This document shows positions 1-64,000 of a DNA stretch of 64,000 nt, piece after piece (the stretch's first letter is position 1; the number at the start of each line of letters is the position of its first letter). The translations under genes were made by a program, and so were the position numbers. The notes beneath the pieces are model-generated. The model ran no database searches. It worked only from the letters and a program-made list of their open reading frames with translations, and had not been told where the DNA came from. The stretch is from the IMG/VR virus record IMGVR_UViG_3300031857_000002, positions 1 to 64,000 of that record. The stretch is one strand, 5' to 3'.

Positions 1-41
1 AAAATCCTATCAGTGGGTTAAATTGTATCATTGATTATTCT

Positions 42-320
42 TTAAGTGTAATATACAATTTCACCAGTGGTGGGATTGTAAGCCAATTGAAAAAATCCTG
101 CAGGAAGTCCTGAACTACCGCCGTTACCAATACCGGCAGCAATCTGTGTTAGTGCGCCAGAGCTGTTGCCTATGTACACCTGATCAGTAGTTTGATCAAC
201 TACTAGTTCGCCAGGTCTAGCATTGCCGTTGTAATTGGCCAATGTTACTTGTGCGTTGTCTTTCATTACAGCACGGCTAATACCTGTAATGTTGTCGTAT
301 GGTGGGGGCGGATTGGCCAT
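42..320 (-). CDS. small virion/fibre-associated protein (hypothetical)
   Basis: 92-aa ORF whose start overlaps the upstream stop; 'ARPGELVVDQTTDQVYIGN' resembles the GE(L/I)..D.....(Y)IG N-terminal module of phage fibre proteins. Confidence 0.5.
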   Translation of the reverse strand: MANPPPPYDNITGISRAVMKDNAQVTLANYNGNARPGELVVDQTTDQVYIGNSSGALTQIAAGIGNGGSSGLPAGFFQLAYNPTTGEIVYYT

Positions 321-703
321 TATTTGTATCCTTTAAACCCTTTGACTGGGCTTTGTGTGCCTACAAATTCAGGCTCTTCACTGGCTGCTGTGCTCACTGG
401 CTTTTTGCCGCCAGGTGTCTTGGTCATTTTTAATGCGGCATCAATCACAGGGTCAACGTTGTTGTTGAATCCCACAATCACAGCATGTTCGCCAAATGCA
501 GTTTCTGCAGACCAAGCGGGTCGAAATTCATTTGCAGTGTCCGTTGCTTGGTCGCTTCTGGCACGAGCCATGGCCACACCAAATCGATAATTTTTATAAG
601 GATCCGATGCACTTAGCCCTGGAAGAACAAATGTATTCTTCATGGGTTCTTTAGTTTCTTCAGGCAAGTCAGCCTGCTCGGTGATAAACTCACGTGCTCG
701 CAT
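320..703 (-). CDS. putative internal head protein, paralog of 703..1068
   Basis: N-terminus MRAREFITE resembles the T4 capsid-targeting sequence (MKTYQEFIAE); shares N- and C-terminal motifs (SPxxGFKGY) with its neighbour. Confidence 0.55.
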   Translation of the reverse strand: MRAREFITEQADLPEETKEPMKNTFVLPGLSASDPYKNYRFGVAMARARSDQATDTANEFRPAWSAETAFGEHAVIVGFNNNVDPVIDAALKMTKTPGGKKPVSTAASEEPEFVGTQSPVKGFKGYK

Positions 704-1068
704 CAGTAGCCCTTGAACCCTTGCATGGGGCTGGTAGTGTTCACTGCTGGGTGTTCTTCTGAGTCTAAGTCACCGTGATTTAAATCTATATGACTTGCAC
801 CTGCGGCTTTGAAAGCCTGCTTGAGCATTTGTTGTTCGATTTCAGTATAGGGAAATGCCGCACGTTTTTTGCCTATCCAACTTTTGCTGTCCATTTTGAT
901 AGGTGCATCGCTTCCGTCGGCCATGGCCACAGCCATCATCACACGATTAAGAGTATAATCACTGCTGGTGCGTTCTGCATCACTAAACAAATTAAGGCCC
1001 ACAGTAGCAACTTGTCTACGTTTGCCTATTTTGCCATCTTGTTCTGTGATAAACTCTTGTGCTCTCAT
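703..1068 (-). CDS. putative internal head protein, paralog of 320..703
   Basis: N-terminus MRAQEFITE; C-terminus SPMQGFKGY; coupled start/stop overlaps. Confidence 0.55.
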   Translation of the reverse strand: MRAQEFITEQDGKIGKRRQVATVGLNLFSDAERTSSDYTLNRVMMAVAMADGSDAPIKMDSKSWIGKKRAAFPYTEIEQQMLKQAFKAAGASHIDLNHGDLDSEEHPAVNTTSPMQGFKGY

Positions 1069-1355
1069 TAGCTACCTGCGCCAATCACTCCTGCGGTAGC
1101 AGAACTTGCTGTGCCCAGTTCTAGTGCTGTCCAGTTTGAACCTGTGATAGTAACTTTATTGCCTGCGCCTGAATATGTTTCATAAACTGTGTTGGCAGGA
1201 ATGTTAATAGCCGCAGAGTACAAGTTGCCAACAGCGTTGGCTGTGCCCAGGGCCACAGCATACACTTGACATGTGACTGCTGTGTTTCCTGTGGAAATTT
1301 GCAATTTGTCTGTGTAAACTGTTGCGTTTGAAAGACTTGTATAAACGTTAGCCAT
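1068..1355 (-). CDS. small beta-rich hypothetical (possible virion protein)
   Basis: 95-aa Thr/Ala/Asn-rich ORF in a coupled late operon. Confidence 0.55.
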   Translation of the reverse strand: MANVYTSLSNATVYTDKLQISTGNTAVTCQVYAVALGTANAVGNLYSAAINIPANTVYETYSGAGNKVTITGSNWTALELGTASSATAGVIGAGS

Positions 1356-1525
1356 TATTTGGCATCCTTGTTGGGTTGCGACACCACTGGTTGGAACAGC
1401 TCACGAGTTTGATACATCACACCTGGGATTTCCACGGGTGTTTGTCGTCCAGTTTGTGGCGCAGGTGCATGCGGGTTCATGACCGGCACGGTAGTCAACA
1501 CAGATTCTTTTAGAATTTTGCTCAT
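1355..1525 (-). CDS. small hypothetical protein (MSKILKES...)
   Basis: ATG at 1525 lies just after the stop of the upstream gene; the longer ORF-track start overlaps that gene. Confidence 0.5.
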   Translation of the reverse strand: MSKILKESVLTTVPVMNPHAPAPQTGRQTPVEIPGVMYQTRELFQPVVSQPNKDAK

Positions 1526-1529
1526 AATA

Positions 1530-3563
1530 TTAATCCTGATATTTTTTCCATAAAGCACGAGTGCTGGCCAAGATGCCTTCGTCGATGTCTTTTTTCTTGA
1601 TAGCATTGGTTCCAGGAATTTTGTCACCAACTTTAACATTGTCGTCTTCTAGACCTTTGGTAAACAAGTTACCTTCGGCGGTTTTTTCTTCATCAACTTC
1701 TTTTTTCTTAACACCGGCCATTTCCATCATGCGGTGTAGTGCATCTTCTTCTGCTTCGGCATAGCTGTGTTGACGATCATCTTGACTGGCCAACACAGGT
1801 ACTGTGCTTTGACCTGTTGACTTAGGGCCATCTAATCCACCGCTGTACTGCATTGAACTACCTGTTTCTGTGTTGGTAGGATAGTCAGGTTCATTCATTG
1901 ACACTTCGTCAATTTCTTGTTCGCCACATGAGCAGTCAGGAGTACCACATCCGCATGCTGACTTATAGCCTGACCCGCCGTAGCCTTCGCTATCGCCACC
2001 GCCTAGGCCTGCTGACTTCAACAATGTTGCCAACTTCAGTGCATCTTCATCACTGGCAGTAATAGTTAGGCTCTTGCCGCCTTCTGTGGAGTCGCTCATG
2101 TTGATACTCATCGACTCATCAAGTTGACTCATTGATTCTGTAATAGCGTTTTCAAGATCGCGATTCAATGAATCATAAATGCCTTGGCCGTAACTGAATC
2201 CACTTGACGCTGTGGGTGTACCAGAGCCGCCTGCTTCTTCAGTCTTTTCTTTCTTCTTGGACTTTTTCTCGTCGTACTCAATGTCCTTGGCCACTTTCTT
2301 GCCGGCTTTTTCTGCTTTGTCATCTTCAGCACCACGCTTGCTGCCATGAATGCCATCTTTTTTCTTTTCGTCGTACTCAATGTCTTTGGCTACTTTCTTG
2401 CCGGCTTTTTCAGCATGATCGTCACGAGTAGTTGTGCTTTCTTCATCAACAGATTTACTAACTTTGTAGCCGGCTTTCTTCAACAGCGCCATGGCTGCTT
2501 TTAGATCACCAGAGTCATTGTTGGTTGGATCAGTATCGCCTTCTTTCATTTTGTTTCTAACACTTACTTTGCCTGGCTCATTTTTTGGCTTGTTGCCAAT
2601 CATGAATCCTTGCAGTGCTTTGCCTGAGTCAGATACTGAACCAGCAGATCCTTTTTTCTCACGCTCACCTTTGTGCTTGATTGCTTTGCTGGTCACACGT
2701 TCTGTACCCTTGGCAGGCCCCTTTGGACGACCACGGCTGCGTTTCTCTTGTGCGTTGCCTTCGTCATCAGTCTCGGATCCAACTGAAATACCTTGGTCAT
2801 CTGTGCGGCGGGTGACTTTACGACCTGTTGCTGTGTGCTTGATATCATGTTTGGAACCGTGTTCTACATCTCCCACACGTGGTTTGTCAGCACGTGGCTT
2901 CTTGTAGTTTGTGAACGGGTTGTTATCGTCTTCTTCGGCTGTTTTTTGTTTGCCACCTTTGCGTAACATAGCAAAGTCATTGGCATCTAATTTGCCATTG
3001 TCGTTTTTATCCAGTGTCTTTTGGCGGCCACTCAGTGCCGATTTCATGGCTTCGGCAGCAACGTCGCCTAGCATTTCGTCAACTTCTTTTTTAGCGCCAG
3101 CAATCTTGTCAGCAAAAGTAATCTTGTCTTTTGGTGGTGCCAAGGCAGCAAAACTCTTGGCCTTGGCAGGATTCATTTTTTCTTTGATAGGACTTTGTTG
3201 ACCCAAGCGTTGTTGAGCACGTTTCAATCCTTCAGGACTAGTAGGGCTCTGTGTGCGCTCTTTGTCTAGGTCTTGTAAAGTCATTCTGTTGCCAGGACGA
3301 TTCACAGCAGGGATCTGACTCTTGTCTGGACCGCCTTGGTAAGCACCTTCGTCTACTTCATTGTCATACTTGTCGTATTTTTTACGAACAGGATCCAATG
3401 CTTTGCCTTCACGACCGGCCTTGGCCAAGGCTTCCATACCTTGTTTGCCGTATTTCTCGTAACCCTTGGCAGCACGACTCATGTCACGCTCATTGAGTTG
3501 TTTGGATTCTGGTGCGTCGTTGACAGCAGCCAGGCGTTTGTTTAAGTCATAGAAAAATGTCAT
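1530..3563 (-). CDS. highly charged putative internal head (poly)protein
   Basis: 677 aa, K/E/D/G-rich; many (L/I/V/M)xE sites; AT-hook-like RGRP, EF-hand-like DKNDNGKLDANDF, internal repeat AEKAGKKVAKDIEYDEKK. Confidence 0.6.
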   Translation of the reverse strand: MTFFYDLNKRLAAVNDAPESKQLNERDMSRAAKGYEKYGKQGMEALAKAGREGKALDPVRKKYDKYDNEVDEGAYQGGPDKSQIPAVNRPGNRMTLQDLDKERTQSPTSPEGLKRAQQRLGQQSPIKEKMNPAKAKSFAALAPPKDKITFADKIAGAKKEVDEMLGDVAAEAMKSALSGRQKTLDKNDNGKLDANDFAMLRKGGKQKTAEEDDNNPFTNYKKPRADKPRVGDVEHGSKHDIKHTATGRKVTRRTDDQGISVGSETDDEGNAQEKRSRGRPKGPAKGTERVTSKAIKHKGEREKKGSAGSVSDSGKALQGFMIGNKPKNEPGKVSVRNKMKEGDTDPTNNDSGDLKAAMALLKKAGYKVSKSVDEESTTTRDDHAEKAGKKVAKDIEYDEKKKDGIHGSKRGAEDDKAEKAGKKVAKDIEYDEKKSKKKEKTEEAGGSGTPTASSGFSYGQGIYDSLNRDLENAITESMSQLDESMSINMSDSTEGGKSLTITASDEDALKLATLLKSAGLGGGDSEGYGGSGYKSACGCGTPDCSCGEQEIDEVSMNEPDYPTNTETGSSMQYSGGLDGPKSTGQSTVPVLASQDDRQHSYAEAEEDALHRMMEMAGVKKKEVDEEKTAEGNLFTKGLEDDNVKVGDKIPGTNAIKKKDIDEGILASTRALWKKYQD

Positions 3564-3567
3564 TGTA

Positions 3568-4176
3568 TTATCCTCTTGGTTTGGCGCCAGTTGCTGGCTT
3601 GGGTTGTCTCTTGATGTTGGTCATTGGGCTGGTTGTGCCCATTGGCAAATCATTAGAAGTTTTAGCAGGAGGAGTTTTGCCGCCGGCTACTGTGAAATTT
3701 GAACGATAGGCATTCTTCAACACCACATGGTTGTATGGGTCTGCAGAATAATCTTTCTTGAGATCCTTTTGCATTTTGTCATCTGCTGGATAGTCAGGAT
3801 CGTCTAATAGATCTTTGTTTTGATCTGTAATCTTTACTGACTCTACGTCAAGACTTTCTTCGTAAGGTGTGGTCATCATCACAATACGATTTTCGTCTAG
3901 TCCCAATAATCTAGCAATTTGTTTAATCTGTGGTTCAATAGCAGGGTACTTGAACTCTACATCAACTCTTGTGACAGATTGATTGGGGAAAGCAGGAAAG
4001 TCAGGAATCACAGCACGTACAGGTGTACTCTTGGGAGTTGACATTTTGACAACGTCAAATTGATCCATTTTTTCTTCAAATGATTTGAAGAAGCCTGGGG
4101 GAATATCACCTACCACTTTGATGCGGTATTGATATGTACGTTCACTTTCTGCGAGATATTTTGCAAATGGTTTCAT
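3568..4176 (-). CDS. conserved hypothetical late protein with capsid-targeting-like N-terminus
   Basis: MKPFAKYLAE start; AGGA RBS; late promoter at 4194-4199. Confidence 0.6.
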   Translation of the reverse strand: MKPFAKYLAESERTYQYRIKVVGDIPPGFFKSFEEKMDQFDVVKMSTPKSTPVRAVIPDFPAFPNQSVTRVDVEFKYPAIEPQIKQIARLLGLDENRIVMMTTPYEESLDVESVKITDQNKDLLDDPDYPADDKMQKDLKKDYSADPYNHVVLKNAYRSNFTVAGGKTPPAKTSNDLPMGTTSPMTNIKRQPKPATGAKPRG

Positions 4177-4193
4177 GTCAGTATCCTATTGTA

Positions 4194-4199
4194 TATTTA
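4194..4199 (-). promoter_or_regulatory. late promoter TAAATA (representative; others at 4691, 7348, 10752+, 12944, 33176, 33819, 36644, 38123, 38161+, 44622, 44906, 46695, 62951+, 63867+)
   Basis: The hexamer recurs 4-30 nt upstream of late gene starts in the coding orientation, matching the encoded gp55. Confidence 0.75.
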
Positions 4200-4685
4200 T
4201 ACTTTTCCGTTATTTTGGTCTTTGCCTTTAAGCAAACGTTCCAATAAATCGTTGCGATTCAGCACTTGACCTTGTGCTGTGGCCAGTTGTTCTTCAGCCG
4301 GAGTCTGTTGATCCAGTCGCATTTTCTTCAACTGTAGATCAATAACCTTGAGTTTCTTGTTCATTTTAGCTGTTTTAGCAGTGATAGCATGGCCCAGCAT
4401 GGTGCCTGCTACATTGAATATCTCGCTGGCAAAGCGTGAGTCTACCTGCATGCCAAGATCCATGAGATCTTTGTAGCTGTCTTTGGCCAAGTCTGCCAGT
4501 TCATCCATTTCGCCATCACTGGCGTCAAGATCTCGCACAGCTGGCAATGCTGAATCAATCTTGTCAATGGCATCATCTATCACAGCCAACTGCGCCCGTG
4601 TTTCTGCAATGGTAGGGATTTCATTTTCTGTTTCAATTTCAACAGAAGAGGGTAGGTCAAAAAGGTCTTCTAATTTCCGCGTCAT
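4197..4685 (-). CDS. probable terminase small subunit (gp16-like)
   Basis: 162-aa helical/coiled-coil protein with an acidic N-terminus and 'VLNRNDLLERL' C-terminus as in T4-like small terminases; own late promoter; head module context. Confidence 0.5.
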   Translation of the reverse strand: MTRKLEDLFDLPSSVEIETENEIPTIAETRAQLAVIDDAIDKIDSALPAVRDLDASDGEMDELADLAKDSYKDLMDLGMQVDSRFASEIFNVAGTMLGHAITAKTAKMNKKLKVIDLQLKKMRLDQQTPAEEQLATAQGQVLNRNDLLERLLKGKDQNNGKV

Positions 4686-4700
4686 GCGGATATTTATGGG

Positions 4701-5132
4701 TCAGTTACGACCATTGGCAAACATATCGTTTTCGGTGATCACTCTAAACGCTAGCCCTTGGCGGGCACACCACTTCTGGGCGGCTGCCCATTTGGCATAG
4801 TTAACAGCCACTACAGCACGGTCGCGACTGCTCATTTTGCTTTCAATCACGCTTTGCTTTTTGGGTTTGATTTCAATTAGTTCTGCTTTGACTGTGTTGT
4901 TCTTTTGGCGATAGGTAATAAGAAAGTCAGGCACATAGTTGCTTTTTTTGCCTGTCACAGGATTCATGTAGGGAATGGCAATACTTTCGCTGGCCCACTG
5001 TAGCACATTATCGTTGGTATCGCAAAAACGCATGAAGCTGTGTTCCCATCCTGAGCGATATCTAGGTACACCTTTGCCCACATATTTTGCAGGGTTCAAC
5101 ACCACGTACTGACCTTGTGCCCAGCGACTCAT
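4701..5132 (-). CDS. head completion nuclease (T4 gp4-like, TnsA-type PD-(D/E)xK fold)
   Basis: Motifs YRSGWE..FM..CD, W.SE.I.IPY, YVPDF, IEIKP, N.AKW.AA. Confidence 0.9.
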   Translation of the reverse strand: MSRWAQGQYVVLNPAKYVGKGVPRYRSGWEHSFMRFCDTNDNVLQWASESIAIPYMNPVTGKKSNYVPDFLITYRQKNNTVKAELIEIKPKKQSVIESKMSSRDRAVVAVNYAKWAAAQKWCARQGLAFRVITENDMFANGRN

Positions 5133-5488
5133 TGTAGTACTAGTCTGGCTGCGTATTGATTGGGAACTGTGCTGGCGTTGATACCCAGCAATGTAGCTCG
5201 GCTACGGATTGAATTAAGATAGTAAGCCAGGCTTGCTGTGAGATTCAATCCTGTCTGGCCTTTCATTGCGTCTAGCAACGTCAGTGCAGGTATATTGGTT
5301 TCTTCGGCTACTCTAAACAAACTCACAGTGAAGTTGCCAGCAATACGAGCTGTGGCCATTACACTGCGAAAATACGAATACACAATATCATACTCGTCTG
5401 CAGGAACATTGACATCGTAGTTGTAAAAACTGTCAAATACTCTGACAGTTAAGTCTTTGTTATAGTTGGTATAATTTACTGTGCTCAT
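5129..5488 (-). CDS. hypothetical protein
   Basis: 119-aa ORF coupled (ATGA overlaps) in the tail operon. Confidence 0.7.
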   Translation of the reverse strand: MSTVNYTNYNKDLTVRVFDSFYNYDVNVPADEYDIVYSYFRSVMATARIAGNFTVSLFRVAEETNIPALTLLDAMKGQTGLNLTASLAYYLNSIRSRATLLGINASTVPNQYAARLVLQ

Positions 5489-6669
5489 ACCCCACCGCCT
5501 GCAATTTGTCCTTGGTTGATCTGATTCAATGTGGCTGTGTTACGTGCCGCGGTTGCTGTTGGAAAAAACACTCCATCGGCTTTGTTGGCTACACTGCGAA
5601 TAGCGCCGGGTAAACTGCCTACAATCACTTGTGTACCAATTGCAGTGACTTCTGATTTGACAATACTCTTGAGATTTTTGCCTTTGAATGTGTTGTAAAC
5701 TGTGCTGGCTTTTTGTGCCGCGCCAAGCAGACCCAGTACAGACCCTGACTGCAAGTCGCTGGAAATGCCGCCTGCAACATCTAATATACCACCTTGACCC
5801 AAAATAGTAGCTGTGGTACCAGGGCGAGCCAATGGACTTGGTGTTGTATCGTAGTGTGCTGGATTGGCAAAGCCAGGAGCAGACTTGTTGGGTGCGCCTT
5901 GTTTGTATTTCACAGTTTCGTAAGCAATGGTCATGGAGTGTTGCATGAGTCCGTTGCCTTGACTGTAGTCATAGGTGTCATGTGCCCAGTTTGAAATCAA
6001 CGGATTGATCAGAATGTATTCAGCAAACTTGTGCTGATAGTCAAATCCAAAAATTCTAATGTCAGAGAAAAACGGTGGCTTGCCTGATGAGCTTGTTGTG
6101 CCGTCATCAATTGCCTCGCCAATATAGCCCCAGTCGTTAACTCCGCCCATGCGGTCTTGATTGTAAATGTCTCGGCCGTTGTAGCCAAATCCTTTGGTGC
6201 CATTGCCTTCTGCACCCATGCTGCCATTGTTGTTGTTGGTAGAGCCATATGCCTGGCTGGCGTCTTTGTAGTAGTAGCTGTAGTAGTTGTACCACATGTT
6301 ACGCACTAGGTCAGAGCCGTCATCATGAAAAGTGATATTCACAGGATCATAGTTGATCTTGGTTTGAATCACACGTTTGCGATTGTACTGATTGAGTGTT
6401 TCTGTAGCAATAGTGTACTTAGGCAGGTCAACTGTTTTGACTACCAAACTAAGATTAGCAATGTCTTGTAGACCAATTGCGCCACGTATTTTGGGAATTA
6501 CTGCTGAGTTGATTGTGAACGCTACATGAAATAAAAACTTAAATCGTGGTTTGAGTTCGTAACCGTTGGGGGTAAAAACACGATTTGCGTGATCGTAACC
6601 ACGCAAACCATCTACTGCGCTAAATCCTTTGAAGATTTGCTGACCAAATGATGCTAACGACGATGACAT
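5485..6669 (-). CDS. tail tube-like protein (gp19/gp54 family tube initiator)
   Basis: PRFKFLFHV, VKTVDLP, Y.PVNITFHDD and YDYS...Q.S.TIAYE motifs of the tube fold; lies next to gp19. Confidence 0.7.
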   Translation of the reverse strand: MSSSLASFGQQIFKGFSAVDGLRGYDHANRVFTPNGYELKPRFKFLFHVAFTINSAVIPKIRGAIGLQDIANLSLVVKTVDLPKYTIATETLNQYNRKRVIQTKINYDPVNITFHDDGSDLVRNMWYNYYSYYYKDASQAYGSTNNNNGSMGAEGNGTKGFGYNGRDIYNQDRMGGVNDWGYIGEAIDDGTTSSSGKPPFFSDIRIFGFDYQHKFAEYILINPLISNWAHDTYDYSQGNGLMQHSMTIAYETVKYKQGAPNKSAPGFANPAHYDTTPSPLARPGTTATILGQGGILDVAGGISSDLQSGSVLGLLGAAQKASTVYNTFKGKNLKSIVKSEVTAIGTQVIVGSLPGAIRSVANKADGVFFPTATAARNTATLNQINQGQIAGGGV

Positions 6670-6687
6670 TAGTTATTAGCCAGTTTA

Positions 6688-7323
6688 TTAGCTGGCTGCA
6701 CCAGCACCTGTAACAACGTCACCTAGTGTTCGGCCAATTGCACCACCAACACCAGCACCGTTAGACCCTGATGGGATCTGGTTGGCGTTATCGTACGCAA
6801 TACCCAGACTGATTGTAACTACTGCGCTTTCAGCATAGCTTAATTGCCCGTAGTCTGCTGACTTCAAGTAGCAGCCATACAACTCCCAAGTTTCAAGAAC
6901 TGTGGGTTCAGCAGAGCCGTTGCCACCGTCTAGGATTTCCAACCGTGTTAGGAACTTGTAGTCAATACCAGAACTGGCTGAAGCCATTTCCAAAAAGTCC
7001 ATCTGCTTTTGAAGTTGCGACCCGACTAATTTACTCACTGAGCCTGATGCGTCGTCACGAATTTCGCAAGTGACATCAGCCCATGTAGGTTTGCCGGCCA
7101 ACTTCAGGGTTGAGTTGTAGATTGGTATAGTAATGTCTTCAAAACTCAGATTGGGTCTGTTAAAAGTCATTACCTGTTTTGTTAATTCAGTGGTAGGGCT
7201 TGCGCTTGCGCCAAAGTTCTCAAAAAACACACGGAAGCGATATTTGAGTTTGGGCATCAACAAGCCCTGATCAGCCTGGCCGCCCAGTGGAACTGACATT
7301 CTTGATAGTGATGAACTTGCCAT
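6688..7323 (-). CDS. tail tube protein (gp19-like)
   Basis: LMPKLKYRFRV, RPNLSF, AGKPTW, ETWELYGC, YDNA motifs; follows the sheath gene; AGGAG RBS. Confidence 0.85.
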   Translation of the reverse strand: MASSSLSRMSVPLGGQADQGLLMPKLKYRFRVFFENFGASASPTTELTKQVMTFNRPNLSFEDITIPIYNSTLKLAGKPTWADVTCEIRDDASGSVSKLVGSQLQKQMDFLEMASASSGIDYKFLTRLEILDGGNGSAEPTVLETWELYGCYLKSADYGQLSYAESAVVTISLGIAYDNANQIPSGSNGAGVGGAIGRTLGDVVTGAGAAS

Positions 7324-7361
7324 TTTTTTGGTATCTCCTGTTACGTTTATTTACCTGAATT

Positions 7362-7383
7362 GGTGGGTGATTTTTCACCCACC
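7362..7383. terminator. perfect 9-bp hairpin between sheath and tube genes (terminator or processing stem)
   Basis: GGTGGGTGA-TTTT-TCACCCACC; no long U tract on the - strand. Confidence 0.5.
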
Positions 7384-7390
7384 GTTTTCA

Positions 7391-10300
7391 TTAGGATGCC
7401 TGTCCTGAGATTTCGCCAGTGTTCTTGATACGCAATGGAATGTAGATAAATTCCACAGCTTTTACTGGCTCAATAGCAATATCCAACCACAACTCATTGC
7501 GGTCAATACGTGCTGGAGTATTGTTACTCAAGTCGCAAACCACCAAGTAGTCATAGATACCACGCTTGGCCACCAAGTCAATCATCAAGCTGTTGACTGT
7601 GTTGGTGATTTCGGCACGAGTAATATCGTCATTGGGTTCAAACAAATACAGTTTGCCAATTTCTTCAAGTCTACCACGCAAGAACGCAACCAAACGACTT
7701 ACATTGATACGATCCAGTGCGCTGGTAATACTGGTTGTGGTCTTGTTACCAAAGTTAACAATACCCACACCTGGAATAAAGGTAATTGGGTTGATGTCGT
7801 TTTCATACAAGACATCACGTAGACCTTGTCCCATGTTCAACTGCTGGAATTCACCAGTGGCTGCATCAATATAACCAATAGCAATAGCATTGTCAACAAC
7901 GCCACGACGTGTACCAGCAGGGGCTAACCATGGATAGCTCACTGCATCACTGCGGATAATAGTACGCATCATCATGTGACTTGGTGCTGTTACCACTGTG
8001 TTGCCTGACAAATCTGTGGTCTGGCAGCTTGGATAGAATGTGCCCAAGTACTGGCTGGCAGTTACTAGTCCGTCTTCTGTTCGGAAACCTAGTCCGCCAT
8101 TGTTTGTGGCCCAGGCAGCAAGATCTGTACCTGTTGCAGGCAAACGCATTGGAGTATCACCAACCACAAACAGTGTGTTGTTACGCTCATTGCTGAGTGC
8201 AACCATGTTAGGAATCAACTCTGGATAAGCTGTGGCAGCAATCAAGCTGAACTGATTTTGTTCTTCACGTGCTGCTTCGCTAGTGTCAATGCCTGCTTTC
8301 ATTGCTTGAATGATCAACTGACGTTGTGCTTGACGACCTGACCACATGGCACCGTCGTCTCTGTTGCCAGACGCTGTTAACCAAGTGCTCTTGACTGTTG
8401 GCAGTGTGTCATCAGGATATGATTCAGCATTGAAGTAATCACTTTGGAAGCTCTTGACATTGTATCCTGAACGGCGTGTGTTAAACAACAACATACCTTC
8501 AGGATATAGATCAGGATTAGGAGCATCTAAATCCAAGTAATTGCTAGTTAACAAACTTTCAATAGTTGGGAACGGATCCATCACAGGATCAGTTGTGCCA
8601 TTGCCGGCCCAACGTGCATCTGCAAACAAGATACCATTTTGTGTAACCTGGTCTGTGGTGTCAACTTCTACCCACTGTGCAACACCGCTCACTAGTTCCC
8701 AACGATACAGTTTGGGATAGTTTTCCAGGTCGCTGGTGTCAATCCACAAATCACCGTACTCCAACTGCGTACCGTCACTTTGTTCAATAGGAGCGGTGGC
8801 AGCAATCAACGGCCCTGCAGGGTCTGTGTCGCTTAGATCAAACCCACGAACATCGTTGGTATCGTTTCGATAACCAACCCAGGCTCCGCTGTTCTGAATC
8901 AAGATATCTGCATCGCTTACTGTGCTGTAGTACCACAAGCGGCCATCTACAGGATCTTGATCAGGTTCTGTGGTACTAGCAGTATAGGTAAATTCTGGTG
9001 CTGTTACCCAATTGCTCAATGTAAGTGTGTCTACTGCTGTAAATGATGGCAAGCAACCTGGGGTGTCAACGGTAAATCCAGCCAATGTTACAGGAGTTCC
9101 AGTAATATTTTTCAAACTCATATTGCCGCCATTGGAGTGTGTAAGCACAATTGCTCCAGATGAGTTTACGCTGGCGCTGACGTTGGGGATATTAGCCGAG
9201 CTTACCGCTGTGATAAAAGCAGCAGTGTTTGTGCCACTTATAGTAACAGTAGCAGATTGACTGATACCACTAGTCTGGGTTCCTGAAATCTCAAATTGAG
9301 TTCCATTTACAAATGGTCCAGGTGTAGCCGTAGATCCTGTAATTATAGTAGCACCAAGCGTGCTACGTTCAAGAATTTCCAAAGCCATGAGCGGTTCAAC
9401 ACTGGCGGCGCCAATGGCGTCCCAAATTGCAATAGTGGTACCAACTGGAATATTTTTGCCTCCGCCTGTGGGGTCTAGTGTATAATTTGCTAGGCGTAGA
9501 TTTGCATAAGTTGTTGTTGTTTGACTAACAAATGTGCCTAGGGCTGAGCTGTATTTTTTAATCCTTAAAGCTACACCGCTGTTAGCAGGACTCATGTTGT
9601 TCCATACAGAGCCTGTAGGTGATGGCCAATTAGTTGTAGTGACTGGTTGACCAACTGCCCAACGTGGTGCCTGATAACTGTATGAAGGCAAGTATGTTGG
9701 TGCGTAGTACACTCCAGCAGGGATACCAAGTGCAGTTAACAATGCAGCCGAGCTGGTAATATTAATATCAATTGCGCCGCCAACCAAGCTACTAACGTCA
9801 GGGGTAGTAAGGCTGTTTGCAGTTAGTTGTAATTTACTTGATACAACTGACGCAGTAACTCCTGGAATTGCAGCGGCATTGATATCAATAGACAACTGAG
9901 CCAATGTGTTGGTAGCAGAAACAGTAACAGTGACACCATTAATCACAATAATATTACCAACTGTAAGGCTAGTTGGTGATCCTGTTCCTGTGATAGTGGG
10001 CCAAGACACTTTCCACGCATCGCTGCCGACTAATACCCATGCATTTGATGAATTTTTATAATAGCCTGGATTTGATGTAGCCACTGCTGAAATAGCATAG
10101 TCACCAATACTGCCAATTGATGCAACAGGTGTGTAGTTATCATTCTCAAAATCTACTACATCTGCTGTGTCAGTGATAACAATAGGAGTTTTTACTGTGA
10201 ATGTGTTGGTGGTTTGATTCCACTCCTGGATGCCCCACAAACTTGTTGATGTATCTAACCAATAGTCGCCGTCGTTGGGGGTGCCTGTAGGACGAACTAA

Positions 10301-10666
10301 ACTAGCAGTTAGTTCTGACAAGTCAATGTTGGCACGTTGTACATAGCAACGATTTGTAATGCCCAGGGATGAATACGCAGCCAGTAAGCCGTATTCATTG
10401 AGCTCATAGCCGTTGATTGGTGTACCTGTTGTGGTCTGATAGAAGAATGGCACGCCAAATGTGGCAGCCAAGTCTCGTTGACTTGTGATTAGATACGTCT
10501 TATTGGCATTTGCTGCCAATGTTCCAGCGGCAACTGTTACGCCATCTGAACTTACTTTATTCTGTGCAGTAGCGATTAAAAAATACGGTACTGTGTTAAC
10601 AGCGGAAGGGATATATTGACTTTCGTCAATAACTGTTACTTCTACGCCTGGTGATACTAGAGCCAT
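7391..10666 (-). CDS. contractile tail sheath protein (gp18-like), enlarged
   Basis: Starts MALVSPGVEVTVIDES; C-terminal PWLAPAGTRRG, INPI, GNKT, LDRINVSRL, LFEPND, CDLSNNTP..ID, EFIYIP; AAGGA RBS. Confidence 0.95.
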   Translation of the reverse strand: MALVSPGVEVTVIDESQYIPSAVNTVPYFLIATAQNKVSSDGVTVAAGTLAANANKTYLITSQRDLAATFGVPFFYQTTTGTPINGYELNEYGLLAAYSSLGITNRCYVQRANIDLSELTASLVRPTGTPNDGDYWLDTSTSLWGIQEWNQTTNTFTVKTPIVITDTADVVDFENDNYTPVASIGSIGDYAISAVATSNPGYYKNSSNAWVLVGSDAWKVSWPTITGTGSPTSLTVGNIIVINGVTVTVSATNTLAQLSIDINAAAIPGVTASVVSSKLQLTANSLTTPDVSSLVGGAIDINITSSAALLTALGIPAGVYYAPTYLPSYSYQAPRWAVGQPVTTTNWPSPTGSVWNNMSPANSGVALRIKKYSSALGTFVSQTTTTYANLRLANYTLDPTGGGKNIPVGTTIAIWDAIGAASVEPLMALEILERSTLGATIITGSTATPGPFVNGTQFEISGTQTSGISQSATVTISGTNTAAFITAVSSANIPNVSASVNSSGAIVLTHSNGGNMSLKNITGTPVTLAGFTVDTPGCLPSFTAVDTLTLSNWVTAPEFTYTASTTEPDQDPVDGRLWYYSTVSDADILIQNSGAWVGYRNDTNDVRGFDLSDTDPAGPLIAATAPIEQSDGTQLEYGDLWIDTSDLENYPKLYRWELVSGVAQWVEVDTTDQVTQNGILFADARWAGNGTTDPVMDPFPTIESLLTSNYLDLDAPNPDLYPEGMLLFNTRRSGYNVKSFQSDYFNAESYPDDTLPTVKSTWLTASGNRDDGAMWSGRQAQRQLIIQAMKAGIDTSEAAREEQNQFSLIAATAYPELIPNMVALSNERNNTLFVVGDTPMRLPATGTDLAAWATNNGGLGFRTEDGLVTASQYLGTFYPSCQTTDLSGNTVVTAPSHMMMRTIIRSDAVSYPWLAPAGTRRGVVDNAIAIGYIDAATGEFQQLNMGQGLRDVLYENDINPITFIPGVGIVNFGNKTTTSITSALDRINVSRLVAFLRGRLEEIGKLYLFEPNDDITRAEITNTVNSLMIDLVAKRGIYDYLVVCDLSNNTPARIDRNELWLDIAIEPVKAVEFIYIPLRIKNTGEISGQAS

Positions 10667-10690
10667 GGTCAATTCCTTTTCAAGATACAA

Positions 10691-10698
10691 TATTTATA
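10691..10698 (-). promoter_or_regulatory. T4-type late promoter (TATAAATA) for sheath
   Basis: Exact T4 gp55 consensus 24 nt upstream of the ATG. Confidence 0.85.
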
Positions 10699-10761
10699 GG
10701 TATATTCAAAAAAGGCGGTGTTACAGTGCCCTTTGGCAAAGGTCCTGCCGCTAAATACCGT

Positions 10762-11106
10762 ATGAGACCCATTTGCCCAGCTTGTAATCAACGTCCTTGT
10801 GCTGTAAACTACATCAAAGATGGAGTCAAGCATTATCGCACTAGATGTGACAACTGCCTTCGTAAAGGACGTGGGATTAAAAAGAGAATACCCCGCTGGG
10901 AGGCAGCAGGGTACAAGAAGAAAATGATCTGCGACAAGTGCGGGTTTAAAGCCCGCTACTCTGCTCAAACTCTAGTGTATCATATGGACGGAGATCTCAA
11001 CAATACTGCTCTGAAGAATCTCAAAACTGTGTGTCGGAACTGCGAAGTTGATTTAGCCAAGTCTGATTCTGTATGGCGTCCTGGTGACTTGCAACCAGAC
11101 TTGTAA
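10762..11106 (+). CDS. Zn-finger/HNH-like protein
   Basis: CxxC pairs (CPAC, CDNC, CDKC) and H.DG...N....NL..VCRNC HNH-like motif; TAAATA 4 nt upstream of ATG 10762. Confidence 0.7.
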   Translation: MRPICPACNQRPCAVNYIKDGVKHYRTRCDNCLRKGRGIKKRIPRWEAAGYKKKMICDKCGFKARYSAQTLVYHMDGDLNNTALKNLKTVCRNCEVDLAKSDSVWRPGDLQPDL

Positions 11107-11590
11107 CTAGTTCACGGGTGTTGCGTTTGAGATCTTCAAGTGTTCCGTTGTTGTCAATCACGTAGTCAGCCATCCAAATTTCCAGGCTCATGCTAGATCG
11201 ATCTTCCTGGGGCAAATGATCACTGCGATCTACCCAAACAGCATAATCGAACACACCTGTATTACGCATGGCATGAAATTCACCTTTATTGCGCAGGCCG
11301 CAGTAGATTGAATTTTCAGCAAAGATTTCTCTACCTAGTCTAGCATAATCGTCTTTACAGTAAGCATGAATCATGTCGTACCACTCAGCACGATGATTGT
11401 GTCGATCCTCAAAACATTGTGCATAAGAGGTGTATCCATATTTGACTTTGAGCTCGTCATAGATAAACTTTTCAGCGCAAAAGTCTGAACTAGAACGAAA
11501 ACTATATCCAAATTCTTCACGCAGGATATCACATACTGTGTCTTTGCCGTGACGAGCATTACCAATAATCAGCAGTTTAGGAAGGGTCAT
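11021..11590 (-). CDS. deoxynucleoside monophosphate kinase (gp1-like)
   Basis: P-loop IIGNARHGKDT; R...E; C-terminal D..IDNNGTLEDL. Confidence 0.75.
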   Translation of the reverse strand: MTLPKLLIIGNARHGKDTVCDILREEFGYSFRSSSDFCAEKFIYDELKVKYGYTSYAQCFEDRHNHRAEWYDMIHAYCKDDYARLGREIFAENSIYCGLRNKGEFHAMRNTGVFDYAVWVDRSDHLPQEDRSSMSLEIWMADYVIDNNGTLEDLKRNTRELVTSLVASHQDAIQNQTWLNQLRSSDTQF

Positions 11591-12111
11591 TTTAAGGAGG
11601 TTACGTTGAGATGATCAAGTGTACGCTGTAGCATGCCAATTTGTCTGCGGCAGTCTTCTAGCGCATGATGACTAGTAGGAGGGATAGGCTGATCAGGCCA
11701 TAACGAGAATACAGTACGGCTATCACGCACCATGTAGTACTTCCAAGGCAATGGCTTGCCGTAGCTCTTGTAAGCATGTTCCAGAATGTTCATATCGTAA
11801 GTGGGACCTTGTGCCCATATTCTATTAGAGTGCCAAATCAACCGTCCTAGTCCATCTAATGCCTGATCTAGTGGGATACGGTCTTGTTCGTTGAACGCTT
11901 CGTCCCGAACCACAGCAGGTTGTGTAGCCCACCAATCAATTGTGCCTTGATCAATAGCACGGTCTTCTTGGCTTTCTAATGTGACTCTAGCATAGTAACT
12001 CTGGCCAGAATGTCCTTGCCCAAACGGGTCAAAGCTCTGGGCCGCAATAGTTAGTATTGTAGTATCTGGGCCTGTTGCAAGCCCTTCTAAGTCGATCATT
12101 AAATCTGCCAT
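11587..12111 (-). CDS. 3'-5' exonuclease, DEDDh (DexA/RNase AS-like)
   Basis: MIDLE, WAQGPTYD..IL, RDSRT, HHALED motifs. Confidence 0.85.
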   Translation of the reverse strand: MADLMIDLEGLATGPDTTILTIAAQSFDPFGQGHSGQSYYARVTLESQEDRAIDQGTIDWWATQPAVVRDEAFNEQDRIPLDQALDGLGRLIWHSNRIWAQGPTYDMNILEHAYKSYGKPLPWKYYMVRDSRTVFSLWPDQPIPPTSHHALEDCRRQIGMLQRTLDHLNVTSLK

Positions 12112-12117
12112 ACAACA

Positions 12118-12146
12118 AGTATAACAGAATTTCTGATATGCGTCTA
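12118..12146 (-). promoter_or_regulatory. sigma70-type early/middle promoter for the exonuclease/kinase genes
   Basis: TAGACG-17 nt-TATACT with extended TG; -10 lies 6 nt before the ATG. Confidence 0.55.
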
Positions 12147-12153
12147 CTGTATG

Positions 12154-12924
12154 TTAGCCGATTACCCAAGTAAGTGGTTGGCTGGCATCCACATAGTTCT
12201 TAAGCTGGTCTTCCAGGGCAATGATAGCTTCTTTGGCTTCGGCTTTCATTGCGGCACCGTTTAGGGTACCGCCGCCTTGTGGGCCTGCAATTGATCCAAA
12301 CTTTTCACGTGCTTCGCCAATGATCATTTTACAGTTGGCAACCATGTAATCCTTGACCCATTGACTAATTTGGAAGTCTTGTAGTAGGTTGATTTCGGGT
12401 TTGAGATTGTATGTCCAAAGCAACACATTCTCGCCAGTGCCTTTTGGGTCACGGATCAGCTGGATTTTCTTTGTGACAGAGTTGTAGGTGTAGTTCATGT
12501 AGCCACCAAACATACGTGCGGCTAGTTCTACATACTGTGAGTAGAAGTCGTATGTGGCAAGACCACCTGCTACGTTAAAATTCATTAGATACACGTTCAA
12601 ACTAGCCTGCGCAAACGGATCAAAGTTTGATGCAAACGGACCTGTAGCATCACCAAACGTTCTACGGAATACCTGTCGTACACTTACTACCTCTTGTGGC
12701 AACTGATAGATATTGACATCTTTGACCAGTTCCATAAAGCTGTAGCTTTCCTCGTAGGCATTGCTGGCCCGTTGGCGGTAAGTGCCTAGTGTTTTTTGAT
12801 AGGCGGCTTCGTAGTGAGCAGGATCCAGCTCAATGTCAATGATCTGATCACCAAGTTGAAGCTTTACATATTCTACTAAGTTTTGCTTGAGTGTCTCAAG
12901 CGAGTTTTGTTGCTGTTCTGCCAT
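12154..12924 (-). CDS. neck protein (gp13-like head-tail adaptor)
   Basis: LG...IDIELD, W.KDY..A..K.I.GEAREKF..I.GP.GG.TLNG; late promoter at 12944-12949. Confidence 0.85.
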   Translation of the reverse strand: MAEQQQNSLETLKQNLVEYVKLQLGDQIIDIELDPAHYEAAYQKTLGTYRQRASNAYEESYSFMELVKDVNIYQLPQEVVSVRQVFRRTFGDATGPFASNFDPFAQASLNVYLMNFNVAGGLATYDFYSQYVELAARMFGGYMNYTYNSVTKKIQLIRDPKGTGENVLLWTYNLKPEINLLQDFQISQWVKDYMVANCKMIIGEAREKFGSIAGPQGGGTLNGAAMKAEAKEAIIALEDQLKNYVDASQPLTWVIG

Positions 12925-12946
12925 TGGGGGACTCCGTCCCCTTTAT

Positions 12947-14104
12947 TTACCAACTTTTAAGGATGATCAAGTTCTCTGTACCACGTCCGTTAAACGGTGT
13001 TTCTGTAGTGGTCAAGTCCTTGTAGATCTTTCTTGCGGCTGGCTTGCCTGCGGCACTCATGGCTCGGAGCACGTCTGCTGGCTTACGCAGAGTTTTTTGC
13101 TGGCTTTCTAGTGTGCTAAATCCAATGATAGCGTTGCTCTTTACAGTAAATGCCTGTGCATGGCTGTCAGCAACAATATGGATTAGCTTGCGTTTTTTAG
13201 TGTCATACAACCAGGCTTCTGCCTTGTCCACTAAACTTGCGGCTGGTAAGCCTTTGAGCTTGAGCTCTGCAAATTCCGTAATACACTTGAACTTTGCGGC
13301 ACGTTTCTCTGGGCTCACTGCCTTAACTGCACGTGGCTTGCGCTCGACCTTTTTAATCTGTACATAGGCGCCACAGTCTGAGATCACAAGCTCACAGAAC
13401 TTTACGCAATTCTTTAACTGTATTTTGGTAAGATAGTTATAGCCCTGTGTCAAGTCTGCATCTTTGCCTGCTACTGCCTCGTCAAATTCCGCAAGTTTAC
13501 GGGTCCAGATTTGCTTGATGTCATTCACCATTTGTGGGGCAATGTTTAGGCTACGCATGAGCACCACGGGCTTGTAGTCTGCGTTGAGTTTGGCTCCTGA
13601 CGCAATGAAGTCGTCAAACAAGCCATCTAACTCACCTGCGCATTCCGATACCTTCTCACGCAGGCGATCTTGGATGGTAATTCGTGGCACTGAATCATCA
13701 ACGGGTACTTCTGCTACCTCTTCATCTTGCTTGGATTCTAGTATCTCTTTAAGCAAGTTATCCAATTTAATCTGTTCATGCTCGGTAAGTTCTAGTCCCA
13801 CCATGCTCATGCGGCACAACCAACCTGTTGTGAGTCGAATTGAGCTGTCCGGAATACGTTTGAGTGTGCGCACGTCGTCCTTACGATCGTGTGCTTCCAG
13901 GTAGTTTACAATCATCTCACGGGCATCTTTTTTACCATAAAAGTAGTTGTACCACGAGAACGCATGACTAAAGGCACTGACGCGGCCTTCTGTGGGTTGC
14001 ACTCGCCATGTAGGCTCCATGCCCATGGCATTGGTATCCGCACTACGTGGATTTAGGGGTTTGACAGGTTTTGTTGCGACTTTCATACGTTCTCCAAAAA
14101 GCAA
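12947..14104 (-). CDS. conserved hypothetical early/middle protein
   Basis: ~380-aa ORF (start possibly at 14086) ending KTLRKP...NGRGTENLIIL; driven by a consensus sigma70 promoter. Confidence 0.7.
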   Translation of the reverse strand: MLFGERMKVATKPVKPLNPRSADTNAMGMEPTWRVQPTEGRVSAFSHAFSWYNYFYGKKDAREMIVNYLEAHDRKDDVRTLKRIPDSSIRLTTGWLCRMSMVGLELTEHEQIKLDNLLKEILESKQDEEVAEVPVDDSVPRITIQDRLREKVSECAGELDGLFDDFIASGAKLNADYKPVVLMRSLNIAPQMVNDIKQIWTRKLAEFDEAVAGKDADLTQGYNYLTKIQLKNCVKFCELVISDCGAYVQIKKVERKPRAVKAVSPEKRAAKFKCITEFAELKLKGLPAASLVDKAEAWLYDTKKRKLIHIVADSHAQAFTVKSNAIIGFSTLESQQKTLRKPADVLRAMSAAGKPAARKIYKDLTTTETPFNGRGTENLIILKSW

Positions 14105-14112
14105 TAACTGTA

Positions 14113-14141
14113 ATTATAGCAGAGATTGATTTAGGTGTCAA
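14113..14141 (-). promoter_or_regulatory. perfect sigma70 promoter
   Basis: TTGACA-17 nt-TATAAT with extended TG; overlapped by a 10-bp inverted repeat (14120-14147). Confidence 0.85.
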
Positions 14142-14162
14142 TCTCTGTTATATGTGTTGTTT

Positions 14163-14420
14163 TTAGAACACAGTGCCGCGAAACTGCTCGTAATCGTAGA
14201 ATGCTACTAAAGTACTATCTCGAAAGTAAACTGTAATGCCGCCCAAATCCTCGCGAGCGTCCCAGGCGGTTTGTTCCAAAATAACATTAGTAGCACGTAC
14301 CTCAAGCTCGTCCATTAGGTCCTCGCCTGTGTCCCGGTAGCTTTGCAGGGCTTCTGCCTCATAATCTAAAGTGTATACTTCAGTATTATTAATTTGTGCG
14401 CTTTGTGCATCTGTAAGCAT
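14163..14420 (-). CDS. small acidic hypothetical early protein
   Basis: 85 aa; AAGGAG RBS; own sigma70 promoter. Confidence 0.75.
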   Translation of the reverse strand: MLTDAQSAQINNTEVYTLDYEAEALQSYRDTGEDLMDELEVRATNVILEQTAWDAREDLGGITVYFRDSTLVAFYDYEQFRGTVF

Positions 14421-14448
14421 AGTGGCTCCTTTGTGTTGTCAAGCCCTA

Positions 14449-14477
14449 ATTATAGCAGTTCGGGAATATTCAGTCAA
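14449..14477 (-). promoter_or_regulatory. sigma70 promoter
   Basis: TTGACT-17 nt-TATAAT with extended TG. Confidence 0.8.
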
Positions 14478-14486
14478 CCAGAATGC

Positions 14487-14494
14487 TATAAATA
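14487..14494 (+). promoter_or_regulatory. T4-type late promoter TATAAATA
   Basis: Exact consensus 5 nt upstream of ATG 14500. Confidence 0.85.
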
Positions 14495-14499
14495 ACACT

Positions 14500-15873
14500 A
14501 TGCCACGCCTAAGCCTATACCGCCCCAATCGAACTCGCGACTACCAATTTTTGGATCGTACCATCCGAGAAATGTACACTGTCGGAGGGGTAGATATCTA
14601 TGTTCACAAATACATGGGACCAGAAACAGGTGGCGAGGATTCAGCATTTTCAGGCAATGCCGATGCTACACAGCCCATTTACGACGAGCTAAGTCCGCTA
14701 AACATTCAAGACTTGCTGTTGCTGGAGAACCGTGACAGAATTTACGACCAGGACATCTATGTCATGCGCGGTGTTTACAATGCTCAAGACGTGGATTTTG
14801 ACTTGAGCCAGTTTGGCTTGTTTTTGAACAACGATACGCTGTTCATCACGTTTCACTACAACAACATGATTGACGTTTTTCAACGCAAACTCATGGTAGG
14901 TGATGTGTTGGAACTGCCCAACTTAAAAGACTACTATCCCTTGAACTCAAACATTCCTGAGGCACTGCCCAAATACTATGTGATTCAGGATGCTGCCTTT
15001 GCCTCAGAAGGTTTTAGCCAAACTTGGTTGCCACACTTGTGGCGTGTGAAAGCCACACCGTTGACCAATGCTCAAGAATACAAAGATATTCTTAAAAAGC
15101 CCATGGTCAAATCTACCATCTGGGACAATGACAACTTCTATCCTGCTGGCGACATTGTGAACCAAGGTGATGTGTATTATCAAGCTAGAGTAAATGTTCC
15201 TGCAGGCACAGACATAACCAACACCACTTATTGGCGGGTGTACACTCCAGGCACAGAGAGCGAGTTAATGAGTACTCGTACCAAAGATCAACAGATCAAC
15301 GATGCTATTCTTACGCAAGCTGATGTGGAAGTTCCCAAGTCTGGATATGATGCAACCAAGATGTACGTGGTGCCAACTACACTAGATGGCCAACCTGCTA
15401 ATCCTGTGGGCTTGACCACAGACGGTGCCACAACTGTAGACGGCACCGAAGGCGGTATGAACCTAACTCCAGATAGCGATGGCTATACAGTGGGCTATTT
15501 GACCGGAGATGGTATTCCACCTAATGGATTCCCAACTTCGGCTGGTGTTGCGTTCCCGGACAATCCATCAGTGGGCGACTATGCACTGCGTTTGGATTAT
15601 TTCCCTAATCGCTTGTTCCGGTATTCCGGCACACGTTGGACACGCATTGAAGATAATGTTCGTACTGATCTCAACAATGGCAGCAACAACAATACTTTAC
15701 GCTCAGGCTTTGTGAACAATACATACACAGTGAAAACAACAGACATGGGTAATATTCCAAGTCGTCAGAGCTTGAGTGAAATTCTCAAGCCCAGAGCAGA
15801 CAATGGTGATGACAACGGCAACAAGCCGCCAAATCCATTCCCAGACACCAGACCTGGACAAAGATCGAGTTAA
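14500..15873 (+). CDS. neck/head-closure protein (gp14-like), extended
   Basis: MPRLSLY start; LSQFGLFL..D.LFITFH, GDVLELP; lies between gp13 and gp15. Confidence 0.7.
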   Translation: MPRLSLYRPNRTRDYQFLDRTIREMYTVGGVDIYVHKYMGPETGGEDSAFSGNADATQPIYDELSPLNIQDLLLLENRDRIYDQDIYVMRGVYNAQDVDFDLSQFGLFLNNDTLFITFHYNNMIDVFQRKLMVGDVLELPNLKDYYPLNSNIPEALPKYYVIQDAAFASEGFSQTWLPHLWRVKATPLTNAQEYKDILKKPMVKSTIWDNDNFYPAGDIVNQGDVYYQARVNVPAGTDITNTTYWRVYTPGTESELMSTRTKDQQINDAILTQADVEVPKSGYDATKMYVVPTTLDGQPANPVGLTTDGATTVDGTEGGMNLTPDSDGYTVGYLTGDGIPPNGFPTSAGVAFPDNPSVGDYALRLDYFPNRLFRYSGTRWTRIEDNVRTDLNNGSNNNTLRSGFVNNTYTVKTTDMGNIPSRQSLSEILKPRADNGDDNGNKPPNPFPDTRPGQRSS

Positions 15874-15876
15874 ACA

Positions 15877-17274
15877 ATGCAACAATTTTTTTACGACGAA
15901 CAAATACGTCGCTTTCTATTACAGTTTACCAGGATATTTTCTGGCTTCCAAGTTGAGTACGGACGTCAAGAAAACTCTGATGCGGCTGCATTGCTGAGAG
16001 TCCCTGTGCGCTATGGTGATGCCAGTCGTAATGCACAAACAATCATACAAGAAAACTCAGCAAACTTTTTGCCTGCTACACCCATGATGACCTTTTATAT
16101 TTCTGGCCTGGATTACGATCGTCCCAGAATGCAAGAGCCGTATCATGTGAGCAAACGCACTATTCGTCAACGCACATACGACCCAGACACAGAAACTTAT
16201 GAAACCACACAGGGCAATGCATTCACTGTTGAACGCTTAATGCCTGTACCTTACAAGTTGACCATTACTCTGGACATTTGGACCTCAAACACCAATCAAA
16301 AGTTTCAGATCCTGGAGCAGATTCTCACACTGTTTAATCCTGCACTAGAAGTACAAAGCACAGACAACTTCTTGGATTGGACATCACTCAGTGTGGTTGA
16401 GCTTGAATCCACGCAATGGACCAGTCGTACTATACCTATCAGCACAGAAAATCCCATTGACATTTGCACGTTGAGATTTAACTTGCCTATCTGGATCAGC
16501 TCACCTGCCAAGGTCAAGAAACTGGGCATTATTGAGCGTGTGATTGCCAGCATGTACGATGCCCAAGGCGACTTTGTGGATGCTATTATCAACAATGACT
16601 TGTTGTTGGGCACAAGACAAAAAATCACACCATACAATTATGCTGTGGTTGTGATTGGCAATCAAATTCAGTGTTTACAACAACAATTGATAGTGCAAGA
16701 GCCCACCAACGACGAACTGGCTGCTACCACTGTTGTGAGCGACAGTACGCTGTTGTGGCCAGCTGTGATTGGCATGTATGGTGTTTTGCGTCCAGGCATT
16801 AGTCAAATTAGGTTGGATCAAGATGATGGTAGCCAGGTGATTGGTACCATTGCGGTAAACCCCAATGATGAAAGATTCTTGATATTCAACATTGACGCCG
16901 ACACTGCACCTCAGAATAGTTTGCCAGCTATCAACGCAGTGATAAATCCATTAGCAAGTGGCCCTGGTCAAGGACTGCCGGCCGCAGCCGCAGGACAACG
17001 ATATTTGTTGACCGAAGCTACTGGCGCTGAAGACAACTCAGCGCCTGCCACAGCCTGGGTTGGTGCCAGTGGAAGACCACTAGTGGCCAGCGCAAACGAC
17101 ATCATTCAATATGATGGTGCAAGATGGGACGTGGCGTTTATTGCTGACACCCAAACTGAAATACAGTTTGTTACAAATTTAACAACTTCAATACAATACA
17201 AATGGACGGGCGCAGAATGGATAAAAAGCTATCAAGGAGTGTACCCCGGAGGGGACTGGAGTCTGGTCCTGTAA
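15877..17274 (+). CDS. tail terminator / sheath stabilizer (gp15-like) with C-terminal extension
   Basis: FFYDEQIRR.L.QF..IFS, VPVRYG, MPVPY.L...L.IW, Q..QILEQIL..FNP. Confidence 0.85.
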   Translation: MQQFFYDEQIRRFLLQFTRIFSGFQVEYGRQENSDAAALLRVPVRYGDASRNAQTIIQENSANFLPATPMMTFYISGLDYDRPRMQEPYHVSKRTIRQRTYDPDTETYETTQGNAFTVERLMPVPYKLTITLDIWTSNTNQKFQILEQILTLFNPALEVQSTDNFLDWTSLSVVELESTQWTSRTIPISTENPIDICTLRFNLPIWISSPAKVKKLGIIERVIASMYDAQGDFVDAIINNDLLLGTRQKITPYNYAVVVIGNQIQCLQQQLIVQEPTNDELAATTVVSDSTLLWPAVIGMYGVLRPGISQIRLDQDDGSQVIGTIAVNPNDERFLIFNIDADTAPQNSLPAINAVINPLASGPGQGLPAAAAGQRYLLTEATGAEDNSAPATAWVGASGRPLVASANDIIQYDGARWDVAFIADTQTEIQFVTNLTTSIQYKWTGAEWIKSYQGVYPGGDWSLVL

Positions 17275-17690
17275 ATGCCGTAGGTGTTTGGTTTCGTAGC
17301 AATCAAACTGCTAGATATTTGTACTTACTACGTAACGATTCCAAACATCCCGGTGCCTGGGGTTTACCAGGCGGCAAAGTAGAATCTGGCGAAACCTTGC
17401 TGGGTGGCATGGAACGAGAATGTATTGAAGAGCTTGGCAGTTTTCCCACATACCAAAAACTAATTCCCATAGAAAAATTCACATCAGCAGATGGCGACTT
17501 TGTGTATCACACGTTTGTTTGTGTTGTGGAGTCAGAGTTTGTGCCTGTGCTAAATGACGAACACCTGGGCTATGCCTGGATAGATTCGGGCACATGGCCA
17601 AGACCCATGCACCCTGGCTTGTGGTCAACTGTGAATATGGAAGCTGTACAAGACAAGATCCTGCGTGTGGAGCAGGACCTTGCTCGTTGA
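17202..17690 (+). CDS. NUDIX hydrolase
   Basis: Nudix box GGKVESGETLLGGMERECIEELG; true start uncertain (overlaps the gp15 3' end). Confidence 0.9.
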   Translation: MDGRRMDKKLSRSVPRRGLESGPVNAVGVWFRSNQTARYLYLLRNDSKHPGAWGLPGGKVESGETLLGGMERECIEELGSFPTYQKLIPIEKFTSADGDFVYHTFVCVVESEFVPVLNDEHLGYAWIDSGTWPRPMHPGLWSTVNMEAVQDKILRVEQDLAR

Positions 17691-17692
17691 TG

Positions 17693-20600
17693 TTAGGCCT
17701 GTGATTCCTGGAACTGCAACTGCACCTCGCCCACTGGGCTTGACTGTGTTGTCAACGCAGTGACCTGAATAGCCAGCAACTCTGGACCATCTGGATACAC
17801 GCCTGTTCCTGGCACAGCACTGGTACCAATCTGTTTGACTGAACTCAAGTCCAACACACCAGCATTGGTTGTGGAGATTGGAATGGCAAACAAGCGTTCT
17901 CCGCCCACAATCTCAGTTGTAATCGCAGCAATAGTCAAGGCCAAATCGTTCCCTGGAGTTGATCCGCCTATAACATTACCCAGAACTTTCACTGTGTCTC
18001 CCACAGCATATCCAGTACCTGCATTCTGAATTGTGATCTGTGTAGTTGAGTTGGTGTATACGGTACCTGTTGGAGTCAACTGCACAGTGACGTTGGCGTT
18101 GGCTCCTGAACTTACCACGTTGGTCAGGCTCAATCCTGCAAAGGTTCTAATGGCAGTGCCTGAGAATGTGGCCTTGGTTCCTGACTTGGCGAAACCACCT
18201 GTGGATCCAAACAGTGATGATGTCACACCGCCTGTGGTCTCACCGTTGTAACGTGGAGAAGTGGAGAACTGTGAGAAGCTAGGCTGGAACCCACCACCGG
18301 TGTTGTTGAGTCCTGAGAAGGTTGTGTTAGTAGCGTCAATGTTTGACGGATTCAAGATACCTTCAACCAAGTAACGTCCTGCGCTTACCTGCACAGTCAT
18401 GTTGGCCAAGGTCAACTGCGCACGATTGATCAGTTCACGTTCGCCTAGATTACCAATAATACCATTGCTGACTGACGGGCTCAATCGCATGACGAACACA
18501 GTTTGTTTGGCACCAATCACACCTGGCAAACCATAGTTGGTACGGTTGAATGTAAACTGATAACCTTCGTCGTTGTCAAACTGGCCGTCCATGATAACCG
18601 CTGAACCCCAGTGGTTGACCAGTGGAGTACATGTGTTGGATACCAGTATCACACCAGTGTTGTCTGAGTGAGCAGCGGCTGCGCTGGATGTAAAGCTACG
18701 GCTTGCGCCGTCAGTCCACTGTGTGAATGTAGCGGCACGTGTGACACCTGTTAGGGTGTTGCCTGCTTTGCCTGAATACTTGATCATTTCTGAATCAATC
18801 ATACAGAACACAGGGTATGTTACACTTGCGTTTGGATAGAATGTAGCATCACGCAACGGGATTGTTGTTTGAATGTCAGTAATAGCACCATCTAGGCTTG
18901 ATACTGGTGTTTCGTTAATGGCTTCGTAACGACCTGGCAAGTTACCTGAACGCATGTAGGCTTCGTTGTTCAAGTTATTGTTGGGTCTACGATGTGCCAT
19001 AATAAACGCACCATCTTGTCCACGAACCATCCACTGTACATAACCAGCACCGTACCATGAGTATTCAACTCCCAACATCTGCATCTTTGTTGGGTCAATT
19101 GTGTAACCAGATACGCCTGTGCCATCTAGTGGATCAATGTTGAAGTTGGGCTGTGTCACACGAATTTCGTTGCGCAGGGCCATCTTAACACGAGTCAAGT
19201 TTTCAACACCACGGAATGTTGGCACCACCGTCATACGGTTGTTGTCCAGCACAGATGTCACAGTGTGTGTCATACCTTGTATGACCACTGTGTCGCCGTT
19301 GTTGAGTTGATCTTGGAATCGGCAAGTTCCGTCACCTGTTACCAAGTTTGATCCTGTACCAACTGACACAAATCCAGCCAACTGCTGTGTGCTTGAACGT
19401 TGTACAACGTTTAGACTTTGGCCGCTGTCCTCCCAGAACAATCCGTTTTGATCGTCAAATATACCAGCACGAATACTAGCACCGTGCCATGCTGTTACGT
19501 TAACACGTGGTTGTTGTCCCAGTTCAGGATTCACAGAACCCAGAGTGTTTTGTGCTTCAACTACAAACGCTATATCGCTACCAATGCTGGTTACAGTGTA
19601 GTTAGTGTCGTCATATCCCGAGGTGGTTACACCGCTGATTTGAATCACTGCGCCGGCGTTCAGGCCGTGCTCAATATCTGTGGTTACTGTGATATTGCTA
19701 CCTGCCGCTGTGCCTGATGCTGCCAGGGCAACAATGTCAAATGTTGGTTGCAACATTGTACCTGATGTGAACAAGATACCTTTACCAGATTGATAACGGA
19801 AGTATTTCTTTGTTTGACGTACAGCACTTGCGCCACGTGTGGGAGTTCCTGGTCCAAGGATAACACCGCCGTCAAACGGTCTTGGCAAGAACACAGCATT
19901 ACTGCGCACGTTCACTGTGCCCGTAATTGATCCACTTACGGCTGCACCTGTTTTGGCCAAGTACGTGAATGTGGTTGTACTTGGAACTTCTGTAGCAAAG
20001 AAACTGCCTGTAGCATACGAAGCATTTGTGCCTGCTGATAGTGCAATAATCATTGGAGTACCAGGCACAAGACCGTGAGCATAACGTGTGGTCACTGTGA
20101 TTGTGCTTGGATTGCCGCCATCGCTGGTGATACTTAACACATCAAGGTCAGCACCTGTATATGGAAAGGCTTGACGCACAATTGAGTCAATTTGGTTGAG
20201 TGGATATCCCACTGCTGTGCCAGTAGTTCTTGGTGGGTAGTAGGCAAAATTGTTGTCGTTGGCGTAGTAAACATAACTCACACCTTCGGCATTGCTGTTG
20301 GCTTGATTTTGATTGCTCACATAATCTGTAGCAACAAGTCCATGATCATCAGCATTAACTGCAATCTGTGGAATATCAGCATTGCCAGTTGCGTTAAAAA
20401 TACCAGTCATACGTATCACAGGAGATCCTGCACCGGCGGCTGTGAGTGCTGTGGTACTAAATTGTCCACGAGCAATGGTCTGTGTGCCATTGACTGCGGT
20501 GTTGATTGAGCTCATGTTGACCAATTCAACGTTGCCACTGAGTTTCTGGAATACTGAGCCTGCTACAAATGCATTAGCAGGAGTAGTATTGTACCATCCA

Positions 20601-21658
20601 CGTGTTAATTGCAATGTGGTAGCATCAGTAACTTCATAAATTTGCGCAACTTCAAGACTGCTCACTGCAAAAACGCCATTGCCAATTGTGATATTGGCGC
20701 TGCCTGCATTTGTGTTGTTTACTTGACGAACAACTGTCAACGCATTTGTTGAAACGTTGGTAACTGCCATGACTTCATACACGTTGGCTGTGTTAGTTTG
20801 CACAATAATGTAACTACCATCACTAATACCAGCGGCAGCTACGTTGGCACAGTTAACTGTGGTTGTGCCTGTACTGGTAATGTTGGCCACAGCAAGTGTT
20901 GTACCGCCTGTGCCTGGATTACCAATAATAATAATATTGTCACCAGCACTAAAGTTTGTGGTGCTTGCCACAGTAAATGTACGTTCTGCAGAACTGTTGA
21001 TATTTGCTGTTAGATAGTTGCTGTAGAAAGGCGTTGTGTTACCTTGTGTTTGACTGATCATCAATGCAAAGTCGTTGGCTACCCATTGAGGCGAGCCTGG
21101 GTTTTGCAATCTAACTGACGTGTCTGAATTGCTGGTGATTGGATCATCGCCTGCAATCAAACTAACATAGCCGTTGGTGTTGATTGTGATGTCTGCGCCA
21201 ATATCCTCATAAAACGCAGGAATATTTTGAATAGTACTTACGTTCTGCCACTTGGTGTTTTGCAAGCCGTATTCAAAGTCAGCGTCAATTAGCGACTGTG
21301 GATTTGATACTCGAGCGCGACCAATGGCGTCTGTGCCAAAAGCCCAAGGTATTGTTTCTAAACTAGAGTACTCAACGTAAATGGCCAACAAGTCATTGGC
21401 ATTCATCAAACTGGTGTCCCAGTCTAGGCTCAGTGTGGTCACGCCAGCATAGGCTGTGGGAAAATCCACAGTGGGTGTGGCAGTAAATGCCACTGTTCCA
21501 CCTTGTGCGGTGTCACCAAAGTTGTAGATCGATATCTGATCTGTGGTGTTATAAATGGCCAAAAAGTCCTCTAGGTTGATACGTCCAGGAACCTTGATTG
21601 TGCCAGCACCGCTAACTCCCGGTGTGAACACATAATTATTTAATCTTTGTCTTGCCAT
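17693..21658 (-). CDS. large virion structural protein (fibre/baseplate appendage)
   Basis: 1321 aa, T/G/S/N-rich beta modules (ITVTT..HGL..G....I repeats; DSE.I.Y......LTG.TR). Confidence 0.65.
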   Translation of the reverse strand: MARQRLNNYVFTPGVSGAGTIKVPGRINLEDFLAIYNTTDQISIYNFGDTAQGGTVAFTATPTVDFPTAYAGVTTLSLDWDTSLMNANDLLAIYVEYSSLETIPWAFGTDAIGRARVSNPQSLIDADFEYGLQNTKWQNVSTIQNIPAFYEDIGADITINTNGYVSLIAGDDPITSNSDTSVRLQNPGSPQWVANDFALMISQTQGNTTPFYSNYLTANINSSAERTFTVASTTNFSAGDNIIIIGNPGTGGTTLAVANITSTGTTTVNCANVAAAGISDGSYIIVQTNTANVYEVMAVTNVSTNALTVVRQVNNTNAGSANITIGNGVFAVSSLEVAQIYEVTDATTLQLTRGWYNTTPANAFVAGSVFQKLSGNVELVNMSSINTAVNGTQTIARGQFSTTALTAAGAGSPVIRMTGIFNATGNADIPQIAVNADDHGLVATDYVSNQNQANSNAEGVSYVYYANDNNFAYYPPRTTGTAVGYPLNQIDSIVRQAFPYTGADLDVLSITSDGGNPSTITVTTRYAHGLVPGTPMIIALSAGTNASYATGSFFATEVPSTTTFTYLAKTGAAVSGSITGTVNVRSNAVFLPRPFDGGVILGPGTPTRGASAVRQTKKYFRYQSGKGILFTSGTMLQPTFDIVALAASGTAAGSNITVTTDIEHGLNAGAVIQISGVTTSGYDDTNYTVTSIGSDIAFVVEAQNTLGSVNPELGQQPRVNVTAWHGASIRAGIFDDQNGLFWEDSGQSLNVVQRSSTQQLAGFVSVGTGSNLVTGDGTCRFQDQLNNGDTVVIQGMTHTVTSVLDNNRMTVVPTFRGVENLTRVKMALRNEIRVTQPNFNIDPLDGTGVSGYTIDPTKMQMLGVEYSWYGAGYVQWMVRGQDGAFIMAHRRPNNNLNNEAYMRSGNLPGRYEAINETPVSSLDGAITDIQTTIPLRDATFYPNASVTYPVFCMIDSEMIKYSGKAGNTLTGVTRAATFTQWTDGASRSFTSSAAAAHSDNTGVILVSNTCTPLVNHWGSAVIMDGQFDNDEGYQFTFNRTNYGLPGVIGAKQTVFVMRLSPSVSNGIIGNLGERELINRAQLTLANMTVQVSAGRYLVEGILNPSNIDATNTTFSGLNNTGGGFQPSFSQFSTSPRYNGETTGGVTSSLFGSTGGFAKSGTKATFSGTAIRTFAGLSLTNVVSSGANANVTVQLTPTGTVYTNSTTQITIQNAGTGYAVGDTVKVLGNVIGGSTPGNDLALTIAAITTEIVGGERLFAIPISTTNAGVLDLSSVKQIGTSAVPGTGVYPDGPELLAIQVTALTTQSSPVGEVQLQFQESQA

Positions 21659-21661
21659 TTC

Positions 21662-22054
21662 TTAAACTCCAAATATGATTTGATTAGCTGTCAACGTTGC
21701 TCGAGTGTTCGTTGAAAACTTGCTGTAACTGATTGTACCATTTACAATCTTGCTGTCGGATACGGTATTATCGCTAGGTGTGCCAGTATATAGTGTGTCG
21801 CCCATGAGTATGCCAAAGAACGGTGTCAACGCAGCCGGGGCTGTTACAAAACTTATTGTTGATCCAGAGATACTGTAATCAACTCCGGGATTTTTGACCA
21901 CATTATTTAGACTCACCATCATGGTATAAACAGTAGGAGGCGCAAAACCTACTCCTGCAACAGTGATTGGAAATGTAGTTTGGGTGCCGTCAAACGCCGG
22001 CGTGTCCATGTATCTATATTGTCCAATCTGCGGTGTATTACCCAAATAAGCCAT
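21662..22054 (-). CDS. small fibre-associated virion protein
   Basis: MAYLGNTP...FDG....F.....V.LN.V...P..DY.ISG..I.F..AP module shared with the N-terminus of 22064..25684. Confidence 0.65.
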   Translation of the reverse strand: MAYLGNTPQIGQYRYMDTPAFDGTQTTFPITVAGVGFAPPTVYTMMVSLNNVVKNPGVDYSISGSTISFVTAPAALTPFFGILMGDTLYTGTPSDNTVSDSKIVNGTISYSKFSTNTRATLTANQIIFGV

Positions 22055-22063
22055 TTGTTTTCC

Positions 22064-25000
22064 TTATAGTCTGCCAACCACAACTTCAATTGTGCCTGAC
22101 TCTCCGTTGAAATCTTCCAACGCTTTTCCAATTACACTGCCAAGTGTGGGTGTTGTGCAGGCCATGGCATGACCGTTGCCTGCTGACACCATCATTTGTC
22201 CTTTGCGTACTGCGCCAATGACCTTGACTGGCACACGGCCCATCAAAGCAATGCCAGCCACGTGGTCTGCTTGCAAATGACTGTTCATCAAGTAAGCAGG
22301 ATTTGTTGTCACAACACCTGCAACAGTAGAACTGGCTGCTGTGTTGCTCACAGTAACTTCGTGACTGCCACCAAACTCCAATACAGTACCTGGTTCGTAT
22401 TCAGCATCAGCGGCGTAGTTTTCTGCCAAGTCAGCGTATTGTGCTGTGGTTGCTTTGGCGAACACAGTGTTGAATGTGGTAGTTGTGCTACCAATGTTGC
22501 CAACACCTGTTGACGCACCATTCACAATGGCTGTAGCGGCTGCGCCAGAGTTAACTGTGATTGCGCCACTCACTGTGAGTGCTGTGAGTGTGCCAACACT
22601 GGTGATGTTGCCTTGTGCGGCACCACTTACTGTTGCGGCATAACCTGTGGTATTAACGCTCAATGTGCCAGTTACGTTGGCAGCAGGAATCGATGTTAAT
22701 CCAGCGCCCGAACCGTTAAACTGTGATCCAGTTACTCCGCCGGTTGCTGATATCAATCCGCCAGTACGCAAGTTGCCGCCGTCAATATTACCAGTAACAT
22801 TAACTGTAGTACCAGTATGTGTTGTGGCATTGACATTGGCACCACCTAGTACGTTGCCGCCGGTGATGTTACCAGTTGCACTTACTTGACCTGCTGTGGT
22901 GATGTTACCGCCAGCCACGTTACCTGTTACGGCTAAACTTGTCAATGTACCCACTGATGTAATATTAGTTTGTGCGGCTGTGGTCAGTGTACCAACAATG
23001 CTTGTGCCTTGCAAGTTACCTGAAGTAATATTACCTGTTACTGCCAAACTTGTGAGTGTACCAACACTTGTGATGTTGCCTTGTGCGGCTGTGGTCACTG
23101 TGCCTGCTGTTGTGGCTGCGCCACTCAGTGTAGCTGTGATTGTATTGGCAGCAAAGTTACCTGACGCATCACGAGCAACAATTGCATCGGCTGTGTTGGC
23201 ATTGGTAGCATTTGATGTAATAGTCAAAGCACCTGTACTGGCATTGATACTAATACCTGTTCCAGATACTGCCAGTGTGCCTACACCAGTATGAGTGTGA
23301 TCTGCTCTTGCCCAGCGAGTGCTTGTGCCTATTGCACCTGTGCCGATTGCTGTTGGTGTTGTTGAACTTGCTTGGCCAATAACATAAGCTGTGGTAGCAA
23401 CTTGTGTGGTATTTGTGTCTGCGGCTGCATTGGCTGCTGTCACAATGTTGGTAAATGCCGCATTGTTAGCAGTTACATTTCCTGACACACTGACACTTGC
23501 ACCCAACAAGGCTGCGGTAGCAATGATGTTGCCGCCTGCAACATTACCAGCTGAAGTGACGTTGCCTGTGGCAGTTACCAACCCACCTGTGTTGATGTTG
23601 CCACCTGTTACGTTAGCTGTTGCGCTGATTGCACCAACTGCGCTGATTGCACCACCAGTAATTACGTTACCACCTGTGATGTTACCAGTCACACTTACTA
23701 CAGTACCTGTGTGGTTAGTGGCAGCAATGTTGCCCCCGGTGATGTTACCAGTTGCAGTGATTAGCCCGCCTGTGTTGATGTTACCACCTACAACATTACC
23801 TACTGCTGTGAACAATCCACCTGTGATAATATTACCACCAGTAATATTACCTGTAGCTACTGTTGCACCAGTTGAACTGAGTGTGGTAGCAGTAATAACG
23901 TTGGCGCCGGTGATGTTGCCGCCTGATCCGCTGGTAACTATGTTGCCACCAGTTACGTTGCCTGAAGCACTTACTACTCCTGTAACTGCTAGACCTGTAC
24001 TAGACACTACTATCACGTTGTCTGTGCCTGCACTTTGAATAGTGATATCACCGTTGGCAATAACACGCACATTTGATGTGCCGTTTGTTAAACTGCTGGT
24101 GCTCAATCCTGTTAGCAAACTACCATTACCAAAAATGTAGTTTCCAGTGATGTTGCCGGCAGCACTGATGTTGCCTGCACTGGTCAAGTTGCCGCCAGTT
24201 ACGTTGGCAGTTACTGAAACTGTTGTACCTGTATGAGTTGTGGCATTGACATTGGCTCCGCCAAGTATGTTGCCGCCTGTGATGTTACCAGTTGCTGAAA
24301 TTAATCCGCCAGTGTTAATATTACCACCAGTGATGTTGCCAGTTGCTGTGATCAATCCACCAGTGATAACATTGGCGCCTGTTACATTGCCTGAACCACT
24401 GATAGCAGTACCAGAAATAGTTGTACCTGTGATTGCACCAGCTGCGCTGATAGCGGCACCAGATGAAATATTGCCACCTGAAATATTGGCTGCACTTGTG
24501 ATGTTACCTGTTGCAGTGATCAATCCGCCAGTTTGTACATTGGCACCAATTACGTTGCCTGCGGCACTGACGTTTGATGTTGCTGTTACTAATCCTGTAA
24601 CTGCTACACCAGTTGAACTTACTGTAGCAATTGTGATAGCATTAACGTTGGCAACAATGTTACCGTTAGGGCTGGCAATGATAACTTTAGAATTGGCATT
24701 GAGAATCTGTGTAGTATCTGTAGAAATACCTGTTAGTGCGCTACCGTCACCAACAAAGTAAGAAGCAACAACGTTGCCTGAAGCACTCAAGTTGGCCAAG
24801 ATAACATTGGCATAGCTAAAACTTGGATCGCTGGTGGCTACAGTGGTTGTTGGTTGTGTCAACAGGTTACCAAAGAATTTGTATTGGCCACTGTCACTTA
24901 CATCGCGAAAGTAACCGCTGTAGCGTGTGTTAGCGCCATCATAGTATTGTGTGACCACACCAGAGTCGTATGTGTCGCCTGGATTGTTGTTGGCCAAAAA

Positions 25001-25684
25001 GATGAACGGATCTGTCACGTCCAAGCTGTCTGTACCTGTGGTAGTAAATGTCCCGTTGACTGTGAAGTCTCCCACGCAAACAATGTTACCGCCAATGTTC
25101 AAATTGGCAGCAACGCCAAGGCCGCCAGCAATAGTTACAGCACCTGTTGATACGTTGCCACTTTGTGTGGAGTCTAGTACTCGTACAATACCACCAGTGT
25201 ATATGTTACCTGTTAGGCCAAGTCCACCTTCGATGGTAATGGCACCTGATGTTGTAGTGGTAGAATTTTCAGTGGCATTAAATTGGGCAGTGCTAACACC
25301 TGCCACAGTCACAGTCATTGAGGTAGCATTGCCCCAAAAGATACCTGTGTTGTTGGCAGATAAACTGTAAACGCCAGGAGCACCTTCGGTGCCTGCTGGA
25401 AACGCTGTGGCCTGTAAATTTAAGGTGTTCAGTGCGCCTGCACGATATGTCACTGTGATGTTATTGGTTCCTGCTCCAGGAGCCGCTGTAAACAACAGAA
25501 CATTACCTTCAGCTTCGTAATCTGTGTTAGGACGCTGAAGTGTGTTGCCAATCATCACGTCCAAATCACTAGCACTGGCAACATTTCGACCTAGAGCAAA
25601 TTGTTGATTTACGCCATTGCCGCTGAATGTTTCCGTGCTGGTGTTCAGCAGTGGTACATTAGGATTAAGACCAATATAACTCAT
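22064..25684 (-). CDS. tail fibre protein with GN-rich repeats and C-terminal intramolecular-chaperone/peptidase-like domain
   Basis: 1206 aa; (A/T)GN(I/V)TGGN repeats; C-terminal YADLAENY...PGTV..FGG...GVV.TNPAYLMN...GRVPVKV.G...KG. Confidence 0.75.
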   Translation of the reverse strand: MSYIGLNPNVPLLNTSTETFSGNGVNQQFALGRNVASASDLDVMIGNTLQRPNTDYEAEGNVLLFTAAPGAGTNNITVTYRAGALNTLNLQATAFPAGTEGAPGVYSLSANNTGIFWGNATSMTVTVAGVSTAQFNATENSTTTTSGAITIEGGLGLTGNIYTGGIVRVLDSTQSGNVSTGAVTIAGGLGVAANLNIGGNIVCVGDFTVNGTFTTTGTDSLDVTDPFIFLANNNPGDTYDSGVVTQYYDGANTRYSGYFRDVSDSGQYKFFGNLLTQPTTTVATSDPSFSYANVILANLSASGNVVASYFVGDGSALTGISTDTTQILNANSKVIIASPNGNIVANVNAITIATVSSTGVAVTGLVTATSNVSAAGNVIGANVQTGGLITATGNITSAANISGGNISSGAAISAAGAITGTTISGTAISGSGNVTGANVITGGLITATGNITGGNINTGGLISATGNITGGNILGGANVNATTHTGTTVSVTANVTGGNLTSAGNISAAGNITGNYIFGNGSLLTGLSTSSLTNGTSNVRVIANGDITIQSAGTDNVIVVSSTGLAVTGVVSASGNVTGGNIVTSGSGGNITGANVITATTLSSTGATVATGNITGGNIITGGLFTAVGNVVGGNINTGGLITATGNITGGNIAATNHTGTVVSVTGNITGGNVITGGAISAVGAISATANVTGGNINTGGLVTATGNVTSAGNVAGGNIIATAALLGASVSVSGNVTANNAAFTNIVTAANAAADTNTTQVATTAYVIGQASSTTPTAIGTGAIGTSTRWARADHTHTGVGTLAVSGTGISINASTGALTITSNATNANTADAIVARDASGNFAANTITATLSGAATTAGTVTTAAQGNITSVGTLTSLAVTGNITSGNLQGTSIVGTLTTAAQTNITSVGTLTSLAVTGNVAGGNITTAGQVSATGNITGGNVLGGANVNATTHTGTTVNVTGNIDGGNLRTGGLISATGGVTGSQFNGSGAGLTSIPAANVTGTLSVNTTGYAATVSGAAQGNITSVGTLTALTVSGAITVNSGAAATAIVNGASTGVGNIGSTTTTFNTVFAKATTAQYADLAENYAADAEYEPGTVLEFGGSHEVTVSNTAASSTVAGVVTTNPAYLMNSHLQADHVAGIALMGRVPVKVIGAVRKGQMMVSAGNGHAMACTTPTLGSVIGKALEDFNGESGTIEVVVGRL

Positions 25685-25685
25685 A

Positions 25686-26018
25686 TTATGTTATTTCCAA
25701 AATACTTAATACAGCATCAATTGAACTGGCTGCACTGCTTTGCACGAACACTTTATCACCAGTGATCAAGACCAATTTCTGATCTCCACCAACTGCTACC
25801 AGGCTAGAGCCTGATGATATTGGTGCATTAGATGAGATGAAAGTATTTGCTGCTCCATCGTTGATGAATACGTTGGCGGTAATAGAACTGCCTGTTTTGT
25901 TAGTAACAGTAAGTCCCACAACTACCACGGTAGTATTTGCAGCCACAGTATAGGAATTAATGGCAGTTGCCGTTGTTCCCACATTTTGACTCAATTTTCT
26001 TGTAAAAGTATTTGCCAT
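25686..26018 (-). CDS. small fibre-associated protein
   Basis: 110 aa, beta-rich, ends SILEIT; follows a fibre ending in AIALSIALG. Confidence 0.65.
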   Translation of the reverse strand: MANTFTRKLSQNVGTTATAINSYTVAANTTVVVVGLTVTNKTGSSITANVFINDGAANTFISSNAPISSGSSLVAVGGDQKLVLITGDKVFVQSSAASSIDAVLSILEIT

Positions 26019-26025
26019 TTCGTTT

Positions 26026-29000
26026 TTATCCTAATGCTATCGATAATGCTATTGCATCGTTAATCGTCGCTGCCAGGGCACCGTTGATATTTATGACCCC
26101 AGATACTGACACATTTCCTGCTGTGACATTACCTGTGGCGCTGACCAAACCTGTTGTGCGTAAATTGCCTGCTTGTACGTTGCCAGTTACGCTGGCCAAT
26201 CCTGCAGTGTTAACATTCCCAGCTGTGATGTTGCCAGTAACAACAGCAAGACCGCCTGTGGTCAAATTGCCACCTGACACGTTGGCAGTTGAGTTAATAT
26301 TGCCAGTTGCAGTAACTACACCGCTTGTGATTAAGTTACCACCTGTGATGTTGCCTGTGGCAACCACAGTAGTTGGTACTACCAGTGCGTTGATGTTACC
26401 TGTGCTGGTAATGTTCAAGTTAGCACCGTTGACATTGCCTGTTGCTACCACATTGCCTGTAGTGGTAACTATTGCGGCTGTGATATTGCCAGTTACATTC
26501 AATGCACTTACAACGTTACCACTTAGACTCAATCCTGCGGCGTTTAGGTTGCCACCTGTTACATTACCTGCGGCGCTGATCAATCCTGCTGTGTTTATGT
26601 TGGAACCAGACACATTGCCTGCAGACAATATAAATCCACCAGTTGCTATATTAAGACCAGAAATATTTCCAGTAGCATCAATATATCCTGAAGCGTTTAC
26701 ATTAACTGAGCTAACATCACCTGTGGCGCTGATTGCACCTGATGAGTTAATATTGCCACCAGCAATATTGGCTGCGCTTGTGATGGTTCCTGTGGTTGAC
26801 AGTGCACCTGTAGAACTAATATTACCGCCAGCAATATTGGCTGCACTTGTGATGTTACCTGTTGCACTCATTGAACCAGTTGCTGTAATGTTTCCACCGT
26901 TGGCTGTGCTGATTGGACCGCCAACTGTGAACGCATTTCCAACTTTGTTAAATACCAATCCTGCGGATCCTGCTGTGGCTCCTGAATCGTTAAAAACAAC
27001 CTGTGTGTTAGAACTAGACAGTACCAAGTTACCAATCACGTTGTTGGCATATACGTTACCAACTGCGCTGACATTGCCCAAAGCATTGACATTGCCACCT
27101 GTTACATTACCAGTTGCTACAATTAATCCACTGGTAGTTAAGTTGCCTCCAACCACATTGGCTGTAGTTGTAATATTGCCTGATGCAAGCACAAATCCAG
27201 CAGTTCCAAAATTGGCACCTGATATATTGCCTGTGGCATCTACTCGCCCACCTGTGATCAAATTGCCAGCAGTAAGGTCTGCGGTGATCACAGTGTTACC
27301 AGTAACATCTAGCGTTCCGCCTGCAACAATATTACCACTGGCACTGAAGTTTACAGAGTTAACATTACCAGCTGAAACATTAGCACTGGATACAATGTTG
27401 CCTGTGGCAACTACTCTGCCACCTGTGACCAAGTTTCCACCGGCTACGTTGGCAGTAGATACAATATTGCCAGTTGAAGTAACAATACCACCTGTGGTAA
27501 TATTGCCACCAGTGACATTGGCAGTAGATACAATATTGCCAGTTGAGGTAACAACACCACCTGTGGTAATGTTGCCTCCAGTTATGTTGGCAGTAGATAC
27601 AATATTGCCAGTTGCACTGACAATTACTGTATTAACGTTACCACTATCAACGTTTCCAACTACGCTAAGACTTGTTAAAGTACCAACTCCTGTAGCTATC
27701 ACTCCTGTTAACTGCGATCCGTTGCCTAGGAAGAACCCACCAGCAATGTTGGCTGTGGTTGTGATATTGGCTGTGGTATTGATTGCACTTACAACGTTAC
27801 CACTCAGGCTCAACCCTGTAGCATTTACGTTACCACCAATGATGTTACCGGTTGCGCTCACAACGACTGTGTTTACATTTCCGCCAACAATGTTGCCAGT
27901 TGCACTTACAATGCCAGCATTAACGTTGCCGCCTGAAATATTACCTGTAACACCTAAGCTGCCTAGTGTGCCAACTGCTGTAATATTGGTTTGACTAGCT
28001 GTGATCAACGTACCAGCAATGCTGACACCTTCTAAGTTACCACCAGTAATGTTACCAAATGCGCTGATCAATCCCAGAGTGGTAATATTACCGCCTGTAA
28101 CATTGCCTGCAGAAACTATATTGCCTTGTGCGCTGACTAATCCAGCGGTATTAATGTTGCCGCCAGTTACGTTTCCAACTGCACTAGCAGCGCCAGCTGA
28201 GTTAACTGTGCCTGCTGTAACTGTTCCTGTTACGTTTAGCGCACTCACAACGTTGCCACTTAGGCTCAATCCTGCGGCATTTAAATTGCCACCATTGACG
28301 TTGGCAGTAGCGTTGATATTGCCAGTTGCAGTAATCACACCGCCTGTAATAATATTGCCGGCGCTGACATTGCCTGTGGCCACGACATTACCTGTTGTGC
28401 TGACAACGGCTGTGTTAACGTTACCACCATTGATGTTACCAGTTGCACTTACTGTGCCGGCTGTGGTCAGGTTGCCACCTGTGACATTGCCTGTGGCAAT
28501 TACAACACCTGTTGACGACACAGTAGATCCAGCATTGACATTGGCTCCACTAACATTGCCAGAGAATATAGCTGTGGTGCCAAGTATGTTGCCACCTGAT
28601 ATGTTGGCAGATGACGTGATGTTGCCAGTTGCTTGAACATAACCACCTGTAAACAAGTTGCCACCAGTGATGTTGCCCACAGCATTGACTGTGGCAGACA
28701 CGTCAATGTCTGCGGCATCTAGACCACCAACTTGGAATGTACCGTATGATCCAATTGTGACAACATCGTTGGCAATTGTGACATCCACAGCCGCAAACAG
28801 GTTGCCTGTTGAGTTGTCCAGGCCAATAAATGCCTGACGTTCTGTGGTGTTGAAATACCATAAATCTACACCACGATCTTTGCCATCGTTGGCGGCCAGC
28901 GGAGTGTTGTTTGGTCCACGACCAAGTCCAATGATTGGGTCTTCAACTTCCAGTGTGGCAACATTAACATAGGTCACGTTGCCGTTGATTGTTAAGTCTC

Positions 29001-32000
29001 CACCAATTACTGCATTACCAGAAGTTACCAATGTGGCTGCTTCTACGCCTGTTGCGGTAATGATGTTTCCGGCAGCTGATACCAATCCAGCTGTGGTCAA
29101 GTTACCTGTTACTGTGTTACCAGTAACACTCAAACTAGGCAGGGTGCCAATGCTGGTAGCAACTACACCAGTTAACTGGCTACCGTTACCAACAAAGTAA
29201 GGAGCAGTTACATTGGCGCTGACATTCAGCGGAGAAACAATATTACCTGTTAAGCTGGCTCCTGTGGCCAACAAGTAACTGGCTGTTACATTACCGGTTG
29301 CGCTGAAGATATCACCAAACACGTTGCCGGTTGTGCTGATCAATCCTGTTCCAACTACTCCTGTGGTGATCACATTGCCGCCACGAATATTACCTGTAGT
29401 TGTGATGTTGGCTGTAGAGTTAATTGCACTAACAACGTTGCCACTTAGACTCAATCCCGCGGCATTTACATTACCACCAACCACATTGCCTGTTGTTGAA
29501 ACCAAACCGCTGGTGTTGATATTGCCACCAGTGATGTTACCAATGGTGTTTACACCGCCTGTGGAACTCAATACACCTGCAGTATTGACATTTCCTGCAA
29601 TCACATTGCCTGTAGCACTGAGTGTTACACCAGCAATTACGTTGGCGCCACTAATGTTGCCTAGTGATCCAGATGTTGTGATGTTGCCAGCAGTGATATT
29701 AGCACTGGTTGTGATGTTGGCTGTGGTATTGATTGCGCTAACAACGTTGCCACTCAGGCTCAATCCTGCGGCATTTAGGTTGCCGCCAGTGATGTTACCA
29801 GTTACTGAAACTGTGGTACCCGTATGTGTTGTAGCATTAACGTTGGCTCCACCCAATATGTTGCCACCGGTGATATTACCAGTTACTGAAACTGTGGTAC
29901 CCGTATGTGTTGTAGCATTAACGTTGGCTCCACCCAATATGTTGCCACCAGTGATGTTGCCAGATGTGGATATTGGATTATTTGCAAAAGCAGCCAAATT
30001 GGCTGCCACGTTAGCATTGCCGTATGTTGCTGCCAGGCCTGTTAGTTGTGATCCGTTACCAATAAAGAATCCGCCAGCAATGTTAGCAGTGGTTGTGATA
30101 TTGCCACTTACGCTTGCGACACCTGTCACGCCTAATCCAGTTGACGAGAATGTACCAACTGTTGTGCCTGCTACACCAACTGTGGCATTACCGTTTAGTG
30201 CTACTGCAACATTTGATGTTCCATTAGTAATTGAAGAGCCAGCAGCCACTGTAATACCAGTTAGTTGACTACCATTACCAATAAAGTAATTGCCTGCAAT
30301 GTTGGCTGTGGTTGTAATGTTACCCGATGCTGTTACCAGTCCACCTGTGGTTAAATTTGCACCAGTAACATTGGCAGTTGTTATGATATTTGCAGAATTT
30401 GTGCCAGAAGCTAGATATGTTGAAACATCTGCATTGCTGTATCCTGCAGGTAACCCAGTTAGCTGGCTACCGTTACCTAAAATGTATCCACCTGAGATGT
30501 TAGCTGTGGTTGTGATGTTGGCTGCTGATACTAATGCACCTACCACGTTGCCACTCAAACTCAATCCTGCGGCATTGATGTTACCACCAGTAATATTACC
30601 AGTTGCAGAAATTAATCCAGCAGTACGTAAATTGCCACCATCAATGTTGGCGGTTACATTAACTGTGGTACCAGTGTGTGTTGTGGCATTGACATTAGCG
30701 CCACCAAGTATATTGCCGCCACTGATATTTGCAGTTGTTGTGATATTACCAGTTGAGCTAATTGGGTTAGAGCCAAATGCTGCCAAGTTGGCTGCCACGT
30801 TGGCATTGCCATATGTCGCTGGCAAGCCAGTTAGTTGGCTACCGTTACCTAATATAAAGTTACCGCTGATGTTGGCAGTGGTTGTGATATTGGCAGTGGT
30901 GTTGATTGCACTTACAACGTTACCACTTAGGCTCAATCCTGTGGCATTGACGTTGCCACCACCGATATTACCTGTAACTGCTAATGATCCAAGTGTGCCA
31001 ACTGAAGTAATGTTTGTTTGAGAAGCTGTTGCCAATGTACCAACAATGTTAGTACCACTCAAGTTGCCGCCTGTAATGTTGCCGGTAGCACTAATTAAGC
31101 CAGCTGTGTTGATGTTACCACCAGTTACGTTACCGCTTGCACTGACAGTTGCACCTGCAACTGCGCTGGTAACTGAAATATTACCGGCTGCAATATTACC
31201 AACTGTGTTTACGTTACCTGCATTTACGTTGCCTTGAGCACTAACGTTTCCAAGCACTGCAAGTACATTGGAATCTTTGTTATAGGTTAATCCGCCAACT
31301 GCATCTGCATTGCCATTGGTGTTGAAGAGAATTTGTGTGTTAGCGCCAGGTACAACAATGTTACCTGTAACATTACCAGCAAAGTTACCAACAAAGTAAC
31401 CAGCAGTAGTAATATTGCCAGTTGCTGATACTTGACCTTGTGTGGTCAAGTTGCCGCCAGCGACGTTGCCTGTAGCAGTAACAGATGCTGGACTAAATGC
31501 ACCAGACAAACTTAAATTGCCACCTGCAATGTTGGCGGTGGTAACAATGTTGGCTGTAGAATTAAGTGGGCTTAGGACATTGCCACTCAGACTCAATCCT
31601 ACAGCATTTACATTGGCAGCAGTGACATTGCCAGACGCACTTACTCTTATTGCAGTAACATTAGCAGCCGCACTCAAGTCTACTGCACTAACGCTGGAAA
31701 ATCCATCAAGACTTGGTGCGGGGCTTGCAAATACGGCTGTAATCTTTGAATTTGGAGGCAGTATAATACTACCAGGTACGGTCAAATTACCAACAGTGTC
31801 AAAGGTCCAGGAATTAGCACCAGCAGTGAGAGTCAAGTTTCCAGTGTCAACAATGTTGCCAGTTATGTTAAGATTACCAGTGTTGATGTTACCTGTACCG
31901 CTAACTACCCCAGAACCAAACAATAAGTTACCACCAGTGATGTTGCCAATTGCACTAACGTTACCAGATGCACTTACTGTACCGCCGGTTATTAAATTAC

Positions 32001-33153
32001 CACCAGTAACGTTACCAGTTGCAACAATCAATCCACCTGTAAGGACGTTGCCACCTGTGATACTAGCAGTTGCGCTGATCAACCCGGCTGTGGTAATGTT
32101 ACCGCCTGCGATGTTGCCAGTTGTGATAATGTTAGCTGTGTCTGTTCCAGAAGCTAGGTAGTTTGCAACATCAGCGTTGCCATAACTTGAAGCAACACCT
32201 GTTAAGAAAGCACCGTTACCTAAAATGTAAGTACCGCTGACGTTAGCACCACTGGTGATGTTGCCACTAGCACTGATTACGCCTGTTACATATTCACCTG
32301 TCGTGGCAAATGTAGCAACATTTGTACCAGCCACACCCACAGTAACGTTGCCTGAAGCGGCTGCTACCACATTGGATGTGCCGTTGACAATTGAACTTGG
32401 GGTTCCGCCGCCGCCAGATATGCCAGTCAGCAACGAACCGTTACCAATAAAGAAGTTGCCGCTGATGTTGGCTGTGGTGGTTACGTTACCTTGTAGTGCT
32501 GCCAAGTTGCCTGTATATGTGGGCAAGTATGTGGCCACATTGGCATTGCTGTAGTTTGCTGTGATGCCCGATAATTGGCTACCATTACCAAGAAAGAATC
32601 CTGCTGTGACATTGCCTGTGGTCAATATAGGATTTGAACCAAATGCCGCCAAGTTGGCTGCCACATTGGCGTTGCCATAAGAAGTAAGTGTGCCAGATCC
32701 AGTGATAACTGTTTGTTGACCCGACTCGTTGGTCATTACAACTGATGTGGCGTTGGCACTGATTGTGGCGTTGCCTAAGAAAATAGTACTGTTAGCCAAG
32801 TACAGATCATTAAACGCATTGGTTGGGCTACCAAGATTTTTGCTGACATTGCCTGCGGGCAACAAGTTGCCAGAAATTGTCAGGTCAGTACTGGAAAATA
32901 CTGCTACATTACCCACACCTGCAACACCTACTGTTACATTGGCTCCTGCTCCGCCAATGCTGACATTAGATGAACCATTGGTAATTGCGGCACCACCGGA
33001 TGCCACAATGCCAGTAAGAGCAGCACCATTACCAATAAAGTAGTTGCCAGCTACGTTGCCTGTGGCGGTAACATTCCCGGCTGTAACTAAATTAGCACCT
33101 TGTATATTACCAGATGCGCTAATGCCCGTTGTTCCGTCTAGTTGAATTGCCAT
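26026..33153 (-). CDS. very long GN-repeat fibre/adhesin-like virion protein
   Basis: 2375 aa of (S/A/T)GN(I/V)xGGN(I/L/V) repeats; 'VEDPIIGL...DRG' module; late promoter at 33176-33181. Confidence 0.75.
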   Translation of the reverse strand: MAIQLDGTTGISASGNIQGANLVTAGNVTATGNVAGNYFIGNGAALTGIVASGGAAITNGSSNVSIGGAGANVTVGVAGVGNVAVFSSTDLTISGNLLPAGNVSKNLGSPTNAFNDLYLANSTIFLGNATISANATSVVMTNESGQQTVITGSGTLTSYGNANVAANLAAFGSNPILTTGNVTAGFFLGNGSQLSGITANYSNANVATYLPTYTGNLAALQGNVTTTANISGNFFIGNGSLLTGISGGGGTPSSIVNGTSNVVAAASGNVTVGVAGTNVATFATTGEYVTGVISASGNITSGANVSGTYILGNGAFLTGVASSYGNADVANYLASGTDTANIITTGNIAGGNITTAGLISATASITGGNVLTGGLIVATGNVTGGNLITGGTVSASGNVSAIGNITGGNLLFGSGVVSGTGNINTGNLNITGNIVDTGNLTLTAGANSWTFDTVGNLTVPGSIILPPNSKITAVFASPAPSLDGFSSVSAVDLSAAANVTAIRVSASGNVTAANVNAVGLSLSGNVLSPLNSTANIVTTANIAGGNLSLSGAFSPASVTATGNVAGGNLTTQGQVSATGNITTAGYFVGNFAGNVTGNIVVPGANTQILFNTNGNADAVGGLTYNKDSNVLAVLGNVSAQGNVNAGNVNTVGNIAAGNISVTSAVAGATVSASGNVTGGNINTAGLISATGNITGGNLSGTNIVGTLATASQTNITSVGTLGSLAVTGNIGGGNVNATGLSLSGNVVSAINTTANITTTANISGNFILGNGSQLTGLPATYGNANVAANLAAFGSNPISSTGNITTTANISGGNILGGANVNATTHTGTTVNVTANIDGGNLRTAGLISATGNITGGNINAAGLSLSGNVVGALVSAANITTTANISGGYILGNGSQLTGLPAGYSNADVSTYLASGTNSANIITTANVTGANLTTGGLVTASGNITTTANIAGNYFIGNGSQLTGITVAAGSSITNGTSNVAVALNGNATVGVAGTTVGTFSSTGLGVTGVASVSGNITTTANIAGGFFIGNGSQLTGLAATYGNANVAANLAAFANNPISTSGNITGGNILGGANVNATTHTGTTVSVTGNITGGNILGGANVNATTHTGTTVSVTGNITGGNLNAAGLSLSGNVVSAINTTANITTSANITAGNITTSGSLGNISGANVIAGVTLSATGNVIAGNVNTAGVLSSTGGVNTIGNITGGNINTSGLVSTTGNVVGGNVNAAGLSLSGNVVSAINSTANITTTGNIRGGNVITTGVVGTGLISTTGNVFGDIFSATGNVTASYLLATGASLTGNIVSPLNVSANVTAPYFVGNGSQLTGVVATSIGTLPSLSVTGNTVTGNLTTAGLVSAAGNIITATGVEAATLVTSGNAVIGGDLTINGNVTYVNVATLEVEDPIIGLGRGPNNTPLAANDGKDRGVDLWYFNTTERQAFIGLDNSTGNLFAAVDVTIANDVVTIGSYGTFQVGGLDAADIDVSATVNAVGNITGGNLFTGGYVQATGNITSSANISGGNILGTTAIFSGNVSGANVNAGSTVSSTGVVIATGNVTGGNLTTAGTVSATGNINGGNVNTAVVSTTGNVVATGNVSAGNIITGGVITATGNINATANVNGGNLNAAGLSLSGNVVSALNVTGTVTAGTVNSAGAASAVGNVTGGNINTAGLVSAQGNIVSAGNVTGGNITTLGLISAFGNITGGNLEGVSIAGTLITASQTNITAVGTLGSLGVTGNISGGNVNAGIVSATGNIVGGNVNTVVVSATGNIIGGNVNATGLSLSGNVVSAINTTANITTTANIAGGFFLGNGSQLTGVIATGVGTLTSLSVVGNVDSGNVNTVIVSATGNIVSTANITGGNITTGGVVTSTGNIVSTANVTGGNITTGGIVTSTGNIVSTANVAGGNLVTGGRVVATGNIVSSANVSAGNVNSVNFSASGNIVAGGTLDVTGNTVITADLTAGNLITGGRVDATGNISGANFGTAGFVLASGNITTTANVVGGNLTTSGLIVATGNVTGGNVNALGNVSAVGNVYANNVIGNLVLSSSNTQVVFNDSGATAGSAGLVFNKVGNAFTVGGPISTANGGNITATGSMSATGNITSAANIAGGNISSTGALSTTGTITSAANIAGGNINSSGAISATGDVSSVNVNASGYIDATGNISGLNIATGGFILSAGNVSGSNINTAGLISAAGNVTGGNLNAAGLSLSGNVVSALNVTGNITAAIVTTTGNVVATGNVNGANLNITSTGNINALVVPTTVVATGNITGGNLITSGVVTATGNINSTANVSGGNLTTGGLAVVTGNITAGNVNTAGLASVTGNVQAGNLRTTGLVSATGNVTAGNVSVSGVININGALAATINDAIALSIALG
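27454..27616. repeat. ~69-bp (23-aa) tandem repeat in the fibre gene
   Basis: GTAGATACAATATTGCCAGTTG recurs three times at ~69-nt spacing. Confidence 0.8.
29789..29950. repeat. near-perfect 81-bp (27-aa) tandem duplication in the fibre gene
   Basis: GTTACTGAAACTGTGGTACCCGTATGTGTTGTAGCATTAACGTTGGCTCCACCCAATATGTTGCCACC occurs at 29801 and 29882. Confidence 0.9.
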
Positions 33154-33178
33154 TTAGTTCAGTCCTTTTATTCTATAT

Positions 33179-33796
33179 TTATGGGATTACCTGGAATGTT
33201 GATGTGCCGGGTACCGTAATTGATAAGCCACTGGGAATAGTCAATGGACTAATCATCATAGCTGACACATTGGCGCTAATTACAACATTTGCAGAAAGTG
33301 TTCGTGGAGTGGCTATTGCACCGTTTACAAGCATCTGTGATTGCGATATCACAACTACATTGCCTGTGCCATTGATGCCAATAGTTACATTACCATTGGC
33401 TGTGGTGATTGCCACATTGGATGTGCCGTTAACAATGGCTTGCCCATTGCCCGACCCACCAGAGATGCCTGTTAAGAATGCACCGTTACCATAATAGTAA
33501 CCAGCGTAAACTGTGTCAAATCTCAGCGCGGCACTGCCCAGATCATACACATTGTCAATGCTGGGTAACACCGCGGCATTGGCTTGTATTACTCCAATGC
33601 CATTGGGCTTGAGTACTATGTTGCCGTTGAGAGCTGTGTTGGTTATAACATTGCCAGAAATAGCAATATTGCTGCCAACAGGACCAGCAGTGTAAATCTC
33701 CGTGAAATTTGAGTTTACGGCTGTAAACGCATTACGTAATGATTCACCTGTTCCATCGTTGGCTGCGGCACCAACGTCAATTATCTGTTGCGACAT
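33179..33796 (-). CDS. virion protein with T4 gp9/gp10-like N-terminal motif
   Basis: I.VG..ANDGTG.SLR.AF..VN.NF.EIY motif typical of baseplate wedge/fibre connectors. Confidence 0.7.
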   Translation of the reverse strand: MSQQIIDVGAAANDGTGESLRNAFTAVNSNFTEIYTAGPVGSNIAISGNVITNTALNGNIVLKPNGIGVIQANAAVLPSIDNVYDLGSAALRFDTVYAGYYYGNGAFLTGISGGSGNGQAIVNGTSNVAITTANGNVTIGINGTGNVVVISQSQMLVNGAIATPRTLSANVVISANVSAMMISPLTIPSGLSITVPGTSTFQVIP

Positions 33797-33878
33797 GAAT
33801 AATCCATTCCTCTGGTTGTATTTACCAAAGAGATAGATCTATGATTTGAGCAAAAATACGGTTGTTGGTACCGTTAGA

Positions 33879-36626
33879 TTAGATTCTGCCCACTACCACT
33901 TCAATTGTGCCAGATTCACCGCTGAAGTTTTCCAGGGCTTTTCCAATCACTGCACCAGTTTTGGGTTCTGCTTCTGATCTGGCAGCACCATTCCCCGCTG
34001 ATACCATCATGTCACCTTTGCGTACAGGGCCTTGCACCCGGCACGCCACACGACCTTGCAGAGCAACCACTGCCACGTGTTCAGCATCTAGTCCAGCATT
34101 CATCAGGTAGCTGGGGTTGGTACTTACAACTCCAGCAACTCTGCGATCTGAATCCCATATACTAAGTGTTACTTCTTCAGTGCCGCCAAATGATACCACT
34201 GTACCTGGAGCATAGTCAGTGTCAGCTGTGTATTTTTCAGCCAAGTCAGCGTAGAGTGCTGTGGTAGCTGTGGCAAACAATCGATTAAAGTAGCCTGTTG
34301 AGCTACCAATATTGCCAACTCCATTGGCTGCACCGTTCACAATAGCAATTGCTGTGTTGCCAGTATTGACCAGTAGAACACCAGCTGTGTTAACGTTACC
34401 ACCAGTTACATTGGCTGTGGCACTGATTGCACCAACTGCGCTGATTGCCCCACCAGTGATCACGTTGCCACCAGTAATGTTACCAGCTGCACTGACAATA
34501 CCTACGCTGTAAAGATTGCTACCGTTAATGTTGCTACCTGAAACGTTACTACCTGCTGTGATGTTGCCAGTTGCTGATACTAGGCCGCCTGTAATAATAT
34601 TGCCACCAGTAATGTTGGCAGTGACATTAACAGTAGATCCAGTAAACGTAGTAGAACTAACATTGGCCACACTTAAGATGTTGCCAGCTTGAATGTTACC
34701 AACTACAGAAATTTCTCCTGGAGAAAATAAGTTGCCGCCTGTGATGTTGCCAATCACACTTACAGTTGTACCAGTATGTGTGATAGCATTGACATTGGCG
34801 CCGCCTAATATGTTGGCACCTTGAATGTTACCAGTAGCTGAAATATTTCCAACAGCACTGACAGCACCGGCTGTGATAACGTTGCCAGCAATTATGTTGC
34901 CTGTAGCGGTGACCAGTCCTGCAGTACCAAAATTTCCGCCTGTGACGTTGCCTGTAACCGCTAATGAGGTTAGTGTTCCTAAACTAGTAATATTTCCTTG
35001 CGCCGCATTGGTTACTGTGGCAGCTGTACCAGCACTACCTGTAATGCTGATGGTGTAGCTGCCGCTTAGTCGATCGCTAGATACTGTGCCTGATGTTAGA
35101 GCATTGGCATTGATATTGGTAGTAATCAATGTGCCAATGTTAGCAATACCAGTGGTAAAGATGTTGGCACCATTGATATTACCAATAGCACTGATGTTAC
35201 CCGAAGCGTTGACATTACTACCAGACACATTGCCTGTGGCAGAGATTACGCCTGTTATTAATTGGCCGCCAGTGTAAACAGTCAATATGCTTACACCATT
35301 TACAACACCGTCAATATTTGCGCCAGATGAAGCTATTGATAAAACTGTTGGTCCGTTATTAATTTGATCAGGTGCGGCCGCGGCCCCAATACCAGTCATA
35401 AAGCTGGCATTACCATAAACATACCCAGCGCCAGCTGACCCAGCAAATAGATTTCCACCAAACACATTACCTATTGCGCTGACATTACCAACAGCACTAA
35501 CTGCTCCACCAGTAATTATGTTGCCGCCTGTGATGTTGCCTGTAGCAGTGATCAATCCACCTGTTTGTACATTGGCTGAGATCACATTTCCAACTGCACT
35601 GACATTGCCAAGTGAATTGACATTGCCGCCAATGACATTGCCTTGAATTGATCCAAAGCCAACTATAGTTAAATCACCTGTGGCCGAAATGGCTGCATCA
35701 CTGAGTAAGTTACCACCACGCACGTTGCCTGTGGTTGATATAGCGCCATTGGCTGTAACACTGCTTGTGGTAATGTTATTGCCTGTAATGTTTCCGGTCA
35801 CTGTGAGCAATCCACCAGTGACTAAATTAGCACCAGTTACATTGCCTGTGGCACTAACATTTCCTGCTGTGTCAACATTGCCGCCAGTGATGTTGCCCAC
35901 AGCAGTTATAGTAGTGCTGACATAAACGTTGCCTGCAACTGCTAAATTTGAATTTGGAAGAATATTACCAACTCCAACTTCACCAGTACTTAATACAATA
36001 ACTTTAGTTGATATTGCGGCACCATTAGTTGACGTTAAAATATGTACATCTGCGTTACCTGCCACACCACCAACATTGCTGGTTATTGATCGAATAGCAG
36101 ACGTTGTTCGTGCACCTAATGTAACATCAGAAGTGTACCACTCAATTGATCCAATGGTCTGATTATTTGCTGCCGCGGTATCAGTATCTAAAAATATCAG
36201 TGTTGGTTGGGCAACACCTGCATCACGTGTGATGATTGCATTGCCATTTGAGATTAAATTGCCGCCAGTGATGTTGCCACTGGCACTTAAACTTGCTAAA
36301 CTAAACGAACCTGTCAGTGCTAAATTACCTGCGTTGATGTTACCTGCTACTGTCATGCCTGTGGTCGTAAAAATTGCCACATTGCTAACACCTCCAATTG
36401 AGATGTTAGAATTTCCGCCTGGGGTTTGTATTTCAATTGACGATGTACCATTGAATAACTTGTCGCCAGAGATGTTGCCTGATAACGTAGCGTTTCCGCT
36501 AACTGACAAATTACCATTGATAAAAACAGTAGCGGTGTTAGGGCTTGGTCCTTCAAAGGTCACGAGACCAGTTGAATCAAGAGTTTGAATTGTTAAGTTG
36601 CCGCTGACACGCTTGTAGGTAGACAT
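33879..36626 (-). CDS. GN-repeat tail fibre with C-terminal chaperone/peptidase-like domain (paralog of 22064..25684)
   Basis: 915 aa; YADLAEKY...PGTVV.FGG...GVVSTNPSYLMN...IGKALE...GTIEVVVGR. Confidence 0.75.
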   Translation of the reverse strand: MSTYKRVSGNLTIQTLDSTGLVTFEGPSPNTATVFINGNLSVSGNATLSGNISGDKLFNGTSSIEIQTPGGNSNISIGGVSNVAIFTTTGMTVAGNINAGNLALTGSFSLASLSASGNITGGNLISNGNAIITRDAGVAQPTLIFLDTDTAAANNQTIGSIEWYTSDVTLGARTTSAIRSITSNVGGVAGNADVHILTSTNGAAISTKVIVLSTGEVGVGNILPNSNLAVAGNVYVSTTITAVGNITGGNVDTAGNVSATGNVTGANLVTGGLLTVTGNITGNNITTSSVTANGAISTTGNVRGGNLLSDAAISATGDLTIVGFGSIQGNVIGGNVNSLGNVSAVGNVISANVQTGGLITATGNITGGNIITGGAVSAVGNVSAIGNVFGGNLFAGSAGAGYVYGNASFMTGIGAAAAPDQINNGPTVLSIASSGANIDGVVNGVSILTVYTGGQLITGVISATGNVSGSNVNASGNISAIGNINGANIFTTGIANIGTLITTNINANALTSGTVSSDRLSGSYTISITGSAGTAATVTNAAQGNITSLGTLTSLAVTGNVTGGNFGTAGLVTATGNIIAGNVITAGAVSAVGNISATGNIQGANILGGANVNAITHTGTTVSVIGNITGGNLFSPGEISVVGNIQAGNILSVANVSSTTFTGSTVNVTANITGGNIITGGLVSATGNITAGSNVSGSNINGSNLYSVGIVSAAGNITGGNVITGGAISAVGAISATANVTGGNVNTAGVLLVNTGNTAIAIVNGAANGVGNIGSSTGYFNRLFATATTALYADLAEKYTADTDYAPGTVVSFGGTEEVTLSIWDSDRRVAGVVSTNPSYLMNAGLDAEHVAVVALQGRVACRVQGPVRKGDMMVSAGNGAARSEAEPKTGAVIGKALENFSGESGTIEVVVGRI

Positions 36627-37211
36627 TTAGAGTTCCTTTGTGTTATTTATGCGGTTTAGGAAGTCTGCAATATCCATAGTTCGAAAGTTTTTAACAGCAT
36701 CAAACTCGGAGATAGCGGCTGTAGTACCTGCCATCACACGCACAAATGCTATTTTAGGAAAGTCTTTCATAACTGTGGTCAACTGTCGTGCCCAGTTGCC
36801 GGTAAATGTAGGTGGTGCTGAGCTTTTTTTATAGAATTCTGTGTCAGCATACACATTGTTAAATTTGGTATGTACTGGACCCATATCAAACCCAATCAAG
36901 TAAACGATTACAGCATTGTCAAAGGCAGCAATGCTGGCAGCTATTGGGCCCGAACTGTAGCCGTAGTACTTTTGTGGCACAGGCAGTGCACCTGATCCCG
37001 GAGTGGGTTTGCGAGTGTAAAATTTGTGTTCTAGTGCGTAGCCTGAATCTTGTATGCGCTCGCTGATGGGGCGATCTGTGCTGACTAGTACCGTGGGTTT
37101 GAAGTCTCTGTACAGGGCATTACACCCATAGATAGGACCAAAATGCTTTAAATTTTCTAAGTCTACCTGTTGTCGGCTTACACCGTTGCCCAATACAAAT
37201 GCTCTGCTCAT
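36627..37211 (-). CDS. DUF115/Maf/sialyltransferase-like Rossmann-fold protein (putative glycosyltransferase)
   Basis: AFVLGNG.SR, YGCNALYR, SSG..A, VYLIGFD motifs. Confidence 0.6.
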   Translation of the reverse strand: MSRAFVLGNGVSRQQVDLENLKHFGPIYGCNALYRDFKPTVLVSTDRPISERIQDSGYALEHKFYTRKPTPGSGALPVPQKYYGYSSGPIAASIAAFDNAVIVYLIGFDMGPVHTKFNNVYADTEFYKKSSAPPTFTGNWARQLTTVMKDFPKIAFVRVMAGTTAAISEFDAVKNFRTMDIADFLNRINNTKEL

Positions 37212-37243
37212 AAAAAATCCCCCCAGTAATTATCTGAGGGGAT
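37212..37243 (-). terminator. rho-independent terminator-like hairpin after the 256-aa gene
   Basis: On the - strand: AATCCCCTCAG-ATAATTA-CTGGGGGGATT followed by a T run; the loop holds a TAATTA late-promoter-like hexamer. Confidence 0.6.
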
Positions 37244-37259
37244 TGGTGAGTCAAATCAA

Positions 37260-38030
37260 TTAGGAAGTGACGTTGTCAACAATAACCACGTCAACCAAGT
37301 TCTGTTGTCCAGACACGTTGGCAGCAGCCGTTGTGCCAGACTTGATAACTGTGCCTTCGTCTGTGAAGAAGTTGGCAGAAAAACGAACATCATTTACAAC
37401 TTGATCAGCGGCGTATGTTGATCCGCCAGCCCAGTCCAACAAGAACTTGTTGGTCAACTTGCTGATTGGAGTAGCTGTAGAATCGTTGTTGGTGTATGTG
37501 ATGGCCATCAAACCGGCTGCAGGAGTCACATCGTTGTCAAGCACACAAACACCCACAGAATTTGCTGTGCCCGATCCTGCTCCGCCAACTGAAGTTGCTG
37601 TGAAAATTGTACCTACACCATAGTTGCTAGGTGCACCATACAAGTTCCAAGTTGTGGTTCCAACTGAAGTGATCTGATATGCTTGGCCAACCAAAAGGCT
37701 GCCATCATTAACAGCAGTAACAGAACCAACTAGATATTTGTGCGATCCTTTTTGGCGGATAATGTATCCTTGAGCAACACCAAGGCCAGCACCAGCAGGA
37801 TTGGCAATGTTAACAATTACATCCACACGAGGATTAGTTGCACTAGGAGTGTCTGTAGCGGCTGCGCCACCTACCACACCCAGATATTGAGCATTAGTCA
37901 TATTACCAACTGAGTTTTTAACTGGGTTAGTTAAACTGCCAAAGTCAGGAAAGCCTAGATCGATGCCTACACTGGCACCACCATTACCGGAACCGGTAGA
38001 TAATTTTTGAATTTTTAGAGGACGACCCAT
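37260..38030 (-). CDS. probable abundant virion structural protein
   Basis: 256 aa, MGRPLK start, YIIRQKG..KYLV motif; own late promoter, strong AAGGAG RBS and terminator. Confidence 0.6.
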   Translation of the reverse strand: MGRPLKIQKLSTGSGNGGASVGIDLGFPDFGSLTNPVKNSVGNMTNAQYLGVVGGAAATDTPSATNPRVDVIVNIANPAGAGLGVAQGYIIRQKGSHKYLVGSVTAVNDGSLLVGQAYQITSVGTTTWNLYGAPSNYGVGTIFTATSVGGAGSGTANSVGVCVLDNDVTPAAGLMAITYTNNDSTATPISKLTNKFLLDWAGGSTYAADQVVNDVRFSANFFTDEGTVIKSGTTAAANVSGQQNLVDVVIVDNVTS

Positions 38031-38170
38031 TTTGATTTCTCCTTATAGAAGCCCAATGCGGGTTCTAGCCGCTACGCTGTGGGTATTAATCTCAGCATAA
38101 AACACCGTATTGTGTTGACAAGTATTTATGGAAAATGTAAAATAGTACCATACTGGAGTGTAAATACCCG

Positions 38171-39319
38171 ATGGATATCAATCAAATTATAGAGCAAGGC
38201 AATCAATACCGTGCTGACAACCAGCCTGAGGCTGCGCTACAATGCTATGCTGAGGCAATGCGGCAGGATCGAAAAAATGCTGCCGCCTTCAACAACTACG
38301 GCAATGTGCTACGTGAAGTAGGCGAGCCAGAAGGCGCAATACCATTTTTAACCAGATCCATACAGCTAGATCCCAACAACATCACAGCACAGTTTAACCT
38401 TGCTGTGGCACACTTGTTGAGTGGCAACTATGCGCAAGGATGGCCTGCGTACGAAGTGCGATTTAACTATGAACACTTGGCTGGTACATTTCCAAAATTT
38501 ACACAGCCTCGATGGACCGGTCAAGATCTCAAGGGAAAAACTATTCTTGTGATAGGCGAGCAAGGACACGGGGACAACATTCAGTTTGTGCGCTTCTTGT
38601 ACAACTTACACGTGATGGGCGCAGAGATTATTCTGCAGGTCACAGATGGTCTTGTACCAATGCTGAGTGGCAGTCCCATAATCAAACGTGTGTCTGGATA
38701 CGACTACTCAGTGTCAGACTTTGACTACTGGGTGCCTATCATGAGTATCCCAGGAATATTAGGTATTACACTACAGAACTTACCTAGTCCAATGAATTAT
38801 CTAAATGCTGATGGTGGACTACAGCAACAATGGTTACAAAAGTTAGGTCCAAAAAAACGCATGCGTGTGGGATTTAGTTGGAGTGGCCGCAGAGATGCCT
38901 GGTTAAACCGCCACAAGGGCATGCCGTTTGAAGACATGTTAAAAATGATTCAGGCCAATCCACAGCACGAATGGATTAACTTGCAAATAGATGCCACTGA
39001 TGAAGAAACTGCAACCTTGGAGTCTGCTGGAGTTACAATGTATCCAGGCAGTATTCAAAGTTTTGCTGACACGGCTGCATTGATAGCAAATCTTGATGTA
39101 GTGGTCAGTGTGGATACTGCTATTGCACATCTAGCAGGCGCACTGGGTCGTCCCACATGGATCATGCTCAACTGGTTTGCTGTGGACTGGCGTTGGTTGT
39201 TGAATCGTGACTCTAGTCCGTGGTATTCAACTGCACGATTGTTTCGTCAACCAGTCATGGGCGACTGGACCAGTGTAACCAAGAAGGTTGGTCAATATCT
39301 GGGTTGGTTTAAAGTTTAA
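38171..39319 (+). CDS. TPR-repeat glycosyltransferase (GT9/GT-B-like)
   Basis: N-terminal TPRs (AFNNYGNVL, AQFNLA); EQG.GD.IQF.R; DTAALIANLD.V.SVDT..AHLAGALG.P.W; SPWY...RLFRQ. Confidence 0.85.
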   Translation: MDINQIIEQGNQYRADNQPEAALQCYAEAMRQDRKNAAAFNNYGNVLREVGEPEGAIPFLTRSIQLDPNNITAQFNLAVAHLLSGNYAQGWPAYEVRFNYEHLAGTFPKFTQPRWTGQDLKGKTILVIGEQGHGDNIQFVRFLYNLHVMGAEIILQVTDGLVPMLSGSPIIKRVSGYDYSVSDFDYWVPIMSIPGILGITLQNLPSPMNYLNADGGLQQQWLQKLGPKKRMRVGFSWSGRRDAWLNRHKGMPFEDMLKMIQANPQHEWINLQIDATDEETATLESAGVTMYPGSIQSFADTAALIANLDVVVSVDTAIAHLAGALGRPTWIMLNWFAVDWRWLLNRDSSPWYSTARLFRQPVMGDWTSVTKKVGQYLGWFKV

Positions 39320-40719
39320 AGACTGTTGTACCAGTTGGCCAGGCGTGGATAAGTGTCAACAAAACTTTTTCCACGACGTTGATCAAACTGTGTAAAGAAG
39401 CTTTTGAAATCTTGACTAAGGTCGTCAACATCAAATGTGCGATTCTCTTTGTCAAAGTCTTTGTTTTTGTCCCAACCAATCTTGACTTCTTTGTGAGGTA
39501 CTTCAGCCGTGGCCACATAGTGTATGAATCTGTTGATGTTGACCAAGTCGTACTCGTTAAACCACTTGAGGTTATCAGGGTTGTCCATATAGGCTCGAAT
39601 CTCTTGGCTGTATTGCTGGCGCAGTTCCATGGGCAAGATAAACAAATTTTGATAGGTTGGAAAGCGCACAGGAGTAATGCTGTAGTTCACAGCACCTGGT
39701 GATCCGGCGGCTTCTTTCTGTTCTTTGACCCAGTTCAAGAATCCCAAGAATCCATCAATAGCTGGCGCATTCACTGTGCCCATGATAAAGATGGGGTTCT
39801 TGATCAAGGGCGAGTTGCGAATCAATTCAAAGTTGCGAACAAATGTTTCCCATTCCAATCCGTCACGCACGTAGGTACCTTTGTCACCAAATGCTTCTCC
39901 GCTGGTTGTGATTTCAAAGTTTAAGCCGGTCTTTTCCACAATGTCCAAGAACTTGTGTACTTTTTCTGTGGGTATGCCCAAGTTAGTGCAGATGCTGATC
40001 TTAGCATCTGTTTTAAATCTGCCTTCAACCAGCATGTCAAAGAAATCCCAAAGGTATCCACTCATAAAAGGCTCACCGCCTGTGATTTTGAATGTCTTGA
40101 TTGACTTGTGCAGACTTTGATCCCACCACTTGAAGAACGCATTGATGTAAGGATTGTCTGAGCCGTAGTCAAACCCGTCGTCATCATAACTAGCGTGGCT
40201 GTGATGATTGCGAATGTCTGTGGGAAGATTAACGTAAGGTCCGTTTTTCTTTAGGTCTTTGACCCAGGTAGTGCTAGCGCCTGGCCAGCAGTAGCTACAG
40301 GCCATTTGGCATGTTCTGTCAAATGCAACTTCAATGTAGTCAAGGTCAATATCCTCATCCCAAGGTGCATCAAATGCACGTTGTAGATCTTCTTCTGAAG
40401 AGTGTTTGCTAAGGAACACACGATCACCTAAGTTGTCCGGATGTAGTTCTTCATAGGTCCAGCAATACTGACAGTTCAAGGGCTTCTCACCACGTTGCAT
40501 CATTCTGCGTTCTTCTTTTTTGATTGCAGTATTGTGTATGGCACTGGGATTTGTTTTGATTTCTTCAAGGTCTATGTTGTGACCTGGATTGTGATGGCAA
40601 CTAGCAGTTCTGCCGGGACGCAACCATATAGTAGAGTTAAACCACTTGGCTCCACAGAAGCTTTCGCTCTTGGTGTCTAGCACTCGTATTTTCCAACTTT
40701 TGATATCTTCGTTTTGCAT
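39316..40719 (-). CDS. radical SAM protein with N-terminal twitch/SPASM-like Cys cluster
   Basis: CQMACSYC, TGGEP; N-terminal C..KW...SCHH...CQYCW; TAAGTA 5 nt upstream of ATG 40719. Confidence 0.85.
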   Translation of the reverse strand: MQNEDIKSWKIRVLDTKSESFCGAKWFNSTIWLRPGRTASCHHNPGHNIDLEEIKTNPSAIHNTAIKKEERRMMQRGEKPLNCQYCWTYEELHPDNLGDRVFLSKHSSEEDLQRAFDAPWDEDIDLDYIEVAFDRTCQMACSYCWPGASTTWVKDLKKNGPYVNLPTDIRNHHSHASYDDDGFDYGSDNPYINAFFKWWDQSLHKSIKTFKITGGEPFMSGYLWDFFDMLVEGRFKTDAKISICTNLGIPTEKVHKFLDIVEKTGLNFEITTSGEAFGDKGTYVRDGLEWETFVRNFELIRNSPLIKNPIFIMGTVNAPAIDGFLGFLNWVKEQKEAAGSPGAVNYSITPVRFPTYQNLFILPMELRQQYSQEIRAYMDNPDNLKWFNEYDLVNINRFIHYVATAEVPHKEVKIGWDKNKDFDKENRTFDVDDLSQDFKSFFTQFDQRRGKSFVDTYPRLANWYNSL

Positions 40720-40736
40720 GCGAATACTTAGCCAAC

Positions 40737-40762
40737 AAAAAAGCACCCGGAGGTGCTTTTTT
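40737..40762. terminator. rho-independent terminator downstream of the major capsid gene (bidirectional geometry)
   Basis: AAAAAAGCACC-CGGA-GGTGCTTTTTT. Confidence 0.85.
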
Positions 40763-40782
40763 GATTTGAGTACAATCTCTGA

Positions 40783-41979
40783 TTAGGAGAAAGACAAGTT
40801 GGAAACAGCAATCTCACCAACGTAGTCACCAGCATTACCAAAAGATGATGCAGTGTTAGTTAGTTCGATGTAACCATAACGTGTCATGAATGACACAACT
40901 GGTTCGAATGTTGTTGGATCCAATACAACACCACTGCTCATCAATGGAATGTATGGGCAGTAGAATGCAGGAGCGTCAGCTTCTGAAGAACCTTTATAAC
41001 CAACCAACACAGGTGTTGTGTCGCTAGCATAAGAGTCAACGAACACACGCATAGCGCCGTTCAATGTACCAACAAACTTGGTGTTTGTAGGAGCTTCAAA
41101 TGTACCTTCTGTAGTACGTGCAAAGGCAGAAGTAGTTGCAGATTGCAACACTGTCAATGCGGCACTAGATACAACAGCGTAGTTACCAGCGCCACGACGT
41201 GTACGTTGGGCGATCAAGTTAGCAACACGGTTGATCAAAACAGCCAATGCGGCATGCTCGTCACCAACGAATGTAGCTGTACCAGAAACGGTAGCTTGGT
41301 TGTATGTGAACTCAGTAGCAGCCAAAGAACGTAGACTCAAGAGAATCTCTTGGTCGATCTCAGCTGTAATCTCTTGAGCCAAAGCAGCCATGATTTCTGC
41401 TTCAACGTCAATACCGTGCATGGCTTGTGCGTCTTGTGCAGATTCAAATGTCCAACGAGCTTGCAATTTGCGAGTCTTGGCTTCAACAGCTTGCTTCAAG
41501 ATTTGGACGGAAATTTGCTTACCGCCGTTACCTTCCATGGTAGCTGTGTTGCCACCAGTGTAAGCTGTTGCTGTTGCTGTGTCTTTTGGTACTGTAGAGT
41601 ATGCAGTAGCAATAGTGAATGGGCTCAATGCTTCTTGGCCAGCTGTAACGCTAGTTGCGGCAGCAGAAGAATCAGTCAAGCTCTGTGCATAACGTACACG
41701 CAGAGTGTGGATCTGACCAACTGGACCAGTCATTGGCTGAACACCAACCAACTCGTTAGCAATAACGGTTGGCATAACACGTCGAATCACGGGAAGAATC
41801 ACGCGGTTCAATGTGGCAATGTTGCCGGAACTTGTAGAACCTGCAGATGCATTTTCTTTCAAGTACTTGCGTGTGTTCTCAAGGATCACACTCATGGAAT
41901 TGCGACGGGTACCGTTCAAACCTTCGAGCAATGCTTCTTTGGTTTCGCCCCAGCGACTTTCTAACAATGGTTCTGACAT
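40783..41979 (-). CDS. major capsid protein (gp23-like)
   Basis: LVGVQPMTGPVGQI, VEAKTRKL.A.WT.E.AQD..A.HG.D.E, EI.AEID.E, FYCPYIPL, TRYG. Confidence 0.97.
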   Translation of the reverse strand: MSEPLLESRWGETKEALLEGLNGTRRNSMSVILENTRKYLKENASAGSTSSGNIATLNRVILPVIRRVMPTVIANELVGVQPMTGPVGQIHTLRVRYAQSLTDSSAAATSVTAGQEALSPFTIATAYSTVPKDTATATAYTGGNTATMEGNGGKQISVQILKQAVEAKTRKLQARWTFESAQDAQAMHGIDVEAEIMAALAQEITAEIDQEILLSLRSLAATEFTYNQATVSGTATFVGDEHAALAVLINRVANLIAQRTRRGAGNYAVVSSAALTVLQSATTSAFARTTEGTFEAPTNTKFVGTLNGAMRVFVDSYASDTTPVLVGYKGSSEADAPAFYCPYIPLMSSGVVLDPTTFEPVVSFMTRYGYIELTNTASSFGNAGDYVGEIAVSNLSFS

Positions 41980-42001
41980 TTAAGTCTCCTAAAAATTTAA
42001 A

Positions 42002-43096
42002 TTACAGTCCAGCCAGACGCTTGAGGTCGATCACATTGCTGCGATCTTCTTGATCAACGTTTTGGGTAGGAACAGTCTTATCACCGGTAACTGAGGAAAC
42101 ATTTTCTGTGATCACTTTAGAAGCTTTCACAGAGCGGTCTTCCAACACTGCTGGTAGATACTTTTCAAAAGCATTTTTCAAACGTGAAGTTTGGACGCTT
42201 TCGAGCAAATTACGCATGACATCGCGCTTTTCCTTGTTCAAGGGAGAAAGCAACATTTCCATCGTGCTGTCACGCTCGTTGGATTCTTTGATCATACGCA
42301 GTTCGCGTTCTTTACTCTCCACAACGACTTTCGCCTTTTGTGTGAGTTTGATGGCTTCCGCCAATTGCTGGTCCTTGCGGGACAATGCAGAGTATAACTT
42401 GCGTACTTCGGCTTTCTCATTCAAGTGAGTAGCACCAAATTCGCTTGCATACGCTTCAAAGATACGACGACCAAAATTGTTCTCACGAGCAACTTTAATG
42501 TCTTCTTGCAATTGTGTAAGTTCAGCCTTCAAGTGACGGCTAACAGCTTGACTCATTTTGTCTGCACTTTCTTTTACGAAACGTGCTTTTAATCCTTCGA
42601 GCTTGGAACGAGCTTCACGAACGAGGCGGACTTTTGTTTCCACTACGTCACGTTTGTCTGCAGCAAACTCTTGGATCTCACGAGCCAACGCATGCACCAT
42701 GAAGTTTTCTAGCTTGGCTAGACCTTCGGTGTGCATTTTACGATCTTTACGCAATTCGCCAATTTCTTCTGCAAGTTTACTAACCAAGAAGCCGTTAAAC
42801 TTCGTTGCTGATTCGTTCATCTTGCGTTGGAAACGGACGCGATCTTCAGCCAATGCTTGCTTTTCAGCAGCCACGGCTTGAATCTCTGCGGCGAGACCTT
42901 CTGTTACCATTTTGTCAAGGGCTTCCACCATTACTGACTTGTCGTGCTCGTAGCGTTGTGCAAACTCTTCTCTGAGTTCTACACGAGCCTGTTCACGAGC
43001 TTCATTTAGCTTGGTTTCCCAAGCTTCATTAATCTCCATGCGAGTTTCCTCGGTGATCAGGTCACTATCTAGCAATGGTTTGATAGCATCTAACAT
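42002..43096 (-). CDS. prohead core scaffolding protein (gp22-like)
   Basis: Coiled-coil E/K/A-rich protein between protease and capsid genes; AGGAG RBS. Confidence 0.8.
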   Translation of the reverse strand: MLDAIKPLLDSDLITEETRMEINEAWETKLNEAREQARVELREEFAQRYEHDKSVMVEALDKMVTEGLAAEIQAVAAEKQALAEDRVRFQRKMNESATKFNGFLVSKLAEEIGELRKDRKMHTEGLAKLENFMVHALAREIQEFAADKRDVVETKVRLVREARSKLEGLKARFVKESADKMSQAVSRHLKAELTQLQEDIKVARENNFGRRIFEAYASEFGATHLNEKAEVRKLYSALSRKDQQLAEAIKLTQKAKVVVESKERELRMIKESNERDSTMEMLLSPLNKEKRDVMRNLLESVQTSRLKNAFEKYLPAVLEDRSVKASKVITENVSSVTGDKTVPTQNVDQEDRSNVIDLKRLAGL

Positions 43097-43108
43097 GCCT
43101 GGTTCTCC

Positions 43109-43741
43109 TTATATTTTGAGATCTCTGATGAGCTTTTTGACTTCATCTTTGAGATATCTCTGCACTTTGTTGTTATGCCCAGATTCGCGAGCCACTTCAA
43201 GCAATCTATGTCCGTACTTCATGTTCATGAGTCCTTCGTAAATTGCTTTAGGATAAGCATTCGGAGCACTGGGTTGTGCAACCACATCTATAGTGACAAT
43301 TTCAAAGTCACTTACATGTCCTGTTCTGTCATCAACGTTGCCGCTTCCACGGCTTGATACACCTAGTCTAACACCAGATTGTAGCAACGTCTTGATCAAT
43401 TCTCCCATTGGAGTTGGCAAAATTTTAAGTTTGCCACATCCTGCGTCTCCATCCATCCACATGCCTTCAACGCTGTGGCACACACGATCCAAGTTAATCT
43501 TCAAATCATCTGGGTGATCCACTTCACCTAAAACGGAGTTACCTTCTTTAATCTGTTGATTAATAGTATTAACTGCCTTAGATATCTCGTGTAAAGGATA
43601 GACACGTTCATTTGCATTGCGCTTGTTGCCTTCAATACAAATGCCTTTAAGATAGAGATTCTTACCTCCGCTGATATCAGCTTCCTCCAACACCTGGATG
43701 TTGGCCTGATTAAAGGTAAGTTGTTCTCTTAGCGTTTTCAT
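43109..43741 (-). CDS. prohead protease (gp21-like)
   Basis: N.N.R.Y, LGE.DHP, GVSSRG.G, D.V..PSAP.A. Confidence 0.95.
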   Translation of the reverse strand: MKTLREQLTFNQANIQVLEEADISGGKNLYLKGICIEGNKRNANERVYPLHEISKAVNTINQQIKEGNSVLGEVDHPDDLKINLDRVCHSVEGMWMDGDAGCGKLKILPTPMGELIKTLLQSGVRLGVSSRGSGNVDDRTGHVSDFEIVTIDVVAQPSAPNAYPKAIYEGLMNMKYGHRLLEVARESGHNNKVQRYLKDEVKKLIRDLKI

Positions 43742-43747
43742 TGCCGA

Positions 43748-44590
43748 TTAGCCTCTAGCTACTGGAGACTTTGTGTTAACACCTGATGCTTGGCCCAAAT
43801 GAGGCTTAGTAGCAGGCTTTTGATCTTTCATGCTGGCACCAGCTTTGTTCTGGAAGTCGCCAATGAGATCTTTTGTGTTGTTGCTGTAAGCAGAAGTGTC
43901 GTGCTTGCCACCCATTTCGCCACCAGCGTGTACAGGCTTAACTGTGTTGCCAACAGGACCTTTAGCGCCTGCATTGGCTGCAACTGGGCTCTTGGAATAA
44001 GCACCTTGCTCACCAGTTACTGGCTTTGGGGCTGCTTTTAAGCTCACGGCTTCCATCATGCCCATTTCTTCTGTGTCGTCCATTTCAAGAGCGTCACCGC
44101 CTTCATCAGGACCCATCATGTCGCCATTTCCGTCCATGTCACCCATGTCGTCGTTGCCGCCCATGAGGTCTTCAAACTCGGCCATTAACTGGTCTAGTTT
44201 GTCTTCTAAATTCATGATGTCGTCTTTGGTAGCTGGCTCATCGCTGTCGCCGCCGAACTCATCATTGTCCATTTCCATGTCTTTGGTAAGATCTTCGCCG
44301 TCTTCTTCTGCTTCGTCGTCAAACTCCGCATCGTCGCCTTCGGCTTCCATGTTCATGTCAGATTCTTCTTCCATTTCCACGTCGTCGATTAGATCATTAC
44401 TGGCGTCACCACCCATGTCCATCTCGTCTAATTCTTCGTCTGCGCCTTCTTCGATTTCTTCGGCTTCTTCAGCCATGATGTCTTCGTAGATCTGGCGGCT
44501 TTTTTCCACAACGATGTCGTGGAATAGTTCGCGAGCTTTTTGCTCGTCATCATTGATCACATATTCAATCAATTGTTCAAAACGGTTCAT
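43748..44590 (-). CDS. highly acidic prohead core protein (gp67/gp68-position)
   Basis: 280 aa, D/E/M-rich; between portal and protease; late promoter at 44622-44627. Confidence 0.6.
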   Translation of the reverse strand: MNRFEQLIEYVINDDEQKARELFHDIVVEKSRQIYEDIMAEEAEEIEEGADEELDEMDMGGDASNDLIDDVEMEEESDMNMEAEGDDAEFDDEAEEDGEDLTKDMEMDNDEFGGDSDEPATKDDIMNLEDKLDQLMAEFEDLMGGNDDMGDMDGNGDMMGPDEGGDALEMDDTEEMGMMEAVSLKAAPKPVTGEQGAYSKSPVAANAGAKGPVGNTVKPVHAGGEMGGKHDTSAYSNNTKDLIGDFQNKAGASMKDQKPATKPHLGQASGVNTKSPVARG

Positions 44591-44681
44591 ATGAAAAACT
44601 CCTATAGGTAAAGTGTGTTGTTATTTACACACTAGATGAAATATAGGTGGTTTATGGGGGCAAAACGACAATAAATGCCGT

Positions 44682-44900
44682 TTACATTGGAGGGGCGGCT
44701 GGTGGTGAGTATTGTTGACGAACAAGTTTGAGTTTTTCTTTGTACTCATAGGCTCGTACATCATTCATCTTGCGCAGTTTGTTTAGCTGACGCAAGGTAA
44801 GGCGACTTTTACGCAGGTCGCCAATTTGAGGCTGGCTGTTGTCTTGTGCAACATCCTGATATGCTTCAGGTTCTTTATGCCAAAATTCTGTTAGTAACAT
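44682..44900 (-). CDS. small conserved head-module protein
   Basis: 72 aa, RK.RLTL.QLNKLRKM; TATAAATA at 44906-44913. Confidence 0.7.
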   Translation of the reverse strand: MLLTEFWHKEPEAYQDVAQDNSQPQIGDLRKSRLTLRQLNKLRKMNDVRAYEYKEKLKLVRQQYSPPAAPPM

Positions 44901-44908
44901 AGACGTAT

Positions 44909-46687
44909 TTATACTGGAGGGGGTGCGGCACCACCAGGCATTCCGCCTGGAGCAGGAGGCACAGCGCCAGGCATTCCGCCCATACCGCCATCTGGTGTCA
45001 TCTGACCAATGTCTTCGCCTGTTTGAATGTCTGTTTCTAGTGCGCCAGGAGTAATCCCTACTGATCGTAGATCTTGTCCTGTGGTAGGTTTCATCTCTGG
45101 TGAGTCACGTTCTTCACGCCACATCTCTTCGTTCTTCTTGATTTCGTCTTCAGTCAGGCCCAAGAAGCGTTCTAGCATAAAGCGTTTTGACATGTATGGC
45201 AGTTGTTCCATGCTGGTAAATGCTTGAATACGTGTGTTATCCAGCTCACTTTGACGGTAACTTGCAAAGTTTTGAGGTGCATTAAACTTGATGTTAAACA
45301 GGCTAGAGTCTATGTTAAACCCGCGCCACTTCATGAACATCTTGAATTCGTCGTCTAGTTTTTGGCAGATCAACGCCTGTAAACGTTCGCAATACTGATT
45401 GAATCTGTACTCTTGTATGAGTGCTGTGCCTACTTTTCCGTCGTCAAATGTCTTGCCTGAGTCGTCTGGACCTGTGGGCAAATAGCTTGACGGCACACGC
45501 AGACCACGGGCCATTTTGTTGTTAAAGTACTTTAAATCGTCAATTTCGCCTAGGTTCTGTCCGCCTGGCAATGTGTCCACGCTGGATCCACGACCGTCTG
45601 CTGTTTGTGGAAAGAAGTAATCTTCGTTGATGCTAAGTGGGTTATAACTGGCATCCATCATGTTCTGTCCACCACCAGTAGTGGTAGGAATTCTACGTTG
45701 ATGCATTTCGTTTTTGATACGTTCCACAAACTGCATGGCCAAGTGGCTGGGCATGTTGCCCACGTCAATCTTGAAAATACGTCGTTCAGGAGCACGACTC
45801 ACACGATAGATAAGAATTGAGTCTTCCAGCAGTTCTTTCTGCTTGAACACTTTGTAGATGTTTTCCAAGATGCTTTTGCCAAACGGCCAAAACACATCAA
45901 GTCCTTCGTTCAGGCTCATGTGCACCACGTGTTTGGCATCCAAGCAAACTTCGTTCATGGCCTGCATGAAACGACTGTTGCCCACACCGCCACCTGTGCC
46001 GCCATTGGGCATGGTGTAGTTGGCAGCACCCGAGATTGTGCCTGTTACAGGATTGGTCATGTAGTCTGTAGTAGTCTTGGCCGCCACAGTCATGTTTTGA
46101 AAGTTGGGGTTGATGTCACGAATCACATACTGTTCAGGACGCTTGCCTTCTGATTCGTTCACAATCACACGAGCTACCTTGCTCATGTCCACCCACATCA
46201 TTTCAAATGTTTCTGGATCACGCACAAAGATCTGATCGCCATACTTGATGGTATTACGGAACAGTTTGAAGATACGCTGATCCAATTTGTTTAATTTTGT
46301 CCACTGTTGCAACTGTTTACGGATGATGTCAATCTCGTGATCAGTAGGAGTGTCTGAATACTTTACTTCAAACGGTGTGCCGTTTTGTTCGTTTAGCTGT
46401 GTGGAGAACTCAGCAATAATGTCCAAACATGCATTGATCTCTGAGTCCATGTCCATGTTTTCGTACTGATTATAACGTTCAATACGGTTGGGATGACCTG
46501 AGTAAACTTCTGGCAGTCGGCTGGCATAGTTGCGATAAACCATGTCTGCAGGATAGTTATCGGTGCCGTTGTTCTTGCCGTAGCCTGGAAAGCCGTCAGC
46601 ATAGCGTCCTGAAATTGGACCTAACTGACCAGTGGTGTCGGCCACTTTGAAATATTTTTTCCAGCCGGGGGATTGTTTTTCTGCCAT
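44909..46687 (-). CDS. portal protein (gp20-like)
   Basis: LLEDS.LIYR..RAPERRIF.IDVGNMP...A, EDYFFP....GRGS.V.TLPGG.NL....D..YF..K....L.VP. Confidence 0.96.
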   Translation of the reverse strand: MAEKQSPGWKKYFKVADTTGQLGPISGRYADGFPGYGKNNGTDNYPADMVYRNYASRLPEVYSGHPNRIERYNQYENMDMDSEINACLDIIAEFSTQLNEQNGTPFEVKYSDTPTDHEIDIIRKQLQQWTKLNKLDQRIFKLFRNTIKYGDQIFVRDPETFEMMWVDMSKVARVIVNESEGKRPEQYVIRDINPNFQNMTVAAKTTTDYMTNPVTGTISGAANYTMPNGGTGGGVGNSRFMQAMNEVCLDAKHVVHMSLNEGLDVFWPFGKSILENIYKVFKQKELLEDSILIYRVSRAPERRIFKIDVGNMPSHLAMQFVERIKNEMHQRRIPTTTGGGQNMMDASYNPLSINEDYFFPQTADGRGSSVDTLPGGQNLGEIDDLKYFNNKMARGLRVPSSYLPTGPDDSGKTFDDGKVGTALIQEYRFNQYCERLQALICQKLDDEFKMFMKWRGFNIDSSLFNIKFNAPQNFASYRQSELDNTRIQAFTSMEQLPYMSKRFMLERFLGLTEDEIKKNEEMWREERDSPEMKPTTGQDLRSVGITPGALETDIQTGEDIGQMTPDGGMGGMPGAVPPAPGGMPGGAAPPPV

Positions 46688-46706
46688 AGTAAGTTATTTA
46701 CCGTGT

Positions 46707-49697
46707 TTACATGGAAGTTTGCAGTATTCTTTCCTGCACACTAACCGAGTTCTTTTGCTCTCTGATCATGTCTGACATTGCATTTATAAGCTGTTCTGTT
46801 TGCTCTCGCATGACGTTGACCAGTTCAGTCATTGCTCTGTTGTCTGATGATGCTACCGCAGTAACTTCACGCTCGGGTGCATCTTTCATGCTTTGCATCA
46901 TACCTTCAAACATCTTTTTCACGTCTGGCATTTCTAAATTGATAGGTATTGCCCCGTTGTCCAAAGGTATCATTGCCTCTGGGCCTTTTTCAGCCACCAT
47001 GGCAATTTGTGGAGTTGATGCAAGTCCGCCATCTGCATAGCCAGGAATCTGTGCATGAATATGTCCTGCTGTGGCTTTTGCACTGGGATTGTTGTACTCA
47101 TCAATGGCTACACTGGCACCCATGCTTTTGAGCCAGTTTGTGATTTCTTTGCCTTCTTCAACTGAAGGCTGTTTTGACAGTGCAAAGTCCATGGCACGAC
47201 CTGTGGTATGACTACTGCTAGGAGATTTTTCCTGATGGAACTTGTCGTTAAATCCAGAGAAATAAGCAAAATTAGGCATGTTGGCCTGTACTTGCTGTGC
47301 TAGTTCAATAATCTTGGGATCAATTTTACTGCCTTCGGCCTGCACATCGCCTGTCTTGAGCTTGAGCCCTATCTTGGTAAGATCGTTCTGCGATGCTATA
47401 CCTCCAGCAACACCTTGCCCTCCGCCCATGGCAGGCATGTTCCCTGCGGCAGGCATTTTCATCCCTGCACCTCCTGTCGCTCCACCAGTAGCAGATGATC
47501 CAGCGGCTGCTGTTTTTTGTTGCAAGATATCAATCTGTGACTTGAGATCCGGAGTTTCTAGATCCATCAACTGAGTTTTGAGATCCACATAACTCTTGTA
47601 TGCTATGCTGTATTTTTCAGCACGTTTTGTGTCTGCATCTGTAAGTCGTTCTAGTTTTACTGAATCTTTGGCTATTTCATCAAAGGCATCATCCATTTCT
47701 CTAGACCCTGTGGTCATGGACTTGGATACTACTGACAGTGTTGACATCAATGACTTTACTGTGTCTGCAGCCGACGGACCTGTTAAGGATGGTTGTTTTC
47801 CAAGCACTGACTCTGATGGGCTTGTTAAAGATTTTTGTTTACCGAGCACTGATTGTGCTGTGCCTGTTTTGGTCCCGTTGTCTAATTCAGACATTGGTAT
47901 CACAGCTTCTTCTCCATGAAGCATGGCCAGATACCCCGAAGTTGGCCCTTTAAGAATACCTCCATCAGCGGCTTTTGGTAATCCTGACATCTCGCCAAGA
48001 CCCTTTCCAAGTTCTTTACCTGCAGTGCCTCCTGCCCAGACACCAAGTGCTGATCCAATCAATCCACCTACCACTGCACCAACTGCATTGCCAATAATTG
48101 GAACTGCTGTGCCTAATGCGGCACCTACGGCTGCTCCTTTAAGGCCACCAGCAACTCCAAGGCCGATTGCACCAGCTCCTTCTCCAAGATTTTCTGCTGT
48201 GCTAGCAGTGACTTTCTTACCACCTGGAGTCAGTTCATTTAACATGTTGGCAGCGTTTTTAGTAGCAGTTGCTAGTGTTATCATAGCATCTTGTGCTGGA
48301 CCAATACCTTTCTCGATAAATGCTTCCATGGCCTTGTTGGCATCAATCTGAGCTTTAATTAACTGTGCTTGCTTGGCCAGCAACGGATCAACTCCGCCTT
48401 CAAGTATTTTTTGTTGATCTGCTTTGATCTTGGCCATGTTGACCGTGATATCACCTTGTGCCAACTGTGCTAATTTTAGTTGCTCGTTGATAGGACCAAA
48501 ACTTTCATTGTATGCACCAAACTGTCCCAGTACCACACCTACGCTGTCTGCAGTCTTGCCCATAGCTGTACCAGTTATGGTCACCGCATCAGTATAACTC
48601 ATTTGACCCGCAATAACTTTTTGCGTGGTCTCTAGCATGGCTCCGTTACTGGCCAAGTTGGCTGCTTGTGCATCAGCATTGCTTAGGTTACCTGTAACTG
48701 ATGCTTGGAAAGCGGCTGCCATCTTGGGTCCAGCCGCTTCGTAAATTGCGTTCATTTTCATCAGTTCTTCGGCTGCTTTTTTACCTTCGGGGCCTTGCAA
48801 TTGCAGTTCACGAATCTTGGCAGCAAACTGTTCACCTTGTAACGCACGCTCACGTTGATCTTCCATTTCCTTGCGTGTCTGACCAGTGAGCTTGGTCAAT
48901 GCATCTTGTTCAACTAGATACTTTTTAGCACCGTCAGCAAGTTCAGCATTGGTTTTACCTTGAGCATTGCCCAGGCGTGTCTGTATCTTTAGATAACCTA
49001 ACATGCCGTCAGACACGTCAGCCATGCTCATGCCCATTTTTAAGAAGTCTTCTCTACTGCCTTCAAGAGCTTGACCCATGTCGCCAAGACGTTGTCGTCC
49101 TTCATACACTGATCCAGAAAACAATGCTAGATCTTTGCTGTTGGCTGCAATTTGCCCCACAAACACATCTAGTTCACCTACACTGAGTCCCAGCTGATCA
49201 CTGGCTTTTTTGACTCCTGTCATGCCATCGCTAGCGGCTCCTCCAGCCTTGCTCAATCCTGAATATGTTTTGTATAACTGGTCTGCCATGGTGTTGGCAG
49301 CTTTGGTATAGGCTGCAAACGCACCTACTGCGGCTGTGACTCCTGCAATCAACAAGCCAACTACTTTGCCAAATGGATTCATTAGAGCTAGTGCCACTGC
49401 GGCTGCTGTTGCTGCCTGGGCCATGCTGTCAATGCTTTCGTTGAATGCGGTTGCACCTTTTTTGCCTTCCAACATGGCCTTGCCCGATGCCATTGCTGCC
49501 GCAGCCACATAACTGGCTGCCTCCCCAAATTTTTCTGCACCTTTGGTAGCATTGTTAATGCCGTATTTGGCTTTGACTTGAGCGTCGTGCATGTCTTCCG
49601 AAGTTAGTTTGGTTAGTTTGCCAAACTGAGCCATATCGTAATTTACTTGTTCTAGTATTCGAGCAAGTTCTTCCATCTGTGCATTTGTGTCGGCCAT
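46707..49697 (-). CDS. tape-measure-like / baseplate hub protein with C-terminal M15-like peptidase motif
   Basis: 996 aa, Ala/Gly-rich helical with two hydrophobic glycine-zipper segments; S.HTTGRAMDF...GHIHA motif; divergent from gp26. Confidence 0.65.
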   Translation of the reverse strand: MADTNAQMEELARILEQVNYDMAQFGKLTKLTSEDMHDAQVKAKYGINNATKGAEKFGEAASYVAAAAMASGKAMLEGKKGATAFNESIDSMAQAATAAAVALALMNPFGKVVGLLIAGVTAAVGAFAAYTKAANTMADQLYKTYSGLSKAGGAASDGMTGVKKASDQLGLSVGELDVFVGQIAANSKDLALFSGSVYEGRQRLGDMGQALEGSREDFLKMGMSMADVSDGMLGYLKIQTRLGNAQGKTNAELADGAKKYLVEQDALTKLTGQTRKEMEDQRERALQGEQFAAKIRELQLQGPEGKKAAEELMKMNAIYEAAGPKMAAAFQASVTGNLSNADAQAANLASNGAMLETTQKVIAGQMSYTDAVTITGTAMGKTADSVGVVLGQFGAYNESFGPINEQLKLAQLAQGDITVNMAKIKADQQKILEGGVDPLLAKQAQLIKAQIDANKAMEAFIEKGIGPAQDAMITLATATKNAANMLNELTPGGKKVTASTAENLGEGAGAIGLGVAGGLKGAAVGAALGTAVPIIGNAVGAVVGGLIGSALGVWAGGTAGKELGKGLGEMSGLPKAADGGILKGPTSGYLAMLHGEEAVIPMSELDNGTKTGTAQSVLGKQKSLTSPSESVLGKQPSLTGPSAADTVKSLMSTLSVVSKSMTTGSREMDDAFDEIAKDSVKLERLTDADTKRAEKYSIAYKSYVDLKTQLMDLETPDLKSQIDILQQKTAAAGSSATGGATGGAGMKMPAAGNMPAMGGGQGVAGGIASQNDLTKIGLKLKTGDVQAEGSKIDPKIIELAQQVQANMPNFAYFSGFNDKFHQEKSPSSSHTTGRAMDFALSKQPSVEEGKEITNWLKSMGASVAIDEYNNPSAKATAGHIHAQIPGYADGGLASTPQIAMVAEKGPEAMIPLDNGAIPINLEMPDVKKMFEGMMQSMKDAPEREVTAVASSDNRAMTELVNVMREQTEQLINAMSDMIREQKNSVSVQERILQTSM

Positions 49698-49710
49698 GGT
49701 GTATTACCTA

Positions 49711-49730
49711 TAAGTAGAAGTATATTTATA
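49711..49730. promoter_or_regulatory. overlapping divergent late promoters
   Basis: TAAGTA (+, 49711-49716) and TATAAATA (-, 49723-49730) in a 41-nt intergenic gap. Confidence 0.65.
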
Positions 49731-49738
49731 GGTGCAAA

Positions 49739-50581
49739 ATGACCCAAACTGCTAACCCGCTGAGACATTTTTTTAGACAACCAGCAATCTATCTTCGCTT
49801 GCCGTCAGATGGCAACTTCTGGCCCGAAGGCGATATTGCAATGACACAAAATCGCGAACTGCCGGTGTTGCCCATGACTGCCATAGACGAAATTACCTAT
49901 CGCACACCTGATGCCCTGTTCAACGGACAAGCTGTGATTTCAGTGATTCAAAGCTGTATTCCCAACATTAAAAATGCATGGTCAGCGCCCGGGCTTGACG
50001 TCAATGCTATTTTGATTGCTATCCGTATTGCCAGTTATGGGCACAACATGGGCATCAGTACTACTTGTCCAAAATGTCAAACCGAAGAACAGTACGAAAT
50101 TGATCTTCGCAACATGTTGGATCAGATTGCGTCACCTGACTACACCCAGACTATCACACACGGTGATTTGGAAATTGCGTTTCAGCCAGTGTCGTACAAG
50201 AATCAAAACGACACCAATCAAATGCAGTTTGAAGAACAGCGCATGATTCGTGCTATTCCTGGATCAGACTTGCCTGACGAAGAAAAGATACAAAAGCTCA
50301 ATGCTGCCTTGAAGCGTATTACTGAGCTCACAGTAGATGCCATGCAGTTCAGCATTGCCAGCATTAGAACTCCACAAGCCCTGGTCACTGAATCTCAGTT
50401 TATTCAAGAGTTTTTAAACAACTGCGATCGTAACTTGTTCAGCAAAATACGTGATCGTGTGATTGAGCTCAGAGTTGCTAGTGACTTGAAACCTATCAAG
50501 ATCACATGTACCAATTGTAGCAATGAATACGAACAATCAATGAATCTGGATCAAGCAAGTTTTTTCGAAACCGCCTCCTGA
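49739..50581 (+). CDS. baseplate hub assembly protein (gp26-like)
   Basis: NPL..FFRQP.IY..LPS, PMTA.DE, D...IL.AIR.AS.G, CPKC and CTNC Zn knuckles, ends ..SFF. Confidence 0.8.
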   Translation: MTQTANPLRHFFRQPAIYLRLPSDGNFWPEGDIAMTQNRELPVLPMTAIDEITYRTPDALFNGQAVISVIQSCIPNIKNAWSAPGLDVNAILIAIRIASYGHNMGISTTCPKCQTEEQYEIDLRNMLDQIASPDYTQTITHGDLEIAFQPVSYKNQNDTNQMQFEEQRMIRAIPGSDLPDEEKIQKLNAALKRITELTVDAMQFSIASIRTPQALVTESQFIQEFLNNCDRNLFSKIRDRVIELRVASDLKPIKITCTNCSNEYEQSMNLDQASFFETAS

Positions 50582-50607
50582 CCGCTTCAGCAGAACAAGT
50601 TTCTGCT

Positions 50608-50796
50608 ATGATTGACAGAATGGACCAGGAGGCCAATGACTTAAAACGTCAAGGGTTAAAAATGTCTTGGTACATGCGTGGCGGTGCCAGTTACAATGAT
50701 GTGATGAACATGAGTCATCAAGAACGGCAAATGGTCAGTGAACTGATCAAAGACAACTTAGACACAACTAAATCTAGCAAATTACCATTCTTCTAA
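50608..50796 (+). CDS. small gp51-like ORF; possibly the -1 frameshift extension of the gp26-like gene
   Basis: WYMRGG..Y....M...ER motif; its frame is open back to the slippery heptamer at 50560. Confidence 0.6.
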   Translation: MIDRMDQEANDLKRQGLKMSWYMRGGASYNDVMNMSHQERQMVSELIKDNLDTTKSSKLPFF

Positions 50797-51299
50797 TGTA
50801 CATTGAACAAGTCAAACAAGATATTGAAAATTGGATTGTGAACTTTGTAGAAGTTCCACATCCTGCCTTGGGTGGATTTCCGCCTTGTCCTTATGCCCGC
50901 AGTTCAAGACTCAAAAACAGTTACGATGTGTTCATTGGATCTGATCCGTATTTTGATCTCAAGAATCGAGCACGACATGGCATGGGCAACAAAGAAGTTG
51001 TGATATATGCATACGATCCTGTGGAATGGCCACATGACTTGTTTGCTGCCAGTTTAGATCATGCCAATCAAGACTTTTTGTTGACAGCCAACTTACTAAC
51101 CCTGGAAGATCATCCTGCTGACCAAGAAATTGTAAACGGCATCTGCATGAATCAAGGCACATATGCCCTGGCTCTTGTGCAGAGTCTCAGTGATCTCAAC
51201 ATCAAAGCACGGCTCATGGCCAGCAAAGGATTTTATGATTCTTGGCCAGAAGATTATCTAACTGCACTGTTTCAGCACAGAGAGGATCCTCGCAAATGA
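50796..51299 (+). CDS. hypothetical protein (DUF1415-like: W...FV......PCPYA...EDHP)
   Basis: 167 aa; TAATG coupling to the upstream stop. Confidence 0.55.
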   Translation: MYIEQVKQDIENWIVNFVEVPHPALGGFPPCPYARSSRLKNSYDVFIGSDPYFDLKNRARHGMGNKEVVIYAYDPVEWPHDLFAASLDHANQDFLLTANLLTLEDHPADQEIVNGICMNQGTYALALVQSLSDLNIKARLMASKGFYDSWPEDYLTALFQHREDPRK

Positions 51300-51727
51300 C
51301 ATATCAGTTTGCTAGAATTAATCTAGAAAAAACTACCTACAAGCCTGCAGTTGATTGGTTTTACATCACCAAACCCAACATTGCAGAACTACAAGACATA
51401 TACAGAACCTATTGCACATACAAACACTTTGCCAGTGTAATGCCGCTGTTTGACAGTCAGTTCACAGAGCCAGGCACAGATTTGATTGGTTATAGAGATC
51501 AAGGGCAGTTAGTAGCGTTTTCCATGATGAAACGTTACGACGACAAAAATTTATTAGCCGCACAATTTGCCTGGAACTATCGTAAACCTCGACTACGTTT
51601 GGGAATATCAAGTTTACAGACAGAATGTGCAATCTACAGAGAGCGAGGATTTGAGTACTTGTACTTGGATCAAGCTCACTTGTACAAACAGGACCTTGAA
51701 GGTTTTGAAATACTAGGACCACTATAA
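51296..51727 (+). CDS. GNAT-fold protein resembling the aminoacyl-tRNA-protein transferase (Ate/Bpt) C-terminal domain
   Basis: YR..G.LVAFS...LG..SL..E....R..GF.YLYL....YK....FE.L matches the Ate C-domain pattern. Confidence 0.55.
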   Translation: MTYQFARINLEKTTYKPAVDWFYITKPNIAELQDIYRTYCTYKHFASVMPLFDSQFTEPGTDLIGYRDQGQLVAFSMMKRYDDKNLLAAQFAWNYRKPRLRLGISSLQTECAIYRERGFEYLYLDQAHLYKQDLEGFEILGPL

Positions 51728-52062
51728 TGGACATTTACACAATTTGGGCAGACAAAGAAGGCGACATCTCAGACTTGGACTGGGTCAACGGCATGAAGAG
51801 CTTTTTTGATCATTTGAAATCAGAAGGCCGGATGGAAGACTATCGCATCACTAGATGCAAGATGGGATTCAGAAGTATCGCAGACATGCCCGAATGGATG
51901 ATACTCATGGAGTTCAAGGACATGGCTCAAATGGACTCGGCATTTAAACGTGTTGCTCCTCTTGAAGGAGAACTAGAAGCCAAACACAAGTCGTTCAATC
52001 AGTTTGTATCAGGCACAATACAACATGCATTGTTTCGTGATTGGCCTGACCAAAATCTATGA
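51727..52062 (+). CDS. DUF6614-like dimeric alpha/beta-barrel protein
   Basis: Y..W.D...D.......FF.HL..EG....YR.TR.K.GF......E....EF....Q.D.AF..V....G..E..H. Confidence 0.55.
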   Translation: MDIYTIWADKEGDISDLDWVNGMKSFFDHLKSEGRMEDYRITRCKMGFRSIADMPEWMILMEFKDMAQMDSAFKRVAPLEGELEAKHKSFNQFVSGTIQHALFRDWPDQNL

Positions 52063-53099
52063 ACAACGTATTTTGTGTCACTAGTTATAATTCTGTTGGC
52101 TGTACATTCATTGACTGGAGTGTTTATTTTCTAAGTAATCAATCCCATCACTACAATGTCAAGTCAAACAGATGGTTACCAGTATCACAGAATCCATTGA
52201 CTGAACTTAATGCACACGGTCATGATAAAAATCATCCGCACGGGCATGACACAACCAAAAGTTTTATAGAACATATCGAAACATTAACCTCTGACAGATT
52301 GCATTCGATATATCCGTGGGCATTAATGCTAGGCACCGCAGCTGAATATTTAAATTTACCACCAGAATCTATTACCAATACTGACGCGGTTAATCGTATA
52401 ACTCAATTTAAAAAAGATGATTACAATGAAATTTTGAATCTCTGCAGTGCAAAACAGATTAAAACTGTGTTTGTACAAAGTGATTCAAGATCAATTTTGT
52501 ATTTTCAAAAAAGAAGAGTACTTACACATTTGCTGTTAGACTATAAAACACCAGCCACTTCTGAGCAACAACTCAACGACGAATTTCAAACAGTGTTTTT
52601 TAACAAAAGCCTATTAGACTGGCAGGATAACGGGTTAACAGAAATCTGGGATGTGAGAGAAAGACTAGCATTAGACACTCGTCCATTTGATCAAGACTTG
52701 ATAAATTTTGTTCCAGACTTGCAACATCCTTATCTGTGGATCAACAGCTTCGATCTATGGACACGCACACCCGATGTACTTGAAAAAATAATGAAATTTC
52801 TAGAACTACCAATAGACCATGAAAAATTTATTCAATGGTTACCTATCTGTAGCAAGTGGCAGAAAATACAACTAGACATACTGGAGTTTTGTTTTAACCA
52901 AGAACACATAGTAAAAGCCATCATCAACAACTGGCATTACGAAATAGATCTAACATTTGATCAAGAAGTGATTATACAACACTGTTTGATTTACCAGCAC
53001 GGACTAAATCTCAAAACGTGGCAGTTGGAAAAATTTCCCAAGAATACTAAAGATTTACATAAACTGTTAGAACCCAACATACATCCAATTGTTCTCTAA
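52059..53099 (+). CDS. hypothetical protein (possible degenerate sulfotransferase/P-loop fold)
   Basis: 346 aa, AT-rich; N-terminal S..SVGCTF..WS; late 'DL......L.KI..FL.L' segment. Confidence 0.55.
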   Translation: MNNVFCVTSYNSVGCTFIDWSVYFLSNQSHHYNVKSNRWLPVSQNPLTELNAHGHDKNHPHGHDTTKSFIEHIETLTSDRLHSIYPWALMLGTAAEYLNLPPESITNTDAVNRITQFKKDDYNEILNLCSAKQIKTVFVQSDSRSILYFQKRRVLTHLLLDYKTPATSEQQLNDEFQTVFFNKSLLDWQDNGLTEIWDVRERLALDTRPFDQDLINFVPDLQHPYLWINSFDLWTRTPDVLEKIMKFLELPIDHEKFIQWLPICSKWQKIQLDILEFCFNQEHIVKAIINNWHYEIDLTFDQEVIIQHCLIYQHGLNLKTWQLEKFPKNTKDLHKLLEPNIHPIVL

Positions 53100-53509
53100 C
53101 ACATGCAAGACTTGCCCTGCAAGTCTGTTAATTTCGCTATCGCTCATTAACCAATTATTTTCTTTAAAAGCTATTATCTAGATTACGTGGTCATAGTTCA
53201 CCGTATGCACGGTGAACAAAAAACGCCATTATCTGAGTATAGCAGTCATCTATCATAATGAGATTGTAGTTTCCTACACGGAGGCGGTTGACCGGTACCC
53301 CCTACTCAAGCTTCACGTATCAACGGAACCCTAGTAACCCGATATAGATCCAAGTTCTATAAGCTGGGGTTGTATCTTTTTCACATAGCCCCGACCATTT
53401 GTTGCCTTAAGTTAGCAATTGCCTTTGACGCCCAAGTCCGAATTGGGTATCTCACCAATCCTCAATGGGGTTGAGCCACGTCGCCCAACACAGTGTCTTA
53501 ATCGTTGCC
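53100..53509 (-). ncRNA. candidate ~410-nt structured non-coding element (RNA or origin) downstream of the GIY-YIG gene
   Basis: Largest intergenic gap in the window; at least 8 stem-loops, including a GAAA tetraloop and a UUCG-containing loop on the - strand. Confidence 0.5.
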
Positions 53510-53938
53510 TTACAGTTTGTCTATTATATGAGAGCCATGCACACGCACTTGTATGTGGCCATTGTAATAATCTCGTGATTCCAACACTCTTCTTGAAAAT
53601 TGCTCTCTTGCTTCGATGTAACTACATTCCGATTTGGAGTTGCAATAAAAAAGTATTTCTCTGGTGAAGTTTTCGGTGCCTAGTTTGATTACGTCTGAAG
53701 TTAATTCTGGGCTTGACCCATAGTACTCTCTCCAGTCTGAGTCGACCTTTGATCGTATCTTTTTCTTCTTCTTGATGCCGTTCTTTTGCTTAACTGTCTT
53801 GTATGTTGTCTTGCTAAATTTTGCTAATTTTTTGCCTATGTACTTGCGTCCAGTGAGATTATTTGTGATCAAGTAAACAAATCCAACACATTCTTCGGGC
53901 AACGTCTCAATTGGGGTATCTTGATATAGCCATGTCAT
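53510..53938 (-). CDS. short GIY-YIG family nuclease-like protein
   Basis: GFVYLITN...GRKYIGKK...Y.GSS...F.REIL...E...YYN; Lys-rich insert. Confidence 0.85.
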   Translation of the reverse strand: MTWLYQDTPIETLPEECVGFVYLITNNLTGRKYIGKKLAKFSKTTYKTVKQKNGIKKKKKIRSKVDSDWREYYGSSPELTSDVIKLGTENFTREILFYCNSKSECSYIEAREQFSRRVLESRDYYNGHIQVRVHGSHIIDKL

Positions 53939-53978
53939 GTGTTGTATGCGATTTATCCTTGCTGTATAGTTATCTCCG

Positions 53979-54989
53979 TTACCAAGAAGTTGCGTATTTT
54001 TTGTCTACTACTGAAGTTTTGCATTTGCTTTGACATTCTTGCCACTTGAATGTTTGAAATTCAGTGGACCAGAATGAATCTGCAAGCACAGTTGTTAAAG
54101 TTTTTGTGTGTAAATCAAAGTTGTTTGCTAGTTGTTGCCAGTCTGAATTGTGATTGTATCGGTTGGCTACCCAACAGCAGGGAAATAACCTGCCTTGAGC
54201 ATCAATATACAACCCTTTGTTGCCTATCTCGCACAACGGAGTAATACCGTTGCGACTTTTAGTTTGATTGAATAGTTGTATGTTTGTTTGAGAAACAGTT
54301 TCATCTGCTCCCCTAGTTGTAAATGCTGTGGTGTCTCGTTCAAACCGATGACTACTGCTGATATATTTTACACTGGGTTGCAGTGGATCGTTTACACCAT
54401 AAGAGGGATACACGCTGCCAAATTTTGTACTCTTGGTCAACTGGAATTGGTCTACTCCTAGATCTTTAGCAAACTGCTTCATGCGTTCTATATGACTTTC
54501 ATTGAACTTGAATGCAATTGCAGCCCATACAAGTTGACATTGACTTGCTGATCGCAGTGCTTGAATTCCTGCAACAATGCTAATGTAGTCGCTGTTAACT
54601 CTGTACAAGTTGTTGCTGGTGTTGTCATATCCGTCAATACTGAAATGCACACTGTCAGAAGAGTCTAGTAGTTTGCCTAACTCCAACCACCATGCTGATT
54701 TCTTATGCGATCCATTGGTAACAATCACAATCTCCACAGGCTTGATACTTTTGATATATTCAATTACAGATATTAAGTCATGCGCATAGATAGGGTCTCC
54801 GTCATCACCACAGAACGTGATCTTCTCTACATTAGTCAACACAAACTCGGGTGTAAAATTACGTTTGAAGAACGCTAGATCAAGTTCAGTGTTGATCAAA
54901 CTGTCAGGCACTTCTTGGCGAGCGCAACGAGGACAGCGCAAGGTACACTTACTGGAAATTTCAATGTGAAAGTGCCAAGAGGCTAGCAT
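53979..54989 (-). CDS. radical SAM/SPASM-twitch protein
   Basis: CTLRCPRC, CG..GDP, TNG, FSIDG; C-terminal C...G.L.PCCW...C...C. Confidence 0.9.
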   Translation of the reverse strand: MLASWHFHIEISSKCTLRCPRCARQEVPDSLINTELDLAFFKRNFTPEFVLTNVEKITFCGDDGDPIYAHDLISVIEYIKSIKPVEIVIVTNGSHKKSAWWLELGKLLDSSDSVHFSIDGYDNTSNNLYRVNSDYISIVAGIQALRSASQCQLVWAAIAFKFNESHIERMKQFAKDLGVDQFQLTKSTKFGSVYPSYGVNDPLQPSVKYISSSHRFERDTTAFTTRGADETVSQTNIQLFNQTKSRNGITPLCEIGNKGLYIDAQGRLFPCCWVANRYNHNSDWQQLANNFDLHTKTLTTVLADSFWSTEFQTFKWQECQSKCKTSVVDKKYATSW

Positions 54990-55849
54990 AGTTGTGTTTC
55001 CCTCCGCCATTGATTTGAAAAACTTGTGACAGCATCTTGTGTGCCGCACGTATTCATGCATATTTGATTGGGCTGTGGACTGGTCCACGAAGTTTCAATA
55101 GATTTAAAATCTGTAACAAAGTCTTTTTGTCTAGCACCTAGCCAGCAACAAGGACTTAGGTTGCCACGAGCATCGATGTATGCGCTTTGTTCATTAAGTG
55201 CATGACAGTTGACTCGGGTTCCTTGCACGTTGGTCGAGAGCCAGCCAATTGGCGCTTCGAGTCTATCTGTAAAACCACGTTTGGATACTTTAGCACGGAA
55301 CCATCGGAACCCCATGTCTCGGGCCAGTTGTTCACATTCGTCCACTTGATGTTGGTTGTGTTTGTATACCAGCATGTCCCAGTGTGCAGATCCGCCTGCT
55401 TCTATGAATGAACGTGCGTTGGCCATTAACTTGGACCAATCTACATTCTTACGATACACATGATTAGTGCTTTCTAATCCGTCAATACTAAACACCACAA
55501 AGTCTTGTGGTTGATTTAGAATTTTAGCAAGTCCGTACCACCAGAACGGATTCTGAATAGCACCATTGGTGTTTAATCCTAATACAATACCTGGATTAAC
55601 AGATCTAAAATACTGATATAGGTCAACAGTGTACTTGCCAGCAACTGGATCGCCGTAGTTGCCGCACATGAACATCTTGGTCAAGTTAGCAATAGCTTGA
55701 TCATCAAAATGCTGTTGTACCTGTCTAACTGACAGGTGGTGTTGTTGATGCTTGTGAAATGCTTTGTCAGTTTCGCGAGAACACAACGGACATGCGGCCT
55801 GGCACACATCCGTTGGTTCTAAGTGTAAGACTTTTATATTACGCAACAT
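54983..55849 (-). CDS. radical SAM/SPASM-twitch protein (paralog of neighbour)
   Basis: CQAACPLC, CGNYGDP, NTNG, FSIDGL, PCCW, C..TC. Confidence 0.9.
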   Translation of the reverse strand: MLRNIKVLHLEPTDVCQAACPLCSRETDKAFHKHQQHHLSVRQVQQHFDDQAIANLTKMFMCGNYGDPVAGKYTVDLYQYFRSVNPGIVLGLNTNGAIQNPFWWYGLAKILNQPQDFVVFSIDGLESTNHVYRKNVDWSKLMANARSFIEAGGSAHWDMLVYKHNQHQVDECEQLARDMGFRWFRAKVSKRGFTDRLEAPIGWLSTNVQGTRVNCHALNEQSAYIDARGNLSPCCWLGARQKDFVTDFKSIETSWTSPQPNQICMNTCGTQDAVTSFSNQWRRETQLC

Positions 55850-57920
55850 CTATATCTGTATTATACGACGTAAAGCCGTTTTCTTTTACAACTTTGAGAA
55901 TGTTCTCAACCCGTCCGGCTAGTTCGTCTCTGTGACTAACTAACCAAATACTTTTGTGACGTTCACGACTCATCTTCTTTAACAATGCCAGTGCATTCTC
56001 TACACCTTGTGTGTCTAGCCCGTTGTCTATGAGTTCATCAATAAACAACAAGTTAATTGGGCTGTACAAACTTTCCCAAACATCACGGAATGCCCATGAC
56101 ATAGATAGGATCAATCGATTGCGTTCGCCGCGACTCAAGTTATCAAAGTCTAGCTCACGGCCCAGTTCTTCAATCATCACACTCAAATCGTTTTGGAACT
56201 TCACAGTGTGTGGTAAACCAATACGATCTAGGTAGTGAGTGAGTCGTGCATTCAGATAACTCAGGTTCTGATCAATAATCTTTTTACGCACAAACGAATC
56301 TTTGGATGTTAACAGTTTAAGCAAGAAGTCTTGGTGCTCTTGTAACCTTGTGAGATCGTTAAGTGCATCGTAACTCACAGTCTGTAATGCCTGTTGTTGC
56401 ATTTCTGTAATCTGTTCTGTGTACGGATCCTTCTCTTCGCCTTTGGTGGCAATCTGTGTCAGCAGTGTGTTCATGCGACTGCGATGTTCAACGGCTTGTG
56501 CTTCTGTATCGTAGTGTGTGACAGGTTGTGTTCCAACTTCTACAGGCATGTGCTCTGCCAGTTGTTCAGCATAGGGATCTGTTTCGGCACGTTTTGCATC
56601 AATCTTGTGCTGAATGTTTTCTAGTTCACTTGAATGCCGAATGGCTTCTGTTTCTGTTCGGTAGTGTGTGGTAGGTTTGGTGCCCAACACGCCTAATGCA
56701 GCCAATGCATCTGTATTTTCCATCCACTGACCATTGGTACTCAATGCTTGCAGTGCGGCTTCTTGTAGGGCTTTCTCTTTTGTTGCCAACACCGTTTCGT
56801 GGTTAGTGTCATGAAAGTCTTGACCACATGCATAGCACTTGTGATTTTTTAGTTCTTCAATTTCAGCTCGAAGTTTGTCAATTATCTTTTGTTCTTTAGC
56901 CTCATCAGCGACGCATCTAGCAATCAGTTTTTCAAGGTCAGCAATGTCTTTGGCTCGTTGTGTGTGTGCAGCCAAATCCACATGTGCCTGTAGTTCTGCT
57001 GTGATATCAATATGGCTGAGATTGTTGTAAGTTAGTTCTAACTCGCTGATATCTTTTTGTTGTTTTTGCTTCCAAGCAGTTTGTCGACCAACAAGAGCAG
57101 TATACGCATCTTGTTGTTGTTTCCTTGTGGTCCACACAGCTAGATCTTTGTGAGCCAGTAATTCTACTTCAATGTCAATCTTGGCCAGATCATCATATTG
57201 TGCCACAAGGTACGCTACATCGCTGTCGTACTTCTTTTGCCAAAGTACTTGCCTGCGTTTCAAACTTTCGATCTGTTCTTCAATGCGTTTGTTGGCTTCT
57301 TGCTCGGCACGGATACGAAATTCTTCTTGCGAAATGCTGTCTTTGGTCTGCCGATTGAGTTCTTTGATAGCGTCTGCACGTTCTGAAAGCAAGGTGATGC
57401 CCAACAACTGCTCAATGATGTTGCGTTGGTCATTGGCTTTTAAACTCAAGAACGGTTCGGTGTAGGTGTTTAGTGCCAGCACATGTTTGAACATGTCGTG
57501 ACTCATGTTCATCACATGTTCAATTGCATCTTGTGTTTCGCGACTATCGCCTTGAGCTTCGTCTGTGGACACTTGTGCTTCGTTGTTGACATAAAAACGC
57601 AAAACATTGGGTTTACGTCCACGTTCAATCCGGTACTCTTGCCCATTTACAATAAAGTCCAGACTGACCAACATGTTCTTGCCGTTGGTCTTGTTTACAA
57701 GATTATCCTTGCGAATGTTACTCAGTGCTTGCCCATATAATGCATAGCTGAGAGCGTTAATGATAGTAGTCTTGCCTGTGCCGTTACGGCTGCCGTCGCC
57801 GCCGAGATCTAAATTTTCGCCCAACACCAACGTAAGGTCATTACGGTCAAAGTCGATGCCTTGTGTGGCCGCTCCCACACTCATGAAGTTTTTAACAGTT
57901 AAATTTTTAATTTGTATCAT
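55839..57920 (-). CDS. recombination endonuclease ATPase subunit (gp46/SbcC/Rad50-like)
   Basis: KNFMSVG, Walker A NGTGKTT, zinc hook CYAC, signature LSRGE, Walker B LLFIDE, SH. Confidence 0.95.
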   Translation of the reverse strand: MIQIKNLTVKNFMSVGAATQGIDFDRNDLTLVLGENLDLGGDGSRNGTGKTTIINALSYALYGQALSNIRKDNLVNKTNGKNMLVSLDFIVNGQEYRIERGRKPNVLRFYVNNEAQVSTDEAQGDSRETQDAIEHVMNMSHDMFKHVLALNTYTEPFLSLKANDQRNIIEQLLGITLLSERADAIKELNRQTKDSISQEEFRIRAEQEANKRIEEQIESLKRRQVLWQKKYDSDVAYLVAQYDDLAKIDIEVELLAHKDLAVWTTRKQQQDAYTALVGRQTAWKQKQQKDISELELTYNNLSHIDITAELQAHVDLAAHTQRAKDIADLEKLIARCVADEAKEQKIIDKLRAEIEELKNHKCYACGQDFHDTNHETVLATKEKALQEAALQALSTNGQWMENTDALAALGVLGTKPTTHYRTETEAIRHSSELENIQHKIDAKRAETDPYAEQLAEHMPVEVGTQPVTHYDTEAQAVEHRSRMNTLLTQIATKGEEKDPYTEQITEMQQQALQTVSYDALNDLTRLQEHQDFLLKLLTSKDSFVRKKIIDQNLSYLNARLTHYLDRIGLPHTVKFQNDLSVMIEELGRELDFDNLSRGERNRLILSMSWAFRDVWESLYSPINLLFIDELIDNGLDTQGVENALALLKKMSRERHKSIWLVSHRDELAGRVENILKVVKENGFTSYNTDIDVA

Positions 57921-58660
57921 GGTTTGTTTTTTACTGCTTCCTGATAATGTTTGTACAGCATGTTTTCAACTGCATTAATTTCATGCTCAAACCGCCACTG
58001 AAGATCAACCCTGGGCATTATATACTGTTTGACAAAATCAAATGCAACCAATGGTGTTGGCTGTACAATGCCAAGATCTAGGTTGGCATATTTACTTTTG
58101 CGCTTGAAATCACTCATGCCTTTGAACGGCTCATGACAAATCCAGTTGGCGTTGATTCCGAGATACTCGCCATCATCTACCAACATAAAATGATAATCAA
58201 TGTTTTGTTGTTCAAGCAACAGTTTAGCATACTCAACAAATATTTGCGATCTCATTTGGTGTTGTTTGAGAGATATATATCGTTGATGATATTCTTGTAC
58301 CGCATGAGTTTTAGATCCACTGCTGATCCAAAATTTGTTGTGGGCACACTCTACTACATTGTTGGAGTAAACTTGATCACTTGCAATAACATCATTCCAA
58401 AAGGCAGGGTCACTGTGGTCAAGAATCAAATCCAATCTATTTGGTTGTGCCCACTGCACTATGACCACATCAGCAGAATCAATGTTGTTTTTCAACTGAT
58501 TGACCATGAACTCATTGCCAGCACCGTATCTACTACAGTTGTTAAGAAACACACCTTTGGTCATTAATTTAATAATTTCTGGCCACTTCCAGTACTTAGG
58601 ATACCAGGATGGCACTGCAACACTGTCGCCATAGCCGTCAGACAATGTTAATAGTCTCAT
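57917..58660 (-). CDS. SGNH-hydrolase-like hypothetical protein
   Basis: W.WP, N....GAGN, VIVQW....RLD pattern; catalytic motifs appear degenerate. Confidence 0.45.
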   Translation of the reverse strand: MRLLTLSDGYGDSVAVPSWYPKYWKWPEIIKLMTKGVFLNNCSRYGAGNEFMVNQLKNNIDSADVVIVQWAQPNRLDLILDHSDPAFWNDVIASDQVYSNNVVECAHNKFWISSGSKTHAVQEYHQRYISLKQHQMRSQIFVEYAKLLLEQQNIDYHFMLVDDGEYLGINANWICHEPFKGMSDFKRKSKYANLDLGIVQPTPLVAFDFVKQYIMPRVDLQWRFEHEINAVENMLYKHYQEAVKNKP

Positions 58661-59457
58661 CGAATCAATCCTATAATTTGATCAGTATTGGTAAAAAAGT
58701 CAGCAAAGTCGTTGTGCGGAACTTCGATTCCAAACTCCAACCAAATATAATAGTAAATCACGGCCTGTGTCCATACATCTGTAATGTGTGTTAGATTAGA
58801 TGACCATTGCAATTTTACATCATTTAACACGCTCTTTGCGGCTTTGATCGGATTGAAATATTGAGCATTTGCAGTGCGCCACTCTTTCCATAGATCGCCG
58901 CACTGATTTATTTGCACAATAGAATTTAATGTATTAAAAAACTCATCATAGTCATTGTACAACTCATCTATGTAAATTGCACAGTGTTCTTTGGATCGCC
59001 AGGCATGCCTGAGTTTGTGATCACGCAAAAACAAAAAATACTTTTCTCGACGTGCCCAAGCGGCATCTGTGTTCCAAACATCAGTTGGCAATTGTTCTTC
59101 GATACTACTTTCCATAGCTTTGTCAATCATAGTTCGAGCAACAACGGGCCAAGTACGATCTGTATAACAAATTTTGATAATAGTTGAATTGGAAAAAGTA
59201 GATGTAAACTGAGTCGATTCGTTGTTGATGCCGTTGTCTATTAGCACACAATAATTTTTATCATCGCGGAACTCGAATCCTCCAGGCCAGCATTCCTGCA
59301 GATACTTGGGAACAACCAAGTCAAGACTGTGACTGTTACCGTTTGCAGAAAACTCTAAAGATTTTTTTGGCCTTACAAAGTTGTTACCATGCAACGTTAA
59401 TATTGCGTTGATAAAGTGTCCAAATCCACCACTAGGATACCAAACACAGTAGATCAT
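58657..59457 (-). CDS. hypothetical protein (possible sulfotransferase-like fold)
   Basis: Start MIYCVWYPSGGFGHF; ATG at 59457. Confidence 0.5.
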   Translation of the reverse strand: MIYCVWYPSGGFGHFINAILTLHGNNFVRPKKSLEFSANGNSHSLDLVVPKYLQECWPGGFEFRDDKNYCVLIDNGINNESTQFTSTFSNSTIIKICYTDRTWPVVARTMIDKAMESSIEEQLPTDVWNTDAAWARREKYFLFLRDHKLRHAWRSKEHCAIYIDELYNDYDEFFNTLNSIVQINQCGDLWKEWRTANAQYFNPIKAAKSVLNDVKLQWSSNLTHITDVWTQAVIYYYIWLEFGIEVPHNDFADFFTNTDQIIGLIR

Positions 59458-59470
59458 AGAGTTTGATAAA

Positions 59471-60958
59471 TCATTTGTTGTATCCCATAACATGTGCAAT
59501 TTCTGGATGAGAATCACTAAAGTGTTGATTCCTAAGCATATCAAAGTGCTTGCATATTTGTCTAAATTTCTTTCCATCCGATTCGGGTGATGTTCTAATA
59601 TAATTTAGAATATCTTGAACTACCGGATGAGGGTGAGTATGAAACTTATCAAGTATTAATTTCCTAGCGTCAACAGTTAGATCTTTGAGGTCAAATCCCG
59701 GAGGAGTTGTAACATAAAGTGGATTAACTAGTAATCCGAGATTATTGGCCCAATCTAGTAACTCGTCTAGGTAAAAAATGTTCATGATACTAATAGCCGG
59801 CATGATACTAATGCTAACATTAGGTAAATTAAGATCTACTAATTTTCTAATGTTTGAGTCAATGGATTCCCACGACCCGCCACGTTCTATTTCAAATCGT
59901 TGACCAATGTTATCGATACTAAATTGTATATCTATGTGTTTGAAATGTTTCCAATGCCCTATCAACGCTGTAGGGTATATAGACCCGTTGCTATTGTAAT
60001 GCAATCTAATATTGCTAGCATGTCCAGATGTAACACTTTGTTCAACTAATTTTGTTAGATGCTTGATTAAAAACGGTTCGCCGCCGTACATGTCAATGTT
60101 TGTTAACGAAGGCAACAGATCTGTTATTTCGTCAAAAGCATTACTATCTTCGGTCCAGTTAAACGACCGAACAGACAGTTGATTACTTTTTGCATACTCT
60201 TGCTCAAACAACGAACTTGATTTAGGATTGCAAATACGACATTTAAAATTACAAGTATTACCAGGTTTGATGTCCAAACTTTTAATTTTGGGTTGATCTA
60301 TATAGGTGGTTAGCAAATCCTTCTTTAAGAAACTCATATGATAGTTTCTATTGCTAACTAACCCTCTACTTTCTAACTCCCAACATTTACTACATCCTGT
60401 TGGTTTGTTGCCGCTGAGTAACTGTTGTCTTAGATTGGATACATTGTGACTATAGAATGTGTCATGCAATGACGAATTTTTAATGTTTCCAACATTGTTG
60501 CGATATACGCAACAAGGTTTAATTTCTCCTTGTGCTGAAATTTCTAAGTGCGTCCAAGGCATCGGACACAGTGTATCCGACAACACAAAATTATTTTGTA
60601 ACTTTTTTGTTTCTTCAAATTCTATTTGTAATGTCTGAAATGCTGTACGGTCACTAAAATAGGACGACGCAACAGATTCTACTTGCGGTTTAATGTTGTT
60701 CGGACTGCAAATTAATACAAAAAAATTAGATATGTCTATTAACCCAGTAGCCTGGTACAAATGCTGTAACAACATATTTGAAATAGGCTGGGTAGTATAG
60801 AGAACTAGTCTATCGTTGTTATCAAACACCTCTTGATAATGCATTTGAAAGTTTTTATAAGCTACATTAGGTGCATTGGTTAGTTGTTCTAAGTCAACAA
60901 AACACTTTAGTATGTACTCACGGGACAGTATCTGATTTAACTCATTGATAGAAATCAT
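59471..60958 (-). CDS. radical SAM protein with twitch domain and N-terminal extension
   Basis: CPMPW...G.IKPCC...CSKCW; CNFKCRIC; GGEPF; SNG; FSID. Confidence 0.9.
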   Translation of the reverse strand: MISINELNQILSREYILKCFVDLEQLTNAPNVAYKNFQMHYQEVFDNNDRLVLYTTQPISNMLLQHLYQATGLIDISNFFVLICSPNNIKPQVESVASSYFSDRTAFQTLQIEFEETKKLQNNFVLSDTLCPMPWTHLEISAQGEIKPCCVYRNNVGNIKNSSLHDTFYSHNVSNLRQQLLSGNKPTGCSKCWELESRGLVSNRNYHMSFLKKDLLTTYIDQPKIKSLDIKPGNTCNFKCRICNPKSSSLFEQEYAKSNQLSVRSFNWTEDSNAFDEITDLLPSLTNIDMYGGEPFLIKHLTKLVEQSVTSGHASNIRLHYNSNGSIYPTALIGHWKHFKHIDIQFSIDNIGQRFEIERGGSWESIDSNIRKLVDLNLPNVSISIMPAISIMNIFYLDELLDWANNLGLLVNPLYVTTPPGFDLKDLTVDARKLILDKFHTHPHPVVQDILNYIRTSPESDGKKFRQICKHFDMLRNQHFSDSHPEIAHVMGYNK

Positions 60959-61971
60959 AAAGTTTGATAAATCTTCAGTAGTAATTTGTTGTCGTAGAAC
61001 TCTGACTCAATGTTGGTGATCTGATCTGTTACAATCTGATCCACTGATTCAAACTTGACTTCGCCGGGCGCCATGTCTGTATCAACCCCGGCATTCTTGT
61101 TGGGTATCAATGCCATCTCTCGCAATTGATACTGTTTAATAAATGTTTCTTTAATGAAGTTGGCTTCTTCATAGCTAATTTCAATGTCTAATTGCACACG
61201 CACATGCATGTCTGGTGCAAGCACCGTGGCAGCATTGTCAATCACAGAACTCAATCCCATCACACGGTACCTAGGTTGATTGGGCCATGCATGGTACACA
61301 GGATCTTGACCCCACTCTAGTATAGTCAACCCGCGATCGTCGTCGCCAGCGTCGGCATAGTTGTGCGGAAAGCAGTTGCCAATGTAGGTAATGTTCTTTT
61401 TGGTCTGACGTTTGTGAAAGTGCCCAGTAAACACATGCTCAAAGTTGTTGAAGTCTTCTCTACGTATCTCTCCATGGTCTGGCATCTCTACCATGGCATT
61501 CATCATGTACCCAGGCAGTTCAAAATGCCCAAACATGTACTTGCCCTTTAGCTTGGGAATACGCTTGTGGTCATCGCCACACAGCCAAGGAGCAATCACC
61601 ACATCACCACTAGTGAACCAATTGTTACAAATTTCAACATTGGGAAGATGTCTTGCCCACTCTACACTTTGTATATCACGTTTGTCTCGATAATACAAAT
61701 CGTGATTACCGGGAATAAAGTAAACACGTTCGAAGTTGGCGTTCATGTGCTCCAGTGCTTGGAGACTGTAGTTCAAAGTTACAATGTTTAGACTTGATCG
61801 ATTGTTGTGCCAGTCGCCTAAAAACAAGCAGGTTTCGCAACCTTCTGCCTTGGCCTTGGCAGTAGCCCACTTGACAAAAGCCAAACAGTCTTCGTTGTGT
61901 AACGTGCTGTTTGACTTTAGTCCAAAGTGGATGTCAGTGAATATTGCGGCTTTTTTAAATAGATTACTCAT
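60955..61971 (-). CDS. recombination endonuclease nuclease subunit (gp47/SbcD/Mre11-like)
   Basis: DIHFG, LGDW, GNHD, GHFE, GHFH metallophosphoesterase motifs. Confidence 0.95.
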   Translation of the reverse strand: MSNLFKKAAIFTDIHFGLKSNSTLHNEDCLAFVKWATAKAKAEGCETCLFLGDWHNNRSSLNIVTLNYSLQALEHMNANFERVYFIPGNHDLYYRDKRDIQSVEWARHLPNVEICNNWFTSGDVVIAPWLCGDDHKRIPKLKGKYMFGHFELPGYMMNAMVEMPDHGEIRREDFNNFEHVFTGHFHKRQTKKNITYIGNCFPHNYADAGDDDRGLTILEWGQDPVYHAWPNQPRYRVMGLSSVIDNAATVLAPDMHVRVQLDIEISYEEANFIKETFIKQYQLREMALIPNKNAGVDTDMAPGEVKFESVDQIVTDQITNIESEFYDNKLLLKIYQTL

Positions 61972-61983
61972 CTATGTATTATA

Positions 61984-62883
61984 CTACTCATCCAAACTAC
62001 TTACAACCGGTCCGGACATGGCTGCCATGCCAGCCTTGCCAGAATTCTGACGAGTCCAAGATGGATTAAGTCCGTTCATTTCCAAGATGTCATCTCGGAT
62101 GTTTTGATTTTTCTTTTCAATGTTTAGGATACGAGTAAAGCTGTTGGTGATAGCTGCCGTGTAGTAGGCAAAGGGATTTTGCGATTTTGATTCATCAAAC
62201 TGTAGACCAATTTGACTGAGTTGTAGCAAGGCTTGACCTCGCATCTCTTCGTTGTAGGTATAGCCTCGCCAGTTTGATCTTGTGGCATAGCGTTCACACA
62301 GTTTCATAAACATCATGGCCAACTTCTTGGTCATGTTGCCATGATCTCTAGAGAACTCACCTGTTTCTAAATCGCCCCGCCAATGACTACGGCCAACAAG
62401 ATACGGATTCTTGTCTTCGTCTAATCGATAATGTTCAAACGGAGGAAAGTTTAGACGCACATAGTTCATGTCTAGTACAGGCACATCCACTAAGTCTGCC
62501 AAGGGATCATCTTCTACAGCATCGTCAAGATCCAGAATTTCTTCCAGCTTGCGTTTTTTGGCTTCGGCCTTGGTGATCTTTTTGGGTGCTTTGGGAATGT
62601 GATCCCAGCAGGTGATACGAAACACTAGATCAGTGTTGGGAATTTTCTTTTGATCAACAACCACACCTGTTTCACGTTTGATACGATCAGCACGATTCTT
62701 ACGTGCATCAACTACAGTGCGTTGATTGATCTTGTCAATGCTGGGCAGAATCAAATCAAACTGGTGATCAGTAGCTCTGTCTTGATACCAACAATAGGTA
62801 TTTTTGCTGTGATGAATTTCTTTTAGAATGTCACGATTGTTAAGGTAGTTGACCTTGGCGGCCGGTTTTGGTAATAAAGACAT
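61984..62883 (-). CDS. late-transcription sigma factor (gp55-like)
   Basis: NYLNN, N.RGYTY.EEM...A, F...KS.NPFAYYT....NSF...L..EKK; AGGAG RBS; upstream of gp47/46 as in T4-like phages. Confidence 0.85.
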   Translation of the reverse strand: MSLLPKPAAKVNYLNNRDILKEIHHSKNTYCWYQDRATDHQFDLILPSIDKINQRTVVDARKNRADRIKRETGVVVDQKKIPNTDLVFRITCWDHIPKAPKKITKAEAKKRKLEEILDLDDAVEDDPLADLVDVPVLDMNYVRLNFPPFEHYRLDEDKNPYLVGRSHWRGDLETGEFSRDHGNMTKKLAMMFMKLCERYATRSNWRGYTYNEEMRGQALLQLSQIGLQFDESKSQNPFAYYTAAITNSFTRILNIEKKNQNIRDDILEMNGLNPSWTRQNSGKAGMAAMSGPVVSSLDE

Positions 62884-62911
62884 GGATGTCTGTTCTCCTG
62901 AGTGTGTACTT

Positions 62912-62939
62912 ATTGTAGCATAAACACAACAGTTGTCAA
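62912..62939 (-). promoter_or_regulatory. sigma70-type promoter for gp55
   Basis: TTGACA-16 nt-TACAAT with extended TG. Confidence 0.65.
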
Positions 62940-62974
62940 CCAGAATTTGGTAAATATGGTAAACAGGAGCCACC

Positions 62975-63835
62975 GTGGACTACTCAGCTTATATCGCACA
63001 ACAACAATATTACCAACAGCAAGCACAACAGCAGGCGTATTATCAATACCAGCAACAGCTTGCTCAACAGCAGGCTTATCAGCAATATCAAGCCCAGCAA
63101 CAGCAGGCTCAACAACAGCAGGCCTATGCACAGTATCTAGCGCAACAACAATACCAAGCTCAGCAACAGGCGCAACAGGCGGCACAAGCAGCCGCACAAC
63201 AAGCAGCCATACAAGCTCAGGCTGCTGCCGCACAAGCAGCCGCACAACAAGCTGCCTACCAGGCTGCACAAGAAGCTGCCTACCAAGCACAATTGGCAGC
63301 TCAGGCTCAAGCTTCTCAACAAGCTGCCTATGAAGAAGCCGCACGTCAAGCTGCTTACCAAGCACAGTTGGCTCAACAACAAGCCGAGGCTGCTTATCAG
63401 GCACAGCAACAAGCTCAAATTCAACAACAGATATACCAACAGCAACTGGCCCAAGATGCACAAGAACAACAAATTATTGCACAATCTCAAGCACAGGCTG
63501 AAGCACAAGTGGCAGTCACTGCTGTGGCAGCAGGTAGAACACGTACCATAATTGATGCTGAAGCAGCAGCCGCTGCCGCCACCGCTGCAACAACTCCAAC
63601 CTATTACACTGACCCACAGTACACAGCAACGCAGCCAGTGAATGTGCGCATTGGTCCAACATCCACACAGTCTGATCCCACAGTAACTTCCAGGGTTACC
63701 AGAACCGCCACAGCAGTTTCGCCTGTGGTAAATTACACAGTGAATCCATCCGCAGACCTTCAGTTGGCCATACAGCAGTTGGACAATCAGCCTTTCATTG
63801 GCATACCTGTACAGCCACCTAGAGCAACAGTGTAA
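62975..63835 (+). CDS. Gln/Ala/Tyr-rich low-complexity late protein
   Basis: GTG start with AGGAG RBS and TAAATA at 62951-62956; ~190 aa of QQQA/AYQAQ repeats followed by a T/P/V-rich tail. Confidence 0.65.
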   Translation: MDYSAYIAQQQYYQQQAQQQAYYQYQQQLAQQQAYQQYQAQQQQAQQQQAYAQYLAQQQYQAQQQAQQAAQAAAQQAAIQAQAAAAQAAAQQAAYQAAQEAAYQAQLAAQAQASQQAAYEEAARQAAYQAQLAQQQAEAAYQAQQQAQIQQQIYQQQLAQDAQEQQIIAQSQAQAEAQVAVTAVAAGRTRTIIDAEAAAAAATAATTPTYYTDPQYTATQPVNVRIGPTSTQSDPTVTSRVTRTATAVSPVVNYTVNPSADLQLAIQQLDNQPFIGIPVQPPRATV

Positions 63836-63890
63836 TTTTTATAAACTGCCCAGTTTTTTATACCGGTAAATAAGGTATAGGAACACAAAT

Positions 63891-64000
63891 ATGGCAGCAG
63901 GTTACGATCCAGCAAAAGCAGCAGAGTTTAACAAACTGATTCTTCAGGGCATCGAATACGACGAAGCCCTGATCATGGCTGAAATCTCACTAGAAGAAGT
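63891..64000 (+). CDS. partial late gene (MAAGYDPAKAAEF...), runs off the window
   Basis: TAAATA at 63867-63872, AGGA RBS, open frame to the window end. Confidence 0.6.
   Translation, partial: MAAGYDPAKAAEFNKLILQGIEYDEALIMAEISLEE

What the first reader, a model, noticed from the sequence alone, without database searches (positions are those of the whole stretch)
53100..53938. ~410-nt hairpin-dense non-coding element directly behind a GIY-YIG gene: candidate nuclease-associated structured RNA (or origin)
Seen: intergenic gaps in this genome are typically under 150 nt, yet 53100-53509 has no credible ORF and begins exactly at the GIY-YIG stop codon. Stems: AGACTTGC/GCAAGTCT (53108-53126); GTTAAT/ATTAAC (53127-53151); perfect 9-bp GTTCACCGT/ACGGTGAAC (53196-53217); UGUAG-GAAA-CUACA on the - strand (53265-53278, GNRA tetraloop); TATAGA/TCTATA (53343-53361); GGGG/CCCC (53366-53392); TTGC/GCAA (53402-53418); CCCAA-UUCGGAC-UUGGG (53431-53447); CTCAA/TTGAG (53461-53475). 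The loops favour the - strand, which is the GIY-YIG transcript (late-like TAACTA at 53967-53972). The protein is a bare 142-aa catalytic domain with a Lys-rich insert (KQKNGIKKKKKIRSK) and lacks the C-terminal DNA-binding modules of homing GIY-YIG enzymes. Established: compact nucleases can pair with adjacent ncRNAs (IscB/HEARO, TnpB). Inference: this may be an undescribed GIY-YIG ribonucleoprotein in which the RNA supplies specificity or regulation. Alternatively it is a DNA-level replication or packaging origin nicked by the enzyme.
Basis: partly seen in the sequence, partly recalled or inferred. Interest (0 to 1): 0.85.

Follow-up and report, generated by a model that had tools for sequence, protein, structure and literature searches.

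The report
Structured phage RNA behind nuclease gene
The 410 bases behind the small GIY-YIG nuclease gene encode a real, conserved, pseudoknotted RNA of unknown function, an uncatalogued variant of the phage RNA class whose other form carries the known "Polynucleobacter-1" motif; nothing yet shows that it guides the nuclease.

Summary
Window 53100-53509 is the longest ORF-free stretch in the window and encodes a structured RNA read from the minus strand. Across 27 relatives, 74 base pairs are 98.6% canonical and 36 show compensatory double changes (shuffles: at most 6). G-U pairs fit only the minus strand, and there is no codon periodicity. At least 150 copies occur in freshwater T4-like phage contigs.

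It is not wholly new. Its 3' half and tail (53313-53099) match, at E=2e-23, a profile built only from sister RNAs whose 5' half is Rfam RF01718 (Polynucleobacter-1 RNA, 2010). That motif was already reported downstream of this same gene family (PSSM2_218 homologues). The window's 5' domain (53509-53332) matches no Rfam family.

The nuclease link is strong but not obligate:
- A GIY-YIG gene lies upstream in 141/142, 129/144 and 84/106 copies of the three RNA types.
- Other ORFs can sit between them.
- An unrelated PD-(D/E)xK nuclease sometimes replaces the GIY-YIG gene.
- Cultured-phage homologues have no such RNA.

The most likely reading is a co-transcribed, autonomous structured RNA. A nuclease-RNA partnership is unproven. 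A DNA origin, a group I intron and a pseudogene are rejected. Two internal repeats that covary in the same sense remain unexplained.

The parts
53510..53938 (-). 142-aa stand-alone GIY-YIG nuclease gene (SegE-type domain; homologue of cyanophage P-SSM2 PSSM2_218 / 'T4-GC 213')
   Evidence: Pfam PF19835 E=8.8e-33 over residues 3-129; phrog_447 over its whole length. 36% identical to PSSM2_218, E=5e-19. AF2 pLDDT 89; BFVD top matches are SegE-like GIY-YIG proteins.
53332..53509 (-). 5' domain of the RNA, specific to 'type A'. Helices: H1 53489-53483/53476-53470; H2 53469-53466/53434-53431; H3 53461-53455/53446-53440; H5 53392-53384/53372-53366; H6 53359-53350/53342-53332.
   Evidence: Helices with 2-6 covarying pairs each, 97-100% canonical. 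No Rfam match at E<=10. No counterpart in a profile of Polynucleobacter-1-type RNAs.
53254..53331 (-). Conserved pseudoknot core shared by types A and C. PK1 GUUGA 53324-53320 / UCAAC 53291-53287; H7 53308-53305/53262-53259; H8 53302-53298/53284-53280; GNRA hairpin H9 53277-53274/53269-53266.
   Evidence: A 52-nt near-invariant stretch retrieved at least 120 viral contigs. PK1 has 3 compensatory pairs when types A and C are combined. H7 and H9 covary.
53170..53253 (-). Doubled-motif module shared by types A, B and C: repeat X1 53249-53225, hairpin H10 53217-53209/53204-53196, repeat X2 53194-53170.
   Evidence: Type C profile aligns here. The type A profile matches type B loci from X1 through the tail, E=1e-6 to 7e-12; the type C profile matches them only from X2 onward. 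The four variable positions of the two 11-nt cores are identical in 216 of 224 distinct RNAs over at least 12 haplotypes.
53127..53151 (-). Hairpin H11: 6-bp stem, GA/GAA internal loop, GC-GNNA-GC tip. Part of the tail module common to all three types. An A-rich variable linker (53152-53169) precedes it.
   Evidence: All 8 pairs covary. The tail is present in all loci aligned for each of the three RNA types.
53108..53126 (.). Terminator-like hairpin H12 between the two convergent transcription units.
   Evidence: Flagged as terminator-like on the + strand. The stem covaries in relatives. The U-run on the - strand is weak.

Best explanation
Shown:
- 53108-53509 encodes a structured RNA of about 340-400 nt on the - strand.
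- It is one of three forms (A, B, C) of an RNA family abundant in T4-like phage contigs.
- All three forms share a module of two 25-nt direct repeats around a hairpin, then a GA-loop hairpin and a terminator-like hairpin.
- A and C also share a pseudoknotted core.
- The 5' domains differ. Form C's is Rfam's Polynucleobacter-1 motif. The window's (form A) is uncatalogued.

Inferred:
- The conserved RNA starts within about 20 nt of the stop codon of whichever ORF precedes it, and no shared promoter motif is evident there. So it is made as the last part of the nuclease operon transcript and ends at the H12 hairpin.
- It then acts as an autonomous folded RNA. The conserved core and the two identical repeat motifs would serve as recognition surfaces for a partner still to be found.
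- Its tie to the GIY-YIG gene is co-expression and shared position at the end of a variable operon, not RNA-guided cleavage.
For: RNA reality: 92 predicted pairs, 37 compensatory. 74 curated pairs are 98.6% canonical with 36 double changes; the maximum in 500 shuffles is 6, and slid controls give 0-2. G-U pairs are strand-specific. There is no codon periodicity.

Family relation: RF01718 hits of 59-115 bits in form C loci. A form-C-only profile hits window 53313-53099 at E=1.9e-23, using only its 3' half. The form A profile matches form B loci from repeat X1 through the tail; the form C profile matches them only from X2 onward.

Co-transcription: the RNA abuts the stop codon of the GIY-YIG gene or of inserted ORFs.

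Autonomy from the nuclease:
- Homologues in seven cultured phages are followed directly by ORFs.
- ORFs are inserted between gene and RNA.
- Other upstream genes occur.
- RNA type changes at least 44 times on the protein tree, and one identical protein is found with both A and B.
Against: - No transcript data exist.
- The nuclease link is very tight in RNA-first searches: 141/142, 129/144 and 84/106.
- When the GIY-YIG gene is absent, an unrelated PD-(D/E)xK nuclease often takes exactly its place. This hints at a functional nuclease-RNA theme.
- All loci come from one syntenic neighbourhood of related phages, so independence of the observations is limited.
- No partner for the repeat motifs was found in cis.
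Confidence: 0.45

Rival explanations
1. The RNA is a functional partner of the small nuclease encoded just upstream. It could be a scaffold or specificity factor, a regulator, or an inhibitor that keeps the nuclease in check (an antitoxin-like role).
For: A GIY-YIG gene lies on the same strand upstream in 354 of 392 RNA copies found by RNA-first searches. In the exceptions a PD-(D/E)xK nuclease (PF24608, E=1e-24) often sits in the same place, and it never occurs in a locus that also has the GIY-YIG gene. The protein lacks a DNA-binding domain. Precedent from established knowledge: HEARO RNA from the same 2010 survey proved to be the IscB guide RNA.
Against: The protein family is a near-universal single-copy gene of cyanomyoviruses and relatives, with no such RNA downstream. 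Near-identical proteins carry different RNA 5' domains. ORFs can separate gene and RNA. No hypervariable guide-like end is present. No complement of the repeat motifs lies nearby.
Confidence: 0.25
2. The nuclease genes are free-standing homing-type endonuclease genes parked beside a highly conserved RNA gene. They target or co-convert that gene, as T4 segB does inside the tRNA/stable-RNA cluster. The RNA has its own, unrelated function.
For: The GIY-YIG domain is Seg-type. Two unrelated nuclease families alternate at the same spot. Similarity between loci breaks at about the nuclease stop codon, where RNA 5' domains are swapped. The region is a cargo hot spot: a 346/356-aa ORF occurs in either orientation, and radical SAM genes are present or absent. 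The RNA contains a 52-nt near-invariant stretch, suitable as a recognition site.
Against: The nuclease lacks the C-terminal DNA-binding region of known Seg enzymes. It is present in most related genomes rather than sporadically. It appears to be under purifying selection (80% amino-acid against 73% nucleotide identity in L048). No cleavage data exist.
Confidence: 0.2
3. It acts only in cis, as an elaborate 3' end that terminates the convergent transcripts and shields the operon mRNA from 3' exonucleases.
For: It always lies at the end of the transcription unit, facing a convergent gene. It ends in a terminator-like hairpin.
Against: A pseudoknotted core with long invariant single-stranded stretches, three alternative 5' domains and same-sense covarying repeats are far more than a protective hairpin needs.
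Confidence: 0.08
4. It is a DNA-level element (replication or packaging origin nicked by the enzyme), a decayed gene, or a degenerate group I intron.
For: Hairpin density. GIY-YIG enzymes are often intron-associated. The direct repeats could in principle be protein sites on DNA.
Against: 188 G-U pair cells are valid on one strand only. There is no codon periodicity and no reading frame. No Rfam group I intron hit at E<=10 in the window or at E<=5 in five related loci of types B and C. No host gene exons flank it: a terminator and a convergent gene follow.
Confidence: 0.02

Closest known systems
Polynucleobacter-1 RNA motif (Rfam RF01718; Weinberg et al. 2010, PMC2864571)
   Same: Same genomic niche: immediately downstream of PSSM2_218-like (GIY-YIG) genes in related phage contigs. 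RNAs carrying RF01718 continue into a 3' core, doubled-motif module and tail that are homologous to window 53313-53099.
   Different: The window's 5' domain (about 180 nt) does not match the RF01718 model at E<=10 and has different helices. The Rfam model (141 nt) covers only the 5' part of the full RNA. The shared 3' part is not in Rfam.
HEARO / IscB omega-RNA and TnpB reRNA (nuclease-adjacent guide RNAs)
   Same: A large structured RNA directly abutting a compact nuclease ORF, found by comparative genomics.
   Different: The nuclease fold differs (GIY-YIG, not RuvC/HNH). The RNA is not obligatory for the protein family. There is no transposon end and no variable guide segment. RNA types swap freely relative to the protein.
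T4 segB beside the tRNA / stable RNA genes (free-standing GIY-YIG homing endonuclease next to conserved RNA genes; from established knowledge)
   Same: A Seg-type GIY-YIG gene adjacent to a conserved RNA gene in a T4-like phage, in a locus that behaves as a recombination hot spot.
   Different: The protein here lacks a DNA-binding domain and is nearly universal in its lineage. Homing has not been tested.
Large phage-associated RNAs of unknown function (GOLLD, ROOL)
   Same: A large, multi-domain, pseudoknotted RNA encoded by phages, with modular variable 5' parts.
   Different: There is no sequence or model match. It is smaller and sits in a fixed position behind a nuclease gene.

Membership tests
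Rfam RF01718 Polynucleobacter-1 RNA | Match to the covariance model at or above 37 bits | tested here: not met
   No RF01718 hit in the window even at E<=10. Sister loci score 39-115 bits.
Rfam RF01718 Polynucleobacter-1 RNA | Lies downstream of a GOS11034 / PSSM2_218-like gene (as described in the 2010 supplement) | tested here: met
   The window GIY-YIG protein is 36% identical to PSSM2_218, E=5e-19. The RNA starts at its stop codon.
Extended RNA that contains RF01718 (form C) | Homologous 3' core, doubled-motif module and tail | tested here: met
   A profile built from form C only hits window 53313-53099 at E=1.9e-23, model positions 242-457. The pseudoknot PK1 is shared and compensatory.
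Group I intron with homing endonuclease | Match to the group I intron model, and flanking exons of a host gene | tested here: not met
   No Intron_gpI hit at E<=10 in the window or at E<=5 in sister loci. Downstream are a terminator-like hairpin and a convergent gene.
RNA-guided compact nucleases (IscB/HEARO, TnpB) | RNA always accompanies the nuclease family and carries a variable guide end | tested here: not met
   Homologues in seven cultured phages lack the RNA. No guide-like variable terminus appears in the alignments.
RNA-guided compact nucleases (IscB/HEARO, TnpB) | Physical RNA-protein complex and RNA-dependent cleavage | not testable with these tools
   Needs biochemistry.
Seg-like free-standing homing endonuclease | GIY-YIG catalytic domain of SegA-G type | tested here: met
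   PF19835 E=8.8e-33. BFVD structural matches to SegE-like and SegD proteins.
Seg-like free-standing homing endonuclease | C-terminal DNA-binding region | tested here: not met
   142 aa, with the Pfam domain spanning residues 3-129. Seg proteins of 200-350 aa align only over about 120 residues.
Seg-like free-standing homing endonuclease | Cleaves endonuclease-free alleles near its insertion site | not testable with these tools
   Needs cleavage and co-infection assays.
Intrinsic terminator | GC-rich hairpin followed by a U-run on the transcribed strand | tested here: inconclusive
   Hairpin 53108-53126 is flagged for the + strand only. On the - strand the U-run is weak in the window and somewhat better in relatives.

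The most novel reading that the evidence does not exclude
The RNA family (forms A, B and C) is the RNA subunit or regulator of small phage nucleases. It would give a bare GIY-YIG domain, or the PD-(D/E)xK enzyme that replaces it, its specificity or control. The two identical, co-varying 11-nt repeats would act as the sequence-reading element for a trans target.
Probability: 0.15. Interest if true: 0.9.

Novelty: new variant of a known kind. Interest (0 to 1): 0.55.

Why it matters
The Polynucleobacter-1 motif has had no function assigned since 2010 and is catalogued as a 141-nt fragment. This work adds four things:
- It belongs to a much larger modular RNA of about 340-400 nt with a pseudoknotted core.
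- At least three interchangeable 5' domains exist, and the window carries an uncatalogued one.
- The conserved upstream gene is a GIY-YIG nuclease, mis-annotated in GenBank as "NAD synthetase".
- An unrelated nuclease can take that gene's place.

This turns an orphan motif into a testable system: one RNA, one small protein, and abundant natural variants. It also gives Rfam-style curation a basis for new or extended models. If the RNA proves to work with the nuclease, it would be a new kind of RNA-dependent nuclease. If not, it is one more large phage RNA whose role, and whose same-sense covarying repeats, need explaining.

Tried and rejected
- Reading the GIY-YIG ORF through its stop into 53100-53509, all three frames: stops everywhere, no continuation.
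- tRNA/tmRNA scan: none.
- Rfam on the window at E<=10, twice: only chance-level hits.
- DNA search of cultured phages: no match.
- T4 endonuclease II (DenA) as the protein's identity: no sequence hit to solved structures and no Foldseek PDB match. Only Seg-type matches appeared in BFVD, so the idea was dropped.
- Hammerhead reading of UGAUGAGC...GCGAAA in H11: rejected, because the flanking bases pair and covary as a simple stem.
- Box C/D, k-turn, CRISPR mini-array and a small-ORF reading of the repeats: considered by eye and rejected. The motifs do not fit, the "spacer" is a conserved hairpin, and linker lengths differ by non-multiples of three.
- All-against-all covariation scans with lax criteria were too noisy. 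A stricter stack filter was used instead.
- RNAalifold on form C alone missed the pseudoknot.
- Search for a cis partner of the repeats by mutual information and by complement scan within -3 kb to +1.5 kb: none found.
- Genome-collection scan for the protein returned mostly mis-binned phage contigs in MAGs and was not informative.
- A 418-nt "gap" at 17275-17692 turned out to be coding.

Full report
**Setting.** The window comes from a T4-like phage. It carries a baseplate hub gp26-like gene (49739-50581), an SbcC/gp46-like gene (55839-57920) and two radical SAM paralogues (53979-55849). The finding lies between two convergent genes: a + strand 346-aa ORF ending at 53099, and the - strand 142-aa GIY-YIG ORF at 53510-53938.

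**Checking the observation.**
- The 410 nt have no credible ORF, and none of the three - strand frames continues the GIY-YIG protein.
- A crude ORF tiling gives a median intergenic gap of 12 nt. The two apparently larger gaps are artefacts of that tiling. This is therefore the longest ORF-free stretch in the window.
- Single-sequence folding is only mildly better than shuffles on either strand (z = -2.6 and -2.9). The hairpin count alone would therefore not have been convincing.

**Comparative evidence.**
- A protein-based search of viral contigs found at least 595 close relatives of the GIY-YIG gene.
- In about 28 of the 80 loci kept, the 410 nt are conserved at 74-100% identity right behind the stop codon. 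This is sometimes better than the gene itself: in L048 the RNA is 84% identical and the gene 73%.
- The alignment shows textbook compensation. Examples are UUGGGC/GCUCAA against CUGAGU/GCUCAG, AUCCGC/GCGGAU and GCAAGC/GCUUGC. The tetraloop hairpin appears as GUAG-GAAA-CUAC, GUGU-GCAA-ACAC, GUUG-GAAA-CAAC and GUGG-GUAA-CCAC.
- RNAalifold on 27 copies predicts 92 pairs, 37 of them with double changes.
- My curated set of 74 pairs in 12 helices is 98.6% canonical, and 36 pairs show double changes. In 500 column shuffles the maximum was 6. With partners slid by 1-2 columns the counts were 0-2.
- The helices contain 188 G-U cells, which would be C-A mismatches on the + strand.
- Variable columns show no codon periodicity: 48/56/57, against 67/45/124 in the GIY-YIG gene.

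**Anatomy in window coordinates, - strand**.
- 5' domain, 53509-53332: helices H1, H2, H3, H5 and H6.
- Pseudoknotted core, 53331-53254:
  - PK1 is GUUGA 53324-53320 with UCAAC 53291-53287.
  - H7 and H8 are conserved helices of the core.
  - H9 is a GNRA hairpin.
  - PK1 is invariant within the window's type but compensatory across types: GUUGU/ACAAC, GUCGU/ACGAC, GUCAU/AUGAC and GUCAG/CUGAC.
- Doubled-motif module, 53253-53170: repeat X1 (53249-53225), the 9-bp hairpin H10, and repeat X2 (53194-53170).
- A variable A-rich linker follows the doubled-motif module.
- Hairpin H11 (53151-53127) has a GA/GAA internal loop.
- Hairpin H12 (53126-53108) looks like a terminator. It is flagged for the + strand, and its U-run on the - strand is weak.

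**Three forms of one RNA family.** Clustering the sequence downstream of every GIY-YIG copy gave three types.
- Type A is the window's type, with 75 distinct sequences.
- Type C has more than 20 distinct sequences.
- Type B has 10 distinct sequences.
- Remaining loci have extra ORFs inserted.

Rfam scans of type C loci gave strong hits to RF01718, the Polynucleobacter-1 RNA, for their 5' half (59-115 bits). The window and the type B loci gave none.

A profile HMM built from type C only hits the window at 53313-53099 with E=1.9e-23. It uses only model positions 242-457, that is the core, the doubled-motif module and the tail. The type A profile matches type B loci from X1 to the tail, with E from 1e-6 to 7e-12. 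The type C profile matches them only from X2 onward.

The window RNA is therefore a variant of a modular family. The shared 3' parts carry interchangeable 5' domains, one of which is the catalogued Polynucleobacter-1 motif.

**What was already known.** The supplement of Weinberg et al. 2010 (PMC2864571) makes three points about Polynucleobacter-1 RNAs.
- They are mostly downstream of genes of family GOS11034, with possible homology to PSSM2_218 of cyanophage P-SSM2.
- The 3' half is not always detected.
- None was found in purified phages.

I confirmed that PSSM2_218 is a homologue of the window protein (36% identity, E=5e-19). The gene-RNA association is therefore not new for the sister form. 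New here are the nuclease identity of the gene, the full extent of the RNA and the type A and B domains. A full-text search found no later work on the motif.

**The protein.**
- It matches PF19835 (SegE GIY-YIG) over its whole length and phrog_447.
- Tyr, Arg, Glu and Asn positions are invariant, consistent with a conserved GIY-YIG active site.
- The AF2 model is confident (pLDDT 89), and the Lys-rich insert forms a beta-hairpin.
- Structural neighbours in BFVD are SegE-like and Seg homing endonucleases, but only over the catalytic domain.
- There is no PDB match and no sequence link to T4 endonuclease II.
- Homologues (36-48% identity) occur once per genome in 415 cultured phage records: Synechococcus, Prochlorococcus, Sinorhizobium, Stenotrophomonas and Methylophilales phages. 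They are usually mis-annotated as "NAD synthetase".
- In the seven cultured-phage loci I opened, the gene is followed directly by other ORFs, at most 148 nt later. The protein family does not need the RNA.

**How tight is the nuclease-RNA link?** RNA-first pattern searches were independent of the protein. The GIY-YIG gene lies upstream on the same strand in the following proportions.

| RNA type | Copies with upstream GIY-YIG | Notes |
|---|---|---|
| A | 141 of 142 | 113 adjacent; 28 with one or two ORFs in between |
| C | 129 of 144 | some pattern hits may be spurious |
| B | 84 of 106 | |

All copies lie in the same syntenic slot of related phages, so these are not independent events.

Among the exceptions, a PD-(D/E)xK nuclease (PF24608, E=1e-24) sits immediately upstream of the RNA in L133 (type A). 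It does the same in five loci retrieved with the type-C core pattern: L250, L268, L291, L295 and L297. RF01718 is confirmed in L250 and L297, while L268 and L291 gave no RF01718 hit. This nuclease never occurs in a locus that also has the GIY-YIG gene. Other exceptions have an RNase H-like ORF, a 649-aa ORF or 370-aa ORFs upstream.

On a tree of 245 distinct GIY-YIG proteins, the RNA type changes at least 44 times (shuffled labels: 106). One identical protein is found with both A and B. There is linkage, but no co-evolution of protein with the RNA 5' domain. Similarity between loci of different type stops at about the stop codon.

**Interpretation.**
- That this is a functional RNA is, in my view, settled at about 0.95.
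- It abuts the stop codon of whatever ORF precedes it, and no shared promoter motif is evident. It is therefore most simply the terminal part of the operon transcript.
- I commit, at 0.45, to an autonomous structured RNA whose relation to the nuclease is co-expression and position.
- The nuclease-partner reading keeps 0.25. This is mainly because two unrelated nucleases alternate in front of the RNA and because the protein has no DNA-binding domain.
- The homing reading (free-standing endonuclease genes beside a conserved RNA gene, as with T4 segB) keeps 0.2.
- A purely protective 3' end (0.08) is too simple for this architecture.
- A DNA-level origin, a pseudogene or an intron remnant (0.02) conflict with the strand-specific G-U pairs, the lack of periodicity, the lack of exons and the Rfam results.

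**Unexplained.** The two repeats X1 and X2 share the cores CUC-NN-AU-N-A-N and UCU-NN-AU-N-A-N.
- Their four variable positions are identical in 216 of 224 distinct RNAs across all three types, although at least 12 haplotypes exist.
- Mutual information between matching positions is 0.89-0.98 bit, against at most 0.40 for any other column.
- No complementary partner was found in the RNA or within -3 kb to +1.5 kb.
- Same-sense covariation is not what a helix produces. It suggests a common trans partner, a co-varying reader, or gene conversion.

**Verdict.** This is a real and well-supported structured RNA. It is a new variant of a partly known class, and the proposed GIY-YIG ribonucleoprotein is possible but unproven.

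Noticed in passing
window 38028-38117 (- strand): Match to Rfam RF02980 'freshwater-2 RNA' at 65.6 bits (gathering score 49.9). It is the only Rfam family above threshold in the whole window.
   Followed up: no
window 53249-53225 and 53194-53170 (- strand); also types B and C in related loci: Two direct repeats flank hairpin H10. Their variable positions are identical in 216 of 224 distinct RNAs over at least 12 haplotypes (same-sense covariation). No complementary partner was found nearby.
   Followed up: partly
L133:2293-2805 (- strand of locus); L250 3963-4484; also L268, L291, L295, L297: A PD-(D/E)xK nuclease of about 170 aa (Pfam PF24608) occupies the position directly upstream of the RNA in place of the GIY-YIG gene. 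The two were never found in the same locus.
   Followed up: partly
window 52059-53099 (+) versus L048 536-1606: The 346-aa ORF of unknown function has a 29%-identical homologue (E=1e-33). That homologue lies on the RNA strand between the GIY-YIG gene and the RNA, the opposite orientation and side. The ORF has no 60-nt or longer DNA match (window 52066-52835) in any of the 80 related loci compared. It looks like movable cargo.
   Followed up: partly
window 53979-55088 and 54983-55849 (- strand): Two radical SAM/SPASM-like paralogues in tandem overlap by about 106 nt. Both match the C-terminal half of phrog_21308. They are absent from some related loci: in L007 the GIY-YIG gene follows gp46 directly.
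   Followed up: no
GenBank phage records, e.g. NC_006883 176711-177148 (PSSM2_218), NC_015287 SSSM7_239, NC_041997 gp020: The GIY-YIG family ('T4-GC 213') is widely annotated as 'NAD synthetase'. This looks like a propagated mis-annotation, because Pfam places it in SegE_GIY-YIG.
   Followed up: partly
L281 3911-4304 and 5169-5240: A related phage contig carries a permuted tmRNA (RF04321, 92.5 bits) and a tRNA a few kb upstream of its Polynucleobacter-1 RNA.
   Followed up: no
window 17202-17690 (+): A 162-aa ORF with a Nudix-box-like sequence overlaps the preceding 465-aa ORF by 73 nt. It made this stretch look like a 418-nt gap in a crude ORF tiling.
   Followed up: partly
L008 about 6700-6745; L038 about 2985-3005; linker region of L001, L002, L005 and others: The RNA tolerates lineage-specific insertions. 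These are about 45 nt inside the GNRA hairpin (L008), an extra hairpin in the H2 loop (L038), and an optional small CGCUUCGC(G) hairpin in the A-rich linker that the window copy lacks.
   Followed up: no
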